Origin: a plasmid | Length of the DNA stretch: 64,000 nt | Direction: 5' to 3' (one strand) | Sequence record: NZ_CP143948.1 | In this document: positions 1 to 64,000 of the stretch, one piece after another | Position numbering within the stretch: position 1 is the first letter of the stretch | Layout of the letters: every line of letters begins with the position of its first letter | Program-made: the position numbers and the translations under genes | The notes under the pieces: model-generated | The model's input: only the letters and a program-made list of their open reading frames with translations | Database searches by the model: none | What the model was told of the DNA's origin: nothing

Positions 1-322
1 GGAATCCATGATTGGGCAAATCGAAGAACAGCAGACCTTAATGGCAGAAATGATTCTGGAAATGCAGAACCGGGACACCCAACTCTCTCTTATGCAGGAA
101 CAGAATCAGAAATTGCAAAAATTAAACAGCGAGTTATCCGAGCTGCTCAACATTTTGCCAAATACCGAGGAACTGCTTTCCAAGATGGAAGAACAGAAAA
201 CGAAGATAGAACTTTTGGAAAACGAAAATCAGCAATGGCAGAAATTGGTACAGAAACTGAACAGCGAAAACAGTTTATTACTGAAACAGAACACCGAATT
301 GCTGAACTGGAACAGCAGATAG
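1..322 (+). CDS. Coiled-coil protein, 3' part of a gene that begins upstream of the window; heptad-rich Q/E/L/K sequence ending at TAG 320-322
   Basis: Frame-2 ORF 8..322 is open back to the window edge. The translation is strongly coiled-coil-like (LQKLNSELSELLN, ENENQQWQKLVQKL). Confidence 0.4.
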   Translation, partial: ESMIGQIEEQQTLMAEMILEMQNRDTQLSLMQEQNQKLQKLNSELSELLNILPNTEELLSKMEEQKTKIELLENENQQWQKLVQKLNSENSLLLKQNTELLNWNSR

Positions 323-340
323 AGAAAGGACGTGATATAG

Positions 341-1306
341 ATGAACGAATCCAGAGAATCAAAGAACGCCGAACAGTTGGAAGAACTTCTCCTCTTGACC
401 GAGGAGATACAAGAAGAACTGGAACAGAAAGACCAGCTTATCGTGGAACTGAAGACGCAGCTCAACGAATCTCTGACCTTGAACGAGAAATTAAACAAAG
501 AGAACAGAGCCGGGAATATTCAATCATTAAAGAACGACTTGAAGATGGCAGACAGAGCATTGCGGATCGAGAAAGAAAAGCTGCGAAGCGCAAACGTCAC
601 TATAGAGGATTGTCAAGATAAAATACGCTGCTTAACACAGGAACGGGATTATGCCCGGACACATCAGAAAATCGTAGAGATACCGGTGGAAAAGCCGGTA
701 CTCTATGAAAAATGTGAAGCCTGTGACCGGGCAGCCTATCAGAATGCAAAAACGAAATACGAAACACAAAAAGAGCGACTTGCCGGACAGTATAAAGCAA
801 AAACGGTAATGTTCCAAACAACCTTGTTTCTTCTTGCATGGTATTCGCTGATATCCACTCTTTTTCAGGCAATACAGTCAGATGTGCTCCTTTCCGATTG
901 TAAATCATTCTTCAATGATTTAGCATCATTCATACAAACCTTTGTCGGATGGACGATTGATGCCGGGCATTCTGCGGCACAGATTAGTACAAAAATTCCA
1001 AATGCTTTTATAGCCGGAATGGTATATTGGTTATTGCTAATATTGATTGTAGGAATATGTATGGCAGGAACAGGGATGCTGGCGATACTGATAGAAATAA
1101 AGGTTATAGAATTATATAAGAAAAACTGTTGGGATGTTATTACTCTACTAATGATACTGACAAGTGTTGCTATTGTCATTTATTTTGGAGAATCAATCAA
1201 AAAAGTACTGTCAGTAAATCTTCTATTGCTTTTCGTACTTTCGCAGGGCGCATATGTTGGAATTAGATGTTATCTTAAAGTTTGGTTAGAAAAAAGACCA
1301 TATTAG
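341..1306 (+). CDS. Coiled-coil N-terminal / multi-pass membrane C-terminal protein of unknown function
   Basis: 321-aa ORF with AAAGGA 8 nt upstream of the ATG. The N-terminal ~190 aa are coiled-coil; the C-terminal ~130 aa contain 4-5 hydrophobic helices. It is in the same frame as the ORF ending at 322. Confidence 0.5.
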   Translation: MNESRESKNAEQLEELLLLTEEIQEELEQKDQLIVELKTQLNESLTLNEKLNKENRAGNIQSLKNDLKMADRALRIEKEKLRSANVTIEDCQDKIRCLTQERDYARTHQKIVEIPVEKPVLYEKCEACDRAAYQNAKTKYETQKERLAGQYKAKTVMFQTTLFLLAWYSLISTLFQAIQSDVLLSDCKSFFNDLASFIQTFVGWTIDAGHSAAQISTKIPNAFIAGMVYWLLLILIVGICMAGTGMLAILIEIKVIELYKKNCWDVITLLMILTSVAIVIYFGESIKKVLSVNLLLLFVLSQGAYVGIRCYLKVWLEKRPY

Positions 1307-1501
1307 TATTTTCAACTTACTGTATAGACAGTAAAATTACTCCATACCAGCCTAGTGAAAATTTACTGTATGAAAAGAAGTATTACAGAGAAAAAAGGCT
1401 GTAAAAACAGGAACAGCCAGCCCGAAAGAATTTACGGACTGGCTGTATCAGCAGAGTAATGTAATTGTGGAGCTGACCGAGATATGAAAAGCTTTCTATC
1501 A

Positions 1502-3838
1502 TCAATTTCGCATTATTGCAATAACAGATTGCTTCTTCCATGAATGAATAAGCAATATTGTCATCAAACTTTCAAGCATAAACATAGCAACAGCAAAAAG
1601 AGTAAAAGCAACAACCGGAAATACAAATCCCGTAGACATGCCTGCATTTTTCAAAAATATACCGATTGCATATCCGCCGGGGATTCCAACAACAGCAGTT
1701 ATAAGCAATGCAATCAAAGTAGTAAAAAGACCTTCCATCATAAATGCTTGCTTCAACTGCTTATTTGTCATACCAATAGATTTTAGTGTGCCCATTTCCT
1801 GTTTGTGTGATAAAAGATTTGTCACAGTAAGATTGATTTGATTGATGACCGCAAATATCCACAAGATGGCTGCAATCGCATAAGCTAATGTAAAACCTGC
1901 ACGATTGTCTGATTGGTGTTCTACAATAAAATCTTGAAGGGTTTGTAAGCGAACATCCCTATTGTCAGAAACGAGTAATTTGAGTTCTTGCTCGATTATC
2001 TCCTGATATTCAGCTTCTGCTTGTATTTCGATTGCGTATGTACAGTCATAACCTGCAAGTTCTTTGAGCATATTTTCCGGCATTCTGAAAATATAGCCAC
2101 CCATTCCATCATTGCTGGAAGTGATTGCACCAATTTTGAATGCTTTTGTTATTGTTTTACCACTATGATTTTTGAAATTAAAGGTCACAGTATCCCCAAT
2201 TTGAGGTTTCCAATGGTAAACATCATAAATACGTTCGGGATCACTTACAACTAATTCTGTATCATCAGTAATATTTCCAGATAAAACCGCTGCATTTAGC
2301 GACGCCAAATCCTTTTCATTATAGCCGAGCATCAAGGTGCTATCTGAAATATCATTGTCTGTTGAAAAATCAACTGGTACGGTAGCATAAGTAAATATAT
2401 TGCTAACTCCCTCTATATCTCCAACACGCTTTACATAATCAGAAAAATATTCTTTCTGCAAGAGAGCATCCAAATTTTCACTTTCGTTTTCTAAATCAAT
2501 GCTGATTTTGAAATCTCCGTACTTCATATCCCAATAACGAGCCATACTCTCGGCATTAAAAGAACTCTGATAACTTGCTGCAAGGAAAAATATAACTCCG
2601 CACAGTCCCAATGATAAAATGGTCAATAGAGATTTTTTTCTGTTTCTGGAAAAGCTGATTTTCGCTAAATATACAGGCGTAATACGATGTCTTTTGTGAG
2701 TGCGGTAATTTACAATTCCCACTGGATTTTTCAGGGCGGAAATTGGAGAAGTATTCGCTGCAATTTTTGCTGGTTTACGAACACTAATATAAACAAGCAG
2801 TATTCCAAAAAGGCATGCGCCACATAGAGAAACAATAAATGCAAATACTGACCAGCCTTTTGATTGCAGACAATAGCTGATGATCGTTCCCATGATACTA
2901 CCAATTAAAATCCCCGGAACTGCAAGCATATAACCCTGTTTAAGAACTATTTTATAAATTTGCTTTTTACTTGCCCCTATTGTCCGAAGCTGTCCGAACT
3001 CAGCAACTTTTTGTCCAACCGAAATATAGAAAATGCTGTAAATTACAAGTGCGGCAGCTAAAAACAAAATGGCAGCAACTACACCATATACCGCATAATT
3101 ACTGAAGGACAAAGTTGTATTTACATAATCATAGTAACTGCTGACTGTCCAATTATTCAGTCCAGTCTCCTCTGAAATTTGAGATAATATTTCTGTTGCT
3201 TCGTCTTTTGTAAGGGTATCTGCATTTTCAAGCCAAACATATCCATTAAGCAGGTTATTTCCACGTAATTCCCGGCATTTTTCAAGTGAAACAAAAACAG
3301 GATAAGCGGTAGAAGTTTTATCATGATAAATACCAACAATAGTATAATTCTTCAAAGTACCATCCAGATTCAACTGAACTATGGCGTTGATTTCCGGAGA
3401 CTTATTTTCACTGGCAAAAAAGGCATCTGTAACAGCAATTTCACTTGCTTTCTCTGGATATTTTCCGTCAAAGGCAGGAATCAAACTAAGCATGTCATCA
3501 TCATAATAAATCAGAGACAGTTCTTTAGAATTTTCTTTCACTGTTTTGATATTACAGGAAAGTCCTACACTTTTTACTTCTTCGTTTGCTAACAACTTTT
3601 CTTTACTGTCCTGCGTAATGTCAAAGAAAATCCCTTGATGTAATCCTTCGATTTCTTTCTGATTTTGATAAATGATATTTTGCACTGTGAGCAACGACAT
3701 CATTATCATAGCAACGGCTACAATAATTGCCGAAAGGCAAAATAAGTTTTTCTTCTTATCAAAACGCACACTTTTTCGTGCTAATTTTTTAATTACTGCA
3801 CTGGTATCATTTTCAAAAGGATAATTCATAATTCCCAC
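1502..3838 (-). CDS. ABC transporter permease, FtsX family, duplicated-FtsX (MacB/BceB-like) architecture, 778 aa
   Basis: Two FtsX-like 3-4 TM bundles, each preceded by a large extracytoplasmic domain. It sits immediately downstream of the ATPase, with a 5-nt gap. Confidence 0.85.
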   Translation of the reverse strand: MGIMNYPFENDTSAVIKKLARKSVRFDKKKNLFCLSAIIVAVAMIMMSLLTVQNIIYQNQKEIEGLHQGIFFDITQDSKEKLLANEEVKSVGLSCNIKTVKENSKELSLIYYDDDMLSLIPAFDGKYPEKASEIAVTDAFFASENKSPEINAIVQLNLDGTLKNYTIVGIYHDKTSTAYPVFVSLEKCRELRGNNLLNGYVWLENADTLTKDEATEILSQISEETGLNNWTVSSYYDYVNTTLSFSNYAVYGVVAAILFLAAALVIYSIFYISVGQKVAEFGQLRTIGASKKQIYKIVLKQGYMLAVPGILIGSIMGTIISYCLQSKGWSVFAFIVSLCGACLFGILLVYISVRKPAKIAANTSPISALKNPVGIVNYRTHKRHRITPVYLAKISFSRNRKKSLLTILSLGLCGVIFFLAASYQSSFNAESMARYWDMKYGDFKISIDLENESENLDALLQKEYFSDYVKRVGDIEGVSNIFTYATVPVDFSTDNDISDSTLMLGYNEKDLASLNAAVLSGNITDDTELVVSDPERIYDVYHWKPQIGDTVTFNFKNHSGKTITKAFKIGAITSSNDGMGGYIFRMPENMLKELAGYDCTYAIEIQAEAEYQEIIEQELKLLVSDNRDVRLQTLQDFIVEHQSDNRAGFTLAYAIAAILWIFAVINQINLTVTNLLSHKQEMGTLKSIGMTNKQLKQAFMMEGLFTTLIALLITAVVGIPGGYAIGIFLKNAGMSTGFVFPVVAFTLFAVAMFMLESLMTILLIHSWKKQSVIAIMRN

Positions 3839-3843
3839 CTCCT

Positions 3844-4515
3844 TTAGCCAACAATTTTACCATCTTCAATCCGTACAATGCGGTCTGCGAGTTGAGCGAT
3901 CTCGTTGTTGTGAGTAATCATTACAATGGTCTGATTAAATTCTCCGCTGGTATGCTTCAAAAGCCCTAACACATCTGCACTGGTCTTGCTATCAAGATTT
4001 CCGGTCGGTTCATCAGCAAGGATAATCGCAGGCTTCGTAATTAAAGCTCGTGCAATCGCTACACGTTGCTGTTGACCGCCTGAAAGATTGTTCGGCATAT
4101 TTTCCAGTTTATCTTCTAAAGCCAACATATACACAACTTCGTCCATAAATTTCTGGTCTACTGTATCGCCATCCAGTTCCACAGGCAGGACGATATTTTC
4201 ATATACATTCAAAATCGGAACCAGATTATAATTTTGGAAGATAAATCCGATGTTACGACGGCGGAAAATTGTCAATTCATCATCATTCTTTTTTGCGAGT
4301 TCTTCTCCCCGTACAATCACGCTGCCGGAAGTGGGGGTATCAAGTCCTCCCATCATGTGAAGCAATGTAGACTTACCGCTGCCGGAAGTTCCAACTACGG
4401 CAACAAATTCTCCCTGTTCCACAGTAAAATTTACACCATTAAGGGCACGAGTAATATTTGGTTCTGTGCCGTAATACTTCTTTAAGTCGATTGTTTGTAA
4501 AATGCTCATATTCAA
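3844..4515 (-). CDS. ABC transporter ATP-binding protein (MacB/LolD/BceA type)
   Basis: Walker [10 protein letters not shown], signature [15 protein letters not shown] and Walker [12 protein letters not shown]. Confidence 0.9.
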
Positions 4516-4660
4516 ATGCTCCTTTCAAGGCTTTCTATCTGTTGATAAAGCCATTGTAAACCACAAATGTTACACAAATGTCCGAGATAGAAAAAATTTT
4601 TATCGAAAATCAGAGTGAAATGTTACAACGCTCGGACATTTCAAAAAAAGTGGTTATATC

Positions 4661-5692
4661 TTACCTTACAGGAAGCATAATAGAAAATTCTGAGCCTTGC
4701 CTCAGCTCTGAAACGACCTTGATATAGCCCCCTTGCCTTGTTACAATCTCACGAGCCAAATACAAACCTATTCCCACACCCTGTTGATCGTGTACTTCTT
4801 CCTCACGATAGAAGCGCCGGAAGATGGCAGCCTGATTGCTTTCTGAAATGCCCTTGCCGGTGTCGGTCACTTTGACCTCTACGTACATTTCCCACTGAAC
4901 CACTGATACAGAAATCTTTCCACCTGACGGAGTGTATTTTACTGCATTGTCCAGCAGATTGAAAAGGGCTTCGCTTGTCCACTTGCTGTCATGGGAGATT
5001 ATCAAATTTTCCGGGCAATCCACGGATACAGCAATTTCTTTTTTCTCTGCGGCATATACAATACTGCTCATGGCTTGTGCAAGCGTATGGAATAAGCTGC
5101 TGTCTTTCTTTTCTAATCGTATTGCTCCGGTTTCCAACCGGGACGTTTTAACCAGTGCTTGGAACAGAAAATCCAGTTTATCAGTCTGACTGCGTATGCC
5201 TTGTAAAAAGTCCATCCGTTCTTCTTCTGAAACAGGCTTTGTTAAAAGTGTGTCCGTTACCATTTGCAAATTGCTGACAGGCGTTTTAACTTGATGTGAA
5301 ATATCAGAAATCAGCATTTGAAGCTCCTGTCGTTCCATGTCTACCTTGTGCCGGTTTTTCTGCATAATCTCATACAACCGAATTAAGCGGTGGTTGATAC
5401 GGGCAAAAAGAGTTTCACTATCATTTGACTTTTGTAATTCCTCGTTTCCATCAATCATGTTGTCCAGCGTCCGGCACAAATTAGAAGTAAAATGAGAAAG
5501 GCGTTTTCCAAAAATCAGCACCAATAGCCAAATCCAGAAAAACGCACAGAGTGTCAATGTTCCACCCACTATAAAAATTCGTATATCCTGCATTATACCG
5601 CCGAAAATACCGGTAATTACCAGCATAGAGAAAACCATGCCAGCACTAACCAGTCTACAAATTTTCTTAGCAGAAAGGTTATTCAGATTCAT
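4661..5692 (-). CDS. Sensor histidine kinase, intramembrane-sensing (BceS-like): two N-terminal TM helices with a minimal loop
   Basis: HisKA H-box (ISHQVKTPV) and HATPase_c motifs (NLLDNAVKYT, DTGKGI, GVGIGL). The start is set at ATG 5692 (MNLNN), with GGAGG 9 nt upstream; it overlaps the RR stop as ATGA. Confidence 0.8.
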   Translation of the reverse strand: MNLNNLSAKKICRLVSAGMVFSMLVITGIFGGIMQDIRIFIVGGTLTLCAFFWIWLLVLIFGKRLSHFTSNLCRTLDNMIDGNEELQKSNDSETLFARINHRLIRLYEIMQKNRHKVDMERQELQMLISDISHQVKTPVSNLQMVTDTLLTKPVSEEERMDFLQGIRSQTDKLDFLFQALVKTSRLETGAIRLEKKDSSLFHTLAQAMSSIVYAAEKKEIAVSVDCPENLIISHDSKWTSEALFNLLDNAVKYTPSGGKISVSVVQWEMYVEVKVTDTGKGISESNQAAIFRRFYREEEVHDQQGVGIGLYLAREIVTRQGGYIKVVSELRQGSEFSIMLPVR

Positions 5693-6378
5693 TTCTTTTC
5701 GCCTCCTGTCCATTGATACCCCATACCATAAACCGTTTTGATATATGTGTCGCCATCCGCTTCAATCTTACTGCGAATACGGCTGATAGAAGTAGTAAGG
5801 GTATGTTCATCTACATATTTTTCATCAACATCCCACAGTTTTTCTAAAAATTGTTGGCGAGTAAGTACCTGCTTCGGATTTTTAAGAAATAGGTTCAACA
5901 TTTTATATTCCATCGCAGAAAGTGCTAATGGTTTCCCGTTCAAACTTGCAAATTGTTCCGAAAAATCCAGAAACAAGCTACCATCCTCGTAAATATCCTT
6001 AGCTGGTTTGTGATGCTCCAACATAGCGAACATGGCTTTGATTTTTCGCTGCAAAGCACTAATCGAAAAAGGTTTCGTGATATAATCCACTGCACCAGCT
6101 TCATATCCCCGTATCTGATTGCTTTCCTGATCGTTGGCAGTTAGAAATATAACTACTGTATCAGGATGCTCTGGCTTGATAAGACGGCATAGGTCATAAC
6201 CATTTCCGTCTGGTAAATTTATATCCAGCAATACCAAATCAAAAATGTTTGTTTTTAATGATTCAGCGGCTGTCCTTGCATTCAGAACAGAAGTTATTGT
6301 GTAACCGTCCAATTCCAAATTATAAGTAAGCGTTTTATTCAAAAGATTATCATCTTCGACAATTAAAATATGCTTCAT
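5689..6378 (-). CDS. OmpR-family response regulator (BceR-like)
   Basis: Receiver domain (ILIVEDD...LDINLPDGNG) plus a winged-helix C-terminus (YIKTVYGMGYQW). The start is set at MKHILIV (ATG 6378, RBS GGAAGTGA), not the longer ORF-track start. Confidence 0.85.
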   Translation of the reverse strand: MKHILIVEDDNLLNKTLTYNLELDGYTITSVLNARTAAESLKTNIFDLVLLDINLPDGNGYDLCRLIKPEHPDTVVIFLTANDQESNQIRGYEAGAVDYITKPFSISALQRKIKAMFAMLEHHKPAKDIYEDGSLFLDFSEQFASLNGKPLALSAMEYKMLNLFLKNPKQVLTRQQFLEKLWDVDEKYVDEHTLTTSISRIRSKIEADGDTYIKTVYGMGYQWTGGEKK

Positions 6379-6495
6379 ATTATCACTTCCTTTTCTTTTT
6401 GCAGATAGTATAACAGGCAAATGTCCGAGAATTGTTACAAGGACAAATATATTTTTCATTTTACAGCTTTTTTCTGTGTACTGCAATTTTATAAA

Positions 6496-6535
6496 AGAAA
6501 GGACAGCAGTGTCAAATTGCTGTCCTTTCTTTTAT
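6496..6535. terminator. Perfect 15-bp-stem hairpin flanked by A/T runs (aaagaaaggacagca...tgctgtcctttctttt); bidirectional intrinsic terminator
   Basis: Stem AAAGGACAGCA / TGCTGTCCTTT with T-runs on both strands, sitting between the RR gene's upstream region and the small-gene islet. Confidence 0.6.
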
Positions 6536-6627
6536 CATAGCTGGTAGTGTAGAAGCGTGGGTTCATCATATCGGGTGTGGTATCTTTAACTACAGGAAAC
6601 TCCCTACAACACTATCTCACTTCTTGC

Positions 6628-6867
6628 TTAATAAAGTTCTAATGAATCTTCTGTATCCACCCACATCTGTAAATTGCCATCAAGATATAATCTTGCATAT
6701 TCCAAAGGCTCATCCACAGCCAATGAAGTAAGCGCACATTCTGATCCATATGTGGTTTTTAAATTTTTTTCAGCTTCCCAGCAATCAATGCGAAGCATAT
6801 ATCCAGCACTTGTGTAAACATCAATACTATCGTGGTTTATATTATATTCTGCATAAATTGTTCTCAT
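6628..6867 (-). CDS. Hypothetical 79-aa acidic soluble protein
   Basis: ORF with GGAGA 9 nt upstream. No recognisable motif. Confidence 0.4.
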   Translation of the reverse strand: MRTIYAEYNINHDSIDVYTSAGYMLRIDCWEAEKNLKTTYGSECALTSLAVDEPLEYARLYLDGNLQMWVDTEDSLELY

Positions 6868-7192
6868 CGTATCTTATCTCCATTTTCTTTTGATAATCAG
6901 TTACAGAGTTAAATATCGAAAACATTTCAATCAGTTCACCATGTCGTTATTGTTATATGTTATATTGTGTTATGAAATTTTCTTTCCCTTAATTTTTCCC
7001 ATATTAAGGTTCATGAAAAGCAATGGGAAAATGTAACACAAGGGAAAGAGTAAGGGAAAGTTCACTTGCTACAAACTTAGTATTTTCAAGGGTTTGCGAA
7101 GAATTTGATAATCAAATATAACAGTTATTAAATTTCCTAAAATATGTGAAATATCAATTATAATTTGATAAGCTCCTCTAAGAGATTATGTT

Positions 7193-7543
7193 TCAATTTT
7201 CTTCTATGTATTTCACTACTCTATCTATATTTCCGCTTTCATATTCATCATGTGTTAATTTGAAACACTCATCCTTACTAACACTGCTGTAGTCTATATA
7301 CCTAGCAATATCTTCTGGAATTAAAAACAAGTTTACTCCTTCTCGTTTCAGCGATTGTAAATCTCCGTGATTGACATCAACAATTACTTCCGCTTCCCAA
7401 TTTTTTGCTTTAATTGCAGACTGTAAATTTTCTTTTAATACAGTACTTCTCTTTTTTTTAAAAATATTAAAATGTCCATCATGTCCAACCTGTGAATTTC
7501 TCCCATTAGTTACATAGGGTACAATGGCTATTTTTTTTATCAT
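7193..7543 (-). CDS. Hypothetical 116-aa alpha/beta protein
   Basis: Start trimmed to MIKKIAIVPY, with AGGAGG 8 nt upstream. The predicted fold is alternating beta-alpha (Rossmann/flavodoxin-like); no known family recognised. Confidence 0.5.
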   Translation of the reverse strand: MIKKIAIVPYVTNGRNSQVGHDGHFNIFKKKRSTVLKENLQSAIKAKNWEAEVIVDVNHGDLQSLKREGVNLFLIPEDIARYIDYSSVSKDECFKLTHDEYESGNIDRVVKYIEEN

Positions 7544-7624
7544 TAACTTGTCCTCCTTTTCCACTTCTTATAACTTCTAATTTTACTTAAACTTTTTTCA
7601 CCTTAAAAAACTGGGATTTTCGCA

Positions 7625-8005
7625 TTATTTCTGTTGTGCCTTAACAAAAATGCTCTCTGTTACAAGGGCTATCGTTATAAGGGCTCCTACAAGGGAGTAA
7701 TTGTTTAATCCATACATCAACGGCATAAGAGAAATAACTGCTGTAATAATCGAAAGAACAAACAAGGCGTTAAAAACGCTATCTTTCTTCAAAGAAATCA
7801 ACGAAAGCAACAAAATAACAACAGTAAGTATGGCTGTAATAAGTGGAGCAAAATTTGCATATCCAAACGGTATAAGACTAAAGTATGAAAATGTTTCTCT
7901 TACTCTTTCTGTTGGAGATGGAGCAAAAGTACAAACTGCTCCCAGTGGTAATGCTTCTAACACTATTGTTAAAGCCGGAAAAACCACTAAGCTGATTTTT
8001 TTCAT
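7625..8005 (-). CDS. Hypothetical small integral membrane protein, 4 predicted TM helices, 126 aa
   Basis: GGAGG 8 nt upstream of the ATG. Four hydrophobic segments. Confidence 0.5.
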   Translation of the reverse strand: MKKISLVVFPALTIVLEALPLGAVCTFAPSPTERVRETFSYFSLIPFGYANFAPLITAILTVVILLLSLISLKKDSVFNALFVLSIITAVISLMPLMYGLNNYSLVGALITIALVTESIFVKAQQK

Positions 8006-8051
8006 GTTGTGTACCTCCGTCTACAAATCGTGGTTTGTTGATGCAAAACTA

Positions 8052-8207
8052 TTAAGACTTATCTTCGTTATTATCGCTCTTAAATAAACCGATAATAACA
8101 ACAATCAGACCTAAAACACCACCTCCAAACGCAATGATATTATCTATGGATAGAGCAATTGCCGCAAGAATGATTGCTATACCCAATAACATTATTTTTG
8201 TTCCCAT
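8052..8207 (-). CDS. Putative 51-aa single-TM peptide (MGTKIMLLGIAIILAAIALSIDNIIAFGGGVLGLIVVIIGLFKSDNNEDKS); not in the supplied ORF track
   Basis: GGAAGGAGG 8 nt upstream of ATG 8207. Hydrophobic helix with a GGG motif and a charged tail. It is co-oriented with, and directly upstream of, the 126-aa membrane protein. Confidence 0.35.
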   Translation of the reverse strand: MGTKIMLLGIAIILAAIALSIDNIIAFGGGVLGLIVVIIGLFKSDNNEDKS

Positions 8208-8389
8208 TCATTCCGCCTCCTTCCTATTTGGTGCTTCATCTGCTCCAGACAAAACACCATTATGGCAAAAGTTAGCAATAAAAACATCATTCATAGTGCA
8301 TCCCTCTAAATGCTCCTTCTTCAATACAACTCCCAGTTTCTTTCACTTCTTGATGAAGCCATTAACCTTGATGAAATTGTTCCTGTTTC

Positions 8390-8870
8390 TTTTGTTACTC
8401 ATTTCCACGCTTCAACCGGAATACCTCGAAAGCACCAGCTTTATCCGATGCTCAAGGCACTTCTACTCCAGCGTATTTTTTTCAATCCCGACAGATACGC
8501 TCCTGCTTGCGTTCCTAGAGTACTCTCAGGAACTTCGTGATTTCTGCGACTTTGATGCTGTTCCAGATGGTTCCAAATTTACACGTTTTAAACAGGACTT
8601 CTTGTTGGATTTACGATCTTCGAAGACATTGGATTTCGTAATGCTTTTATTCCTCTCCGTGCCTATCCTGGCATAGAACGTGGCTCGAAATAATGGGAAG
8701 ATACTTACAAGATCCGTGTAAATGTTGAAAATTCAATCAACCATTTCAAAGATAGTTGCAGCATTGCGAATCGTAAGACCCAGAATGAGAAAACGCTTCA
8801 TGCTGATTTACTTCTTGCCGGAATCACCCAGCTTGTTACTGTAATTGTCGCTGATAAGATTCATCAGTAC
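8390..8870 (+). pseudogene. Decayed IS1182/IS5(IS4-superfamily)-type transposase: frameshifted N-terminal DUF772 piece plus a C-terminal ~60-aa piece; the middle is deleted
   Basis: N-terminal pieces ...GIPRKHQLYPMLKALLLQRIF... and, in another frame, ...DFDAVPDGSKFTRFKQDFL... match the DUF772 transposase N-domain. The piece at 8716-8868 (IRVNVENSINHFKDSCSIANRKTQNEKTLHADLLLAGITQLV) matches the conserved transposase C-terminus. Confidence 0.5.
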
Positions 8871-9355
8871 CAATACATTCGGAGTTTGAAGCCCTTGATT
8901 GCCTGATTATTAATATGCATATAATCTTTTCTTCGCAGTTTATCTGGGAAATCTTTTAGTCATGTCTAAATTTAGAAGCACCTACTTTTCATCTTTAAGA
9001 ATCCTACGTTGCAGAATTCTTACCGCTTTTTAATCAGGAGTGCGCACTTGTTCCGCAATTACCTACTTGTTGTACTTTTTATTATCGTAACTATCCAGAA
9101 CCACCACACACATTCACAAAACCGCACGATATTTGTACTTTATCTGCACTCTGTTTAGCATCGCTGCTACACAGCTAATTTCGCTCATATTTGCGGTATG
9201 GTTGCATGGTTAACCACTCAAGTAACTAACCTATGAACTTATAATAGATAATATAAATAATATTGTCAACTGTATTTTTCTCCATATAAAAAAGACCATA
9301 CACTCAGTTGTTTTCTGAATGTATGATCCTTTAATTCATCTTATTCCCAACAGCA

Positions 9356-10075
9356 CTATGGTAGTTCAAATGTCAGCCTCTCCCCTGTCGCAGGATGGTC
9401 AAAAACAATCTTGTATGAGCAAAGTGCAAGCTGCTCCCTCACACCGAAACCGGTGCGTCCTGATTTGCTTCCCGTTCCTGAGTTATTTGAGACAGTCTTC
9501 CCATACTTGGTATCTCCAATCAGAGGATAGCCGATATTTGCAAGCTGCAAACGTATCTGATGGTGCCTTCCTGTGAGAAGCTTTATGTCAAATTCTGTTT
9601 TATTGCATTCATTTGATATTATCCTGTACTGAAGCACTGCTTTTTTTGCCTGCCTGTCTTTTTCGCTTGTGATTTTAGATGTATTGGTACGCTTGTCGAA
9701 AGAGATATAATCTGTGAGAGTATGCCATGCCAGATCATGATTATCTTCTTTATTATCTTCTTCCTTATCTGCTCCTGACACTCCCTGCCCTCTGCTTGCC
9801 GCACGATAATATTTCTCGATTGTATGCTCCTTTATCTGTCTGCTCAAAGAAGCCGCGGCTTTCTGATTCTTGGCAAATACCATCACTCCCTCTACCGGCT
9901 GGTCGAGCCTATGCACTATGCCAACATAGGGTGGCTCATTTTTAGCCGCCCTGTAATTTCTTATGAAGCTCTCCATATCCTGCTGCCCTATACGCCTGGT
10001 CTGTGTAGCAATTCCCGCCGGCTTATAGCAGACGATAATGTCGTTGTCTTCGTAAATAATATCTGGTTTTCCCAT
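9356..10075 (-). CDS. RluA-family pseudouridine synthase
   Basis: HRLDQPVEGVMVFAKN catalytic motif. Start trimmed to MGKPDIIY, with GGGAG upstream. A terminator hairpin plus T-run lies at ~9296-9340. Confidence 0.8.
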   Translation of the reverse strand: MGKPDIIYEDNDIIVCYKPAGIATQTRRIGQQDMESFIRNYRAAKNEPPYVGIVHRLDQPVEGVMVFAKNQKAAASLSRQIKEHTIEKYYRAASRGQGVSGADKEEDNKEDNHDLAWHTLTDYISFDKRTNTSKITSEKDRQAKKAVLQYRIISNECNKTEFDIKLLTGRHHQIRLQLANIGYPLIGDTKYGKTVSNNSGTGSKSGRTGFGVREQLALCSYKIVFDHPATGERLTFELP

Positions 10076-10255
10076 GTTGTAACTCCCACAAATTGTTATT
10101 GTAACTTTTAACTGTTCAGCACATTTACAGTTGCGATACGCAAGCATATAGCCAAGTGTCACCTCACATACAAACGAAGGCAGCATCGGTATAAAATAAT
10201 AGTTACTTATTATATTTTATCAACTCAATGAGTTGTTAGCAATGGTATTAAAAAA

Positions 10256-11005
10256 CTAATTCTGACAATTTAATATTCTTTTTGCACATTCTATCTGTTC
10301 CTTTGTAGGAGGCTCCACCCCTTCAAGCTGATATGGTATACCAAGCTCCTTCCACTTGAACACCCCAAGTGTGTGGTACGGCAGCACCTCAACCCTTTCC
10401 ACCGTTTTAAGTGTGTCGATAAACTCTCTAAGCTGCTTTAAATATCTCTCATCCGTGGTGATTCCAGGCACAAGCACATGACGTATCCACATTTTTTTAC
10501 CGTTTTTTGAGAGATATTGTGCCATATCAAGGATATTCTTATTTGTCTGTCCCGTAAGCTTTTTGTGCTCCTCGTCATCTATATGCTTGATGTCCAGCAT
10601 GAAGAGATCTGTATATTTCATCAGCTCATTAAATTTGCCGAAAAACGGTTCTTCCACGGTAAACGGATTTCCTGATGTGTCAAGGCATGTGTTTACACCT
10701 TTTTCCTTTGCAAACTTAAATAGCTCTGTGACAAAGTCTATCTGCAAAAGTGCTTCACCTCCGCTTACTGTGATGCCACCTGTTTGCTTCCAGTACGCTT
10801 TATAGCGCATGGCGGTCTTTAGCACCTCCTGCGGTGTCATCAGCTTTGCACCGTCATTTTCGCCGCATTTGGCCCATGTGTCCGGGTTATGGCAGTATTT
10901 ACAGCGCATATTGCAGCCCTTCAAAAATACTATATATCTCACTCCCGGGCCGTCGGCTGAGCCGAAGCTTTCTACCGAGTGTACTCTTCCTAGTGTTTCT
11001 CCCAT
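10256..11005 (-). CDS. pflA: Pyruvate formate-lyase activating enzyme (glycyl-radical enzyme activase, radical SAM)
   Basis: CNMRCKYCHNPDTW CxxxCxxC radical-SAM motif. About 249 aa, typical for PflA. Confidence 0.9.
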   Translation of the reverse strand: MGETLGRVHSVESFGSADGPGVRYIVFLKGCNMRCKYCHNPDTWAKCGENDGAKLMTPQEVLKTAMRYKAYWKQTGGITVSGGEALLQIDFVTELFKFAKEKGVNTCLDTSGNPFTVEEPFFGKFNELMKYTDLFMLDIKHIDDEEHKKLTGQTNKNILDMAQYLSKNGKKMWIRHVLVPGITTDERYLKQLREFIDTLKTVERVEVLPYHTLGVFKWKELGIPYQLEGVEPPTKEQIECAKRILNCQN

Positions 11006-11199
11006 GTTTTACCTGCCACTCAAAATGTGTTCAAATATACTCAAACACATCGAGAAATTAAAGTCCTTGCGGATACTTCTTACTGCTTCGATGTGTATGC
11101 TTTGGCGATTGTAAACAATACGCTACTCACAAGTTCGTGTACACTCCACAGTCGTAAATTCCTGCGATAGCCCGCAGTACATACTTACGTTTGCGTTTA

Positions 11200-12360
11200 T
11201 TATGCAACTTCGTAAGTTAAAGCATCTCTTAGATTAAGAGCAGCATTGAAATCCCTATCCTCAACATAACCACAATCACAACGATATATTCTATCTGAAA
11301 GCTTCAAATCTTTCTTGATAGCACCACAGCAATGACATATTTTGGATGATGGATACCATCTGTCTACGACTCTTAATTCAATACCATTTTCATCACATTT
11401 TGCTTTAAGCTTGGTTCTAAATTCATAGAACTTCTGTGACGCAACAGCTTTTGAAAGATGTCTGTTCTTCATCATTCCTGATACATTCAAATTTTCAATA
11501 GTTATATAAGATGGCTTGGTTTTCACTATCTCAGCTATTGATTTATTGATATAATCAGTACGGATATTATCTATTTTATGATGAAGTCTTTGTACTTTGA
11601 GCTTTTGCTTTTGTATATTCTTTTGAGTGGACTCTCCTTTCTTTAAGTTCTCATATTTTCGTGAGAGACATCTTTGTTCTCTACGCAGTTTCTTTTCCAA
11701 TTTTTTAATTCTTGTTGACTTATTGATATTTTTATAAGTTTTACCATTGGAAACAATCGCCAAGTCTTTTAAACCCAAGTCAATTCCTATACCACCATTG
11801 CTATTATTAGCAATCTTAACGTTGGGAATTTCTACAAGAACTGACACATAGTATCTGTCTGCTTTGACGGATACTGTACCGCTTTTGATTTTCCATCCGT
11901 CTTTAGTTGTTGGTATATAACCTTTTTCTTTAATGCGTACCCAACCTAAAGTGGGTATGTTCAGCCTATGTCTCTCACATCTACAGTCTTTAGTATTGTT
12001 CTTTACGAAATACATTTTTACATCAGATTTACCTTTCTTTTTGAAATTAGGAAAAGCGCTTTGATGTTTAAAAAATCTTGTAAATGCAGTACATCCATCT
12101 TCAATAGACTTTTTTACAGCTTTTGAATATGCTTCTTTAATCCATATTTTATCAGGATTATTAGGAATATACTCATTATTAAGCCATACGCTGAAACTCT
12201 TGCCAGTCATAAACTTTTCACCGTTATCATATAAAGTTTTGTTGTGACCGAGATAGAAGTTATAGACGTACCTACAAGTGCCAATAGTCTTGTTAATCTT
12301 GATTTTTTGCTCAATCGTCGGATTTATTTCCGTCTTGAAGCTCTTTAGCAATTTCCTCAT
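11200..12360 (-). CDS. tnpB: TnpB (IS605 OrfB / IS1341-type RNA-guided endonuclease), 386 aa
   Basis: RuvC-I-like GIDLGLKDLA, C-terminal zinc finger CHCCGAIKKDLKLSDRIYRCDCGYVEDRDFNAALNL, K/R-rich central region. Confidence 0.85.
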   Translation of the reverse strand: MRKLLKSFKTEINPTIEQKIKINKTIGTCRYVYNFYLGHNKTLYDNGEKFMTGKSFSVWLNNEYIPNNPDKIWIKEAYSKAVKKSIEDGCTAFTRFFKHQSAFPNFKKKGKSDVKMYFVKNNTKDCRCERHRLNIPTLGWVRIKEKGYIPTTKDGWKIKSGTVSVKADRYYVSVLVEIPNVKIANNSNGGIGIDLGLKDLAIVSNGKTYKNINKSTRIKKLEKKLRREQRCLSRKYENLKKGESTQKNIQKQKLKVQRLHHKIDNIRTDYINKSIAEIVKTKPSYITIENLNVSGMMKNRHLSKAVASQKFYEFRTKLKAKCDENGIELRVVDRWYPSSKICHCCGAIKKDLKLSDRIYRCDCGYVEDRDFNAALNLRDALTYEVA

Positions 12361-12961
12361 CCCTTTCTATTTGTTTTTCATACTTACGAAGTCCATACAA
12401 CCTGCAAGAGAATACATGAAGTATAGAAACAATATCCTGTACGAGTTCTTCCTGTGGTGATAGTTCTTCGTTGTTCACTACCACAATGCTTGTATTAAAC
12501 TTCATACAGAATTTTTCAAACCAATCGTAACCAAATCTGATAAATCTATCTTTATGAGTTACTATTATGGTTTTTATTTTCTGTTCCATTACTTCATTTA
12601 ATAATTCATTCCACTTTTTACGATTGTAATTAAGACCACTTCCATAATCCTCAATACACTGGTCTATAATAATACCTTTAGCATTACAAAACTGTCGCAA
12701 AAATGCAACTTGATTCTGTAAATCATCTTTTTGATTTCTTGTAGACACTCTGGCATAAATAACTACCTGACGTTTATCATTTTCAATATTTATGCCTTTG
12801 AATTGAAGGTACTGGTCATAGGTATAATAACGCCTATCAGTTGGAGTTCGATTTGCCTTTAAAGTTCCTTCTCTGTCCCAGCGTTGCAATGTCTTAACAG
12901 ACACACCTAACAGTTCAGCAAAATCTTTTGGCTTATAATTTGTGATATTTGATGTATTCAT
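12311..12961 (-). CDS. tnpA: IS607-family TnpA serine recombinase (MerR-like HTH N-terminus plus resolvase catalytic domain)
   Basis: FAELLGVSVKTLQRWDREG HTH; VVIYARVSTRNQKDDLQNQ catalytic serine motif. 216 aa. Confidence 0.85.
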   Translation of the reverse strand: MNTSNITNYKPKDFAELLGVSVKTLQRWDREGTLKANRTPTDRRYYTYDQYLQFKGINIENDKRQVVIYARVSTRNQKDDLQNQVAFLRQFCNAKGIIIDQCIEDYGSGLNYNRKKWNELLNEVMEQKIKTIIVTHKDRFIRFGYDWFEKFCMKFNTSIVVVNNEELSPQEELVQDIVSILHVFSCRLYGLRKYEKQIERDEEIAKELQDGNKSDD

Positions 12962-13283
12962 AATAATTTACTCCTTTGAGTATATTTAAACACATTTAAT
13001 CACATTTAACAATATATTCAATTACTTATTTTCTCCTCCTAGGTTGTTGCTACTACTTTTATTTTATGGTACGGAATTTTCGGCAACCCGCCAGCCGGGA
13101 CTTTTCAATGCTCAGGTTCTTCGGGCTAAGAGGCTGTATGAATTATGATTTTGGTTTTCTATGCTTGACGCGACCGGCTTTTACACACCTTCCGAAAATT
13201 CCTTACGCTGTGGTGTTATTTAGAAAATCAGAATATGCAGGCACTTGGCCTGCACATTCTGGAATGTTGGATATTTTTTTATA

Positions 13284-15536
13284 TTACATTCTCTCGTGGC
13301 ATGTACGTGAGATTACATCGAGCTGCTGCTCTCTTGTGAGGTCGATGAACTTAACTGCGTATCCTGATACTCGGATTGTGAAGTTTGCGTACTCCTCCTT
13401 CTCAGGATGCTCCATTGCATCGATGAGCTTCTCTTTACCGAATACGTTTACATTGAGGTGATGTGCACCCTGATCGAAGTATCCGTCCATTACGTTTACA
13501 AGGTTGTCGATTCTCTCTCCCTCGTTGTTTCCGAGTGCTCCCGGATTGATGGTCTGTGTATTTGAGATTCCATCAAGCGCCCACTCATATGGAAGCTTTG
13601 TGAGTGAGTTTAAGGATGCGAGAAGTCCGTTCTGCTCTGCGCCGTATGATGGGTTTGCTCCCGGTGAGAGTGGCTCTCCGGCTTTACGTCCGTCAGGCAT
13701 TGCTCCTGTAGCTTTTCCGTATACTACGTTTGATGTAATTGTAAGGATTGATGTTGTAGGCTCTGAATCACGGTATGTGTGATGCTTCTTTAACTTGTCC
13801 ATGAATGTCTTAAGAAGCCATACACCGATTTCGTCCGCGCGGTCATCATCGTTTCCGTATTTAGGGAACTCTCCCTCGATTTCGAAATCCTTTGCCAGTC
13901 CGCTCTCGTCACGGACTACTTTAACCTTTGCATATTTGATTGCTGAAAGAGAATCGATTACGTGTGAGAATCCTGCGATTCCTGTTGCAAATGTTCTCTT
14001 TAAGTCTGTATCCATGAGTGCAAGCTCTGCTGCCTCATAGTAGTATTTGTCATGCATGTACTGGATAAGGTTTAATGTATTTACATAGATGTCTACTAAC
14101 CAGTCCATCATCTTGTCGTATTTCGCCATTACCTCGTCATAGTCAAGGTACTCTGCTGTGATAGGTGCGTAGTTTGGTCCTACCTGCTCACCTGATTTTT
14201 CATCAACACCACCGTTGATAGCGTAAAGGAGACATTTTGCAAGGTTTGCACGTGCTCCGAAGAACTGCATCTCTTTACCTGTCTGTGTTGCAGATACACA
14301 GCAGCAGATTGCATAATCATCGCCCCATACAGGCTTCATTGCGTCATCGTTCTCATACTGGATTGAGCTTGTCTCAATTGAGATGCGGGCTGCATAATCC
14401 TTGAAGGTCTGAGGAAGCTTTGATGAGTAGAATACTGTGAGGTTTGGCTCCGGTGCAGGTCCCATGTTCTCTAATGTATGGAGGAAACGGAAGTCTGTCT
14501 TTGTAACCATTGAACGTCCGTCCACACCTGTTCCTGCCACGTCAAGTGTTGCCCATACAGGATCACCTGAGAATAACTGGTTGTATGAAGGAATACGTGC
14601 AAATTTAACCATACGAAGCTTCATTGTAAAATGGTCGATGAGCTCCTGTGCTTCCTGCTCTGTGAGGATGCCCTTGTCCATATCTCTCTTGATGTAAATG
14701 TCAAGGAATGTAGATACACGTCCTACTGACATTGCTGCACCATTCTGTGTCTTGATTGCTGCAAGGTATCCGAAGTATAACCACTGAACTGCCTCTTTTG
14801 CGTTTGTTGCAGGTCTTGAGATATCATATCCGTAAATCTCTGCAAGCTTCTTCATATCCTCAAGACATTTAATCTGCTCTGCGATTTCCTCTCTTAAACG
14901 GATAACATCATCTGTCATCTGTCCACAGCCACAGTTTGCCTTATCCTTCTTTTTCTCTTCGATGAGATAATCAAGTCCGTATAATGCTACACGACGGTAA
15001 TCGCCTACGATACGTCCACGGCCGTATGTGTCAGGAAGACCTGTAAGGATCTTTGCATGACGAACCTTCATCATCTCAGGTGTGTATGCATCGAATACTG
15101 CTGTGTTGTGTGTCTTATGATATTTTGTGAAAATTTCCTTGAGCTTGTCGCTTACATTGTAACCATATGTCTCAGCAGCCTGTACTGCCATCTTGATTCC
15201 ACCGTAAGGCATGAATGCTCTCTTTAACGGCTTATCTGTCTGAAGACCTACAATCTGCTCGAGGTCCTTTAATGACTCATCTATATATCCAGGGCCGTAA
15301 GCTGTAATTCCTGTTACAACCTCTGTCTCCATGTCAAGAACTCCGCCCTTGGCACGCTCCTCTTTCTGTAATTTCTGAAGCGCATCCCACAGCTTGTTTG
15401 TAGCATCTGTCGGATCAGCTAAAAAGCTCTCATCTCCGTCGTATGGAGTGTAGTTGTCCTGAATAAACTGACGGACGTTGATTTCCTCTTTCCAAAGACG
15501 TCCTTCAAATCCATCCCACTCTTTCATCTCTATCAT
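13284..15536 (-). CDS. pflB: Pyruvate formate-lyase (formate C-acetyltransferase), glycyl radical enzyme
   Basis: 750 aa. C-terminal glycyl-radical motif RVSGYAVKF and the active-site CC pair (AICCCVS). Confidence 0.95.
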
Positions 15537-15856
15537 TGTAATATCCTCCTTAAAATGTATGAATGTTACTTCGTTTGATTAGTTTTGTTTAACTGTGGTT
15601 AGTATATACTTACTACAGTATTTTTGTCAATATCCCTGTTGTTTCTTTTGAGATACATTCCCTGGTTATTTACACGACCATGGCTGATTTTATAATCAAA
15701 AAGAGCCAACTGTCCGGGTTTATCGCCCAGACGGTCGGCTCTTATTTGTTATATTTCATGTGGTTATTCCACTTATCCGTCAGTCATATAACACGTTCAT
15801 AGTAGACTATTTTTCTCAATAAAGCAATAGTGTTTTAGAACTATTTTTATTCTTTT

Positions 15857-16906
15857 CTATTCCGCACGAACCGCCCAGCGCATCTTCGTGGACCTGGCAC
15901 GTCCGTTCTGAGCACATTCCTGTGCTGATGGACGAATCACATCCTTGGAATAGTCGCTGTATATTCCTGCTTTATATCCTGCCTTGAGTGCCTTTTTGAC
16001 CAGCTTGTCCTCTCCTGAATGGAAGGTAAGAATGGCAGCTCTTCCACCGGGCTTTAATGCTCCCGGGAGCTTTTCCATAAACTCATATAGCACTTCAAAC
16101 TCATGGTTTACGTCTATGCGAAGCGCCTGGAATGTGCGCTGACAGGTCTTTTTGATTATGTCCTTCTTATCCTTTTCAGGGAGAAAATCGAGTGTCTGCT
16201 CTATAATGTGACGAAGCTTTGTGGTCGTATCTATGCGGTTGCCCTTCCTGATCTCGTCTGTGATTGCCTTTGCAAGCTCCTCGCAATACGGCTCATCTGA
16301 GTTCTCATAGAGCATACCCGAAAGCTCCTCACGGGATATATTATCAAGCCGCTCTGCTGCACTGATACCGGCATTTGGATTAAGACGCAGATCCAGCGGT
16401 CCATCCACCTTAAACGAAAAACCACGCTCAGGATTATCTATCTGCATTGATGAAACTCCCAGATCGGCAAGTATGAAATCAAAGCCTCCTACTTCCTTTG
16501 CAATCTCATCTATTGTGCAGAAGTTCTGAAGCTTTATGGTGAGAATATCCTCTCCAAAACCTGCTTCCGCGAGACGCTTTTTTGTCTTTTCAGACTCGAT
16601 TGGGTCAACATCTGTAGCAAACATATGTCCCTGTCCTTCAAGCTTTTCAAGCATTGCCCTTGTGTGGCCACCGTATCCGAGTGTGGCATCAAAGCCTGTC
16701 TGTCCCGGCTTTATGTCCAGAAAATCTATGATTTCTTTTACCATTATGGATATGTGCATGCCCGCAGGGGTATTTCCCTTGCTGATGACATGCTCAATTG
16801 TATCCTTGTATTTCTCCGGATTTAATTCCTTGTATTTTTCCTCAAATTTTTTGGGATATTTTCCGCTATAGTGCACGCGGCGCTTGTGCTGTTTTTCTTC
16901 GCTCAT
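15857..16906 (-). CDS. RsmH/MraW-family 16S rRNA (cytosine1402-N4)-methyltransferase paralog with a ~40-aa N-terminal extension
   Basis: DLGVSSMQID, RGFSF, DGPLDLRL, RTFQALRIDVN, GGRAAILTFHSGEDK, NGRARSTKMR. All match RsmH signature blocks. Terminator hairpin at ~15700-15750. Confidence 0.75.
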   Translation of the reverse strand: MSEEKQHKRRVHYSGKYPKKFEEKYKELNPEKYKDTIEHVISKGNTPAGMHISIMVKEIIDFLDIKPGQTGFDATLGYGGHTRAMLEKLEGQGHMFATDVDPIESEKTKKRLAEAGFGEDILTIKLQNFCTIDEIAKEVGGFDFILADLGVSSMQIDNPERGFSFKVDGPLDLRLNPNAGISAAERLDNISREELSGMLYENSDEPYCEELAKAITDEIRKGNRIDTTTKLRHIIEQTLDFLPEKDKKDIIKKTCQRTFQALRIDVNHEFEVLYEFMEKLPGALKPGGRAAILTFHSGEDKLVKKALKAGYKAGIYSDYSKDVIRPSAQECAQNGRARSTKMRWAVRAE

Positions 16907-17003
16907 TTTATGCTCCGTTTCATTCTGAGTTAGAACTGTTATGCTGACTTTTGCTACAGTATAACTTTTATTTTACTTTTCCGCAAGATAATGACTTACA
17001 TTC

Positions 17004-18389
17004 CTATACCATCTGCACGAGCCACACGTCGCTTTTCACCATGAAGTATCCGATGACTACCTTTATCAGCTCTGTGGCCTGCACTAGGAAGTACACCGCT
17101 ACTATGCCAAGTGCTGTGTATTTGGCAAGCACAAATGCCACCGGCACCACTATCACCCACGTAAATACGGAGTCAAACAGAAATGTGACCAGTGTCTTGC
17201 CTCCTGAGCGGAGTGTGAAATACGACGAATGTGTAAATGCACAAAACGGCATAATTATCGCTGATACCGCTATGAAGCTTGTTGCGAGTGACTTGATTTC
17301 ATCTGTTGTGTTATATATCTGAGGGAAAAATCCGCCTACCAGAAGCATGACCGCCGCCATTACAGAACAGCAGAACACACTGAACACTATCATCTTGTTA
17401 TCCGCATCCTTTGCCTTTTCAAGCTCACCGGCTCCAAGATACTGCCCTACAACTATGCTGATGCATGCGCCAAGCTGTATAAACACGATATTGAAAAGGT
17501 TTGTTATCGTTGTCGCAATGTTTAAACCTGCGATTACCGAGAGTCCTCGTACTGAATAGCACTGTGTAACCGTTGTCATGCCTGCTGCCCATAAAAGCTC
17601 ATTGAGCATGAGTGGCAGTCCCTTGATGAATATAGTCTTAAACTCACCAAACGGCATTCCTATTCCTCTGTAAGCGCCCTCGAGATATCTGTTCTTATCC
17701 CTGTTTTTATGCGCCCACAGCACAACTATTATTGTCTCAATATATCGCGACATCACAGTGGCAATAGCGGCTCCCGCCACACCCAGCTTTGGTATCGGTC
17801 CTATTCCGAAGATGAGCAGAAAATCAAGCACCGCATTGCTTCCAACTGCTGCAAAGCTTGCAACCATCGGTACAAAAGTCTGTCCTGTTTCCTTTATGTT
17901 TGTCGCATAGGCCTGCGTCACCGCAAACGGTATGAGACCTATCATAACAATTTCCAGATATTCCTTTCCATATGCCAGTGCTACCTCCGTGGCACCGTTT
18001 CCTGCCGTATCTGTCAGATAAAGTGATATGAAACCTGTTCCGTTCGTGATAAACAGTGTCATCGCTATTGCTGTAACAAGCAGCGCTGCATACAGCTTGA
18101 ATCTGAAGGAATACATATGCCCTTTATGATTTCCCTTGCCAAAATACTGTGCTCCGAATATACTTGCCGCTGACACCGCCCCAAATACAGCCAGATTGTA
18201 CACAAATATGAGCTGGTTTACGATTGCTACTCCTGACATCTGCTCTGTACCAAGCTGTCCTACCATAATGTTGTCCAGAAAGCTTACCAGATTTGTGATT
18301 GCATTCTGGATTATCATTGGTATGGCCAGCATGAGATATCGCTTATAAAATGCTTTGTCTCCTATATATTTTTGTCTGAATTTATGCAT
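17004..18389 (-). CDS. MATE-family multidrug/oligosaccharidyl-lipid efflux transporter
   Basis: 461 aa and 12 TM. MATE-like N-terminus (YKRYLMLAIPMIIQNAITNLVSFLDNIMVGQLG). Confidence 0.85.
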   Translation of the reverse strand: MHKFRQKYIGDKAFYKRYLMLAIPMIIQNAITNLVSFLDNIMVGQLGTEQMSGVAIVNQLIFVYNLAVFGAVSAASIFGAQYFGKGNHKGHMYSFRFKLYAALLVTAIAMTLFITNGTGFISLYLTDTAGNGATEVALAYGKEYLEIVMIGLIPFAVTQAYATNIKETGQTFVPMVASFAAVGSNAVLDFLLIFGIGPIPKLGVAGAAIATVMSRYIETIIVVLWAHKNRDKNRYLEGAYRGIGMPFGEFKTIFIKGLPLMLNELLWAAGMTTVTQCYSVRGLSVIAGLNIATTITNLFNIVFIQLGACISIVVGQYLGAGELEKAKDADNKMIVFSVFCCSVMAAVMLLVGGFFPQIYNTTDEIKSLATSFIAVSAIIMPFCAFTHSSYFTLRSGGKTLVTFLFDSVFTWVIVVPVAFVLAKYTALGIVAVYFLVQATELIKVVIGYFMVKSDVWLVQMV

Positions 18390-18520
18390 GTTTGTCCCCC
18401 TTTCGATTTCTCCATGGTTCTTTCGTGCAATGTTACTATTTTACTACGTCAGACTTTATTTTTCAAATATTTTATGTGTTTTCCTTAATTTATTTTAGGA
18501 TTCAGAATTTTGTATCATAA

Positions 18521-18815
18521 TGGCCATGGGGCTGGGCGTAAGTCACAGAGTCCGGGCGGGCACGCCACACTCTCGCTTCCGCTACGCTTCGCAGCTAAGA
18601 TTCTGTACGAATTATGCCTTTGGGTTTTTCTATGCTTGACGAAACCGGCTTTTATGCGCCGTCCATGGCGCATAACGCCTTGCCCAGCCGTCCATGGCTG
18701 GGCATTTCTGGGTTTCATGGGCATAATTCTACAGCTTCTAAGCTGCTCCGCTATTCGCGTCCGCGAGGGTGCGACGTGCCCACCCGGACTCTGCGACTTA
18801 CGCCCCTTACGTTGT
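18521..18815. repeat. ~295-bp near-perfect palindrome (arms ~95 nt, ~85-90% complementary; ~90-nt CCATGG-rich centre); MITE-like element or long-hairpin RNA
   Basis: Left arm ggcgtaagtcacagagtccgggcgggcacgccacactctcgc...ctgtacgaattatgcc. The reverse complement of the right arm is ggcgtaagtcgcagagtccgggtgggcacgtcgcaccctcgc...ctgtagaattatgccc. Confidence 0.55.
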
Positions 18816-19019
18816 GGATGGGTTTAATTTTTATTGTATCTGCGTCCTATTATAAACGGCACCGGAAACTATTATATCGAAGCTATTGTATAATAACAGT
18901 ACTATTTTTCAATAATTAAAGCTCCCAACTGACAACACTATTTGTGCTGTCACTTGGGAGCTCTTAATTTAATTTTTTATTATAGTTTTACTTTTTATGT
19001 CAATATCCTGTTTATTTGT

Positions 19020-20531
19020 TTACTGCCGGTTCATATCCTGTGTTTCCTGATACTTTCTGATTACGAAAAACATGGTAGTTCCATCACCCTCTTTGCTGGT
19101 AGCCCATATCTTGCCGCCGTGATCCTCTATAATCTTCTTTACGATGGAAAGTCCTATGCCGCTGCCTCCGGTAGCCGAATTTCTCGACGCATCCGCTCTG
19201 TAAAATCTGTCAAAAATATATGGCATATCTCTCTGGTTGATTCCTCGTCCATTGTCCTCGATTTCAACCTGTATGAAGTCACCAACATCATTTATCCTGA
19301 TATCTATATAGCTTTGTGTCTTGTTCATATACTTCACCGAATTGCCGACTATATTATTAATCACACGGCGAATCTGCTCCGGATCAGCAATGATAAGCAC
19401 GTTGCTATCCACATGATTCTCATATGAAAGCCTGATATTTTTTGCCTCAAGATCGAGTCCTATTTCCTCAACACAGTCGTTAAAATAATCTGTGACATTT
19501 ATCTTCGCAAAATTATATGGAATCCTGTTCGTATCAATCTTCGAGTAAAGTGTCAGCTCATTAATGAGCTTATCCATATCGTTTGCCTTATTGTAAATGG
19601 TTCTGACGTATTTATCTACCTTTTCAGGGGTGTTTGCCACTCCGTCAAGTATGCCCTCGGCGTAGCCCTTTACCGCAGTAATAGGAGTCTTTAAATCATG
19701 CGCGATATTGCTGATTAACACTCTGTTTTCAGACTCATTCGTCACCTTTTCCTCGGCATTTTTCTTGAGGCGCGCACGCATCTGCTCAAACGCAGTACAC
19801 AGCTCGCCAATCTCTCCGTCGCTCGGGCTCGTCTCAAGCTCAAAATCCAGATTGCCATCCTTGATATTTTCAGCGGCAATACGCAGCCTCTCTATCGGTG
19901 TGATGATACTCCTGTATATCCACACTATAAGCATGGCAGCCGTAGTAAGAAGTATCAATACAAGCGCAAATGCTCCCTCTATCAAAACAGTCCTGACCTC
20001 AGGGATCACGCACGCGGTTGATGTCACTATGTAAAGACTCGCCTCGTCACCATCACTGTCACGAAAATTAAGCTGCTTTATGAGCACCTTGTCATCACTG
20101 TCCATATAGCTGCTCACATCAGAGCTGCTCTGCTTATTGGATATTCGCGGAAGCTTTCTCAAAATATCATCATTGTCAATTCCACCATTGAAAATGAGCT
20201 CTCCTTCACTTTTCACTATGAGATATGAATACTTCTTCTCCAGCTTCTTATTTATCTTAGTCAGATAATCACTATCAAGAAGCCTGGATGGTTCTATGAG
20301 CGATGTCTTCTCGAGCTCATCATATGTGCGCCCTGTCACCTTGTTCAGAAACTGTACTGTGTCAGTGAGCGCGAGCATGCCCGCATCCTCCATGCCATAT
20401 GTCTTGTTTATGGCCTTTAGCTGAATCTTATTGAAACCCACAAGCACTATACTGGTGAGCACAACAGGCACAAAAATAATTATGCAGAATGATATAGCAA
20501 GTTTTGTTTTTATCTTCATAGTATTCTCCAT
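19020..20531 (-). CDS. Sensor histidine kinase (TM-extracellular domain-TM-HAMP-HisKA-HATPase_c)
   Basis: H-box ISNIAHDLKTPITA; N/G boxes (VINNIVGNSVKYM, DNGRGI, GSGIGLSIV). Confidence 0.85.
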   Translation of the reverse strand: MENTMKIKTKLAISFCIIIFVPVVLTSIVLVGFNKIQLKAINKTYGMEDAGMLALTDTVQFLNKVTGRTYDELEKTSLIEPSRLLDSDYLTKINKKLEKKYSYLIVKSEGELIFNGGIDNDDILRKLPRISNKQSSSDVSSYMDSDDKVLIKQLNFRDSDGDEASLYIVTSTACVIPEVRTVLIEGAFALVLILLTTAAMLIVWIYRSIITPIERLRIAAENIKDGNLDFELETSPSDGEIGELCTAFEQMRARLKKNAEEKVTNESENRVLISNIAHDLKTPITAVKGYAEGILDGVANTPEKVDKYVRTIYNKANDMDKLINELTLYSKIDTNRIPYNFAKINVTDYFNDCVEEIGLDLEAKNIRLSYENHVDSNVLIIADPEQIRRVINNIVGNSVKYMNKTQSYIDIRINDVGDFIQVEIEDNGRGINQRDMPYIFDRFYRADASRNSATGGSGIGLSIVKKIIEDHGGKIWATSKEGDGTTMFFVIRKYQETQDMNRQ

Positions 20532-20642
20532 TTGAATAAATTAATAAGCCACTTTATATATACAACAAGGACATATCCTTTCGCATTTGAATTTGATATG
20601 TCCTATTAATACTACAATATCTACTATATTTTTTTAAAATCA

Positions 20643-21332
20643 CTACAGCTTAAATCTGTATCCCACGCCCCAAATAGTCTCAATATACTGTGGCTTTGCA
20701 GTGTTCATCTCGATTTTTTCACGAATCTTCTTGATATGAACAGTGACTGTCGCGATATCTCCTACTGAATCCATATTCCAGATTTCCTTGAAGAGCTCCT
20801 CCTTGGTAAATACATGGTTTGGATTCTCCGCAAGGAATGTGAGCAGATCAAATTCCTTTGTGGTAAACTGCTTTTCCTCTCCGTTTACCCACACACGGCG
20901 GGCTGTTTTGTCAATCTTGATGCCACGAATTTCAACGATGTCATTTTCAGGTGTGGCGCTTCCGATCAGGCGCTCATATCTGGCCAGATGAGCCTTTACC
21001 CTGGCAACAAGCTCTGATGGTGAAAACGGCTTTGTGACATAATCATCTGCGCCGAGTCCGAGTCCTCTTATCTTGTCGATATCATCCTTCTTTGCTGAAA
21101 CCATGAGTATCGGTGTGTTCTTTTTCTCACGAATCCGCTTACAAATCTCAAAGCCATCAATGCCCGGCAGCATAAGGTCAAGAATAAACAGATCAAAATC
21201 CTCCGCCAAAGCCCTTGCGAGACCGCTTGTGCCATCATTCTCCACCTCTACCTCAAAGCCGCTCAGCTCCAGGTAATCCTTCTCAAGATCAGCAATTGCA
21301 ACCTCGTCCTCTACTATCAAAATTCTGCTCAT
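20643..21332 (-). CDS. OmpR-family response regulator
   Basis: Receiver domain (ILIVEDEV...DLMLPGIDG) plus winged-helix output (IETIWGVGYRF). Confidence 0.9.
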   Translation of the reverse strand: MSRILIVEDEVAIADLEKDYLELSGFEVEVENDGTSGLARALAEDFDLFILDLMLPGIDGFEICKRIREKKNTPILMVSAKKDDIDKIRGLGLGADDYVTKPFSPSELVARVKAHLARYERLIGSATPENDIVEIRGIKIDKTARRVWVNGEEKQFTTKEFDLLTFLAENPNHVFTKEELFKEIWNMDSVGDIATVTVHIKKIREKIEMNTAKPQYIETIWGVGYRFKL

Positions 21333-21518
21333 ATCCGTTCCTCCTGAAAATAAAAAGCCATGGAAACCGACTCAATGTCAGCCCCATGACTTAATTATAT
21401 CATATATCCGATAACTTCTGTCTAAATTTTCTCTAAATTCTTTCTAACTTTTTCTAAGAAATATAATGTATACTATCCGGCGCTCACAACCTAAAAAGCG
21501 CGAAGCCCCACATATTGT

Positions 21519-22700
21519 TTAGAGATACTTCTTGAGGTCCTCAACCTTATCAAGTGCCTCCCAAGGCAGCTTGATATCTGTACGTCCGAAGTGTCCGTAT
21601 GCTGCTGTCTGGCGGTAGATAGGTCTTCTGAGGTCAAGCATCTTGATGATTCCGGCCGGACGAAGGTCGAAATTCTCCCTTACGATTTCAACGATTCTGT
21701 CATCTGCAAGCTTTCCTGTGCCGAATGTATCAACCATGATAGATGTTGGCTGTGCAACACCGATAGCATATGAAAGCTGAATCTCACACCTGTCAGCAAA
21801 TCCTGCTGCTACAAGGTTCTTTGCTACGTAACGTGCTGCATATGCTGCTGAACGGTCTACCTTTGTACAGTCCTTTCCTGAGAAAGCTCCGCCGCCGTGA
21901 CGTGCATATCCACCGTAGGTGTCTACGATAATCTTACGACCGGTGAGACCTGCATCTCCGTGTGGTCCACCTATTACGAAACGTCCTGTAGGATTGATAA
22001 AGAACTTTGTCTCATCGTCAATCATATCCTTTGGAAGAATTGGATCAAATACATATTTCTTGATGTCCTCATGGATCTGCTCCTGGGTAACATCCTCGTC
22101 GTGCTGTGTTGAAAGTACAACTGCCTCAAGTCTTACCGGCTTTCCTGCCTCATCATACTCTACTGAAACCTGTGTCTTTCCGTCCGGACGAAGGTATGTA
22201 AGTGTGCCGTCTTTTCTAACCTTTGTGAGCTGGAATGCAAGCTTGTGAGCGAGTGCGATTGGGTATGGCATGTACTCCTCAGTCTCATTTGTAGCATATC
22301 CAAACATCATTCCCTGATCTCCGGCTCCGGTGTCGAGGTTGTCTGTAAGGTCGCCCTCTTTTGCCTCGAGTGCCTTGTCAACTCCCATGGCGATATCAGC
22401 AGACTGCTTGTCGATTGAAACCATTACTGCACATGAGTTTCCGTCGAGTCCCTTCTTTCCGTCATCATATCCGATCTCAAGTGCTGTTTTTCTGACGATT
22501 GCAGGAATATCAAGCTGTGCCTTTGTGGTAATCTCTCCTGTTACAAGGATGAAGCCTGTACAGCTTGCTGTCTCACATGCGACACGGCTCATCGGGTCCT
22601 GCTGTATGCATGCATCAAGGATGGCATCTGATACTGCATCGCAGAGCTTATCCGGATGTCCCTCAGTTACTGATTCTGATGTAAATAATAATTTCTCCAT
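21519..22700 (-). CDS. metK: S-adenosylmethionine synthetase
   Basis: [19 protein letters not shown] and related MetK signature motifs. 393 aa. Confidence 0.95.
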
Positions 22701-22744
22701 TAATTATCTGTTGCTCCTTTCATACTGTGTGACCAATATTTTTC

Positions 22745-22900
22745 CAATAAAAAACCACTTACTGCAAATAAGTGGATTAAAATTAAGATAATAAAAATCC
22801 TCTTATTGTTCGATTACTCGCTCAGGTTGGCACCTTCCTGTTTTCTAACGGGGTTGCCGTGACTTCATAGATCCTTTGTATCTCCATCACTCTGAATAAG
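22745..22900 (-). ncRNA. SAM-I (S-box) riboswitch with an intrinsic-terminator expression platform, in the metK leader
   Basis: The minus strand reads CTCTTATTCAGAGTGATGGAGATACAAAGGATCTATGAAGTCACGGCAACC...GGTGCCAACCTGAGCGAG...AATAAGAG. This has the P1 (CTTAT/ATAAG) pairing, the GGTGCCAA motif and the kink-turn region. It is followed by CCACTTATTTGCAGTAAGTGG plus a T-run (22745-22776). Confidence 0.75.
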
Positions 22901-23149
22901 AGAAGTTACAATATAGAATTTTTCAAATCTCTGTCAGCTATATTACTACCACATGATATATATGTCAAGTATCATTTTCGATACAGATTTATCAATAATC
23001 CATTTTCGATACCCTATTCATTATTTATAAGCTATTTTATGCAATTATTCTTTCTTCCTTTATTGACTTTCATAATTTTTGTAATTATACTTAAATTTGT
23101 ATTTATAGTACTAAACACACAATATCAAAATAAATTTTTGGAGTAACTC

Positions 23150-24280
23150 ATGATTAAAATCAGCATAAAAGATGCGCAGATTGGTATGGTGGCAGCAGAA
23201 CCGATAAAGACCCCTCTGGGGCAGATACTTGCACTGCCCGGCACACCACTCACCCGTCAGCTCATCAACAAAATGAAGCTATATAAGGTAGGCAGCATCT
23301 CAATTCAAAACCCATCCTATGCAGCAGCACCGCAAGCCGGCGAAAATACAGCAAAGCGAGACAAGGTAAAACCTGTACCCAAAACCCGCGCACATGAGAT
23401 GGTGACCAACATCCAGCGTGTTCAGGCCTCAGAAGAGTTCCTAGGCTTCCAGCTCAAATACCTCACATGCATAAATCAAATCAAGGATACCTTTGGCAAA
23501 ATCTGTGCCGGTGAAAAATCCTTTGATGAGGCTGCGCTCCTTACTGCTGTCATTGACCTTTCCTCATCGTGCGGCACTACAATCGAGACCTTTGACATGC
23601 TCTACAACATGCGCACCATTGCAGACCCGTTGTACTCACACTGTCTGAATGTAGGGCTTATTACAAGGATGATCGGACGATGGCTTCATATGGAAAAGAC
23701 AGATGTGAATACGCTTACTATCGCAGGAGTACTTCACGATATCGGTAAATGCAAGATTCCCGATGATGTGCTAAACAAGCCTGACAAGCTCACAGATGAA
23801 GAATTTGCGCTCATAAAAAAACACCCACAGTTTGGTTTTGATTTGATTAGGGATCTGCAGATTGACTCCAGAATAAAGCGCACAGCCCTCATGCATCATG
23901 AGCGATGTGATGGCTCAGGCTATCCTTCACAGCTTGACAGCTCACTGATTGACGACTTTGCCATGATAACAGCCATCGCCGATGTATATGATGCCATGAC
24001 TGCTGCCAGACGCTATCGCGCGCCACTTTGTCCGTTCGCTGTCATATCAAGCTTTGAGCGTGAAGGTTTTACAAAGTACAATACAAAGTTCCTGCTTTTG
24101 TTTTTGAAAAAGCTTGCTACCACATACCAGAGCAACCGTGTAATGCTCAACGACAGCCGGTTCTGTAATATTGTGATGCTCAACCCACATGAACTGTCAC
24201 GCCCTATTGTACGTTTTGATGACGGCAGTATACTTGATTTGTCCACAAACCGCGAGTTTTTCATCAAATCTGTGATGTAA
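23150..24280 (+). CDS. HD-GYP domain protein (probable c-di-GMP phosphodiesterase) with an uncharacterised N-terminal domain
   Basis: HDIGK...HHERCDGSGYP core HD-GYP motifs. Terminator hairpin at 24343-24392 (aagaaccg...cggttctt plus a T-run). Confidence 0.8.
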   Translation: MIKISIKDAQIGMVAAEPIKTPLGQILALPGTPLTRQLINKMKLYKVGSISIQNPSYAAAPQAGENTAKRDKVKPVPKTRAHEMVTNIQRVQASEEFLGFQLKYLTCINQIKDTFGKICAGEKSFDEAALLTAVIDLSSSCGTTIETFDMLYNMRTIADPLYSHCLNVGLITRMIGRWLHMEKTDVNTLTIAGVLHDIGKCKIPDDVLNKPDKLTDEEFALIKKHPQFGFDLIRDLQIDSRIKRTALMHHERCDGSGYPSQLDSSLIDDFAMITAIADVYDAMTAARRYRAPLCPFAVISSFEREGFTKYNTKFLLLFLKKLATTYQSNRVMLNDSRFCNIVMLNPHELSRPIVRFDDGSILDLSTNREFFIKSVM

Positions 24281-24438
24281 GCCGATTTATAATCAAAAGG
24301 GTTACGGAATAGTTGCTCAAAAAAATTATAAAATAACCAAAAATAAGAACCGTGCATCTACAATAAGATGCTGCCGGTTCTTATTTTATATATTGCATTT
24401 ATATTGTGTTTACATTTCATGCTTTACGTATATATCTA

Positions 24439-25731
24439 TTACGATACCTTGAGTATGAACTTCTGAAGCTCCTTCTCATCCTCTACCCTGGCAATCTTTG
24501 CGCCAATCTTTGTAAGCTTCTCCTCGAGTGCCTCATAGCCTCTCTGGATATAGTAGATATCATCAACCACTGTGATGCCCTCTGCTGCAAGACCTGCTAT
24601 AACCAGTGCAGCTCCTGCTCTTAGGTCAGGTGCATTCACTCTGGCACCTGTGTATCTTTTCACACCGCTGATGATTGCTATATTGCTCTCTACCTTTATA
24701 TCAGCTCCCATTCTGGTGAGCTCGTCAACATACTTGAAACGATTCTCAAATATGCTCTCTGTCACTGTACTGGTGCCCTCAGCGATACCCAAAAGCACCG
24801 CCATCTGTGGCTGCATATCTGTTGGGAAGCCCGGATATGGAAGTGTGGTGACCTGTGTATGCTTTAAATGTCCGTCTGATATTACTCTGACTGAGTCATC
24901 AAACTCCTCTACCTGGCAGCCTACCTCCAACAGCTTTGCTGTGGTGGCCTCAAGATGCTTTGGAATGACATTCTTTACCAGCACGTTGCCTCCTGCTGCC
25001 GCAACTGCAAACATGAATGTACCGGCCTCAATCTGATCCGGAATGACAGAATACTCTGTAGCATGTAATTTCTCCACACCTACAATTCTGATGACATCGG
25101 TTCCTGCGCCCCTGATATTTGCTCCCATGCTGTTTAAGAAGTTTGCCACGTCAACGACATGAGGCTCCTTAGCCGCATTCTCGATAACAGTCTTGCCATC
25201 TGCCATGGCTGCAGCCATCATAATATTGATTGTGGCACCTACAGAAACCTTATCCATATATATGTGTGTGCCCTTAAGCTCCTTTGCCCTGGCGATGACA
25301 AGGCCATGAGCTATGTCTATGTCTGCTCCCATGGAGCGGAAGCCCTTCATATGAAGGTCAATCGGCCTGCTTCCGATATCACAGCCTCCCGGAAGCGCAA
25401 CCTCTGCATGCTTGTATTTTCCAAGTAATGCACCAATCAAATAATATGATGCCCTGATTCGTCTGATGAATTCATTATCGACATTTACGCCTCTGATAAA
25501 TGAACCGTTTATCTTTACCTTGTGTATATCCACGCGCTCCACATGTGCGCCGATTTCTTCGATTGCCTGAAGTAAGACATTGATATCCCTTACATTTGGC
25601 AAATTATCTATTGTTACAGTCTCGTCTGTCATTATGGCAGCGGCCAAAATAGCAAGTGCAGCATTTTTGGCTCCACCAATTTCAACTTCACCGTATAAAG
25701 GATTTCCACCTTTGATTACGTACTGTTCCAT
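24439..25731 (-). CDS. murA: UDP-N-acetylglucosamine 1-carboxyvinyltransferase
   Basis: EPSP-synthase-fold N-terminus GGNPLYGEVEIGGAKNAALAILAA. 430 aa. Confidence 0.9.
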   Translation of the reverse strand: MEQYVIKGGNPLYGEVEIGGAKNAALAILAAAIMTDETVTIDNLPNVRDINVLLQAIEEIGAHVERVDIHKVKINGSFIRGVNVDNEFIRRIRASYYLIGALLGKYKHAEVALPGGCDIGSRPIDLHMKGFRSMGADIDIAHGLVIARAKELKGTHIYMDKVSVGATINIMMAAAMADGKTVIENAAKEPHVVDVANFLNSMGANIRGAGTDVIRIVGVEKLHATEYSVIPDQIEAGTFMFAVAAAGGNVLVKNVIPKHLEATTAKLLEVGCQVEEFDDSVRVISDGHLKHTQVTTLPYPGFPTDMQPQMAVLLGIAEGTSTVTESIFENRFKYVDELTRMGADIKVESNIAIISGVKRYTGARVNAPDLRAGAALVIAGLAAEGITVVDDIYYIQRGYEALEEKLTKIGAKIARVEDEKELQKFILKVS

Positions 25732-25918
25732 ATTCCACCTCTATGAATTCAGGAGTATACTTCCTCCTAATATACTATTCTCAATTTACACTATTGTTAT
25801 ACATCCAACTACAAATTTCATTTATGACGACGTATTTAAGCCGCCATTTGTGCCGGTGCTGCTTTTAATAAATGACGCAGCAGCTACTATTATCTAATCA
25901 TATCACGATAAATAAGCA

Positions 25919-26425
25919 CTATAATTCAAGTGCCTCCACCAGCTTCTCTACTGTCTGCTCCACATCAAGCCCCTCCTCGGAAACCTCGATGTCTGCATAC
26001 TGCTCATACAATTTTGAGCGCTCTTCAAAAAGGGTCTCTAAAGTCTGCCCTTTCTTTAATACTACACCTCTACCCTTTATGTCTGCAAGTCGTTTTTCCA
26101 AAATAGCATAAGAAACCTTGAGATACACAACTCTGCCTATCTCCTTAAGATGCTCCATGGCTTCTTTTCCGTATACCACCGAACCGCCTGTAGCTATAAT
26201 GGCCCTATCAGCCCTGATAGAGGCATTGACACGGTTCTCTACCTCTATAAAACCGTCCGTGCCCTTTTCCTCAATTATCTCACGCAGAAGCTTTCCCTCC
26301 TGCTCCTGTATCAGTAAATCCGCATCCAGGAAGCTGTATCCCAGCACCTTTGCAAGTATTACGCCTATGGTACTCTTTCCAACTCCCGGCATGCCTATAA
26401 GTACGATATTAGTTTTCTGTTCCAT
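25919..26425 (-). CDS. aroK: Shikimate kinase
   Basis: P-loop GMPGVGKSTIG. 168 aa, the typical AroK length. Confidence 0.85.
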   Translation of the reverse strand: MEQKTNIVLIGMPGVGKSTIGVILAKVLGYSFLDADLLIQEQEGKLLREIIEEKGTDGFIEVENRVNASIRADRAIIATGGSVVYGKEAMEHLKEIGRVVYLKVSYAILEKRLADIKGRGVVLKKGQTLETLFEERSKLYEQYADIEVSEEGLDVEQTVEKLVEALEL

Positions 26426-27629
26426 CTACTGCCTCAGTATTCTCTGTATCTGTACTATTGGTGCTTTCTGACTGCTGTGTGCTCTCTGTAGCACTTGTGT
26501 CTGCTGCCTTTTTGTCCTTCTTGGTAGTAGTAAAATAATTGTGAATCTTGATCTTGTCAAGCTGCTTCTGCTTTACAGACCATTTTTCATCATCCTGCCA
26601 TCCTGAAAGGATGCCATTGTAATATTTGTCCTCTTTATTGCCCTTTACAGTCTTCCTGTTTGACTCTGTTGCTTTCTCATCGGTCTTTTTGTCGAGCCTT
26701 ACGATATAGTAAGTGCTGTCTGTAGTGATGAGGTCTGAGGTCTGTCCCTCCTCGAGGGAATTGAGTGCATCTACAACGCTCTGATCAAGATTGTTTGTAG
26801 TGTATACACTGTCCTTTGTCTTGCTGTCCGATGACTCTGAGCTCTCTTTAGACTCTGTGTCATCTGATTTCTTATCTGAATCATCTGTCTTTTCCGCATC
26901 CGGATCAACGTATGTGGCGTATGTGCCTGTTGTGGCTGTAGTGCCTGCTGCCTTGGCTGCATCCTCTAAGGATGATCCGCCTGCAAGCGCCTCTACCACT
27001 GCATCTGCCTGTGCCTTTATCTGTGCTGACTGCTCATCTGTATATGTCTGATACTGGTAATTAGAGTCATATGCACCCTTGTAATCAAGCTTCACAATGG
27101 TGTATGCAGCCATATTGGCTTCCTCATCCGTCACGCTTGAATCAGCATTTTTGATGATTGCAGCATACATCTTACTCTTTATGAGGCGAAGCTCTAAATA
27201 TTCCTCGACAATCTCCTCTGTAGCACTCATCTCGTCTATCACATCATCGGAATTTGCCTTCATAAACTTCTCTGCGGCCTTTTTGATTTCCTTTTTCTCA
27301 TCATCAGAAACCTCTACATCGTAATCTGACTGATGCGCCTTTAATGTGTAAAGCTCATGAGCCTCCTCGATAGCATTTTTCTTCCATGTTTCAAGCACAG
27401 TATTATTGCCTGATACTGTCTTGTCCCAGTAGCCCTCGCCCATGTACTGTATATACATGTCATCATAACCGGCCTCCTGGTACCTTATCATAAAATTAAC
27501 AAGCCCAAGCTTGATATCCTCTTTATCTAATGTCGCAACTGTTGCGGTTTTATTTATTGCACATCCTGTAAAAGCTGTAACTGAGATTGTTGCAGCTAAT
27601 AACATAGCTATTACTTTTTTCGCTTTCAT
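26409..27629 (-). CDS. Lipoprotein with a SurA/PrsA-like N-terminal chaperone-type region and an acidic low-complexity S/T/D/K-rich C-terminus
   Basis: Lipobox AFTGC after the signal peptide. No clear PPIase domain. Sits just upstream of mfd, the usual Firmicutes position for a PrsA-like foldase. Confidence 0.45.
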   Translation of the reverse strand: MKAKKVIAMLLAATISVTAFTGCAINKTATVATLDKEDIKLGLVNFMIRYQEAGYDDMYIQYMGEGYWDKTVSGNNTVLETWKKNAIEEAHELYTLKAHQSDYDVEVSDDEKKEIKKAAEKFMKANSDDVIDEMSATEEIVEEYLELRLIKSKMYAAIIKNADSSVTDEEANMAAYTIVKLDYKGAYDSNYQYQTYTDEQSAQIKAQADAVVEALAGGSSLEDAAKAAGTTATTGTYATYVDPDAEKTDDSDKKSDDTESKESSESSDSKTKDSVYTTNNLDQSVVDALNSLEEGQTSDLITTDSTYYIVRLDKKTDEKATESNRKTVKGNKEDKYYNGILSGWQDDEKWSVKQKQLDKIKIHNYFTTTKKDKKAADTSATESTQQSESTNSTDTENTEAVDGTEN

Positions 27630-27792
27630 TGTATCTATCCTCTTTAAAATTGGTATAGTATCGCTCGTATATTATAGAGCTTTTCGGGCCTGCTGGCAAG
27701 CATTTTCTAAACTTTGTAAATTATCGTCAATTTCGCGTAAAGCATGTGGTGTTTCCTATGCTATATGCTACATGATTCCAAAATTCGGGTAA

Positions 27793-30700
27793 CTATTCAG
27801 CCGTAATCAGTTCCTTACGCATTTGCGAAATCAGTTCCTCCACCACATCAAGCACATCCCGCTTCTTTGCCACGCTGCCATTTTTTAAATCAAATGTGAA
27901 ATATGGGTTTTCTGCCATATTAAATTTGAGGGAAGATTTATACTGGGCAACAAGCATTGGTATCTTCTCCGGATTTATCCTTGCCCGTTCAAACATGGTA
28001 AGCTTTATCAGTGAGCCGGTCTGCTTTATCTCAGTGATATATACGGCATGTGCCAACGCCTTAAGCCTTGCCACGCGAAGCAGGCTGAGCACTGATTTTG
28101 GTGGTTCACCAAACCTGTCTATGAGCTCCTCGAGCATCTCATCCTTCTCTTCCTCTGTCTCTATGCCTGCAATACGCTTGTATATATCCAGCTTCTGGAA
28201 TTCGTTTGCAATATAACCTGCCGGAATATAAGCATCGGTAACAATATCCACGGTCGTATCAAATTTATCACTGATATCCTCGATGCCCTTTGCCTCTTTT
28301 ACAGCCTCGCTCAACATCTTGCAGTACAAATCGTAGCCCACTGCCTCCATGTGTCCGCTCTGCTCCGCACCGAGCAGATTGCCCGCACCACGGATTTCAA
28401 GGTCTCTCATGGCAATCTTAAAGCCGCTGCCAAGGTCTGAGTACTCCTTTATCGCTGCAAGACGCTTTTCTGCCACCTCTTTTAACATCTTGTTTCGCCT
28501 GTACATGAGAAATGCATACGCAGTACGGTTAGATCTGCCGACTCGTCCGCGGAGCTGATAAAGCTGTGAAAGTCCCATGTTGTCCGCATCGTGTATAATC
28601 ATTGTATTGACGTTTGAGATGTCAAGTCCTGTCTCTATAATGGTCGTGGATACAAGCACATCTATTTCACCATTGATGAAACGGTACATGATGCGCTCAA
28701 GCTCCGTCTCCTTCATCTGTCCGTGCGCAAATGCAACAGTCGCATCCGGCACCAGCTCCTGCAGCTTTGCCGTTATGTCTGCTATGTCGCGCACTTTATT
28801 GTACACATAGTACACCTGTCCGTTTCTGGCAAGCTCCCTGTTTATCGCCTCTCTGACAAGCTCATCATTGTACTCCATGACATATGTCTGAATCGGTACA
28901 CGGTCCATCGGCGGCTCCTCAAGCACGCTCATATCCCTTATGCCGATTAAACTCATGTGGAGTGTCCTCGGAATCGGTGTAGCGGTCAGTGTGAGCACAT
29001 CGACATTGACCTTCATCTGCTTAATCTTCTCCTTGTGAGTCACTCCGAAGCGCTGCTCCTCATCGATTACCAAAAGCCCCAGATCCTTAAACTGTACATC
29101 CTTTGAGAGTATGCGGTGTGTTCCGATAATGATATCGACCTCACCCTTTTTGAGCTTTTCTATCGTCTTTTTCTGCTCTGCTGCGCTTCTGAAACGGCAC
29201 ATCAAATCCACATTCACCGGAAAATCCTTCATCCTCTGCGAAAACGTATCGTAAATCTGCTGTGCCAGAATGGTTGTCGGAGCAAGATATGCCACCTGCT
29301 TGCTGTCCTGCACCGCCTTGAAGGCCGCACGGATTGCAACCTCCGTCTTGCCGTAGCCCACATCACCGCAAATCAGTCTATCCATTATTTTATGGCTCTG
29401 CATATCAGTCTTTGTGGCTTCAATTGCAAGAATCTGATCCTCAGTCTCATCAAAAGGAAAAAGCTCCTCAAACTCTCTCTGCCATACCGTATCCTCGCCG
29501 AAAGCATATCCGTTTTGCTGCTCACGCTGGGCGTACAGCTTCACCAGGTCTCCTGCAATCTGCTTTACCGCACCTCTGACCCTATTCTTTGTTCTGGTCC
29601 ATTCCTGACCGCCAAGCTTGTTGAGCTTTGGTTTTCTGGCATCCTTTCCGGCATATTTTTGTATCATGTCAAGCTGGGTAGCGAGGATATAGAGATTGGA
29701 GCCACCCTGATACTCTATCTTGATGTAGTCCTTTACCTTTTTGTCCACCTCAAGCTTTTCAATGCCGCGGTAAATACCAAGTCCGTGGTTTTCATGCACT
29801 ACATAGTCCCCCACCGACAAATCGGTAAAGCTCTGTATTTTTTCACCCTCATAGGTGCGGTGACGCTTCTTTTTCTTCTGCTGCGCCCCAAAAATATCTG
29901 ACTCCGTAATCACGGCAAACTTTAGGATAGGATACTCAAAGCCTCTTCTCACCTTGCCGTAGCAGACCATAATCTGCCCCTCAAAAAGCTCATGGTCGTA
30001 GTTTTCAGTGTAAAAGCATGTGATTCCCTGATCTGTGATATCCTCTGAAAGCCGCTTTGCCCTTGTCCTTGAACCGGATAAAAGAATGACTCTGTAGCCG
30101 TTTTTCTTATAGCGCTTTAAGTCCTTTATCAAAAGCTCAAAACTGTTGTTGTATGGGCTGACGCTCTGACAGTGAATACCATAGCTTCCCAGCTGGTGCA
30201 GTCCGTTTGCTTTATTATCGAGCGCACCGAGTGCGATACATGAATACTTCTCGAGCTTTGCCACTATCTCCTTCTCTGTAAAAAGACCGTTCATCTGCCC
30301 CGGAAGTATATATCCCATCGCAAGTCTCTGCTTCATGCTCTCAGAAAACTCGGTCTCTGTAAGCTTTCCCTGCTCTGCGCATCTGGTCAGCTCATCGAAG
30401 AATATAAGGCTGTCCGATGGCTTAAAATAATCCAAAAGCCCGACTCTCTCGTCAAAAAAGTACGACAAAAAAGCATCCATGCCTGCATACATGGACAGCT
30501 CTCCCCATTCCTCGGTAAGCTCGTCTGCCATCACAGTCACTCTGTGTGCTTCCTCTGTCTTCATCTGCTTTCTAAGCTTGTCAGACACACGCTTTGCCTC
30601 TGCCTTAAGCTTTTCAATTCCCCCGGCCTTTTCCTCATCGCTAAGTACAAGCTCTGCCGCCGGATATATGCTCACCCGGTCAATATTTTCAATAGATTTC

Positions 30701-31332
30701 TGGCTCTCGCAGTCAAAATATCTGATGGTGTCTATCTCGTCTCCCCACAGCTCGATTCGGATAGGATTCTCCTCCGTCAGCGGAAAAACATCAAGAATAC
30801 CACCCCTGACAGAAAACTGTCCCATCGTCTGGACCTGATACTCTTTTTCATAGCCCATTCTGATAAGAGCAGCCTGAATTTCCTTCAAATCCAAAAGCTG
30901 TCCCAGCTCAAGTGTAAGCACGTTTTCCCACATCTTTTCTATCGGCGCCATCGTATTCATCAGCGCATCAAAGGTGGTCACAAGCGTCACTCTCTCCTGC
31001 TCACGGATAGCCTTCAAAGCCCTGATGCGCTCCGCTGTCAGGAGATTGCCCCTGATATCCGACTGGTAAAAAAGCACATCCTTTGATGGATAATACACCA
31101 CCTCTTTGTCAAAAAAACTGTACTCATCGTACAGTTCCTTCGCCTTCTGCTCTCCAAAGGTCACAATAAGCTTGTTTTTCCTGTGACCTCCAAAGGCATA
31201 TATCATCTGTGATTTTTGCGCATCTATACATCCCGTGACAGATATAAGTCCGGACGATTTTTCTGCCGTTTTTGTCATCTCCTCAAAGCCCGCAAGGGAA
31301 AGGAGTGGTTCTGTAAATGCTTTCACTTTCAA
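27793..31332 (-). CDS. mfd: Transcription-repair coupling factor
   Basis: 1179 aa. UvrB-homology N-terminus, RNAP-interaction domain, superfamily-2 helicase motifs (GDVGYGKTEVA, DEEQRFGV) and a TRCF C-terminal domain. Confidence 0.95.
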   Translation of the reverse strand: MKVKAFTEPLLSLAGFEEMTKTAEKSSGLISVTGCIDAQKSQMIYAFGGHRKNKLIVTFGEQKAKELYDEYSFFDKEVVYYPSKDVLFYQSDIRGNLLTAERIRALKAIREQERVTLVTTFDALMNTMAPIEKMWENVLTLELGQLLDLKEIQAALIRMGYEKEYQVQTMGQFSVRGGILDVFPLTEENPIRIELWGDEIDTIRYFDCESQKSIENIDRVSIYPAAELVLSDEEKAGGIEKLKAEAKRVSDKLRKQMKTEEAHRVTVMADELTEEWGELSMYAGMDAFLSYFFDERVGLLDYFKPSDSLIFFDELTRCAEQGKLTETEFSESMKQRLAMGYILPGQMNGLFTEKEIVAKLEKYSCIALGALDNKANGLHQLGSYGIHCQSVSPYNNSFELLIKDLKRYKKNGYRVILLSGSRTRAKRLSEDITDQGITCFYTENYDHELFEGQIMVCYGKVRRGFEYPILKFAVITESDIFGAQQKKKKRHRTYEGEKIQSFTDLSVGDYVVHENHGLGIYRGIEKLEVDKKVKDYIKIEYQGGSNLYILATQLDMIQKYAGKDARKPKLNKLGGQEWTRTKNRVRGAVKQIAGDLVKLYAQREQQNGYAFGEDTVWQREFEELFPFDETEDQILAIEATKTDMQSHKIMDRLICGDVGYGKTEVAIRAAFKAVQDSKQVAYLAPTTILAQQIYDTFSQRMKDFPVNVDLMCRFRSAAEQKKTIEKLKKGEVDIIIGTHRILSKDVQFKDLGLLVIDEEQRFGVTHKEKIKQMKVNVDVLTLTATPIPRTLHMSLIGIRDMSVLEEPPMDRVPIQTYVMEYNDELVREAINRELARNGQVYYVYNKVRDIADITAKLQELVPDATVAFAHGQMKETELERIMYRFINGEIDVLVSTTIIETGLDISNVNTMIIHDADNMGLSQLYQLRGRVGRSNRTAYAFLMYRRNKMLKEVAEKRLAAIKEYSDLGSGFKIAMRDLEIRGAGNLLGAEQSGHMEAVGYDLYCKMLSEAVKEAKGIEDISDKFDTTVDIVTDAYIPAGYIANEFQKLDIYKRIAGIETEEEKDEMLEELIDRFGEPPKSVLSLLRVARLKALAHAVYITEIKQTGSLIKLTMFERARINPEKIPMLVAQYKSSLKFNMAENPYFTFDLKNGSVAKKRDVLDVVEELISQMRKELITAE

Positions 31333-31375
31333 TTCTCCATTTCTGTCTGTTCAAAATCACCTTGTCGATTTCCAG

Positions 31376-31936
31376 CTAGTTATATATGTTCATAGCCTTA
31401 TCCGTCTCGCCCTGCATCATAAGAACTGCTGCATCCATCGCATGACCGATAGCTTCCTCCACCTTTGCCCTGTCCTCAGAACTGAAACGCCCGAGCACAT
31501 GGTCAGCAAGATCCCAGCCCTGCGGCTTCTCTCCAACACCGACCTTGATACGGCTGAAGCCCTGTGTGCCGGTCATTGCAATGATGCTCTTAATCCCGTT
31601 GTGACCGCCGGCGCTGCCCTTTTTGCGGATACGGATACGCCCCGGCTCAAGCGAAATATCATCAAAAATAACAATCATTTCCTCATCAGGATCAAGCTTA
31701 TAAAAATTCATCACCTCAGCAACAGACTCGCCGCTTAAGTTCATGTATGTCTGCGGCTTCACGAGCAGCACCTTCATGCCCTCAATCACTCCGCTTCCAC
31801 AGAGCGCCTTGTGCTTCTTGTCTGTCACACTTATATTATATTTATCCGCAAGCGCATCTATCACATCAAATCCAATATTGTGCCTTGTGTGCTCATATTT
31901 TTTGTCAGGATTTCCAAGTCCTACTATAACGTACAT
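31376..31936 (-). CDS. pth: Peptidyl-tRNA hydrolase
   Basis: MYVIVGLGNPDKKYEHTRHNIGF. Canonical Pth N-terminus. Confidence 0.95.
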   Translation of the reverse strand: MYVIVGLGNPDKKYEHTRHNIGFDVIDALADKYNISVTDKKHKALCGSGVIEGMKVLLVKPQTYMNLSGESVAEVMNFYKLDPDEEMIVIFDDISLEPGRIRIRKKGSAGGHNGIKSIIAMTGTQGFSRIKVGVGEKPQGWDLADHVLGRFSSEDRAKVEEAIGHAMDAAVLMMQGETDKAMNIYN

Positions 31937-32020
31937 CGTTTATCCTTTCTCTTTCTAATATTATTTTATCTACATGTCATATGCATATTGTCACATATCA
32001 TCTACGTATCTATTCAGAAT

Positions 32021-32824
32021 CTACAATTCAAAATAAAACAAATATTGTTGGATAATTCCCGCCACACCCTTGTAGCGCTCAAAATCAAAGCCGTCACTAT
32101 AATATTTGTCCAAAAGCTGCTTTACATGCGTATCTATCGGAAACGCATCCACATGATGCAAACCGAAAAGGCATATGCAGTTTGCCACCTTTTTGCCAAT
32201 TCCTTTGCGAGTAAGCAGGCTTTCCATCGCCTCATCATAGCTCATTTTGCGCAGATTATCAAGCCAGTCAGGATTATTAGCACCATACTCATATATTTCC
32301 TTCAGATACGGTGCCCTGTAGCCAAAGCCCATGCTCCTGTCATCAAATACCTCATCCGGTACCTCAAGAGGCTTGGGAAATGTATACAGTTCTTCCCCCT
32401 CTGCACTGCCGTCTATTTTATGTCCGCACCGCCTGCAAAGTAAATCCACACTATTTGTGATTCGCTTTATGTTATTATTCTGGGAAATCATAAAAGTAAC
32501 AATCATCTCCCACAAATCCTGCCTTAAAATGCGCACACCACTGCCATATGCATATGCCTCTTTCAGATGCGCGTCATCTCCGTCTGCTATAAGTTTTGCA
32601 ATCCCCGCATAATCCGTATCCATATCCAGATAGCTTTTCCATATATTGTTCCAGTCTGCCTCATCACAGTCCAGCTCAAACTCATTCCCATCCTGCTTAA
32701 TCCGAAGCGCCCTGTCAAATGCCACTACTGTGTATTCATCTTCTCCTGTATTCTTCCATCTGAAGCACTGACCACTGTCAGCAATCTGTTTTAAATCCAG
32801 ATTATCTATTTTCGTCTTGTACAT
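32021..32824 (-). CDS. ogg: 8-oxoguanine DNA glycosylase / DNA lyase (Ogg, HhH-GPD superfamily)
   Basis: HhH-GPD element LTRKGIGKKVANCICLFGL...FPIDTHV with a catalytic Lys/Asp arrangement. The length matches clostridial Ogg. Confidence 0.7.
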   Translation of the reverse strand: MYKTKIDNLDLKQIADSGQCFRWKNTGEDEYTVVAFDRALRIKQDGNEFELDCDEADWNNIWKSYLDMDTDYAGIAKLIADGDDAHLKEAYAYGSGVRILRQDLWEMIVTFMISQNNNIKRITNSVDLLCRRCGHKIDGSAEGEELYTFPKPLEVPDEVFDDRSMGFGYRAPYLKEIYEYGANNPDWLDNLRKMSYDEAMESLLTRKGIGKKVANCICLFGLHHVDAFPIDTHVKQLLDKYYSDGFDFERYKGVAGIIQQYLFYFEL

Positions 32825-32930
32825 ATCGTTTGTCTATCCTCTTTTATTGTAGCTATACTCTAAAAAGCCGGTCTTTCTGTGGCTTATTGTACCACGGATA
32901 GACCGGTTTGTGTGAAATATATTTAGATTA

Positions 32931-33899
32931 TTATATCAGCTCAGGAATTTTATATCCTGCTTTGCTCATCGCTTTTTCAAATTCATCGAGCGACATCTCT
33001 GCCTTCTCGGCACCTCTTTTTGCAGAATAGTCTCCCTCCTGTACTGAAAGATAAATTTCAAAAAGACGGCCCTGCTGCATTCCTCTCTGCATGCCCTCCT
33101 GAATGCCGCGTTTTTTATGATCATCCCATGCCTTACACATATTTACCACCTCTTCCTTTTCATCATACTTAATGTCAGTTCCTACAAACAGATTGATAGC
33201 TGCTACTGTCTCAACGTCAACCCTTGTAAAGGTATCGTCATTTGTAATTAAATCATTCAGCTTTTCCTCATCTGACGCATTTTTCAATAGCTCAAACAAT
33301 GGCCTGAGCCCTGTCTCAAACTTGGAAAAGTCTGTAATTTCCAGTGGATTCAGCAAATTAATCCTGTAATCATTGATGAATGGGAGTATTCTTTCATCCA
33401 TCTGTGGCATCATCTCTGCAAGACTTCTTGCCCCATCCCACTGTGTAGTTCCAAGATACAGTGTGATTGTAATCACCGGTGTCAGCTTATCATCAAGTGT
33501 AAAGCCTGACAGAAACTCGTCCGAAGACCTGTAATCCTTATTTTTCCAGTGACGTTTCTTTGCCTCGTTGACCTGCTCTCCATAATTCAATGCATCATAA
33601 ATCATAGTTTTAACAGGCATCGCATAATGAATGTCTGTCTGCGCTTCTGCTCCAATTAAGATAACATACATTTGCCCTGTATGCTTCACGGAAACACTTT
33701 TTAGCAAATCTCTCCATTTCTGCTTAACAATCTGCTTCTTATCAATACCGAAAACTGATAACACCTCTGTGGTGTCACATTCCTTTAAATCCTCCGGTTT
33801 GATAACCTTCTCTCCGTCAAACAATACATAATTACAGATTTCACTAAACCTCGTATTGTCCGACAAATACTCCTTTGCCTTCGAGTCCTTTGTACCCAA
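32931..33899 (-). CDS. Rpn/YhgA-like family recombination-promoting nuclease / putative transposase (PDDEXK_7)
   Basis: The N-terminal KEYLSDNTRFSEICNYVLFDG region and overall layout resemble the Rpn-family proteins common in Clostridia. A terminator hairpin follows at ~32850-32900. Confidence 0.6.
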   Translation of the reverse strand: MGTKDSKAKEYLSDNTRFSEICNYVLFDGEKVIKPEDLKECDTTEVLSVFGIDKKQIVKQKWRDLLKSVSVKHTGQMYVILIGAEAQTDIHYAMPVKTMIYDALNYGEQVNEAKKRHWKNKDYRSSDEFLSGFTLDDKLTPVITITLYLGTTQWDGARSLAEMMPQMDERILPFINDYRINLLNPLEITDFSKFETGLRPLFELLKNASDEEKLNDLITNDDTFTRVDVETVAAINLFVGTDIKYDEKEEVVNMCKAWDDHKKRGIQEGMQRGMQQGRLFEIYLSVQEGDYSAKRGAEKAEMSLDEFEKAMSKAGYKIPELI

Positions 33900-34435
33900 A
33901 TTAACCTCCTCTTCTTGTGTGAGCAGGAAAATCTGAAGTCGAATAAAAATACTGTATACTTATGCTTTCCACGTATATAATGTGTACAATAATCCCTTAT
34001 ATAAAAGCCGGCAAAATCCCCACACCCCGCTTTTCTCGCAATTTTTTCACATCTGACATTTCAATTTTCCTGCTATTAACTGGTAACATAAAGCATTGAA
34101 AATTTCCATGTCTTTGTCGAAAAATGCGAAGTGGTCTGCCCTCTTCAAAGTGATACGCACCGATAAAAAATATGCTGTGGTGTCGTATTTACAGAAATAT
34201 AATGCTTTGAGTTGATTGTAGCACAGAGAGGACAGTTTGTCATCAAATTTCTCTCTAAAAGACAAGGGTAAAAGACGAGGGTCTAAAATGAATATATGCT
34301 TACTTTTTATTCTCTAATAAAACCCTTATTACACAAAAACCGCGCAAGCCAATCTCCTCCGATGCACTTGCGCGATTTCGTCTGATATACATATACCAAA
34401 ATTATTATTTACATTTGCTACAGCATTTGACTGTT

Positions 34436-34699
34436 TTATGCATTCTCAATCTCTGTCTTATACTTTTCAAGAATCATATTCTGGATATTCTCGCGTGTGG
34501 CAGAGTTAATCGGATGGGCTATATCCCTGTACTCGCCATCGTTTGCCTTGCGGCTTGGCATGGCGATGAAAAGTCCCTTTTCTCCTTCGATTACCTTGAT
34601 GTCATGTACCACGAATTCATCATCGATTGTGATTGACACAACCGCCTTCATCTTGCCCTCTTTTTCTACCTTACGAATTCTGATGTCTGTAATCTGCAT
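34436..34699 (-). CDS. spoVG: Septation protein SpoVG
   Basis: [12 protein letters not shown]...[10 protein letters not shown]. Near-canonical SpoVG; a terminator follows at ~34333-34381. Confidence 0.9.
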
Positions 34700-34722
34700 A
34701 TTTTTGTCCCCCTGGTCTGTTT

Positions 34723-35841
34723 TTAAATTACATATCTTACATTTTTTTCTTTTACTATCATGACTCCATCCTCACCACAATAGCAGGTGTTTGGATTGAT
34801 GGTTCCACGGCTCTCTACGATGCAATTTTCGAGGTGCACATTGTCGCCTATGTAGACGTCATTGAGTATCACGCAGTTCTTCACTGTGGTGTTTTTGCCC
34901 ACAAATACCTGCTTGAAAAGCACCGAATCCTCCACACTGCCGTTTATGATACAGCCACTTGATACGAGGCTGTTTGAAATGTCTGAGCCCGGATTAAACT
35001 TGGCCGGTGGCAGGTCGTCCACCTTTGAGCAGATGGTCGGCTCCTCCCTGAAGAAATAGCTTCTGACGTCAGGTCTTAAGAAATCCATATTGGTCTTGAA
35101 GTATGCATCAATATCGGCGATATTGTTCCAGTATGAATTTATCTTGTAGCCATATATTTTCTTTACATTTTTGTAGCGCACGAGGATATCATTTACGAAA
35201 TCGAATCTGTTTTCCTCAGCTGCCGCCTCCAAAAGCTCTATGAGCTGTCGTCTCCTGATGACATAGATACCTGTGGAAATGGTATTGGATGAGGCCTCGA
35301 TTGGCTTTTCATCAAACTCTGTGATTCTTGACTCATCATCCATGCGTACCACACCAAAACGGCTGACATCGTCGTTGTACATCATGTCCTTGCATACCAC
35401 TGTAATGTCTGATTTTTTCTCGATGTGAAAATCAAGCACTCTGTTGAAATCCAGCTTGTATACACAGTCACCGCTGCTGATGATGACATATGGCTCATGG
35501 CGTCTCTTGAGAAAATCAATGTTCTGATACATCGCATCTGCCGTGCCCCTGTACCAGTCACTGTTGTCCGCTGTGACTGTAGGTGTAAAGAGGAATAAGC
35601 CCCCCTGCTTTCTGCCAAAATTCCACCATTTTGATGAGCTTAAATGCTCATTCAGTGAGCGTGCATTGTACTGGGTCAGTACTGCGACAGTCTGTATATG
35701 TGAGTTTGACATGCTGCTGAGCGCAAAATCTATGCTTCTGAAGCTGCCTGCTACCGGCAGGGCCGGTACTGCTCGTTTTGCTGTCAGTTCCTTCATCCTA
35801 TTATTGTTGCCGCCGGCCAAAATTATTCCTATTGCCTTCAT
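34723..35841 (-). CDS. glgD: Glucose-1-phosphate adenylyltransferase, GlgD (regulatory/non-catalytic) subunit
   Basis: NTP-transferase fold plus left-handed beta-helix. Lacks the GGxGxRL catalytic loop. Overlaps the glgC stop by 4 nt. Confidence 0.75.
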
Positions 35842-37112
35842 TTTCCGTCACCTGCCTTGATAATAACTTCTCCGCCCTCAAGCACACCGTCTTTGTAATC
35901 CTCTTCGTATGTAACACCGGAGATTGCTGTATTTTTGCCTATCTTTACCCCGTCCGGTATCACAGAATCTTCTCCTATAGTGACCAGCCCAAATGAGTAT
36001 ATGCTCTCATTTAATACGTTCGGCTTCTCCTGTCCGAAGCCAAGTGTCACATTGTCGCCCACCTTGCAATTTTCGGCAATGATGGACTTGTCTATCGTGA
36101 CATTGGAGCCTATCTCCGTGTCACACATGATAATGGAATCACGTATTACTGCGCCTCTTCCAATCTTGACGTTGGCACCTATAACAGAATGCTCCACATG
36201 ACCATAGCATTCACAGCCCTCACCCATGATGCTTCGCTCCACATGACCTCCTTTGGCTATATAAAGTGGCTCGATTGCATCATTCTTTGTGTAAATCTTC
36301 CAATACTCCTCGTACAGATTGAACTCCGGAATGAGGTCCACAAGCTCCATATTGGCCTCCCAGTATGAGCCCAGTGTACCTACATCCTTCCAGTATCCGT
36401 TGAACTCGTATGCAAACATACGTCTGTCGTTTTCAAAGCAGTATGGTATGACATGCTTGCCAAAATCACAGTTTTCCTGATCCTTTAGTGCAAGTAATGC
36501 TTCCTTTAGCACCGGCCATGAGAATATGTAAATGCCCATTGATGCGAGATTGCTGCGCGGATGAACCGGCTTTTCCTCAAATGCATTGATGCGCTTATCA
36601 TCATCGGCTATGACGATACCAAATCGGCTGGCCTCCTCGATAGGCACCGGCATGGTTGCTATGGTCACATCTGCATTGTTTTCCTTGTGGAAATCAAGCA
36701 TCACCTCATAGTCCATCTTGTAAATATGGTCTCCTGACAGTATCAACACATAGTCCGGGTTGTAACTGTCTATATACCTCATATTCTGGTAGATTGCATT
36801 GGCTGTACCTGTGTACCACTCGCTGTTGCCGCTCTTCTCATAAGGAGGCAGTATTGCCACTCCTCCATTATTCCTGTCGAGGTCCCACGGAATACCTATT
36901 CCGATATGGCTGTTAAGTCTGAGTGGCTGATACTGTGTAAGTACACCCACTGTATCAATGCCTGAATTGATGCAGTTGCTAAGCGGAAAATCTATGATTC
37001 TGTACTTTCCACCAAACGAAACTGCCGGTTTTGCTACGTTCGCTGTCAGAACACCAAGTCTGCTGCCTTGACCGCCTGCTAAAAGCATGGCTATCATTTC
37101 TTTCTTAATCAC
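35838..37112 (-). CDS. glgC: Glucose-1-phosphate adenylyltransferase
   Basis: [14 protein letters not shown] motif. The start is trimmed to GTG 37112 ([10 protein letters not shown]), with GAGGAG 7 nt upstream; the longer ORF-track N-terminus is non-homologous. Confidence 0.85.
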
Positions 37113-37639
37113 GTTATCACTCCTCGTCTGTCCTAATTTTTGTTGTGCCATCCGGTCCCAACCACTTGTTTCTGTAATAACCGTATCTGTAATGCTTCTA
37201 TAATAAATCACAATTGTTTCCATATAAATTATAGTTGCTGCTGCATAAATTGCAGTTACTGCTATATACTTTAACCCCATCAAATTCATATGGTCCGGAT
37301 GAATTATTTTTATAAAAAAATTATACCACAGCCGCATTACCACTTCAACATTTTTCACAAAATCAAATAATATTTTTCTTTTTTTTCGACATTTTGCACA
37401 AGTGCCATTTATCGTATATCTGTTTAACCTGCTATGGTTCTTATCATTTGAAAGTCATGCCTGCTTTCACCTTATTTTTCCTTTGCAAATACTATATTTA
37501 GTTGTATAATTAATATAAAGTAACTATTCAGAACAAGAAAATCTGTTGCTTACATGCAATCATGACGCATCGGCTTTTTGTTCTCAGCGATTCTTAATAG
37601 TTACAATATAAATTATAATAAATCAGGCAGGTAAAATTA

Positions 37640-39019
37640 ATGTATAAAATAGATTTCAGCAAACCAATACACATCCATTTCATAGGCATCGGCGGTATCA
37701 GCATGAGCGGTCTCGCAGAGATTCTGCATGAGGAGGGCTTTACAATTTCCGGCTCCGATTCAAAGGAATCAGACCTCACAAAAACTCTTGCTGCCAAGGG
37801 CATAAAAGTCATATATGGCCAGAGCGCAGACAATATCACATCCGGTATCGACCTGGTAGTTTACACTGCTGCTATCCACGAAAGCAATCCTGAGTTTGCC
37901 GCAGCAAAAGCAGCCGGTATTCCAATGCTTACCAGAGCCGAGCTTCTCGGACAGATTATGGACAATTACGATTATTCTATCGCTGTAGCCGGCACACACG
38001 GCAAGACTACCACCACATCCATGATCAGCGAGATTCTTCTCGCCGCCCAGACAGATCCTACCATTTCCGTAGGTGGTATTTTGTCATCTATCCACGGCAA
38101 TCTGCGTGTGGGCGATTCAGAGTACTTCATCTCTGAGGCGTGTGAGTACACAAACAGCTTTTTGAATTTCAGACCACGCTACAGCATTATTTTAAATATT
38201 GAGGCTGAGCATCTGGATTTCTTCAAGGATATCAACGACATCAGACATTCCTTCCGCGAGTATGCATCAAACACTCTCGCAGGCGGTGCTACCATCATCA
38301 ATGGTGAGATTGACAGCTATGAGGAGATTGTCGCAGGACTTCCTCAGAAGATTATCACCTATGGCTTTGATTCAAAATATGATTTCTATCCGGAAAATAT
38401 AACCTATGACGATAAAGCTTGTGCATCTTTTACAGCTATGAGACAGGGTAGTCCACTTTTCGACGTAAAACTCTCTGTTCCGGGCGCTCACAATGTAAGC
38501 AATGCGCTCGCTGCCATAGCTTTATCCACCACACTCGGTCTTGATGAAGAGTCTATCCTCACAGGCCTTGACAAATTTGGAGGTGCTGACAGACGTTTCC
38601 AGTACAAGGGCAAGGTAAACGGCGTCACAATCATTGATGACTACGCTCACCATCCAACCGAGATCCGCGCAACACTGACAGCTGCACAAAAATATCCACA
38701 TGACAGGCTTGTCCTTTGCTTCCAGCCACACACCTATTCCAGAACCAAGGCATTCTTAAATGATTTTGCCGATGTTCTTTCAATGGCAGATGTTGTGGTG
38801 CTTGCTGATATCTATGCTGCGCGTGAGCAGAACACATATGGTATCTCATCTAAGGATATCCTGGATTTATTGCTCGAAAAAGGTGTGAATGCGCACTATT
38901 TCCCATCATTTGAGGAAATCGAGAAATTTTTATCAGAAAATTGTGTAAACGGTGACCTGTTGATAACAATGGGTGCCGGAAATGTAGTAGAAATCGGCGA
39001 AGACCTGCTTAAGAAATAA
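37640..39019 (+). CDS. murC: UDP-N-acetylmuramate--L-alanine ligase
   Basis: IHFIGIGGISMSGLA and GTHGKTTTTSM Mur-ligase motifs. 459 aa. Confidence 0.9.
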   Translation: MYKIDFSKPIHIHFIGIGGISMSGLAEILHEEGFTISGSDSKESDLTKTLAAKGIKVIYGQSADNITSGIDLVVYTAAIHESNPEFAAAKAAGIPMLTRAELLGQIMDNYDYSIAVAGTHGKTTTTSMISEILLAAQTDPTISVGGILSSIHGNLRVGDSEYFISEACEYTNSFLNFRPRYSIILNIEAEHLDFFKDINDIRHSFREYASNTLAGGATIINGEIDSYEEIVAGLPQKIITYGFDSKYDFYPENITYDDKACASFTAMRQGSPLFDVKLSVPGAHNVSNALAAIALSTTLGLDEESILTGLDKFGGADRRFQYKGKVNGVTIIDDYAHHPTEIRATLTAAQKYPHDRLVLCFQPHTYSRTKAFLNDFADVLSMADVVVLADIYAAREQNTYGISSKDILDLLLEKGVNAHYFPSFEEIEKFLSENCVNGDLLITMGAGNVVEIGEDLLKK

Positions 39020-39175
39020 GTTATCCACGTTATCCACATACAAAATGTTAACAACTCTCATTTTGTGTGTGGATTTTTTAAATAATTTTCAACAGCTTAT
39101 ATACCCTGTGATACATTGATTTCTCAATTATTTTACACAGTTATCCACGTTATCCACATTTTTTTGTGGACTCGG
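39017..39175. promoter_or_regulatory. DnaA-box cluster: two exact copies of agTTATCCACgTTATCCACAt (39019-39039 and 39139-39159), plus inverted partial boxes TGTGGATTT (39067-39075) and TGTGGACTC (39166-39174)
   Basis: Four perfect or near-perfect TTATCCACA nonamers in 160 bp, flanking an AT-rich stretch, immediately upstream of the dnaB(DnaD-domain)-dnaI operon. Confidence 0.6.
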
Positions 39176-39276
39176 AAAGCCCGAGTTTACAAGGCTTGTA
39201 GCACTTTTACCATCTTCACACGGTTAAAATATTGTGCTATAATTGCTCACAGGTTAAGCGAAAGAGAGTTTTTTAT

Positions 39277-40518
39277 ATGACAGCGATAAACATTAGCAGT
39301 GACATAGCAACATCATTCACTACTGTGTCAGATATTTTTATAGATCAATACATGCCAAAGGCAAACGGTGAGTTTGTCAAGGTATACCTTTATCTGCTCC
39401 GTGCGACAGGCTCCGGGGCAGGCATAGCAACTATTTCAGAGATTGCCGATCATTTCAGCAATACTGAAGCCGACATCATACGTGCCCTCAATTACTGGGC
39501 CTCTGAGGGCATTTTGCAGGTGCAAACCGGCGCTGATGGTCAGATTATTGGAATCAACCTCTGCAGTCTTTCTGTATCCGGTATGCAGGCTGCTCAGAGT
39601 AATATACAAAGCGCTGTGGCTGATAATGCCGCGCAGAATAATTTGCAAAACAGCGTAGTTAATAATGCTGCACAGAATATTTTGCAAAACAGCGTGGTTA
39701 ATAATGCTGCACAGAATATTTCTACCGTGAATACTCGGATGCATGATTCTGTTGTGGAAAAGCTTAAGAGCCAGACTCCTGACAAAGCTGCTTCTTCACA
39801 GAAGGAATACACACTTGATGAGATTAAGGAGTTTACAAAGAATCCTGACATTTCAGAGCTTTTCTTTATTATAGAGACATATCTGAAGCATACGCTCTCA
39901 TCCACAGACACCAATATGGTGCTCTACTGGCTGGACGAGCTTCATTTTTCTACCGACCTGGTAGAATATCTCGTAGAGTACTGCATTACCAAAGGACATT
40001 CAAGCCTTCGTTACATGAACAAGGTCGCTCTCGGCTGGGCCGATGCCGGCATAAAGACCGTAGACCAGGCAAAGGACGATGCAGCCGCTCACTCACAGAT
40101 TTACTATTCTGTAATGAAGGCTCTAGGCATCACAGGCCGCAATCTGGTTGACTCTGAGGTGTCACTAATAAACAAATGGGTCGGCGAATACGGTTTCGAT
40201 ATAGAGCTTGTAAAGGCCGCCTGCAGTAAAACCATTTCAGCTATCCAGAAGCCAAGCTTCGAGTACACAGACTCGATACTCGCGAACTGGAGGAAAAAGG
40301 ATGTACATACATTAAAGGATGTTGAAGTGCTTGATGCCAACTTTGCCAAGGCCAATAAAGCCTCTGCTACCGGCTCATCACAGAGTACAAATGCTGCAAA
40401 CGGTTCCTCAAAACCCAAAAGCAATAATTCAAGTTCCAAGAATAAATTTAACAACTTCAATCAGCGAAACAATGATTACGACAAGCTGGAGAAGCTGTTT
40501 CTGAATTCTACGGTATGA
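39277..40518 (+). CDS. Replication initiation/membrane attachment protein, DnaB(B. subtilis-type)/DnaD-domain family (two DnaD-like C-terminal domains)
   Basis: The N-terminal winged-helix-like domain is followed by a tandem 13-aa repeat linker, then two DnaD-like (DDBH2) modules (YWLDELHFSTDLVEYLVEYC... and INKWVGEYGFDIELVKAACSKT...ILANWRKK). It is adjacent to dnaI. Confidence 0.7.
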   Translation: MTAINISSDIATSFTTVSDIFIDQYMPKANGEFVKVYLYLLRATGSGAGIATISEIADHFSNTEADIIRALNYWASEGILQVQTGADGQIIGINLCSLSVSGMQAAQSNIQSAVADNAAQNNLQNSVVNNAAQNILQNSVVNNAAQNISTVNTRMHDSVVEKLKSQTPDKAASSQKEYTLDEIKEFTKNPDISELFFIIETYLKHTLSSTDTNMVLYWLDELHFSTDLVEYLVEYCITKGHSSLRYMNKVALGWADAGIKTVDQAKDDAAAHSQIYYSVMKALGITGRNLVDSEVSLINKWVGEYGFDIELVKAACSKTISAIQKPSFEYTDSILANWRKKDVHTLKDVEVLDANFAKANKASATGSSQSTNAANGSSKPKSNNSSSKNKFNNFNQRNNDYDKLEKLFLNSTV

Positions 40519-40555
40519 TTTTTCAAGTTAGATTTACACATCCCAAGGAGGATAT

Positions 40556-41539
40556 ATGGCACTTACCAATGCTCAATATGATGAGATAATGCGAGGCTAC
40601 GATAAACGCCAGCTTCAGAACAAATACATACATGACAAGCGTATTGAGGAAGCCTATCGCAAGGCGCCCCGCCTCAGGGAGATTGACTCAGAGATTGCAT
40701 CCGCATCTGTCAGGCAGGCGTACAGGCTCATGGATGGTGATGAGAATGCTCTCGCCGCTTTACGCCTTGCAATCGAGGACTATAAGGAGGAGCGTGCTGC
40801 ACTGCTATCCACACTCGGATATCCGCTTGATTATTTTGAGCCTATTTACACCTGTCCGGATTGCCATGATACCGGGTATATAGATGGTCAGAAATGTCAT
40901 TGCTTCAAGCAGGCTATTATCAATACCGTTTATTCGCAGTCCAATATCAGGGAGATTTTATCAAGAGAGAATTTTTCCACGCTCTCATTCGATTATTACT
41001 CAGATGAGCAGAAAAATCCTGCGACAGGGCTGTCTGCTCTTGCCACAGCAAAGCTTGCAGTGACGAACTGTCATGAATTTATAGACAATTTTGAAAACAA
41101 ACCTAAAAACATATTTTTCTACGGTAATACCGGTGTCGGAAAGACTTTTTTATCTAATTGCATTGCAAAAGAGCTTTTAGATGCAGGTTACTCCGTAATT
41201 TACTTTACAGCATTCCAATTATTTGATATATTAAGCAAAGGTGTGTTTGAAAAGGATGCAGATGCCATCGCAGCGCACCAGAATATATTCGACTGTGATT
41301 TACTTATCATAGACGATCTCGGAACCGAGCTTTCCAACTCATTTACCACATCACAGCTTTTCCTTTGTGTAAATGAGCGCATACTGCGACAGAAATCTAC
41401 TATTATTTCCACTAATCTGAATCTGGAGCAGATAGCAGATATTTACTCCGAGAGAACACTTTCAAGAATTTCAAGCAATTATAGTTTTATCAAGCTCTTT
41501 GGAGATGACATACGAATTAAAAAGCGTCTTTCCAAATAG
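40556..41539 (+). CDS. dnaI: Helicase loader DnaI/DnaC (IstB-like AAA+ ATPase)
   Basis: N-terminal Zn-binding CPDCHDTGY...CHC. Walker A GNTGVGKTFLSNCIA and Walker B LLIIDDLG. Confidence 0.8.
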   Translation: MALTNAQYDEIMRGYDKRQLQNKYIHDKRIEEAYRKAPRLREIDSEIASASVRQAYRLMDGDENALAALRLAIEDYKEERAALLSTLGYPLDYFEPIYTCPDCHDTGYIDGQKCHCFKQAIINTVYSQSNIREILSRENFSTLSFDYYSDEQKNPATGLSALATAKLAVTNCHEFIDNFENKPKNIFFYGNTGVGKTFLSNCIAKELLDAGYSVIYFTAFQLFDILSKGVFEKDADAIAAHQNIFDCDLLIIDDLGTELSNSFTTSQLFLCVNERILRQKSTIISTNLNLEQIADIYSERTLSRISSNYSFIKLFGDDIRIKKRLSK

Positions 41540-41596
41540 CGCTTTTTATATTATATATTTAGTTTATTTATTATATGGTTATATGGAGGAATAACA

Positions 41597-42790
41597 ATGC
41601 CAAACGATGAGAGAATTTTGGAGACTATGCCAACCGGTACACTTGGACTTGTTGCAACCGACAGTTGTATAGGTCTTGCCCAGAAGGTAGATGCATACTT
41701 ACAGGGCTGGAGAGAGCACAGAGAGCACCAGCATGCTAACGAGAGTGCTTTCAAGGACTACTACAAAAACAGCTATATTATCAAGCCTTCTACACCTAGA
41801 TTCGGTTCCGGCGAGGCTAAATGTGTTATCAACCAGTCAGTTCGTGGTTATGATCTGTACATCATGGTAGATGTAACAAACTACAGTCTTACCTACACAG
41901 TATGCGGTCAGACAAACCACATGTCACCTGATGACCACTACGCAGACTTAAAGCGTGTTATCGCTGCAGCCGGCGGAAAAGCAAGAAGAATCACAGTTAT
42001 CATGCCTTTCCTTTATGAGAGCCGTCAGCACAGACGTACAGGCCGTGAGTCTCTTGACTGTCCATTGGCTCTTCAGGAGCTTATCAACATGGGTGTAGAC
42101 AATATCATCACCTTCGATGCTCATGACCCTCGTGTGGTAAATGCTATTCCTCTGAACGGCTTTGAGAATGTAATGCCTTCTTACCAGTTCATCAAGGGTA
42201 TCTTAAAGAACGTAAAGGATATCACTATTGATGCTGACCATCTTATGATTATCTCTCCTGATGAGGGCGCTACAAACCGTGCTATCTACCTTGCAAACGT
42301 ACTCGGAGTAGACATGGGTATGTTCTACAAACGTCGTGATTACAGCCGTATCGTTGACGGACGTAACCCTATCGTAGCTCATGAGTTCCTCGGAACAAAT
42401 GTGGAGGGTAAGGATGTTCTTATCATCGATGATATGATTTCTTCCGGCGAGAGTATGATAGATACAGCAAGAGAGCTCAAGAAGCGTAAAGCTAACAGAA
42501 TCTTTGTTGTTTCTACATTCGGTCTCTTTACAAACGGCTTTGCTTCATTTGACAAGGCTTACGAGGAGGGTCTCATCTACAGAGTAGTTACAACAAACCT
42601 TATCTACCAGTCACCAGAGCTTCTCTCTAAGGAGTACTATATCAGCTGTGACATGAGCAAATACATCGCATACCTCATTGATACATTAAACCACGACTGT
42701 TCTATCAGTGATCTTCTCTCACCATATGACAGAATCAAGAAGTGTGTTCAGAAGTACAATGACGAGCAGGCTGCAGCAAAAAATAAATAA
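41597..42790 (+). CDS. prs: Ribose-phosphate pyrophosphokinase-family protein, long 397-aa class
   Basis: PRTase-type fold with PRPP-binding loop DVLIIDDMISSGESM and flexible loop YESRQHRR. A rho-independent terminator follows at 42829-42867. Confidence 0.7.
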   Translation: MPNDERILETMPTGTLGLVATDSCIGLAQKVDAYLQGWREHREHQHANESAFKDYYKNSYIIKPSTPRFGSGEAKCVINQSVRGYDLYIMVDVTNYSLTYTVCGQTNHMSPDDHYADLKRVIAAAGGKARRITVIMPFLYESRQHRRTGRESLDCPLALQELINMGVDNIITFDAHDPRVVNAIPLNGFENVMPSYQFIKGILKNVKDITIDADHLMIISPDEGATNRAIYLANVLGVDMGMFYKRRDYSRIVDGRNPIVAHEFLGTNVEGKDVLIIDDMISSGESMIDTARELKKRKANRIFVVSTFGLFTNGFASFDKAYEEGLIYRVVTTNLIYQSPELLSKEYYISCDMSKYIAYLIDTLNHDCSISDLLSPYDRIKKCVQKYNDEQAAAKNK

Positions 42791-42867
42791 TTAAGCGCAT
42801 TTATAAAAAGCCGTGTGAAATTAATATGTACCCCTTTTACTGGATATCCAGTGAAAGGGGTATTTTT

Positions 42868-42954
42868 ATGCGTTACAGTTACGAATTCAAACCAAAGGCA
42901 GTCGAACTATACATGCAAGTAAAACGCATCAGTTTTTCTCAAAGTTTAGAATAA
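42868..42954 (+). pseudogene. 28-aa remnant resembling the N-terminus of an IS3-family OrfA / HTH transposase (MRYSYEFKPKAVELY...)
   Basis: Short ORF directly after the prs terminator. Its N-terminal pattern is typical of HTH transposase OrfA proteins; there is no downstream continuation. Confidence 0.3.
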
Positions 42955-43044
42955 TTATCTTAGTAATATAAAAAACCAGAGAAGTGAGTGTCATCCACTC
43001 AAATCTCTGGTTTAATTTAGTCTAAGATTTATACCGATTAAATA

Positions 43045-43569
43045 TTAAACTAACTCAAGGAGAACCTCTAAAGCTCCGTCACCTTTACGCTGTCCAATCT
43101 TAACGATTCTTGTGTAACCACCGTTACGATCAGCATACTTAGGAGCGATCTCATCGAATAACTTGTTTGTTACATCGATAGTCTTTGTTCCCTTCTTTGT
43201 GCCGTCAGACTCTTTAGCTGTGTAAAGAACCTTAAGCATCTGTCTTCTGGCATGAAGACGTGAAGCAGAATCCTTCTTGATCTTCTTCTCTACTTCGTCA
43301 TAAACAGTAACTTTCTTTCCGTCTACAACCTCTTTTACTCTCTTGCCATCTTTGTCCTTGCGGGCAACCTTAGCTGTTACAGTAACCTCTTCGAAGTTGT
43401 CTTTCTCTTTTACTGCTAATGCGATAAGACCCTCAGCGATCTTACGAACTTCTTTAGCCTTAGCCTCTGTAGTAACGATCTTTCCGTTAACAAGAAGCTG
43501 TGTAACCTGACCTCTGAGTAAAGCCTTTCTCTGGCTTGATGTTCTGCTTAACTTACGATATTTTGCCAT
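43045..43569 (-). CDS. rplQ: 50S ribosomal protein L17 (with a ~50-aa K/E-rich internal insertion)
   Basis: [19 protein letters not shown]...LHARRQ...[10 protein letters not shown]...LELV. Start trimmed to MAKYRK, with GGAGG upstream. Terminator at ~42975-43025. Confidence 0.9.
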
Positions 43570-43835
43570 TTTAATTTCCTCCATTTGTGGGACATCCGGT
43601 CACGCTCTTCGGTCTTACTGCCAGACATCGTATCTTGTTGTGATAAAGCTTTGCCTTATTTCAAAAAGCAAATGCTCAAATCAGTTGCCACTCATGTATC
43701 AGACACGGTCACGCTCTTTGGTCTTACTGGCCCTGCCGCTATGAGTTTTGTCACACATAAACATAAATATGATATTTAAAATTTATATATGACCAATTTA
43801 TTTAGAAGAATCAGTGCAAGGATTATTCGAATGAA

Positions 43836-44795
43836 TTATTCCTCAGTCTGATTTAACTCTAAACCTAATTCTTTTAATTTTGCTAAAACTTCCTCTAAAG
43901 ACTTGCGACCAAGGTTACGAACCTTCATCATGTCCTCAGGTGTTCTATTGATAAGCTCTGCAACAGTGTTGATTCCTGCACGCTTTAAGCAGTTGTATGA
44001 ACGAACTGAAAGCTCAAGCTCATCGATGTTCATCTCAAGAACCTTCTCCTGAGCATCGTTTTCCTTCTCGACCATAACGTCAACCTGCTGTGCTGCCTCT
44101 GAAAGATCGATGAACAGATTTAAGTGCTCACTTAACACCTTAGCTGCAAGGCTGACTGCCTCGTCCGGCTCCAATGTACCATTTGTAAATACATCTAATG
44201 TAAGCTTATCGTAATCTGTAACCTGACCTACACGGGTATTCTCTACAGTAAGATTAACACGCTCAACAGGAGTGTAGATTGAATCTACAGCAAGAACTCC
44301 GATTGGTGTATCCTCGTTCTTGTTCTTCTCTGCTCCGACATAACCTCTGCCGTTAGTGATTGTAAGCTCCATGTAAAGCTTAGAATCTGCTCCACCATTC
44401 AAGTGTGCAATCTCTAACTCAGGATTCAAAATCTCGATATCTGAATCAACCTGAATATCGGCTGCTGTAACAACGCCTTCACCTTCGAATTCGATATATG
44501 CAACCTTTGGTTCATTTGTAGAACTATTATTGCGAATTGCAAGGTTCTTGATATTCATGATGATTTCTGTAACATCTTCCTTAACACCAGGAATAGAGCT
44601 GAATTCATGTAAAACACCATCAATCTTGACCTGGCTTACTGCAGCGCCCGGTAAAGAAGAAAGCATGATACGTCTTAAAGAGTTTCCAAGTGTTGTACCG
44701 TAACCTCTCTCTAATGGCTCTACAACAAATCTGCCATATGTCTTGTCTTCTGAAATTTCTGCGATTTCAATTTTTGGTTTTTCAAAATCGAACAC
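43836..44795 (-). CDS. rpoA: DNA-directed RNA polymerase subunit alpha
   Basis: Canonical N-terminal dimerisation domain and alpha-CTD ([14 protein letters not shown]). Confidence 0.95.
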
Positions 44796-44885
44796 TTCAA
44801 ATTCCCTCCTTCTCGGGTATCGTTGTTATATGTTATCAAAGAGTGGATAAGCCGGGAAATAAATCCCCGGCAAATCAACCTAATT

Positions 44886-45479
44886 TTACTTAGAATATAA
44901 CTCGACGATGAGCATCTCATCTACAGGAACATCAATCTGCTCACGTGTAGGTAAGTCTTTTACAGTTCCCTGTAATTTCTCAGCATCTACGTCTAACCAC
45001 TCCGGAACGATTCTTCCGCCAGCTACCTCGACGATATCTTTCATTCTCTGAGTATTCTTTTTGCTCTCTTTAATTTCGATAACATCGCCAGCCTTTACAA
45101 GGTATGAAGGGATGTTAACAACTTTTCCGTTTACTGTAACGAACTTGTGATCAACGATCTGTCTAGCTTCTTTTCTTGTTCTTGCGAAACCAAGACGGAA
45201 AATTACGTTGTCAATTCTTGACTCAAGGATTGTCATAAGGTTAAGACCTGTTAATCCTTTCATCTGATCTGCTTTCTTGTAGTAGTTACGGAAAGGCTTC
45301 TCTAAAACACCATAGATGAATTTAGCTTTCTGCTTTTCTCTTAACTGAAGTCCGTACTCAGACACCTTTCTGTTTGCTCTTGTAAGGTTTCTTCTAGACT
45401 TCTTATCATATCCTAAATAACTTGGCTCTAAACCAAGTGATCTGCATCTCTTAAGTACAGGTACTTTATTAACTGCCAT
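44886..45479 (-). CDS. rpsD: 30S ribosomal protein S4
   Basis: Characteristic S4 N-terminus (LGLEPSYLGYDKKSRRNLTRA...) and S4 RNA-binding domain. Confidence 0.95.
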   Translation of the reverse strand: MAVNKVPVLKRCRSLGLEPSYLGYDKKSRRNLTRANRKVSEYGLQLREKQKAKFIYGVLEKPFRNYYKKADQMKGLTGLNLMTILESRIDNVIFRLGFARTRKEARQIVDHKFVTVNGKVVNIPSYLVKAGDVIEIKESKKNTQRMKDIVEVAGGRIVPEWLDVDAEKLQGTVKDLPTREQIDVPVDEMLIVELYSK

Positions 45480-45498
45480 TTTAATCTATACCTCCTGA

Positions 45499-45894
45499 TT
45501 AGACTCTTCTACGTTTTGGTGGACGACATCCATTGTGAGGTACCGGAGTAACGTCTCTGATTGATGTAACCTCAAGACCACATGCTGAAAGGGCACGGAT
45601 AGCTGCCTCTCTTCCTGAACCTGGTCCCTTAACGAATACGTCAACTGTCTTTAATCCATGGATTAAAGCTGCCTTTGTAGCTGTTTCTGCTGCCATCTGT
45701 GCAGCATATGGAGTAGATTTCTTTGAACCTCTAAATCCAAGACCACCGGCACTTGCCCATGATAAAGCATTTCCTTCAGCATCTGTTAAAGTAACGATTG
45801 TGTTATTGAAAGATGCCTGAATATGTGCCTGTCCGCGTTCAACGTTTTTCTTTACACGCTTTTTAGTTGTTTTCTTTGCAACATTCTTAGCCAT
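45499..45894 (-). CDS. rpsK: 30S ribosomal protein S11
   Basis: [16 protein letters not shown]...[14 protein letters not shown]. Confidence 0.95.
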
Positions 45895-46018
45895 ATTTAA
45901 ACTAACCTACTTTCTACTTTCTAAACTTTATTTAAGTTATAATGAAGCTCTGCTTCTTCGTCCGCAGAACTAAACGCGCACTACGTTCAAGTGGCGTTTT
46001 CACTTATTATCTAAGTGA

Positions 46019-46387
46019 TTATTTCTTCTTGTTTGCTACTGTTCTCTTAGGACCCTTGCGAGTTCTTGCATTAGTCTTTGTCTTCTGACCACGAACCGGA
46101 AGTCCTTTTCTATGACGGATACCACGATAGCATCCAATTTCCTGAAGTCTCTTGATATTTAAAGCGATTTCTCTTCTTAAATCACCTTCAACTGTCATTG
46201 TCTCGTCGATAACAGCGCTGATTCTCTTAACCTCGTCATCTGTAAGATCTCTAACACGAGTGCTTGGATCAACATTAGCTGCTTCAAGGATACGGTCTGC
46301 ACTTACTCTTCCGATTCCGTAGATGTAAGTTAAGCCGATTTCTACACGTTTTTCTCTTGGTAAATCTACACCTGCAATACGAGCCAT
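46019..46387 (-). CDS. rpsM: 30S ribosomal protein S13
   Basis: [26 protein letters not shown]. Confidence 0.95.
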
Positions 46388-46693
46388 GTGTGTTTACACC
46401 TCCATAATTTTTAGTTATTTACTATAGTAACGATACATCTGCAACTTGACGTATACTCTCCGAAACACATATGTATCTACAGCTACGGTTGCACGTCCTG
46501 AAATGTGTGTAGCCATATGCGCTCCCATATTTGCATTTTGTTCCATATCACTCGGTATTATAATATGAAACCAGAATGCCTCTGTTTATTATGAACAGCG
46601 ATGATAAATATCTCGCTGCAGCCGCACATAATGATGTGAAAAAAGGTTTAATAAACCAAACGCACAAATAACAGGGTCAAATATTTGTACTAA

Positions 46694-46807
46694 TTAACCC
46701 TGTCTCTGCTTATGCTTTGGATTCTCACAGATAATTCTGATGCTTCCTTTTCTCTTGATAACTTTGCACTTTTCGCAAATAGGTTTAACTGATGATCTTA
46801 CCTTCAC
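46694..46807 (-). CDS. rpmJ: 50S ribosomal protein L36
   Basis: GTG start, with GGAGG 7 nt upstream. [37 protein letters not shown] (37 aa). The ORF-track N-terminal extension is not real. Confidence 0.9.
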
Positions 46808-46929
46808 AGCAAATCCTCCTTTCTCTATAAAAGTCCTTTTCAGGTACTTTTCCAAAAGTGTCCAGATAGCATTATACACGGACACTTAAGGGAAGTCAAT
46901 ATATTTTTTTAAAAAATCATCTGTAAAAA

Positions 46930-47148
46930 TTACTTATCTCTCCAGATAATTCTGCCCTTTGTCAAATCGTATGGTGACATCTCAATTGTTACCTTATCTC
47001 CCGGTAAAATTCTGATGAAATTCATACGAAGCTTTCCACTGATTGTAGCTAAAATCTGGTGTCCGTTCTCAAGCTCTACCTTAAAAAACGCATTTGGTAA
47101 CTTCTCAACTACAACACCTTCAACTTCGATAACGTCTGCTTTTGACAT
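46930..47148 (-). CDS. infA: Translation initiation factor IF-1
   Basis: 72-aa S1-like OB fold ([35 protein letters not shown]). Confidence 0.95.
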
Positions 47149-47195
47149 TTTGATTCCTCCTGTAAATAAATCCTTGGGTTTCGTTATGATTATTA

Positions 47196-47990
47196 TTAGA
47201 TTAGCTCCAGAAATCCGGCTGCTTTTTCATCCTCTGTCAGAGAAAGTATCTCCGGCTTTCCTTTTGTAATAAGTATGGTATTTTCATAGTGTGCCGACAA
47301 CGATAAATCCCCAGTAACCACTGTCCATTCGTCATCCATCCACACCACATGCGGTGAACCTGCATTAATCATTGGCTCAACCGCCAGTGTCATGCCCGGC
47401 TTAAGTCTGAGCCCTTTTCTAAAGCCCTGTGGTCTGAAGTTCGGCACCTCAGGATCCTCATGTAAATGGCTTCCTATGCCATGACCAACAAGGTCATATA
47501 CAACTCCGTATCCAAAAGACTCGGCAAGCTGCTGTATGGCTCCTGAAATATCATACAGTCTGTTTCCCGCAACTGCATTCTTTATTCCTGCAAAAAAACT
47601 GAGACGTGTTCTTTCTATAAGAAGTCTTGCTTCCTCTGAAATCTCTCCTACGCCTACTGTTCTGGCTGCGTCTGAGTGGTATCCTTTGTAGATAACACCA
47701 GCATCAAGGCTCACGATATCGCCCTCCTGTAAGATACGCTCATCAGTCGGGATACCATGCACAACCTCCTCGTTTACTGAAACACATATGGAGGCCGGAT
47801 ATCCGCAATATCCTAAGAAAGACGGCTCGCATCCATAACTACGAATCATTTCTTCGCCCAGCCGGTCCACATCCTTAGTGGACATTCCCGGTTTGATTTC
47901 TTTACCGAGCTGCTGATGAACGGCCGCCAGAATCCTGCCAGCCTCCCTCATCAGCTCTATCTCATGCTCTGATTTGATAGTTACAGACAT
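47196..47990 (-). CDS. map: Methionine aminopeptidase type I
   Basis: Metal-binding residues in DIVSLDAG...HGIGS...EPM context. Confidence 0.9.
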
Positions 47991-47992
47991 TA

Positions 47993-48652
<660 letters not shown>

Positions 48653-48713
48653 TTATACAAAACTTGTTGATAGCACGAATGGAGATACTGAATTCAGTAT
48701 CTCCAATGTACAA

Positions 48714-50033
48714 TTAATCATCTAAAAATCCTTTATAGTATCGAACTCTCATCTGTGATTCAATTTGCTTCAATGTCTCAATAATAACTCCGACAATGAT
48801 GATGATTGAAGTTCCACCAAAGGATACATCTGCGTTGAATACTCCATTGAAGAATATCGGAACAAATGCGATAAACGCAAGTCCAATAGCTCCAATAAAT
48901 ACAATGTAGTTTAATATCTGATTTAAGTAATCGCTGGTTGGCTTTCCAGGTCTGATACCGGGTATAAAGCCACCTGAACGCTTCATATTGTTTGCAATCT
49001 CAAGCGGATTGAATGTAATGTTTGTGTAGAAATAAGCAAATGCTATAATCAACACAATGTAAACAATAAGTCCGATTGAATATACCGGCTCCTTTGGATC
49101 ACACCAGTTAGACTGTGATAATCCTTTTAATATCTTAGAGCCTATTCCATTTCCATTGCCTTTTCCAAGGAAGCTGGCAATGATAACAGGTGTCTGCATA
49201 AGAGACTGTGCAAAGATCACCGGGATAACTCCACTGGTATTTACCTTTAGTGGAATGCATGTCTGCTGACCGCCCATCTGCTTGTTGCCTCTTATTTTGC
49301 TTGAGTACTGTACAGGAATCTTGCGCTGTGCATCCTGAAGCAATACTACAAATACTACCATTGCAGCAATTATTGCTACTATGATAAGACCTGCAACAAT
49401 CGCCTTTGGAACGTTCGCTGCTGAAGCAATGAACTGTGACCAAAGTGTACTTAAATCCTCTGGAATACGTGAAATAATATTGATTGTCAATACTATTGAT
49501 ATTCCGTTTCCAACACCCTTTTCTGTAATACGCTCTCCAATCCACATAAGTACAGCTGAACCTGCTGTAAGTGAAGTAACGACCATAATAACAGTCAATG
49601 GTGTCTTTTCTGTAAGGTAATTTTGTCTGTAAAAACCAATTACCATCATGACTGACTCAAGAAGGCCTAATGCTATTGTAAGATAACGTGTTATCTCAAC
49701 AATTTTCTTTCTGCCATCCTCGCCATCGCGTTGCATCTCTTCAAGCTTAGGTATAGCAATTGTAAGCAACTGCATAATGATTGAAGATGTAATGTATGGT
49801 GTAATATTCAGCGCAAATACTGACATCTGTGAGAATGATCCACCTGTTATAGCATCAACAAAGCCTAAACCATCTGTTGATTTACTGTTTAACCAACTCT
49901 GAAATACGGAGCCCTTGACACCAGGAATCGGAAGCTCGCTTCCGATTCTGATGACAATAAGCATCATGAATGTAAAAAGGATTCTATTACGGACATCCTT
50001 TATTTTAAACGCATTACGGAGTGTTTTAAGCAT
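48714..50033 (-). CDS. secY: Preprotein translocase subunit SecY
   Basis: 439 aa and 10 TM. The position and sequence are conserved. Confidence 0.95.
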   Translation of the reverse strand: MLKTLRNAFKIKDVRNRILFTFMMLIVIRIGSELPIPGVKGSVFQSWLNSKSTDGLGFVDAITGGSFSQMSVFALNITPYITSSIIMQLLTIAIPKLEEMQRDGEDGRKKIVEITRYLTIALGLLESVMMVIGFYRQNYLTEKTPLTVIMVVTSLTAGSAVLMWIGERITEKGVGNGISIVLTINIISRIPEDLSTLWSQFIASAANVPKAIVAGLIIVAIIAAMVVFVVLLQDAQRKIPVQYSSKIRGNKQMGGQQTCIPLKVNTSGVIPVIFAQSLMQTPVIIASFLGKGNGNGIGSKILKGLSQSNWCDPKEPVYSIGLIVYIVLIIAFAYFYTNITFNPLEIANNMKRSGGFIPGIRPGKPTSDYLNQILNYIVFIGAIGLAFIAFVPIFFNGVFNADVSFGGTSIIIIVGVIIETLKQIESQMRVRYYKGFLDD

Positions 50034-50476
50034 TAGATCACCTCTGCTTTTCCACCAAGAGCTTCGATTTTCTCTTTTGCACTAGCACTGAAAGCGTTAG
50101 CCTGAACTGTAAGCTTCTTAGTAAGTTCTCCATTTCCAAGAATCTTTACGCCATCTCTAGGATTCTTAACGATTCCAGCCTCGATTAATGTCTCAACTGA
50201 AACTACTGCATCGTTATCGAATCTCTCAAGAGCTGAAAGATTTATAGGTACGATTGTAAGAGTGTTTCTATTCTTGAAACCTCTCTTAGGCAATCTTCTA
50301 TATAATGGCATCTGTCCACCTTCGAAACCAGGTCTTGGAGCTCCTGAACGAGCCTTCTGTCCCTTGTGTCCCTTACCAGCAGTCTTACCGTTTCCTGAGC
50401 CGTGTCCACGACCTCTTCTGAAATTATCACTATGAACTGAACCCTCAGCCGCTTTTAAATTAGATAAATCCATCAC
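50033..50476 (-). CDS. rplO: 50S ribosomal protein L15
   Basis: G/R-rich N-terminus ([22 protein letters not shown]). Confidence 0.95.
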
Positions 50477-50496
50477 GGTACCTCCTTATTTTATTC

Positions 50497-50679
50497 TTAA
50501 ACTTCTTCTACTTTTACGTATGGTGCTACTTTGCGAACAGCTCCCTGTGTAGCTGCATTGTTTGGTAACTCTACAGTTTTGCCTAACTTAGTAAGACCAA
50601 GAGCCTCAATAGTCTTCTTGTTCTTAGGAACAGCACCGATTGTAGATTTGATTAATGTAACTTTAACTCTATCTGCCAT
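50497..50679 (-). CDS. rpmD: 50S ribosomal protein L30
   Basis: 60 aa; VKVTLIKSTIG... Confidence 0.9.
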   Translation of the reverse strand: MADRVKVTLIKSTIGAVPKNKKTIEALGLTKLGKTVELPNNAATQGAVRKVAPYVKVEEV

Positions 50680-50692
50680 TTTAGCGTTCCTC

Positions 50693-51202
50693 CTAACCTA
50701 AGATTTCTTCTACAGATTTACCACGAAGCTTTGCAACATCCTCAGGGCTTCTTAACTGCTTAAGAGCCTCGATAGTAGCAAGTACTACGTTCTGCTTGTT
50801 GTTTGATCCTAAAGACTTTGTACGGATATTCTGGATACCAGCGATCTCGCATACTGAACGTGCAGGACCACCAGCGATGATACCAGTACCTTCAGGAGAC
50901 TTCTTTAATAATACGGAAGCACCTGTATATTTTCCTGTTACATCATGTGTAATAGAATTGTTCTCGTCTAACTTAACATTTACCATGCTCTTGATGGCGT
51001 CCTCTTTACCCTTACGGATAGCTTCAGGAATTTCTGCTGCTTTTCCAAGACCTGCACCTACATGGCCGTTCTTGTCACCAACAACAACGAGAGCTGTGAA
51101 TCGCATGTTACGTCCACCCTTAACAACCTTTGTTACACGCTTGATGTCAACTACCTGGTCAACTAATTCTAATTGACTAGCGTCAATGATTTCACGTTTC
51201 AT
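50693..51202 (-). CDS. rpsE: 30S ribosomal protein S5
   Basis: [22 protein letters not shown]. Confidence 0.95.
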
Positions 51203-51214
51203 GTTTGTCTCCTC

Positions 51215-51583
51215 CTAAAAATCTAAGCCAGCTTCTCTTGCTGCTTCAGCTAATGCTTTAACTTTTCCTGCGTAAATAAAACCGCCTCTATCGAAGACAA
51301 CAGTTGAAATACCTTTATCTAATGCTTTCTTTGCGATTACAGTACCAAGCTTTGCTGCTGCATCTACGTTATTAGTCTTCTCGAGCTCTGCCTTGATATC
51401 CTTGTCAAGTGTTGATGCAGAAACGAGTGTATTTCCAACTGTATCATCAATAATCTGAGCATACATATGGTTATTACTTCTGAATACAGCTAAACGAGGA
51501 CGCTGTGCTGTACCAGCAAGATGATTACGCATTCTGTTATGTTTCTTTACACGAACTTCTGTTCTTGATTTCTTACTAACCAT
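51215..51583 (-). CDS. rplR: 50S ribosomal protein L18
   Basis: [18 protein letters not shown]. Confidence 0.95.
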
Positions 51584-51602
51584 TACTTGTCCACTCCTTT
51601 AA

Positions 51603-52142
51603 TTATTTTTTACCAGTCTTACCAACTTTACGTCTAATAACCTCATCAGCATATTTGATTCCCTTGCCCTTATATGGCTCAGGTCTTCTCTTATCTCTGA
51701 TCTCAGCTGCGTACTGGCCAACTTTTTCTTTATCGATACCCTTAATGATGATCTTGTTATCCTGAACCTCTGACTCAAGTCCTTCCGGATCCTCCATCTC
51801 AACCGGATGAGAATATCCTAAGTTAAGAGTAAGTTTCTTTCCAGCCTTAGAAGCTCTGTAACCAACACCGTTAACCTCAAGAGTCTTTGTATAACCCTCA
51901 GTTACACCAACAACCATGTTGTGGATAAGTGTTCTTGTTAATCCATGTAAGGATTTCATTTTCTTCAAATCATTAGGTCTTGTAACTACTACTTCTTCAC
52001 CCTCTAATTTGATATCCATCTCTGATGGAAGAGTTCTCTCAAGAGTACCCTTTGGACCTTTTACAGTCACATGATTATTTTCTGCAATTTCAACTGTTAC
52101 TCCAGCAGGAACTGCGATTGGCATTCTTCCTATACGTGACAT
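51603..52142 (-). CDS. rplF: 50S ribosomal protein L6
   Basis: MSRIGRMPI...GYSHPV. Confidence 0.95.
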
Positions 52143-52313
52143 GCCCGTACCTCCTATATTTTGATATTAGGTTAATAGTTATTTAGTATTTCTGACCTTG
52201 TGGTCAGGTTATACTTTAAGATGTTACTTGCTGTATCCCTACTATACATCATGGATGCATCGAATATGGATACGTGATGAAATATACTTAATATAAATTA
52301 AGATCTTTAGGGG

Positions 52314-52718
52314 CTACCAAACGAATGCTAAAACTTCGCCACCAACCTGAAGCTTTCTAGCCTCTTTATCAGTTACGATACCCTGGTTAGTTGAAAGAAT
52401 AGCGATTCCAAGTCCACCAAGTACTGAAGGAATCTCATCCTTGCCTGCGTATACACGAAGACCTGGCTTAGAAATTCTCTTGATGCCTGTAATAACCTTC
52501 TCGTTCTTATCAGCACCATATTTTAATGTAACATGGATTGTCTTGATTTTTCCATCCTCAACGATGTCGTATTTCTCGATGAATCCCTCATCTACAAGGA
52601 TTCCAGCGATTGCTACTTTAATCTTAGAAGCTGGGATGTCTACTGTATCATGTTTTGCAGTATTTGCGTTACGAATTCTTGTAAGCATATCTGCGATTGG
52701 ATCACTTGTCATCATCAT
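52314..52718 (-). CDS. rpsH: 30S ribosomal protein S8
   Basis: [14 protein letters not shown]. The exact start among the three tandem ATGs is uncertain. Confidence 0.9.
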
Positions 52719-52852
52719 AATGAACGATATCCTCCTTAAATATGTTTGTTAATATAGTTATTTATAAAAACAGCTGTTGCTGAAAGGAAGTTCTCTTCGC
52801 ACTAAGCTCACACAGCGCATATGCGCTTGTGTTCACTAAGTTGCTTTCAGGC

Positions 52853-53038
52853 TTACCAGCTAGCTTTTTTAACGCCTGGGATCTGTCCCTTGTATGCTAA
52901 CTCACGGAAGCATACTCTGCAGATTCCGTATTTCTTTAAAACTGAATGTGGACGTCCACAAATTCTACAACGTGTATAAGCTCTTGTAGAGAACTTTGGT
53001 GCACGCTGCTGTTTGATTTTCATACTTGTCTTAGCCAT
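52853..53038 (-). CDS. rpsN: 30S ribosomal protein S14 type Z (zinc-binding)
   Basis: 61 aa; [22 protein letters not shown]. Confidence 0.9.
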
Positions 53039-53052
53039 TAGAATTCCTCCGA

Positions 53053-53592
53053 TTATTTAGCGAATGGCATATTGAACTGTGCCAGTAACTCACGTGCCTC
53101 TTCGTCTGTCTTAGCAGTAGTAACGAAGATAATGTCCATACCACGAACCTTATCTACCTTATCATACTCGATCTCAGGGAAGATGATCTGCTCTTTAATT
53201 CCAAGGGCATAGTTTCCACGGCCATCAAATGCGTTAGGGTTAACACCTCTGAAGTCACGTACACGAGGTAATGCTAAGTTGATGAGACGATCTGCAAACT
53301 CGTACATCTTCTCACCACGTAATGTAACCTTACATCCGATTGGCATTCCTTCTCTGATTTTAAAGTTAGCTATAGCATTCTTTGCTTTAGTTGTAACTGC
53401 TTTCTGTCCTGTGATGGCTTCCATATCCTTAACGGCTGCCTCAAGAACCTTAGCGTTTTCCTTAGCTTCACCAACACCCATGTTAACTACGATCTTGTCA
53501 AGCTTTGGAATTTCCATTGCGTTTTTGTATCCGAACTTTTTGATCATTGCGTCCTTGATCTCATTTTCGTACTGTTCTCTAAGTCTACTCAA
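53053..53592 (-). CDS. rplE: 50S ribosomal protein L5
   Basis: Conserved order and sequence. Confidence 0.95.
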
Positions 53593-53615
53593 TGTCTTAA
53601 TCCTCCTCTCTCCAA

Positions 53616-53927
53616 TTAGTCGATAACCTTGCCTGTTGATTTAGCAAAGCGAACTTTCTTGTCTCCATCCATCTTGAATCCTACACGAGTAGGCTTTCCG
53701 TCATGGATGAGCATTACGTTGGAAGCATCAATTGGAGCCTCCTGATGAACGATACCGCCCTGCTGATTTGACATACTTGGTTTTGTATGCTTAGTAACCA
53801 TGTTGATTCCCTCAACAAGAAGTGTATTGTTCTTTGCGTTTACGGCAATTACCTTGCCCTCATTGTTGATATCTTTTCCAGCGATAACCTTAACAAGGTC
53901 GCCTTTTTTGATTTTCATAGTTGCCAT
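53616..53927 (-). CDS. rplX: 50S ribosomal protein L24
   Basis: [18 protein letters not shown] motif. Confidence 0.95.
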
Positions 53928-53938
53928 TGACGTTCCTC

Positions 53939-54307
53939 CTATAATACTTCCGGAGCCAGAGAAACAATCTTCATGAACTGTTTCTCACGAAGCTCACGAG
54001 CTACTGGTCCAAATATACGTGTTCCTTTTGGAGTTTTGTCATCTTTGATGATTACTGCTGCGTTCTCATCAAACTTTATATAAGATCCGTCTTTACGACG
54101 AGCACCTTTTACTGAACGAACTACTACGGCTTTAACTACATCGCCTTTTTTAACAACACCGCCTGGTGTTGCATCTTTAACAGTAGCAACGATTACATCA
54201 CCGATGTTCGCATATCTTCTGGTAGATCCACCCATAACGCGGATAACAAGTAACTCTTTAGCGCCAGTGTTATCAGCAACCTTGAGTCTGCTTTCCTGCT
54301 GTACCAT
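53939..54307 (-). CDS. rplN: 50S ribosomal protein L14
   Basis: [18 protein letters not shown]. Confidence 0.95.
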
Positions 54308-54325
54308 GCTTGTAGCCTCCTTTTA

Positions 54326-54583
54326 TTATTTTGCTCTTTCCATGATTTCTACAAGTCTCCATCTCTTATCTTTAGATAAAGGTCTTGTTTCCATAACTCT
54401 GACTGTATCACCGATCTTTGCATCGTTTTTCTCGTCATGAGCTTTTAATTTATAAGTCTTCTTAACGATCTTGTTGTAAAGAGGATGTCTTACGTTATCT
54501 CTTACAGCTACAACGATTGTCTTATCCATCTTATCGCTTACAACAACACCAACACGTGTTTTTCTAAGATTTCTTTCTTCCAC
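54326..54583 (-). CDS. rpsQ: 30S ribosomal protein S17
   Basis: [19 protein letters not shown]. Confidence 0.95.
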
Positions 54584-54613
54584 GGTCTAAAATCTCCTTT
54601 CTGATAGGATAAA

Positions 54614-54826
54614 CTATTCTGCAGCCTTTGCAGTGATAACAGTCTGAATTCTAGCGATGTTCTTACGAACCTCTTTGATTCTTGCTGTGTTATCTAACTG
54701 GTTAGTTGCATTCTGGAATCTTAAATTGAAAAGTTCTTTTTTAGCATCAACGAGCTGTGCCTGTAACTGCTCTACGCTCTGTGCCTGTAACTCTTTAACG
54801 TATGCACTAGTTTTCATTTGACTCAC
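54614..54826 (-). CDS. rpmC: 50S ribosomal protein L29
   Basis: 70 aa; conserved position between rplP and rpsQ. Confidence 0.9.
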
Positions 54827-55244
54827 CGCCTTCTAAATCTGCACGAGAAACTACTTTACACTTGCAAGGTAATTTGTGTGTAGCAAGACGTAAAGCTTCT
54901 TTAGCTACGTCTTCCGGTACTCCGGAGATTTCAAATAATACTCTACCTGGTTTTACTACAGCTACCCAATACTCAAGGGCACCCTTTCCTTTACCCATTC
55001 GAACACCCATAGGCTTATGTGTTACAGGTTTCTCTGGGAAAATCTTTATCCAAACTTTACCACCACGCTTGATGTAACGAGTCATAGCTACACGGGCAGC
55101 CTCAATCTGATTTGCTTTGATCCAGCATGGCTCAAGTGCTACAATACCGTACTCACCATTTGTGATCTTGTTTCCTCTTGTAGCTTTTCCTGCCATGGAA
55201 CCACGGAACTGTTTACGATGTTTTACTCTCTTAGGCATTAACAT
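54807..55244 (-). CDS. rplP: 50S ribosomal protein L16
   Basis: [15 protein letters not shown]. Confidence 0.95.
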
Positions 55245-55246
55245 AA

Positions 55247-55903
55247 TTACTTAGCTCCTCCTTCCTTGTTTGCTTTTGTAGGAAGTACCTCGCCTTTGTA
55301 GATCCAAACCTTAACGCCAACCTTGCCGTAAGTTGTATCTGCCTCAGCGAATCCATAATCGATATCTGCTCTGATTGTCTGGAGTGGAGTAGTTCCATCA
55401 TTGTATGTCTCTGTACGAGCCATATCTGCTCCGCCAAGACGACCTGAACATGTTGTCTTAATTCCTTTAACGCCGGCCTTCATAGCTCTTCCCATGCAAG
55501 ACTTCATTGCTCTACGGAATGAAACACGGTTCTCAAGCTGTAAAGCGATGTTCTCAGCAACAAGCTGTGCATCCTTGTCCGGTCTCTTTACTTCTTTGAT
55601 ATCAACAACTAATTTCTTGTCTGTAAGCTTCTGAACCTCAGCCTTGATCTTCTCGATCTCAGCTCCGCCCTTACCGATTACAACACCCGGCTTAGCTGTA
55701 TAAATGATAACCTTAACGCGATCTGAAGCTCTCTCGATCTCAATCTTTGAAACACCAGCTGCGTATAATTTTTTCTTTAAAAATGTTCTGATATTATAAT
55801 CTTCTACTAAGTAATCAGCGAAATCACCCTCTGCATACCATTTGGAATCCCAGTCCTTGATAACGCCAACTCTTAAGCCATGAGGATTAACCTTCTGTCC
55901 CAT
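55247..55903 (-). CDS. rpsC: 30S ribosomal protein S3
   Basis: [13 protein letters not shown]; KH domain. Confidence 0.95.
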
Positions 55904-55912
55904 GATTGCCTC

Positions 55913-56308
55913 CTATCTTTCATCAAGCACGATTGTAATGTGGCTCATTCTCTTCTCGATTCTGTAAGCTCTACCCTGTGCTCTAGGATGAATTCTCTTC
56001 ATTGTTGGTCCTTTATTTGCAAAACACTCTGCAACGTAAAGGTTCTCTGCCTTATAGTTCTTTTCCGGATAATTATTTTCTGCGTTAGCGATTGCTGACT
56101 CTAATAATTTCTTTACTAAGCTTGAAGCATATCTAGGATTGTATGTTACGATTGCAAGTGCTTCGTTAACACTCTTTCCACGAATAGCATCTAAAACGAA
56201 ACAAGCTTTCTGTACAGACACTCTAGCATAAGATAACTTTGCTGAAGGTCTTGTATCTCTAACTTCATTTCTCTCTCTCTTGATTTTGGATCTATGTCCC
56301 TTTGCCAT
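55913..56308 (-). CDS. rplV: 50S ribosomal protein L22
   Basis: Conserved order and sequence. Confidence 0.95.
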   Translation of the reverse strand: MAKGHRSKIKRERNEVRDTRPSAKLSYARVSVQKACFVLDAIRGKSVNEALAIVTYNPRYASSLVKKLLESAIANAENNYPEKNYKAENLYVAECFANKGPTMKRIHPRAQGRAYRIEKRMSHITIVLDER

Positions 56309-56333
56309 GGATGAAACCTCCTTTCAATAAATC

Positions 56334-56615
56334 TTATCTTACGCCTGATTTCTTCTCGTCTTTTCCATGTCCTCTGTAAGTTCTTGTTGCAACGAACTCA
56401 CCAAGTTTATGTCCAACCATATCCTCTGTAACATATACAGGAACATGCTTTCTTCCATCATGAACAGCGATTGTGTGTCCAACGAATGAAGGGAAGATTG
56501 TTGAACGACGTGACCATGTCTTGATTACAGACTTGTCACCAGAAGCGTTCATAGCATCTACTTTTTTAAGTAAGCTTTCATCAGCAAATGGTCCTTTTTT
56601 TAATGAACGTGCCAT
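56334..56615 (-). CDS. rpsS: 30S ribosomal protein S19
   Basis: [10 protein letters not shown]. Confidence 0.95.
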
Positions 56616-56631
56616 TTATTCAACCTCCTAA

Positions 56632-57477
56632 TTATTTGATTGCACGACCGTCTCTTCTACGAACGATCATCTTGTTAGACTGTTTGTTCTTCTTTCTGGT
56701 CTTTAAGCCAAGTGCAGGTTTGCCCCATGGAGTACATGGTCCTGGACGTCCTACAGGTGCCTTACCTTCTCCACCACCGTGTGGATGGTCGTTAGGGTTC
56801 ATAACAGATCCACGAACTGTTGGACGAACACCCATGTGACGCTTACGTCCGGCTTTACCAATATTTACGAGGTTGTGATCTCCGTTTCCAATTACACCGA
56901 TTGTAGCACGGCACTGAATTGGAACCATTCTCATCTCTCCTGAAGGAAGACGAAGTGTTGCATATTTGCCTTCTTTAGCCATAAGCTGTGCGCTAAGTCC
57001 TGCTGAACGAACAAGCTGTCCGCCCTTTCCAGGAAGAAGCTCGATGTTGTGAATCTGTGTACCAACTGGGATATTCTCAAGTGGTAAGCAGTTTCCAACT
57101 CTGACCTCAGCCTGAGCACCGCTCATAACCTTCATTCCGTCTGTAAGTCCTGCTGGAGCAAGAATATATGATTTCTCACCATCTGCATAGCAGATAAGTG
57201 CGATGTTTGCTGTTCTGTTTGGATCGTACTCGATACCAATTACAGTTGCTGGAATACCGTCTTTCTTATTTCTCTTGAAATCGATAAGTCTGTATTTTCT
57301 TCTGTTTCCACCACCCTGGTGTCTAACTGTGATTTTACCCTGATTGTTACGACCAGCGTTCTTCTTTAAAGAAGTAACAAGTGACTTCTCAGGAGTTGTC
57401 TTTGTAATCTCTGAGAAATCTGAACCAGTCATATTTCTTCTGGAAGGTGTATATGGGTTATATGTCTTAATTCCCAT
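56632..57477 (-). CDS. rplB: 50S ribosomal protein L2
   Basis: [14 protein letters not shown]...GGG(E)GK. Confidence 0.95.
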
Positions 57478-57556
57478 TTTGTTTCTCCTTTCGATATGTT
57501 TTCATTATCGCGTCTTTTCTGACGCATATCATTTTGAAGTTGCTTTCGACCTCGGT

Positions 57557-57856
57557 CTACAGTCCTGCGAAGATCTCTATATCTTTGCTGTCTGCTGTAA
57601 GCTGTACGATAGCCTTCTTTGTCTTAGCAGTCTTTCCTGTTACCATTCCACGACGCTTGTTCTTGCCTTCGCAGTTCATTGTGTTAACTTTGGCAACCTT
57701 TGTTCCTTCGAACATTCTCTCTACTGCTTCTTTGATCATAGTCTTGTTTGCATCCGGGTGAACAAGGAATGTGTATTTCTTCTCAGCCATTGCATTCATA
57801 CTCTTCTCAGTTACTACTGGTTTGAGGATTACATCATAGTACTGTACGTTTGCCAT
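57557..57856 (-). CDS. rplW: 50S ribosomal protein L23
   Basis: Conserved order and sequence. Confidence 0.95.
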
Positions 57857-58476
57857 TATGCATATACCTCCTCGATTGTTGCTACAGCAGCCTTTGTAAC
57901 TACTACTGTGTCATATTTTAATACATCGAATACGTTAAGCTCATTTGTCTGAGTTGTCTTAACTGTTGGGATGTTTGCTGCAGAAGCGATAACCTTCTCG
58001 TCCATATCATTTAATACAACGAGTGCCTTCTCAACATTGAGGTTCTTTAATACTTCTACGAATTTCTTTGTCTTAATCTCATCAAGCTTAAGCTCATCTA
58101 CTACAACGAACTTGTTCTCAACAACTCTTGATGTAAGTGCAGACTTAAGAGCTGCTCTCTTCTCTTTCTTGTTGAGCTTGAATGAGTAATCTCTAGGAGT
58201 AGGAGCGAATACAACTCCACCACCTGTCCACTGTGGAGATCTTGTAGAACCCTGACGTGCATGTCCTGTTCCCTTCTGTCTCCATGGTTTTCTTCCGCCA
58301 CCGCGAACTTCAGAACGTGTCTTAGCTTTCTGAGTTCCCTGACGTTTATTTGCAAGCTGCTGAAGAACAGCCATATGAACTAAATGCTCATTAATTTCTA
58401 CGCCGAAAATGGAATCATTTAACTCGATCTTGTCGACTTCTTTGCCTTCCATGTTATATACAGCTACGTTAGCCAT
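57856..58476 (-). CDS. rplD: 50S ribosomal protein L4
   Basis: Conserved order and sequence. Confidence 0.95.
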
Positions 58477-58504
58477 CGTAAAGTTCCTCCTTTCTTACTT
58501 TGCA

Positions 58505-59188
58505 CTATTTACCAGATTTTGTAGTCTCTTTTACTGTAATGAGAGCTTTCTTAGCTCCTGGAACTGCGCCCTTGATTAACAGTAAGTTCTTGTCTGCGTC
58601 AACTCTTACAACCTCAAGATTCTGAGTTGTAACCTTTACGCTACCCATGTGTCCAGGCATTCCTTTTCCCTTGAATACCTTACTTGGTGAAGAACAAGCA
58701 CCGTTAGAACCCTGATGACGATGGAATTTAGAACCATGAGCCATTGGTCCTCTGTGCTGACCTAATCTCTTGATAGCACCCTGGAAACCTTTACCTTTTG
58801 AAATAGCAGTTACATCAACCTTGTCACCCTCTGCGAAGATGTCAGCCTTGATCTCATCTGCTAAATTGTACTCATCTGCGTTTTCGAATTTGAACTCGCG
58901 AACGAATCTCTTTCCTGAAACACCTGCTTTTTTGAAGTGTCCCATCTGAGCCTTGTTAACACCATGTCTGTGTGCTACGCTCTTTTTACCGTTGGCATCC
59001 TTCTCAACGACTTTCTCTTTCTTGTCGCCGAAACCAACCTGAACTGCGCTGTAACCGTCATTCTCAACAGTTTTGATCTGTGTTACAACACATGGACCAG
59101 CCTCTAATACAGTTACAGGTACTAATACACCATCTGCATTAAAGATCTGTGTCATACCGATTTTTGTTGCTAAAATCGCTTTCTTCAT
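58505..59188 (-). CDS. rplC: 50S ribosomal protein L3
   Basis: [16 protein letters not shown]. Confidence 0.95.
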
Positions 59189-59366
59189 TTCTTTACCTCC
59201 TGTTTTCTACAGCGGAACGCCTCTTGCCTGTCAACCCAGCCCGCGAAGAATTAGCCGGAACAAGTAGCGGAACCGTTCATCCTAGAGCAGCCTACTAGAT
59301 CGTTATGCTTTCGCACTGTATCTTCTATATAAACCATTCGGGGATATACTAATTAATTGTTGAAGC

Positions 59367-59684
59367 TTATTTCTGCTTCATTTTGATATCAATGTAAACA
59401 CCAGCTGGCATTTCAATCCTTGATAAAGACTCTGTTGTCTTCTGTGTTGGATTGATGATATCGATAAGTCTCTTATGAGTTCTCTGCTCGAACTGTTCAC
59501 GAGAATCCTTGTACTTGTGAGTAGCTCTAAGAATTGTAACTACTTCCTTCTTTGTTGGAAGAGGTACCGGTCCGCTCACCTGTGATCCATTCTTCTTTAC
59601 AGTCTCGATGATTTTCTTTGCGCTTGAATCTACTAACTCGTGATCATACGCCTTGAGAGTAATTCTCATTACTTGACTTGCCAT
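59367..59684 (-). CDS. rpsJ: 30S ribosomal protein S10
   Basis: [10 protein letters not shown]...; first gene of the S10 operon. Confidence 0.95.
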
Positions 59685-60099
59685 AAAAAAAGTCGCCTCC
59701 TTTTCGCACTTTTAACTTCAGTACGACAAGCGGTGACTGTACACATCTCCGTGTGTGTCCTGTGGACTTTCACACGTTGTTTCTACATTTTGTAGACCAT
59801 ATCTGTTCTGTACAGTGACTTGCCGTCAGTTTCCTAACTTGACATTCGCTCCGCCGAATTCTCTGTCTCATGGACAGTAACTTCAAACTTCATAGCTATC
59901 ATGCCACAGCAAGTGATATTATACATGACGTTTACAATAATTGCAATACTTTTTTCAAAAAAAATTTATTTTTTTATTTCGGATAATATTCCATTGAAAA
60001 ATTACACTTTTGCACGTATATTATTATAGAAGAAACACGATTAAATGCAAGCAACGTGTAGTTTATTTTTACACGCAGATAAGAAAGGAATATAAACAT

Positions 60100-60987
60100 A
60101 TGTGGTTAGCAGATAGATGGAAAGATTATGAGGTTATTGACTGCTCATGCGGTGAAAAGCTTGAGCGCTGGTCTAAATATATTTTGCTGCGTCCCGATCC
60201 TCAGGTAATTTGGGACACTCCAAAGACTAATAAGAACTGGAAAAAGCTTAATGGTCACTATCACAGAAGCAAGAAAGGCGGTGGTGAGTGGGAGTTTTTT
60301 GATTTGCCGCAGGAGTGGACCATAAACTACTCTCTTCCTATTAATAAAGAGCTCACATTTCACTTAAAACCATTCAGCTTCAAGCACACCGGTCTGTTTC
60401 CTGAGCAGGCTGCCAACTGGGACTGGTTTTCAAAGAAGATTTACGATGCAAAAAAAAGCGGTCGTGATGTAAAGGTATTAAATCTCTTTGCATACACCGG
60501 AGGTGCCACTCTTGCTGCCGCTGCCGCAGGCGCCGCTGTCACACATGTGGATGCTTCAAAGGGCATGGTCACATGGGCTAAGGAAAACGCTGTAAGCAGC
60601 GGTCTTGGTGACGCACCTATCAGATGGCTTGTGGATGACTGTGTGAAGTTTGTTGAGCGTGAAATCCGCCGTGGCAATCATTACGATGCCATCATAATGG
60701 ATCCGCCGTCATACGGCAGAGGTCCTAAGGGTGAAATTTGGAAAATTGAGGAAAGCGTGTATCCGCTTGTGCAGCTTTGTGCAAAGCTCCTTACCGACAA
60801 GCCGCTTTTCTTCCTTATTAATTCCTATACGACAGGCTTGCAGCCTGCAGTGCTCACCTATATGATAAGCACTGCGCTTAAAAAGTTTGATGGTAAAGTA
60901 ACCGCAAGCGAAATCGGTCTCCCGGTTTCTTCAAACGGACTCGTGCTGCCTTGTGGTGCAAGCGGACGCTTTGAAAGTATCTGCTAA
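60100..60987 (+). CDS. Class I SAM-dependent methyltransferase, RlmI/YccW-like (probable rRNA m5C methyltransferase C-terminal catalytic module)
   Basis: Start trimmed to MWLADRW. NLFAYTGGATLAAAAAGA SAM-binding region and DPPSYGRGPKGE (DPPxF-type) motif. Confidence 0.6.
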   Translation: MWLADRWKDYEVIDCSCGEKLERWSKYILLRPDPQVIWDTPKTNKNWKKLNGHYHRSKKGGGEWEFFDLPQEWTINYSLPINKELTFHLKPFSFKHTGLFPEQAANWDWFSKKIYDAKKSGRDVKVLNLFAYTGGATLAAAAAGAAVTHVDASKGMVTWAKENAVSSGLGDAPIRWLVDDCVKFVEREIRRGNHYDAIIMDPPSYGRGPKGEIWKIEESVYPLVQLCAKLLTDKPLFFLINSYTTGLQPAVLTYMISTALKKFDGKVTASEIGLPVSSNGLVLPCGASGRFESIC

Positions 60988-61067
60988 TCAGTTCTAAAAT
61001 AAAATCAGCCACAGTATTTCATTATTTTCTATGAAACACTGCGGCATTTTAATGAATATGCAATATA

Positions 61068-62009
61068 TTACAATATTCTCTTTTTCTTCAATAAAATCAG
61101 TATCAGCACACATATGACAACCATAACACCTATTATAATCATAAATCCATGTGCTGTCGTCGCAAGCGGTACCCACTTTGAGCTGACATTCATGCCATAG
61201 ATTCCTGAGATAACTGTCGGAATAGCCATGATAAGTGTGATGATTGTGAGCGACTTCATGACATTGTTAAGTCTGTTGTCAATGACCGTGCTCATAAGCT
61301 CTCTGGTACCATTTATGATGTCCCTGTAAATTCCCGTCATCTCAATAGCCTGTTTATTTTCGACAATCACGTCTCCGAGAAGCTCCTTATCCTCCGGATA
61401 CTGCTCAAGGCGCTTGTATCTGGTCAGTCTCTCTAACACAACTCCATTGGCACGAAGCGATGTGGCAAAGTATACGAGTGTGGATTCCAGCTCGTGAAGC
61501 GCGATCAAATCGTCCTCCTCTGTATCCTCTCCGACTCTCTCCTCAATCTCAGTACGCATCTTGTCTATGATGCGCAGATCATTCTGATACAGTACAGATA
61601 TCCTGTAAAGAATCTGGTATACAAAGCGCATCTTTTTCTTGGTGGAAAATTCCTTTACACGGTTATTTAAAAATACCTGAAGCACCGGTGTATCCTCTGT
61701 ACAGACTGTCACTATCTCATCATCTGTAAGTATGATGCCAAGCGGGATTGTGGTATATGACTCCTTGTCATGCCTAGTCTCTATCGAAGGTATATCCACA
61801 AGAATCAACGTATACCCATCCTGCAGCTCTATACGAGAGCTCTCCTCTTCATCGAGTGCTGCAAGTACGTCCTCAATATCAACATTCAGTTCATCCGCTA
61901 CCATCTGTCCCTCTGCTACAGAAGGGTTGACCATCTGTATCCAGGTGCCTCCCTGCAGCGTATCCAGCTCATGTATTAATTTGTCATCTGTCCTGTAAAA
62001 CTTGACCAT
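61068..62009 (-). CDS. corA: CorA-family magnesium/cobalt transporter
   Basis: YGMN signature (ISGIYGMNVS) followed by two C-terminal TM helices. Confidence 0.85.
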   Translation of the reverse strand: MVKFYRTDDKLIHELDTLQGGTWIQMVNPSVAEGQMVADELNVDIEDVLAALDEEESSRIELQDGYTLILVDIPSIETRHDKESYTTIPLGIILTDDEIVTVCTEDTPVLQVFLNNRVKEFSTKKKMRFVYQILYRISVLYQNDLRIIDKMRTEIEERVGEDTEEDDLIALHELESTLVYFATSLRANGVVLERLTRYKRLEQYPEDKELLGDVIVENKQAIEMTGIYRDIINGTRELMSTVIDNRLNNVMKSLTIITLIMAIPTVISGIYGMNVSSKWVPLATTAHGFMIIIGVMVVICVLILILLKKKRIL

Positions 62010-62094
62010 GGTGCCTCCCCGTGGCTTTTATGACACACATAATGCCACAAAATATTTTGACATCACTAACGTATTGTCTTTGAAATAAAAGATA

Positions 62095-63183
62095 TTACTT
62101 CTCAGCGTATTTCTGACTCTGGCTCTTTATAAGCTCTGCATCCTCAAAGTAATTTATCCTCATGGCGCGCTTGACCTCTGCCATTGTCTGTGCTGCAGCC
62201 TCTCTTGCTGTCTCGCTGCCCTTCCTTAGTATCTCATATACAGCCGGAATATCCTTCTCATACTCTGCTCTTCTTGCGCGGATAGGTGAAAGCTCCTCCT
62301 GCATGATGTTGTTGAGGAATTTCTTAATCTTCACATCACCAAGACCGCCCCTTGTATAGTGATCCTTAAGCTCCTGAAGGTTAGCATACTCCGGCAGATA
62401 CTCCTCAAAATGTCCCGGCTTAGAGAAAGCATCAAGATATGTGAATACTGTATTGCCCTCCACGTGTCCCGGATCTGAAATCTGGATATGTGTCGGATCT
62501 GTATACATGCTCATGATTTTCTTCTTTACATCTGCCTCTGTATCTGCCAGATAGATACAGTTGCCTAATGATTTGCTCATCTTCTGTCCACCGTCTGTAC
62601 CCGGAAGTCTGCAGCATGCCTCATTCTCAGGTAAAAGCACATCCGGCTCAACGAGCACCTCATCATAGATAGAATTAAACTTTCTGACAATCTCCCTGGT
62701 CTGCTCTATCATTGGGAGCTGGTCCTCTCCAACCGGAACAGTTGTAGCCTTGAAGGCAGTGATATCTGCTGCCTGGCTGATTGGATAATTGAAAAATCCA
62801 ACCGGTATACTTGCCTCGAAATTTCTTAGCTTAATCTCATTCTTTACTGTAGGGTTTCTCTGAAGTCTCGATACTGTAACGAGATTTGAGTAGAAAAATG
62901 TAAGCTCAGTAAGCTCCGGTATCTGTGACTGCACAAACAGTGTAGACTTGGCCGGATCGAGTCCTGCTGAGAGGTAATCAAGTGCTACCTCTATGATATT
63001 CTGTCTGATTTTCTCAGGGTTGTCAAAATTGTCTGTGAGTGCCTGTGCATCGGCAATCATGATAAATATTTTGTCATACTCTCCTGAATTCTGAAGCTCA
63101 ACTCTTCTGCGAAGTGAGCCCACGTAATGTCCTATATGGAGCCTTCCTGTTGGTCTGTCTCCTGTTAAAATAATTTTTTCCAT
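62095..63183 (-). CDS. trpS: Tryptophan--tRNA ligase
   Basis: HIGH-type motif (GRLHIGHY) and KMSKS. Class I TrpS/TyrS fold; 362 aa. Confidence 0.9.
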
Positions 63184-63326
63184 CTCTATTATTCCTCTGC
63201 TTTAGTTCTATTATTACGATTGCAATGTAGGTTTATTCGCCAAACCGTCTGTCTTAGCAATCGCCAGCTTTCTTTATTATAACACACTGACGTGTAAAAG
63301 CCTAGGAAAAAGAACTCTCATTTTAA

Positions 63327-63806
63327 TTATTTTATAATATCTACATACTCTGCCTTTGCCGCCCTGCACAAATCATCCGGTGACAGCGTAATCTGAAGCC
63401 CAAGCCTGCCTCCGCTGACCGTGATTTTGTCCTGCTCCTTAGCTGCCTCATGGATAAATGTAGGATACTGTTTTTTCATTCCGATTGATGTACAGCCGCC
63501 CCTTATATAGCCTGTAACCTTTGTCAAATCCTTGAGATGCAGCATCTCTATGGATTTCTCGCCTGCTGCCTTTGCGGCTTTTTTGAAATCAATTTCGTCA
63601 TCTATCGGTACCACAAACACATAGTATCCACCGCTTTTGCCGACTGTCGTGATAGTCTTGTACATGCCTGCGTGGTCAAGCCCCAGCTTGTCTGCTATCT
63701 GAGCTGCATCCACAAAGTCATCGCACTCGTATGTGCGTGCCTCATATGGAATCTTCATTGTTTCCAGTATTCTTATTGCATTTGTCTTTGCTTCTTTTTT
63801 TCCCAT
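63327..63806 (-). CDS. ybaK: Cys-tRNA(Pro)/Cys-tRNA(Cys) deacylase YbaK (aminoacyl-tRNA trans-editing)
   Basis: YbaK/ProX deacylase fold: AIRILETMKIPYE...YKTITTVGKSGGYYV...GGCTSIGM. Confidence 0.8.
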   Translation of the reverse strand: MGKKEAKTNAIRILETMKIPYEARTYECDDFVDAAQIADKLGLDHAGMYKTITTVGKSGGYYVFVVPIDDEIDFKKAAKAAGEKSIEMLHLKDLTKVTGYIRGGCTSIGMKKQYPTFIHEAAKEQDKITVSGGRLGLQITLSPDDLCRAAKAEYVDIIK

Positions 63807-64000
63807 TATACTATCTTTCCTCCAATAAGCTTAAGATATATTCCATATCTTTATGCAATTACCTCATTTTACTGATTGTCCGCACTCTTATCGGCATTTT
63901 TGTATGCTTCCTCAAAGAACTGCTCCTGCGAATCTATCGGTGTGCTGTTTATCTTTCTGTCCACATACTCACCATCGGCGCAAAGCTCCTTGCCCTTCTC

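Follow-up and report, generated by a model that had tools for sequence, protein, structure and literature searches.

Which element separates pflB from pflA in Agathobacter (Eubacterium) rectalis, how might it keep its place, and how might it affect pflA? A. rectalis is among the most abundant human gut bacteria. The window (the whole 64,000-nt stretch of record NZ_CP143948.1 that was analysed) carries the following features at and around the insertion site:

15718–15797, minus strand: pfl-motif riboswitch for ZMP/ZTP, upstream of pflB (Rfam RF01750 at 57 bits; gathering score 39)
13284–15536, minus strand: pflB, formate C-acetyltransferase, 750 aa (Pfam PFL-like and Gly_radical)
13229–13261, minus strand: terminator-like hairpin just 3′ of pflB, with a 14 bp stem and a T-run, in the native spacer
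13036–13040, minus strand: host AGGAG, the original pflA Shine-Dalgarno (SD) core; the left flank ends CCTAGGAG
11013–13035, minus strand: complete IS607-family element ISEre1, 2023 bp (alignment of occupied and empty sites)
10993–11012, minus strand: predicted 20-nt guide/target GTAAAACATGGGAGAAACAC (from its position relative to the right end)
10256–11005, minus strand: pflA, pyruvate formate-lyase activating enzyme, 249 aa (radical SAM)

The pflB, tnpA, tnpB and pflA genes are all on the minus strand and co-oriented. The riboswitch probably controls transcription into the pflB–pflA locus. The terminator-like hairpin is also found in empty sites.

The preliminary description of this DNA placed an intact IS607 tnpA/tnpB element between pflB and pflA, which the protein domains, the open reading frames and the empty-site alignment confirm. 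Its coordinates, 11050–13284, were approximate. The element occupies 11013–13035; the earlier right edge adds 248 nt of native spacer, and the left edge omits 37 nt of the right end. The element starts with GAGAAAATAAGTAATTG (left end) and finishes with CACATTTTGAGTGGCAG (right end), the latter boundary agreeing with the published ISEre1 reRNA end (Ren et al. 2024, Table S2). The insertion is precise, as had been stated, and more specifically it lies between the pflA SD AGGAG and the ATG, 7 bases 5′ of the start codon. Empty-site contigs give the insertion point to the base, CCTAGGAG/GTAAAACATG. The occupied site reads ...AGGAG/GAGAAAA...GGCAG/GTAAAAC, compared with CCTAGGAG/GTAAAAC where the element is absent.

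Only AG(G) is common to both junctions, and comparison with the empty-site contigs reveals no target-site duplication. A GG target dinucleotide had been named as something to look for. G/G spans both junctions in the window copy, but in 45–73 related copies any of the four bases (G/A/C/T) may follow the right-end CAG, and the dinucleotide common to both junctions family-wide is AG. The right end always terminates in CAG in the family and the left flank nearly always in GGAG, with AGGAG at at least 35 of 45 left junctions. The element tips carry no terminal inverted repeats; self-BLAST detected subterminal ones only. Within the element the features are:

12962–13035, minus strand: left-end non-coding region, 74 nt, holding the tnpA SD and repeated subterminal motifs of the TTAAATGTG type
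12975–12997, unstranded: left arm of the subterminal inverted repeat, 23 nt, 22/23 matching (self-BLAST of the element)
12311–12961, minus strand: tnpA, serine recombinase, 216 aa (Pfam, PDB matches and catalytic motif check)
11200–12360, minus strand: tnpB, RNA-guided nuclease, 386 aa (Pfam and identity to ISEre1 TnpB RHB06265.1)
11013–11199, minus strand: 187-nt scaffold of the reRNA, or omega-RNA (matches the ISEre1 reRNA of Table S2 exactly)
11080–11152, minus strand: RAGATH-18 core of the reRNA (Rfam RF03064 at 68.8 bits; gathering score 44.9)
11023–11045, unstranded: right arm of the subterminal inverted repeat, 23 nt (self-BLAST of the element)

The left-end region has 0 segregating sites among 18 alleles, and in relatives it is kept from about position 7, beginning at TAAGTAAT. 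The 23-nt subterminal repeat is a candidate TnpA binding site.

Both genes are full length in the window copy, with no frameshift, and the element may be active, as had been suggested. TnpA contains a MerR/MerR_1 helix-turn-helix (HTH) domain at residues 9–58 and a Resolvase domain at residues 66–194, and its best PDB matches are the catalytic domains of IS607-family TnpA (3lhk, 3ilx, 6dgc and 6dgb). TnpB matches HTH_OrfB_IS605, OrfB_IS605 and the Cas12f1-like TNB domain. The motifs that had been called intact are so: the catalytic S73 of TnpA sits in YARVS, and TnpB has the CHCC...CDC zinc-finger cysteines and the RuvC residues D194, E289 and D370. All the TAM-contact residues (N61, N62, K80, K83, Y117, N121, N122 and S160) are also present. 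The tnpB gene lies downstream of tnpA in the same orientation, and their canonical overlap is exactly 50 nt (12311–12360). The reRNA scaffold starts right after the tnpB stop codon, without overlapping the open reading frame, and runs to the right end; the RF03064 match within it covers the full-length model. The guide-RNA scaffold, the TAM/guide logic and the SD location do not appear in the preliminary description.

TnpB is identical over 386/386 residues to that of ISEre1, which is entry 13 of Table S2 in Ren et al. (2024, Cell Res 34:370), from [Eubacterium] rectale AM42-1 (RHB06265.1). The two share the species, the 187-nt scaffold and the AGGAG TAM, and there is no difference in nuclease or RNA. 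Figure legends of that paper name ISEre1 with the TnpBs whose interference with plasmid and genomic targets was assayed in E. coli, and with those assayed for indels in HEK293F cells (PMC11061315). The suggestion that TnpB is a candidate programmable nuclease was therefore an understatement, since an identical TnpB and scaffold are listed among the assayed systems (PMC11061315). Thus the element is already known: it is ISEre1, structurally intact, of the RAGATH-18/AGGAG-TAM clade of IS607. We put the probability of the whole account (identity, insertion, guide, retention and host effect together) at about 0.85. The nuclease and the guide RNA were published and listed as assayed in 2024, and the value of the present locus is its context. 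In the main text and supplements of Ren et al. (2024), as searched, there is no mention of tnpA, the pflB–pflA location, the SD context or the population polymorphism.

The host AGGAG now adjoins the left end, and the empty site is CCTAGGAG-GTAAAAC-ATG. The predicted guide is the host DNA just beyond the right end, and it contains the pflA ATG (11003–11005) at guide positions 8–10. At empty sites the same 20 nt come directly after AGGAG. Judged from these sequences, the host AGGAG is the TnpB TAM. It was shown experimentally that the RAGATH-18 IS607 TnpB clade uses an AGGAG TAM, that any single TAM mutation abolishes cleavage by ISFba1 TnpB, and that the optimal guide length is 20 nt (PMC11061315). 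The occupied junction should escape cutting by TnpB, because GGCAG stands there in place of AGGAG. The sequences that TnpB-driven retention would require are present: the empty site offers a TAM with its target, and the occupied one has GGCAG. The locus offers a base-exact natural example of TnpB logic, since its sequence displays the TAM, the target, self-immunity and the empty allele.

For IS607-type TnpA, excision and integration proceed through a circle and use a core dinucleotide, and retention is promoted by TnpB (bioRxiv 10.1101/2023.11.20.567912). In the mechanism proposed for the present element, TnpA would recombine a circular intermediate with the pflA ribosome-binding site at its AG(G), with no target duplication, so that AGGAG ends up on one side of the element and GTAAAACATG on the other, and the element points the same way as pflB and pflA. 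Transcripts of tnpB would extend through the 187-nt scaffold and beyond the right end, yielding a guide RNA whose guide is the first 20 nt of the flank, GTAAAACATGGGAGAAACAC. Following experiments on other TnpB systems, excision would restore AGGAG plus GTAAAAC..., a perfect TAM-plus-target, and TnpB would break the restored joint. Because the break would be repaired from a sister chromosome still carrying the element, the element would be retained, or would home into empty alleles.

The ISFba1 TnpB-reRNA-DNA complex (PDB 8IAZ) provides a full-length homologue of the window TnpB (E=5e-226, about 86% identity as read from the alignment), with the same RuvC triad (D194/E290/D371 in ISFba1) and the same TAM-contact residues. 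Its reRNA has the same layout of 5′ flank, RAGATH-18 core and 3′ flank ending in GGCAG. The window TnpB is one residue shorter, the variable stem of the scaffold (from the RAGATH-18 core to the right end) differs, and the hosts differ. The IS607 of Helicobacter pylori and the IS607-type IStron of Clostridium botulinum are likewise built of two genes, and their TnpA is a serine recombinase with an HTH at its N terminus. They likewise lack tip inverted repeats and target duplication, a core dinucleotide being common to their junctions, and their TnpB TAM likewise coincides with the transposase target motif. That dinucleotide is GG in the TGGG TAM for them, and AG in AGGAG for the ISEre1 clade. 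As further differences, ISEre1 lacks a group I intron, and there is no overlap between its guide RNA and the tnpB ORF. The TnpB of ISDra2, of the IS200-IS605 type (PDB 8BF8, 8H1J and 8EXA), is also a RuvC RNA-guided nuclease beside a transposase, takes its guide from the right-end flank and has the same proposed role in transposon retention. However, its sequence similarity is only distant (E=1e-41), and ISDra2 differs in its tyrosine HUH TnpA, single-strand transposition, T-rich TAM (TTGAT) and an omega-RNA overlapping the tnpB 3′ end.

The empty pflB–pflA site sought in the preliminary description exists within the species, in the A. rectalis contig L009 and in 8 of 26–27 metagenome contigs, the other 18–19 being occupied (about 70%). 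The element is thus not an ancient fixed insertion, because empty sites occur in the same species. In a tree of the flanks the empty alleles are scattered among the occupied ones. This mixture could stem from inter-strain homologous recombination or chimeric metagenome contigs, and not from excision or homing. Diversity at the locus, for the flanks and the element, is π 0.019, 0.0046 (element) and 0.0031 (pflA flank), values that do not date the insertion.

An old insertion that is no longer mobile would give presence and absence by lineage sorting and homologous recombination between strains. A. rectalis recombines readily, the π of the element is of the same order as that of the pflA flank, which fits long residence, and frameshifts occur in some alleles: tnpA is broken in 3–4 and tnpB in 2–3 of 23 population alleles, though some of these may be assembly errors. 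Nevertheless, such a relic is very improbable. A copy 99.9% identical (2 differences in 2023 bp) and with the same ends lies at another SD–ATG site (L097/L011), and one empty allele (L123) has only 3 aligned differences from the window haplotype across about 1.9 kb of flank. The window copy has intact ORFs, ends and reRNA, all identical to those of an activity-assayed system, and close relatives (90–96% amino acid identity) are found in many genera at differing sites.

Loss of the pflA ribosome-binding sequence is the clearest effect of the insertion visible in the sequence, and it would be translational. The insertion separates the pflA SD from the pflA ATG, and GGCAG of the right end replaces the SD. 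The SD:anti-SD duplex weakens by about 4 kcal/mol, from −11.6 kcal/mol in the empty site to −7.6 in the occupied one. The occupied pflA is predicted to lack a strong SD and to be translated from the weaker GGCAG(G) context. Its transcripts are predicted to start upstream of the element or inside it, with the scaffold as a 5′ leader. The earlier conclusion that pflA needs a promoter within the element or at its border is not a necessary one, since all four genes are co-oriented and read-through from upstream is equally possible. A promoter scan for tnpA, the reRNA and pflA gave nothing exceeding the shuffled background. With about 70% of sites occupied, the insertion is a common structural polymorphism; it deprives the gene for the PFL-activating enzyme of its ribosome-binding site and may contribute to differences in formate metabolism among strains.

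Within the species, tnpB has 14 synonymous SNPs and 1 nonsynonymous SNP (230 synonymous and 928 nonsynonymous sites), and tnpA has 2 synonymous and 3 nonsynonymous SNPs, with no sign of constraint. These counts point to very strong purifying selection on tnpB, and not on tnpA. Such selection, the high population frequency and the weakened SD could mean that the element is kept because TnpB and the reRNA now modulate pflA, perhaps because the guide, which is the pflA start-codon region, is occluded or consumed, or because pflA has come under element-derived transcription. Since the guide includes the pflA ATG, maturation of a transcript into reRNA precludes its use as a PflA message. A precedent is found in TldR proteins, RNA-guided repressors derived from TnpB. 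The known domesticated TldRs, however, are nuclease-dead, whereas TnpB here keeps its complete RuvC triad, and Ren et al. assayed the identical protein as a nuclease. The tnpA gene is intact in most alleles. Selfish retention likewise predicts purifying selection on tnpB. Moreover, dozens of unrelated genes show the same start-codon-in-guide geometry, which therefore belongs to the niche of the family and is not an adaptation specific to pflA. Co-option as a regulator of pflA is therefore improbable, and retention of ISEre1 by its own TnpB is preferred.

The location 5′ of a start codon is common among related elements. Sixty of 73 independent insertions (82%) lie 2–12 nt 5′ of a co-oriented ORF start, whereas 28% of host AGGAG sites are SD-positioned (binomial p ~1e-21). 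The pattern itself is solid. No publication describing this habit of insertion between SD and start codon was found within the searchable literature.

There is an even chance that purifying selection by itself accounts for the pattern, the transposase and nuclease having no specificity past AGGAG: intragenic AGGAG insertions would be lost, and intergenic AGGAGs are nearly all SDs. The TAM requirement is just 5 nt, 13 of the 73 unique insertions have no obvious adjacent ORF start, and the related CboTnpA integrates broadly in E. coli, where a short motif suffices (bioRxiv 10.1101/2023.11.20.567912). However, the excess over host AGGAG sites argues against this, and removal of an SD should cost the gene, so the niche is not obviously favoured by selection alone.

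At somewhat under even odds, the AGGAG-TAM/RAGATH-18 IS607 clade may instead be specialised for translation-initiation regions, the SD serving as TAM and recombination site, and the spacer and start codon as guide target; as far as found, this niche is undescribed. The insertion data are compatible with both intrinsic targeting or adaptation and a selection filter. If the clade is specialised, the element would ride on transcription of the host gene, exchange the host SD for its own right end GGCAG, and couple reRNA production to the 5′ end of host mRNA. The expression of many gut Firmicutes genes would be affected, pflA being one polymorphic example. The SD–start habit of the family suggests a systematic interaction with host translation-initiation regions, which is relevant to the persistence of TnpB elements. 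For the use of AGGAG-TAM TnpBs in bacteria, every strong ribosome-binding site is a potential TAM.

In the window, pflB and pflA of Agathobacter rectalis are separated by ISEre1, an element of the IS607 family. The features of the locus are as follows.

10256-11005, minus strand: pflA, 249 aa; Pfam Radical_SAM
11200-12360, minus strand: tnpB, 386 aa; Pfam HTH_OrfB_IS605, OrfB_IS605 and Cas12f1-like TNB
12311-12961, minus strand: tnpA, 216 aa; Pfam MerR-type HTH and Resolvase
13229-13261, minus strand: terminator-like GC-rich hairpin of 14 bp with a T-run, in the native spacer directly after pflB
13284-15536, minus strand: pflB, 750 aa; Pfam PFL-like/Gly_radical
15718-15797, minus strand: ZMP/ZTP riboswitch (pfl motif) upstream of pflB, 57 bits

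The gene order, the Pfam domains and the tnpA/tnpB overlap of exactly 50 nt bear out the preliminary description of an intact IS607-family element at this place. Both reading frames are open at full length (216 and 386 aa), as had been stated. The G+C content is about 0.31-0.35 over the insert versus about 0.45 in pflA and pflB.

The window TnpB is identical at 386 of 386 residues to entry 13 of Table S2, 'ISEre1' from [Eubacterium] rectale AM42-1 (PMC11061315). The published 187-nt ISEre1 reRNA, the guide RNA of TnpB, matches window 11199-11013 exactly and terminates at GGCAG. A permissive Rfam search of 10800-13500 gave RAGATH-18 as its sole match (11080-11152, 68.8 bits); the GC-rich pflB-pflA spacer of about 190 nt showed no Rfam family and no known leader in that search. 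The source name of the exact PflA, PflB, TnpA and TnpB proteins is Agathobacter rectalis, in agreement with the host of ISEre1. TnpB aligns with the TnpB of ISFba1 (PDB 8IAZ; E=5e-226) with an identity of roughly 86% judging from the alignment, and lacks none of the TAM-contacting and catalytic residues; the RuvC residues of ISFba1 are D194, E290 and D371 (PMC11061315). TnpA keeps S73 as its catalytic serine; in the PDB it best matches the catalytic domains of TnpA proteins of the IS607 family.

It was shown that RAGATH-18-adjacent IS607 TnpBs are RNA-guided DNases, with a 5′-AGGAG TAM (target-adjacent motif) in 18 of 22 strains (Ren et al. 2024, PMC11061315). That study covers roughly 10,000 RAGATH-18 loci, among them a subclade with a GAGGG TAM. 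ISEre1 appears in the figure legends of that paper for plasmid interference with the AGGAG TAM, for E. coli genomic interference and for the HEK293F indel assay. For ATCC 33656, the E. rectale type strain, Table S2 lists a different IS607 TnpB, 'ISEre2', which starts with MLKSFKT (PMC11061315, entry 49), so at least two lineages of this family occur in A. rectalis. ISEre1 had thus been described, and its nuclease characterised, before this analysis (Ren et al. 2024), so that the finding as first stated adds little new. What the present analysis adds is base-exact ends, a reading of TAM, guide and self-immunity at the natural locus, and a common polymorphism rather than a fixed insertion. It also adds evidence for recent mobility and for selection on tnpB, and a pattern of insertion at Shine-Dalgarno (SD) sequences across the clade.

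The exact PflA protein was found on ten long contigs, of which nine have the insert at the identical place, and one (L009) is empty, with a pflB-pflA gap of only 255 nt and the spacer ...CAACAACCTAGGAGGTAAAACATGGGAG. The window junctions, with the joints marked by slashes, are ...CCTAGGAG/GAGAAAATAAGTAATTG......TTTTGAGTGGCAG/GTAAAACATGGGAG. Comparison of the window with the empty-site sequence defines an insert of 2023 bp at 11013-13035; the limits of 11050-13284 proposed earlier located the element properly but were loose. The target is not duplicated, and the two junctions have only AG(G) in common. The ends are joined by a 23-nt subterminal inverted repeat. ISEre1 lies 248 nt past the pflB stop codon and 7 nt before the start codon of pflA, within the translation-initiation region (AGGAG-N7-ATG) of this gene.

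The insertion changes the pflA leader from AGGAG-GTAAAAC-ATG in the empty allele to ...GAGTGGCAG-GTAAAAC-ATG in the occupied one, and the computed SD:anti-SD duplex weakens from -11.6 to -7.6 kcal/mol. It had been proposed that pflA must use a promoter inside or at the edge of the element. Such a promoter is not needed, since all genes at the locus are co-oriented. The promoter scan yielded 9 sigma-70-like matches versus 9.5 expected from shuffles, which is not above background, and the native spacer and the left end have none on the minus strand; the scan neither supports nor opposes an element-borne pflA promoter. The hairpin after pflB is found in empty-site strains too. Even in the empty allele, pflB and pflA may not form a simple co-transcribed unit. 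If transcripts pass the hairpin, tnpA, tnpB, the reRNA and pflA would all lie downstream of a folate-stress-responsive switch.

The former SD of pflA, the host AGGAG, now adjoins the left end as the TAM. The predicted reRNA guide is the 20 nt beyond the right end, GTAAAACATGGGAGAAACAC, and the pflA start codon occupies guide positions 8-10; for ISFba1 the optimal guide length is 20 nt (PMC11061315). In the empty allele AGGAG stands directly before the 20-nt guide sequence, so that the site is a perfect target for TnpB. Where the element is present, the target is preceded by GGCAG. Since this differs from AGGAG at two positions, and any single TAM mutation abolishes cleavage by ISFba1 (PMC11061315), the occupied junction should be immune to TnpB cutting. 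By analogy with other TnpA/TnpB systems, TnpA would excise ISEre1 as a circle, the vacated site would then be cut by the TnpB-reRNA complex, and ISEre1 would be restored by recombination with an occupied sister copy.

Empty sites show that the insertion is not fixed across the species. A left-flank exact-match scan of metagenome contigs gave 27 contigs, 18 occupied and 8 empty; the remaining one breaks off after GAGAAA and is probably occupied. The empty joint, CCTAGGAGGTAAAACATG, is identical in all eight. A neighbour-joining tree was built from 1.9 kb of MAFFT-aligned flanking sequence with six usable empty alleles, in place of ungapped distances, which were discarded because indels inflated some of them to 700-850 differences. 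The six empty alleles are scattered among the occupied ones, which is at odds with one ancient insertion that became fixed. The empty allele L123 differs from the window haplotype at only 3 aligned positions, and the most divergent flank haplotype, L112, is occupied. The interspersed alleles fit repeated loss or gain, or recombination. Comparison of element and flank diversity gave no date for the insertion.

A second locus with the exact TnpB was found at 2326-4348 of a 407-kb gut metagenome contig (L097). This copy is 99.9% identical to the window element and has the junctions AAGGAG/element/AACAATATG. In the TnpB scan of one genome per species, no A. rectalis representative genome with the element was among the matches listed. 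The only 100% match among them is a 1966-bp contig (L011) binned as a Brachyspira sp. MAG; since it shares the left flank of L097, it is probably mis-binned.

Of the 23 extracted occupied alleles, 19 have a full-length tnpA and 20-21 a full-length tnpB. Frameshifts or indels in tnpA occur in the A. rectalis alleles L106, L113 and L117, the last with a 26-bp deletion, and in tnpB in L002. In L008 tnpB is truncated and pflB is split as well, so this allele looks like a noisy assembly. SNPs were counted in the 18 alleles of exact length. In tnpB, 14 segregating sites are synonymous (of 230) and 1 is nonsynonymous (of 928); the ratio of about 0.02 indicates strong purifying selection on tnpB within the species. 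In tnpA, 2 segregating sites are synonymous and 3 nonsynonymous.

The species-wise TnpB scan identified at least 80 loci with relatives 73-96% identical, from many genera of gut Firmicutes. In the aligned relatives the right end is conserved through ...CACATTTTGAGTGGCAG and unrelated beyond, and the left flank almost always finishes with (A)GGAG. A naive automatic call placed AGGAG at no fewer than 35 of 45 left junctions. This call, which takes the nearest AG, mis-registers several copies whose left end starts with AGAAAAT; read by eye, most of these have AGGAG too, and the total would be about 41 of 45. The preliminary description also suggested a GG target dinucleotide. It holds for the window copy, but the junctions of the relatives favour AG over GG as the rule of the family.

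A right flank was scored as SD-positioned when an ATG, GTG or TTG within 2-12 nt opened an ORF of at least 50 codons. Among the matches listed, 60 of 73 unique right flanks have such a co-oriented start, with a mode of 6-8 nt. In host DNA of the same loci only 28% of AGGAG sites pass the start-codon test, as do 12% of random positions (binomial p about 1e-21 for the insertions against the AGGAG sites). Since the elements sit between SD and start, nearly every copy has the start codon within its predicted guide. When the right end replaces the SD, the mean predicted SD duplex of the relatives weakens from -8.3 to -4.8 kcal/mol. The pattern could reflect intrinsic targeting of SD sequences. Alternatively, AGGAG insertions within genes could be purged, and the pattern would then be the outcome of a survivorship filter; the two explanations seem about equally likely. 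In Ren et al., 'AG-rich cognate TAMs' are noted beside putative left ends (PMC11061315); Shine-Dalgarno or ribosome-binding sites are mentioned neither in their text nor in a 2026 review, and nothing relevant to SD/RBS targeting by IS607 or TnpB was found in the open-access literature searched.

The affected genes, judged by eye from translations, are diverse and appear to include response regulators, uvrA (twice), glmS, ispG, argJ, hisC, recJ, map, birA and LysR-type regulators. Different family members lie just upstream of a uvrA-like start in an uncultured Clostridium sp. (L035) and in Blautia schinkii (L056). Their flanks differ, so the two insertions are independent.

Elsewhere in the window, the region at about 7000-9300, downstream of a pseudouridine synthase gene, varies in gene content among A. 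rectalis contigs, some having an IS91-type Y2 transposase and an integrase and others genes for ABC transporters, and it resembles a hotspot of variation between strains. A short ORF at 8134-8676 (plus strand) encodes a DUF772 transposase-domain fragment (E=6.5e-6). Further structured RNAs in the window are as follows.

18584-18753, minus strand: TwoAYGGAY RNA, 152.8 bits
22800-22902, minus strand: SAM-I riboswitch
59820-59901, minus strand: S10-Clostridia ribosomal-protein leader

Follow-up and report, generated by a model that had tools for sequence, protein, structure and literature searches.

The question raised by this locus is what kind of element forms the long palindrome between a MatE-family gene (17004–18389) and a HAMP/HisKA/HATPase_c histidine kinase gene (19020–20531), both on the minus strand. 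It lies in a 64,000-nucleotide stretch of the plasmid record NZ_CP143948.1, hereafter the window. A reading made from the letters alone (the sequence-only reading) had correctly placed a ~295-bp palindrome between these two genes, suggested a MITE-like element or a very long hairpin RNA, and held that no annotated gene type explains it. This last claim fails. In an Rfam scan of the window, the palindrome's core (18584–18753, minus strand) matches positions 1–168 of the 168 positions of RF01731, TwoAYGGAY, at 152.8 bits (gathering score 43, E = 1.6e-28). The palindrome is one copy of TwoAYGGAY, a family already catalogued, and its striking 43-bp outer arms are the portion of the closing helix, P1, that lies beyond the Rfam model.

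TwoAYGGAY was described in 2010 from human-gut metagenomes, Clostridiales and Gammaproteobacteria. Its discoverers scored it as ‘probably an RNA, not cis-regulatory’ and reported P1 as ‘often very large’, ‘e.g. 24 base pairs’ (Weinberg et al., 2010; PMC2864571). Rfam carries it with the type label ‘Cis-reg’, and a 2025 preprint calls the motif ‘relatively unexplored’, its function unknown. The window copy shares with the described family the two AYGGAY-loop hairpins, the large closing P1, a full-length covariance-model match, a host among gut Clostridia, several copies per genome and no attachment to a particular gene class. It differs in a P1 that runs ~43 bp past the model, to ~71 pairs against ‘e.g. 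24 base pairs’, and in nothing essential.

The complete hairpin occupies 18534–18805 on the minus strand (272 nt) and is supported by folding, the Rfam match and our own covariance model, which scores it at 174.4 bits. The inverted repeat and fold of the sequence-only reading are borne out; its limits of 18521–18815 are not. The two outer arms, found by a repeat finder, are 43 nt each (18534–18576 and 18763–18805) and 88% complementary at the DNA level. Folding both strands, as had been suggested, gives −185.1 kcal/mol for the minus-strand RNA and −175.5 kcal/mol for the plus-strand RNA. Shuffles of the minus strand average −101.4 ± 5.7 kcal/mol (z = −14.7), and 0 of 100 reach the observed energy. 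The very long hairpin RNA that had been envisaged is a single 272-nt fold. The GC excess also holds, at 0.51–0.59 inside the element against 0.27–0.39 in its flanks. The mirror-image ORFs 18510–18827 (plus) and 18515–18724 (minus) both contain CPPGLCDLRP; we rejected them as coding sequence and agree that they are artefacts of the palindrome. A small ORF starting at the ATG of the CCATGG loops was also rejected. Its frame is not conserved, because the spacing of the loops can be 29 or 30 nt and some copies lack AUG in loop 1.

Within the core, the two inner palindromes that had been noticed were found at 18682–18703 and 18654–18673, each centred on GTCCAT (AUGGAC on the minus strand, at 18690–18695 and 18661–18666). 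The repeat finder also returned a 12-nt direct repeat, GCCGTCCATGGC, with starts at 18658 and 18687, 29 nt apart. On the minus strand, hairpin 1 (18682–18703) has an 8-bp stem, GCCCAGCC/GGCUGGGC, and an AUGGAC hexaloop closed by a C-G pair. Hairpin 2 (18647–18679) presents GCC-AUGGAC-GGC on top of an extended stem. Together with P1 they form a three-way junction, whose motif CGGUUUCGUCA (18637–18647, minus strand) has its CGG...CGUCA bases identical in 21 of 21 aligned sequences.

A search for exact pattern matches, run on one genome per species, yielded 57 loci, 21 of which were used to build our covariance model. All loci in low-GC Lachnospiraceae and in related Clostridia were confirmed by the model, which rejected as chance the pattern matches in GC-rich actinobacteria and proteobacteria. 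Across 45 homologues, core positions are paired in 94.6% of cells; shuffling lowers this to 72.0%, and sliding the partners to 44% or less. Both sides have changed in 29 of 37 core pairs, and none of 500 shuffles reached the observed values. The C-G closing pair of loop 1 is present in 45 of 45 homologues, and the three GCC/GGC pairs of hairpin 2 in 45, 43 and 45 of 45. The GCCAUGGANGGC of hairpin 2 holds in 21 of 21 aligned sequences, and GGA is invariant in both loops of the aligned homologues. Position 2 of loop 1 can be U, C, A or G, and the conserved loop is therefore ANGGAY.

The multi-copy expectation of the sequence-only reading was right. All copy numbers are lower bounds: at least 11 copies on 10 loci in an Agathobacter isolate, at least 9 in an Agathobacter metagenome-assembled genome (MAG), and one to several in MAGs of Lachnospira, Roseburia, Lachnobacterium and an Acutalibacteraceae. 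The window itself is 96–98% identical to Agathobacter loci over 13277–17969, which places its host in the A. rectalis (E. rectale) group. Paralogues within one genome are ~76–87% identical in the core, and orthologues keep the same syntenic positions across genomes. Every complete copy has 30–58 bp of near-perfect pairing beyond the Rfam model and a total length of ~240–300 nt. Arm complementarity is thus kept in orthologous and paralogous copies alike. Because the element is multi-copy and its arms stay complementary, it is not the single-copy hairpin with unconserved arms against which the sequence-only reading had guarded.

Some copies occur in unusual arrangements. Divergent, head-to-head pairs are found at six loci (L055, 3945–4690; L004; L013; L024, 5790–6345; L021; L047). 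In the L024 pair the helix bases are ~10 nt apart and there is therefore no room for separate promoters. At L019 (~1489–1760), a copy without its 5′ half is followed by five tandem repeats of GCCCGTACTCAAA, and at L029 (~270–570) a duplicated 5′ arm (CCACAGCGTAAGGGA...CACACGTA, twice) precedes the element.

The outer part of P1 behaves differently from the core. In the window copy, this outer helix is ~43–45 bp, and only its pairing is conserved; the inner part of P1 is conserved in sequence. Its 5′ arm (18763–18805, minus strand), which lies beyond the Rfam model, and its 3′ arm (18534–18576, minus strand) were both located by the repeat finder. Comparison across copies shows the arms to be copy-specific, and among alleles they display G·U intermediates and compensated pairs. 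A copy's own arms have a median complementarity score of 30.5, against ~6–6.5 for arms taken from different copies (95th percentile 9). Orthologues whose cores differ by 1–3% have outer arms that diverge more and are still paired, and one orthologue pair carries mirrored 2-nt indels in its outer arms. In the comparisons of the window copy with L045 and of L010 with L056, the core differs by 11–13% and the arms by ~50%, with 11–14 compensated pairs. The arms have no match elsewhere in the window or in the related loci except in their own alleles.

Many copies share a motif at the helix boundary, CCACA(G/A)CGUAAGG on the 5′ side and CC-GUA(C/U) on the 3′ side (the window copy, L007, L010, L029, L030, L041, L045, L056, L013, L017 and L051). 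GUAAG often occurs twice in the 5′ motif, ~10 nt apart, and the two sides can pair as GUAAGG/CCGUAC with one A·G mismatch. The motif could be a processing or start site.

Which strand is the RNA? We compared 10 distinct full-length alleles of the window locus. The 26 pairs of inner P1 are invariant in them, and 14 of 45 outer-helix pairs vary. Non-Watson–Crick states in the outer helix are minus-strand G·U in 28 cells at 12 sites and A·C in 4 cells, each a singleton. The full path can be followed at two pairs (C-G/U·G/U-A and A-U/G·U/G-C), and the L080 allele is a perfect Watson–Crick palindrome. Such a bias would arise if pairing were under selection in the RNA, and equally if mutation of the non-template strand were linked to transcription. 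Whichever its source, the minus strand is, on the evidence of these alleles, the sense strand. The outer arms of paralogues, taken as single representatives, contrast with the allele series: they have 48 G·U and 51 A·C (25 and 35 when made non-redundant), and hence no strand bias.

The element is variable among strains. We surveyed 17 same-species contigs, including the window, chosen by an identical MATE or kinase protein, and found the element intact in 5. Alignments define a block of ~417 nt (18498–18914, minus strand) made of a leader, the hairpin and a 36-nt tail; it is missing in 10 of the 17 contigs, seven of them aligned and three judged from spacer length. L065 has lost the core alone, between GCGAA repeats, and L063 has lost the hairpin and kept the tail. 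Where the element is missing, an unrelated 11-nt filler, GTATTTTTTAT, takes its place, and there is no clean empty site. In a leader-anchored metagenome scan, L081 and L083 have hairpin 1 deleted between the two 12-nt repeats. Strain variation is loss by deletion at short repeats rather than insertion, because the intermediate alleles (L063, L065 and L081) are internal deletions at such repeats. The window copy is dispensable.

Two further metagenome alleles, L078 and L084, share the leader with the window locus and then continue with different sequence, which in L084 resembles another paralogue in its 3′ half; this reflects either recombination between copies or chimeric metagenome assembly. 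A 21-nt indel (…ATAACAGTTAGATATTAGAAT…) at ~18975–18985, in the spacer between the kinase stop codon and the terminator, varies independently of the TwoAYGGAY block.

Candidate transcription signals lie around the element. Just after the kinase stop codon, the repeat finder located a 19-bp hairpin followed by UUUAAUUAUU (18920–18962, minus strand). It is conserved whether or not a strain has the element and is probably the terminator of the upstream operon, and so the upstream limit of the RNA gene. A consensus scan gave two minus-strand promoter-like sites. TTGAAA-16-TACAAT (18885–18912) stands at the start of the variable block, ~80 nt upstream of the helix. TTGAAA-17-TAAAAT (18438–18466) lies between the element and the MATE start codon and is retained in all alleles, including those of strains that lack the element. 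A terminator scan of 18300–19100 returned none; the sequence 3′ of the helix is AGCCCCAUGGCC, with no U-tract, and the TwoAYGGAY hairpin was rejected as an intrinsic terminator on that ground. Across copies, no consistent promoter at a fixed distance from the helix and no consistent terminator were found. Copies run with or against the genes beside them about equally often, and these genes are housekeeping genes unrelated to one another. Because orientation is mixed, neighbours are unrelated and the MATE promoter-like site stays intact without the element, action in trans is favoured over action in cis, with the same evenly balanced confidence that we give below to the decoy role of which it is part.

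What might the RNA bind? Both loops read C-ANGGAN-G, and the conserved bases (C, A, GGA and G) are identical in all aligned homologues; Psychromonas members of the family have ACAUGGAUGU in both loops. A third AAGGAG lies between the hairpins in some copies and is absent from the window copy. The SELEX consensus of CsrA is reportedly RUACARGGAUGU, and the RsmE–hcnA structure is said to give (A/U)CANGGANG(U/A). Within the family, the loops vary at precisely those positions that are N in the CsrA consensus. The Rfam scan assigns RF01731 to clan CL00106, which we take to be the Csr/Rsm clan. In Firmicutes the classic CsrA target is flagellin, whose translation CsrA controls, and to our knowledge the known CsrA antagonist there is a protein, FliW, and not an RNA. 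Two strong CsrA-motif matches in TwoAYGGAY have been published, together with the proposal of CsrA sequestration in Clostridia and validation described as ‘in progress’ (Gardner and Eldai, 2015; PMC4333381). In E. rectale, Roseburia and relatives, csrA sits in the flgM-csrA motility locus (PMC3720852, PMC7278147), and the immotile ‘ErEurope’ subspecies is described as having lost its motility operons (PMC7278147); neither csrA nor fliW was found within the 64-kb window or 0.6 Mb of related loci.

A CsrA decoy is the best-supported mechanism that we can infer from these sequence features. The TwoAYGGAY RNA would be transcribed off the minus strand as a unit of its own, between the kinase-operon terminator and the MATE promoter. 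It folds into a rod in which the ~71-bp P1 leads through the three-way junction to two C-G-closed ANGGAN hexaloops, 29 nt apart. One CsrA dimer would clamp both loops, which is the most likely mode of binding given that the loop corresponds to the CsrA/RsmE high-affinity element; the 29-nt spacing suits one dimer. As one of at least 9–11 paralogues per Agathobacter genome, the RNA would act in trans as a decoy that titrates CsrA off its mRNA targets. The long P1 buries both RNA ends in duplex and, more speculatively, probably confers nuclease resistance or offers a processing site for a double-strand-specific enzyme (RNase III).

The Csr/Rsm decoy sRNAs of Gammaproteobacteria (CsrB, CsrC and RsmX/Y/Z) likewise present A(N)GGA in C-G-closed hairpin loops, with adjacent hairpins spaced such that one CsrA/RsmE dimer can clamp two loops. 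They carry ~5–22 sites and are encoded by one to three genes, whereas TwoAYGGAY has two sites and many paralogous genes; it also differs in its rod-like 70-bp closing helix, and its CsrA binding is putative. The decoy role does not explain P1, because known CsrA decoys have many GGA sites and no 70-bp helix.

Overall, a minus-strand TwoAYGGAY RNA gene whose product titrates CsrA in trans is our best explanation, and we regard it as about equally likely to be right or wrong; that the RNA is transcribed, binds CsrA and acts as a decoy, and what P1 does, we infer. The analysis itself establishes the family to which the element belongs, its fold with the covariation, its strand and copy number, that it bears no mobility signatures and that the window copy is dispensable. 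Several observations count against it: the want of a fixed-distance promoter and of a U-tract, the L024 copies only ~10 nt apart, the strand-symmetric paralogue arms, and a window copy that is absent or broken in many strains. Our confidence goes no higher mainly because a preprint may assign the family another function (‘Coevolutionary mining of prokaryotic non-coding elements with a genome language model’, 24 September 2026, 10.64898/2026.09.22.753630). By term counts, TwoAYGGAY appears in its abstract and 56 times in its text. That text mentions reverse transcriptase 14 times, cDNA 24, cryo-EM 4, defense 5, retron 2 and transposase once, and CsrA, flagell- and recombinase not at all.

Four other accounts of the element, together with a further proposal for its outer helix, have to be weighed against the CsrA decoy. 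Spread by transposition as a non-autonomous, MITE-like element would fit a multi-copy, dispersed and palindromic sequence that differs in presence among strains and at whose copies assemblies break (L005, L050). Intergenic repeats such as REP/BIME and ERIC of enterobacteria and BOX/RUP of streptococci share these assembly breaks and strain variability and are likewise multi-copy, intergenic, relatively GC-rich and hairpin-forming. Those repeats conserve the sequence of their ends or of the entire unit; TwoAYGGAY conserves only that of its internal structured core, and its ends are unique to each copy (median 6 across copies against 30.5 for own arms). This argues against transposition, since a transposase would need shared ends. 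The check for target-site duplications proposed by the sequence-only reading came back negative: none flanks the element, and where the element is absent there is the unrelated filler or a partial internal deletion, as in the intermediate alleles. The window and the ~4 kb around each of 44 related loci contained no ORF for a transposase or a reverse transcriptase and no protein that recurs, and the paralogues within a genome are old, with orthologous positions kept. With no shared terminal repeats, target-site duplications or nearby transposase, the MITE-like reading is not sustained, and we consider it very improbable. It is just as improbable that the palindrome yields no RNA and works purely as DNA, as a cruciform or single-stranded hairpin that serves replication, recombination or the binding of proteins. 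The strand-symmetric mismatches of the paralogue arms, the mirrored indels, the perfect palindrome of L080 and a plus-strand fold nearly as good as the minus-strand one all speak for it. Against it, the two strands are not symmetric in the conserved unpaired loops and junction, CCATGG is not constant in loop 1 (CAAGGAC, CACGGAT or CAGGGAC in other copies), and the alleles of the window locus favour minus-strand G·U by 28 cells to 4. A role in cis, as a stabiliser, read-through barrier or 5′-UTR regulator of adjacent transcripts of the kind proposed for REP/BIME/ERIC, is unlikely to a lesser degree. Copies are always intergenic, the hairpin is very stable, Rfam labels it accordingly, and the element often follows an upstream terminator and ends 30–60 nt before a same-strand ribosome-binding site or start (L007 before pflA, L023, L017, L010). 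Evenly split orientations, unrelated neighbour functions, the discoverers' score and the absence of a U-tract after the helix point the other way. The MATE gene keeps its own promoter-like site and its own leader in strains lacking the element, which argues against cis regulation, and a mere barrier needs no invariant three-way junction and loops.

A real RNA with another partner or mechanism is the alternative to which we give some weight, while still doubting it. The ANGGAN loops would then not be recognised by CsrA, and the RNA would serve as template or scaffold to some protein encoded elsewhere in the genome, such as a reverse transcriptase, or would self-assemble as a structural RNA. The word counts of the preprint favour this, as does the long, fast-evolving P1 with its mirrored indels, which the decoy role leaves unexplained. 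A scan for reverse-transcriptase motifs detected no YxDD-type ORF in the window or the 44 loci, and clustering of 717 neighbouring ORFs gave generic ABC-transporter and kinase families only; a partner protein next to the element was rejected on these two results. The genes between the paired copies in L050 and L020 are, by Pfam, of fatty-acid synthesis, two-component and ABC types. The phrases ‘AYGGAY RT’, ‘AYGGAY-associated’ and ‘AYGGAY reverse transcriptase’ are absent from the preprint text, whose reverse-transcriptase and cDNA mentions may describe methods only. BLAST against phage and plasmid collections and a motif scan of viral contigs gave no match to the element, which also speaks against another partner; a foreign origin and spacer-like arms were rejected on these results and because the arms match, within the window and the loci, only their own alleles. 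A retron msr-msd RNA is similarly structured, with a long hairpin of variable sequence and its ends paired together, but TwoAYGGAY has no adjacent reverse transcriptase, no identified branching-G context and many copies per genome, and its long helix closes the RNA instead of forming a distal msd hairpin. The outer helix itself prompts another proposal. It diverges several-fold faster than the core with pairing almost perfect, and the outer 43–55 bp might be a specificity module (e.g. a double-stranded precursor of copy-specific small RNAs), or one arm might be copied from the other through a DNA hairpin or cDNA intermediate. We think this improbable; the preprint may describe such a self-templating or similar role.

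The window holds other elements. A degenerate second TwoAYGGAY copy (13070–13206, minus strand) lies between pflB (13284–15536) and pflA (10256–11005). Compared with the intact orthologue (L007, L035, L053), it has ~120 nt deleted, both AYGGAY hairpins included, and retains its 3′ half and the base of the 5′ arm with the boundary motif. Rfam scores it at 22.7 bits (E = 0.31), below threshold, and our own model at 28 bits (E = 0.002). Between this broken copy and pflA is an IS607-type insertion (~11025–13035, minus strand) with a MerR-HTH and serine-resolvase ORF (12311–12961) and a TnpB ORF (11200–12360; OrfB_IS605 and Cas12f1-like TNB domains). The insertion, which L007, L035 and L053 lack, displaces the pflA ribosome-binding region and is unrelated to the hairpin. 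A RAGATH-18 RNA (RF03064; 11080–11152, minus strand; 68.8 bits) lies ~50 nt past the stop codon of tnpB, at the place expected for the scaffold of a TnpB guide (omega/reRNA). Also on the minus strand are a ZMP/ZTP (pfl motif) riboswitch upstream of pflB (15718–15797), a SAM riboswitch (22800–22902) upstream of an S-adenosylmethionine synthetase gene (21519–22700) and an S10 ribosomal-protein leader (59820–59901).

The value of this result is mainly negative: an apparently unannotated palindrome is an Rfam family and not a new element. The hairpin belongs to a known RNA family with a published functional hypothesis, and what is new here is descriptive: the measured extent of P1, the copy-specific outer helix, the G·U allele series and the frequent loss among strains, together with the head-to-head pairs in some genomes and the degenerate second copy in the window. 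Few bacteria of the human gut are more abundant than Agathobacter rectalis (Eubacterium rectale), whose flagellin stimulates the immune system. If the outer helix were a specificity module or one arm were copied from the other, TwoAYGGAY would represent a novel type of palindromic RNA gene that templates itself, carried by bacteria abundant in the human gut. If instead these RNAs titrate CsrA, a family of at least 9–11 members would form a sizeable regulatory layer.
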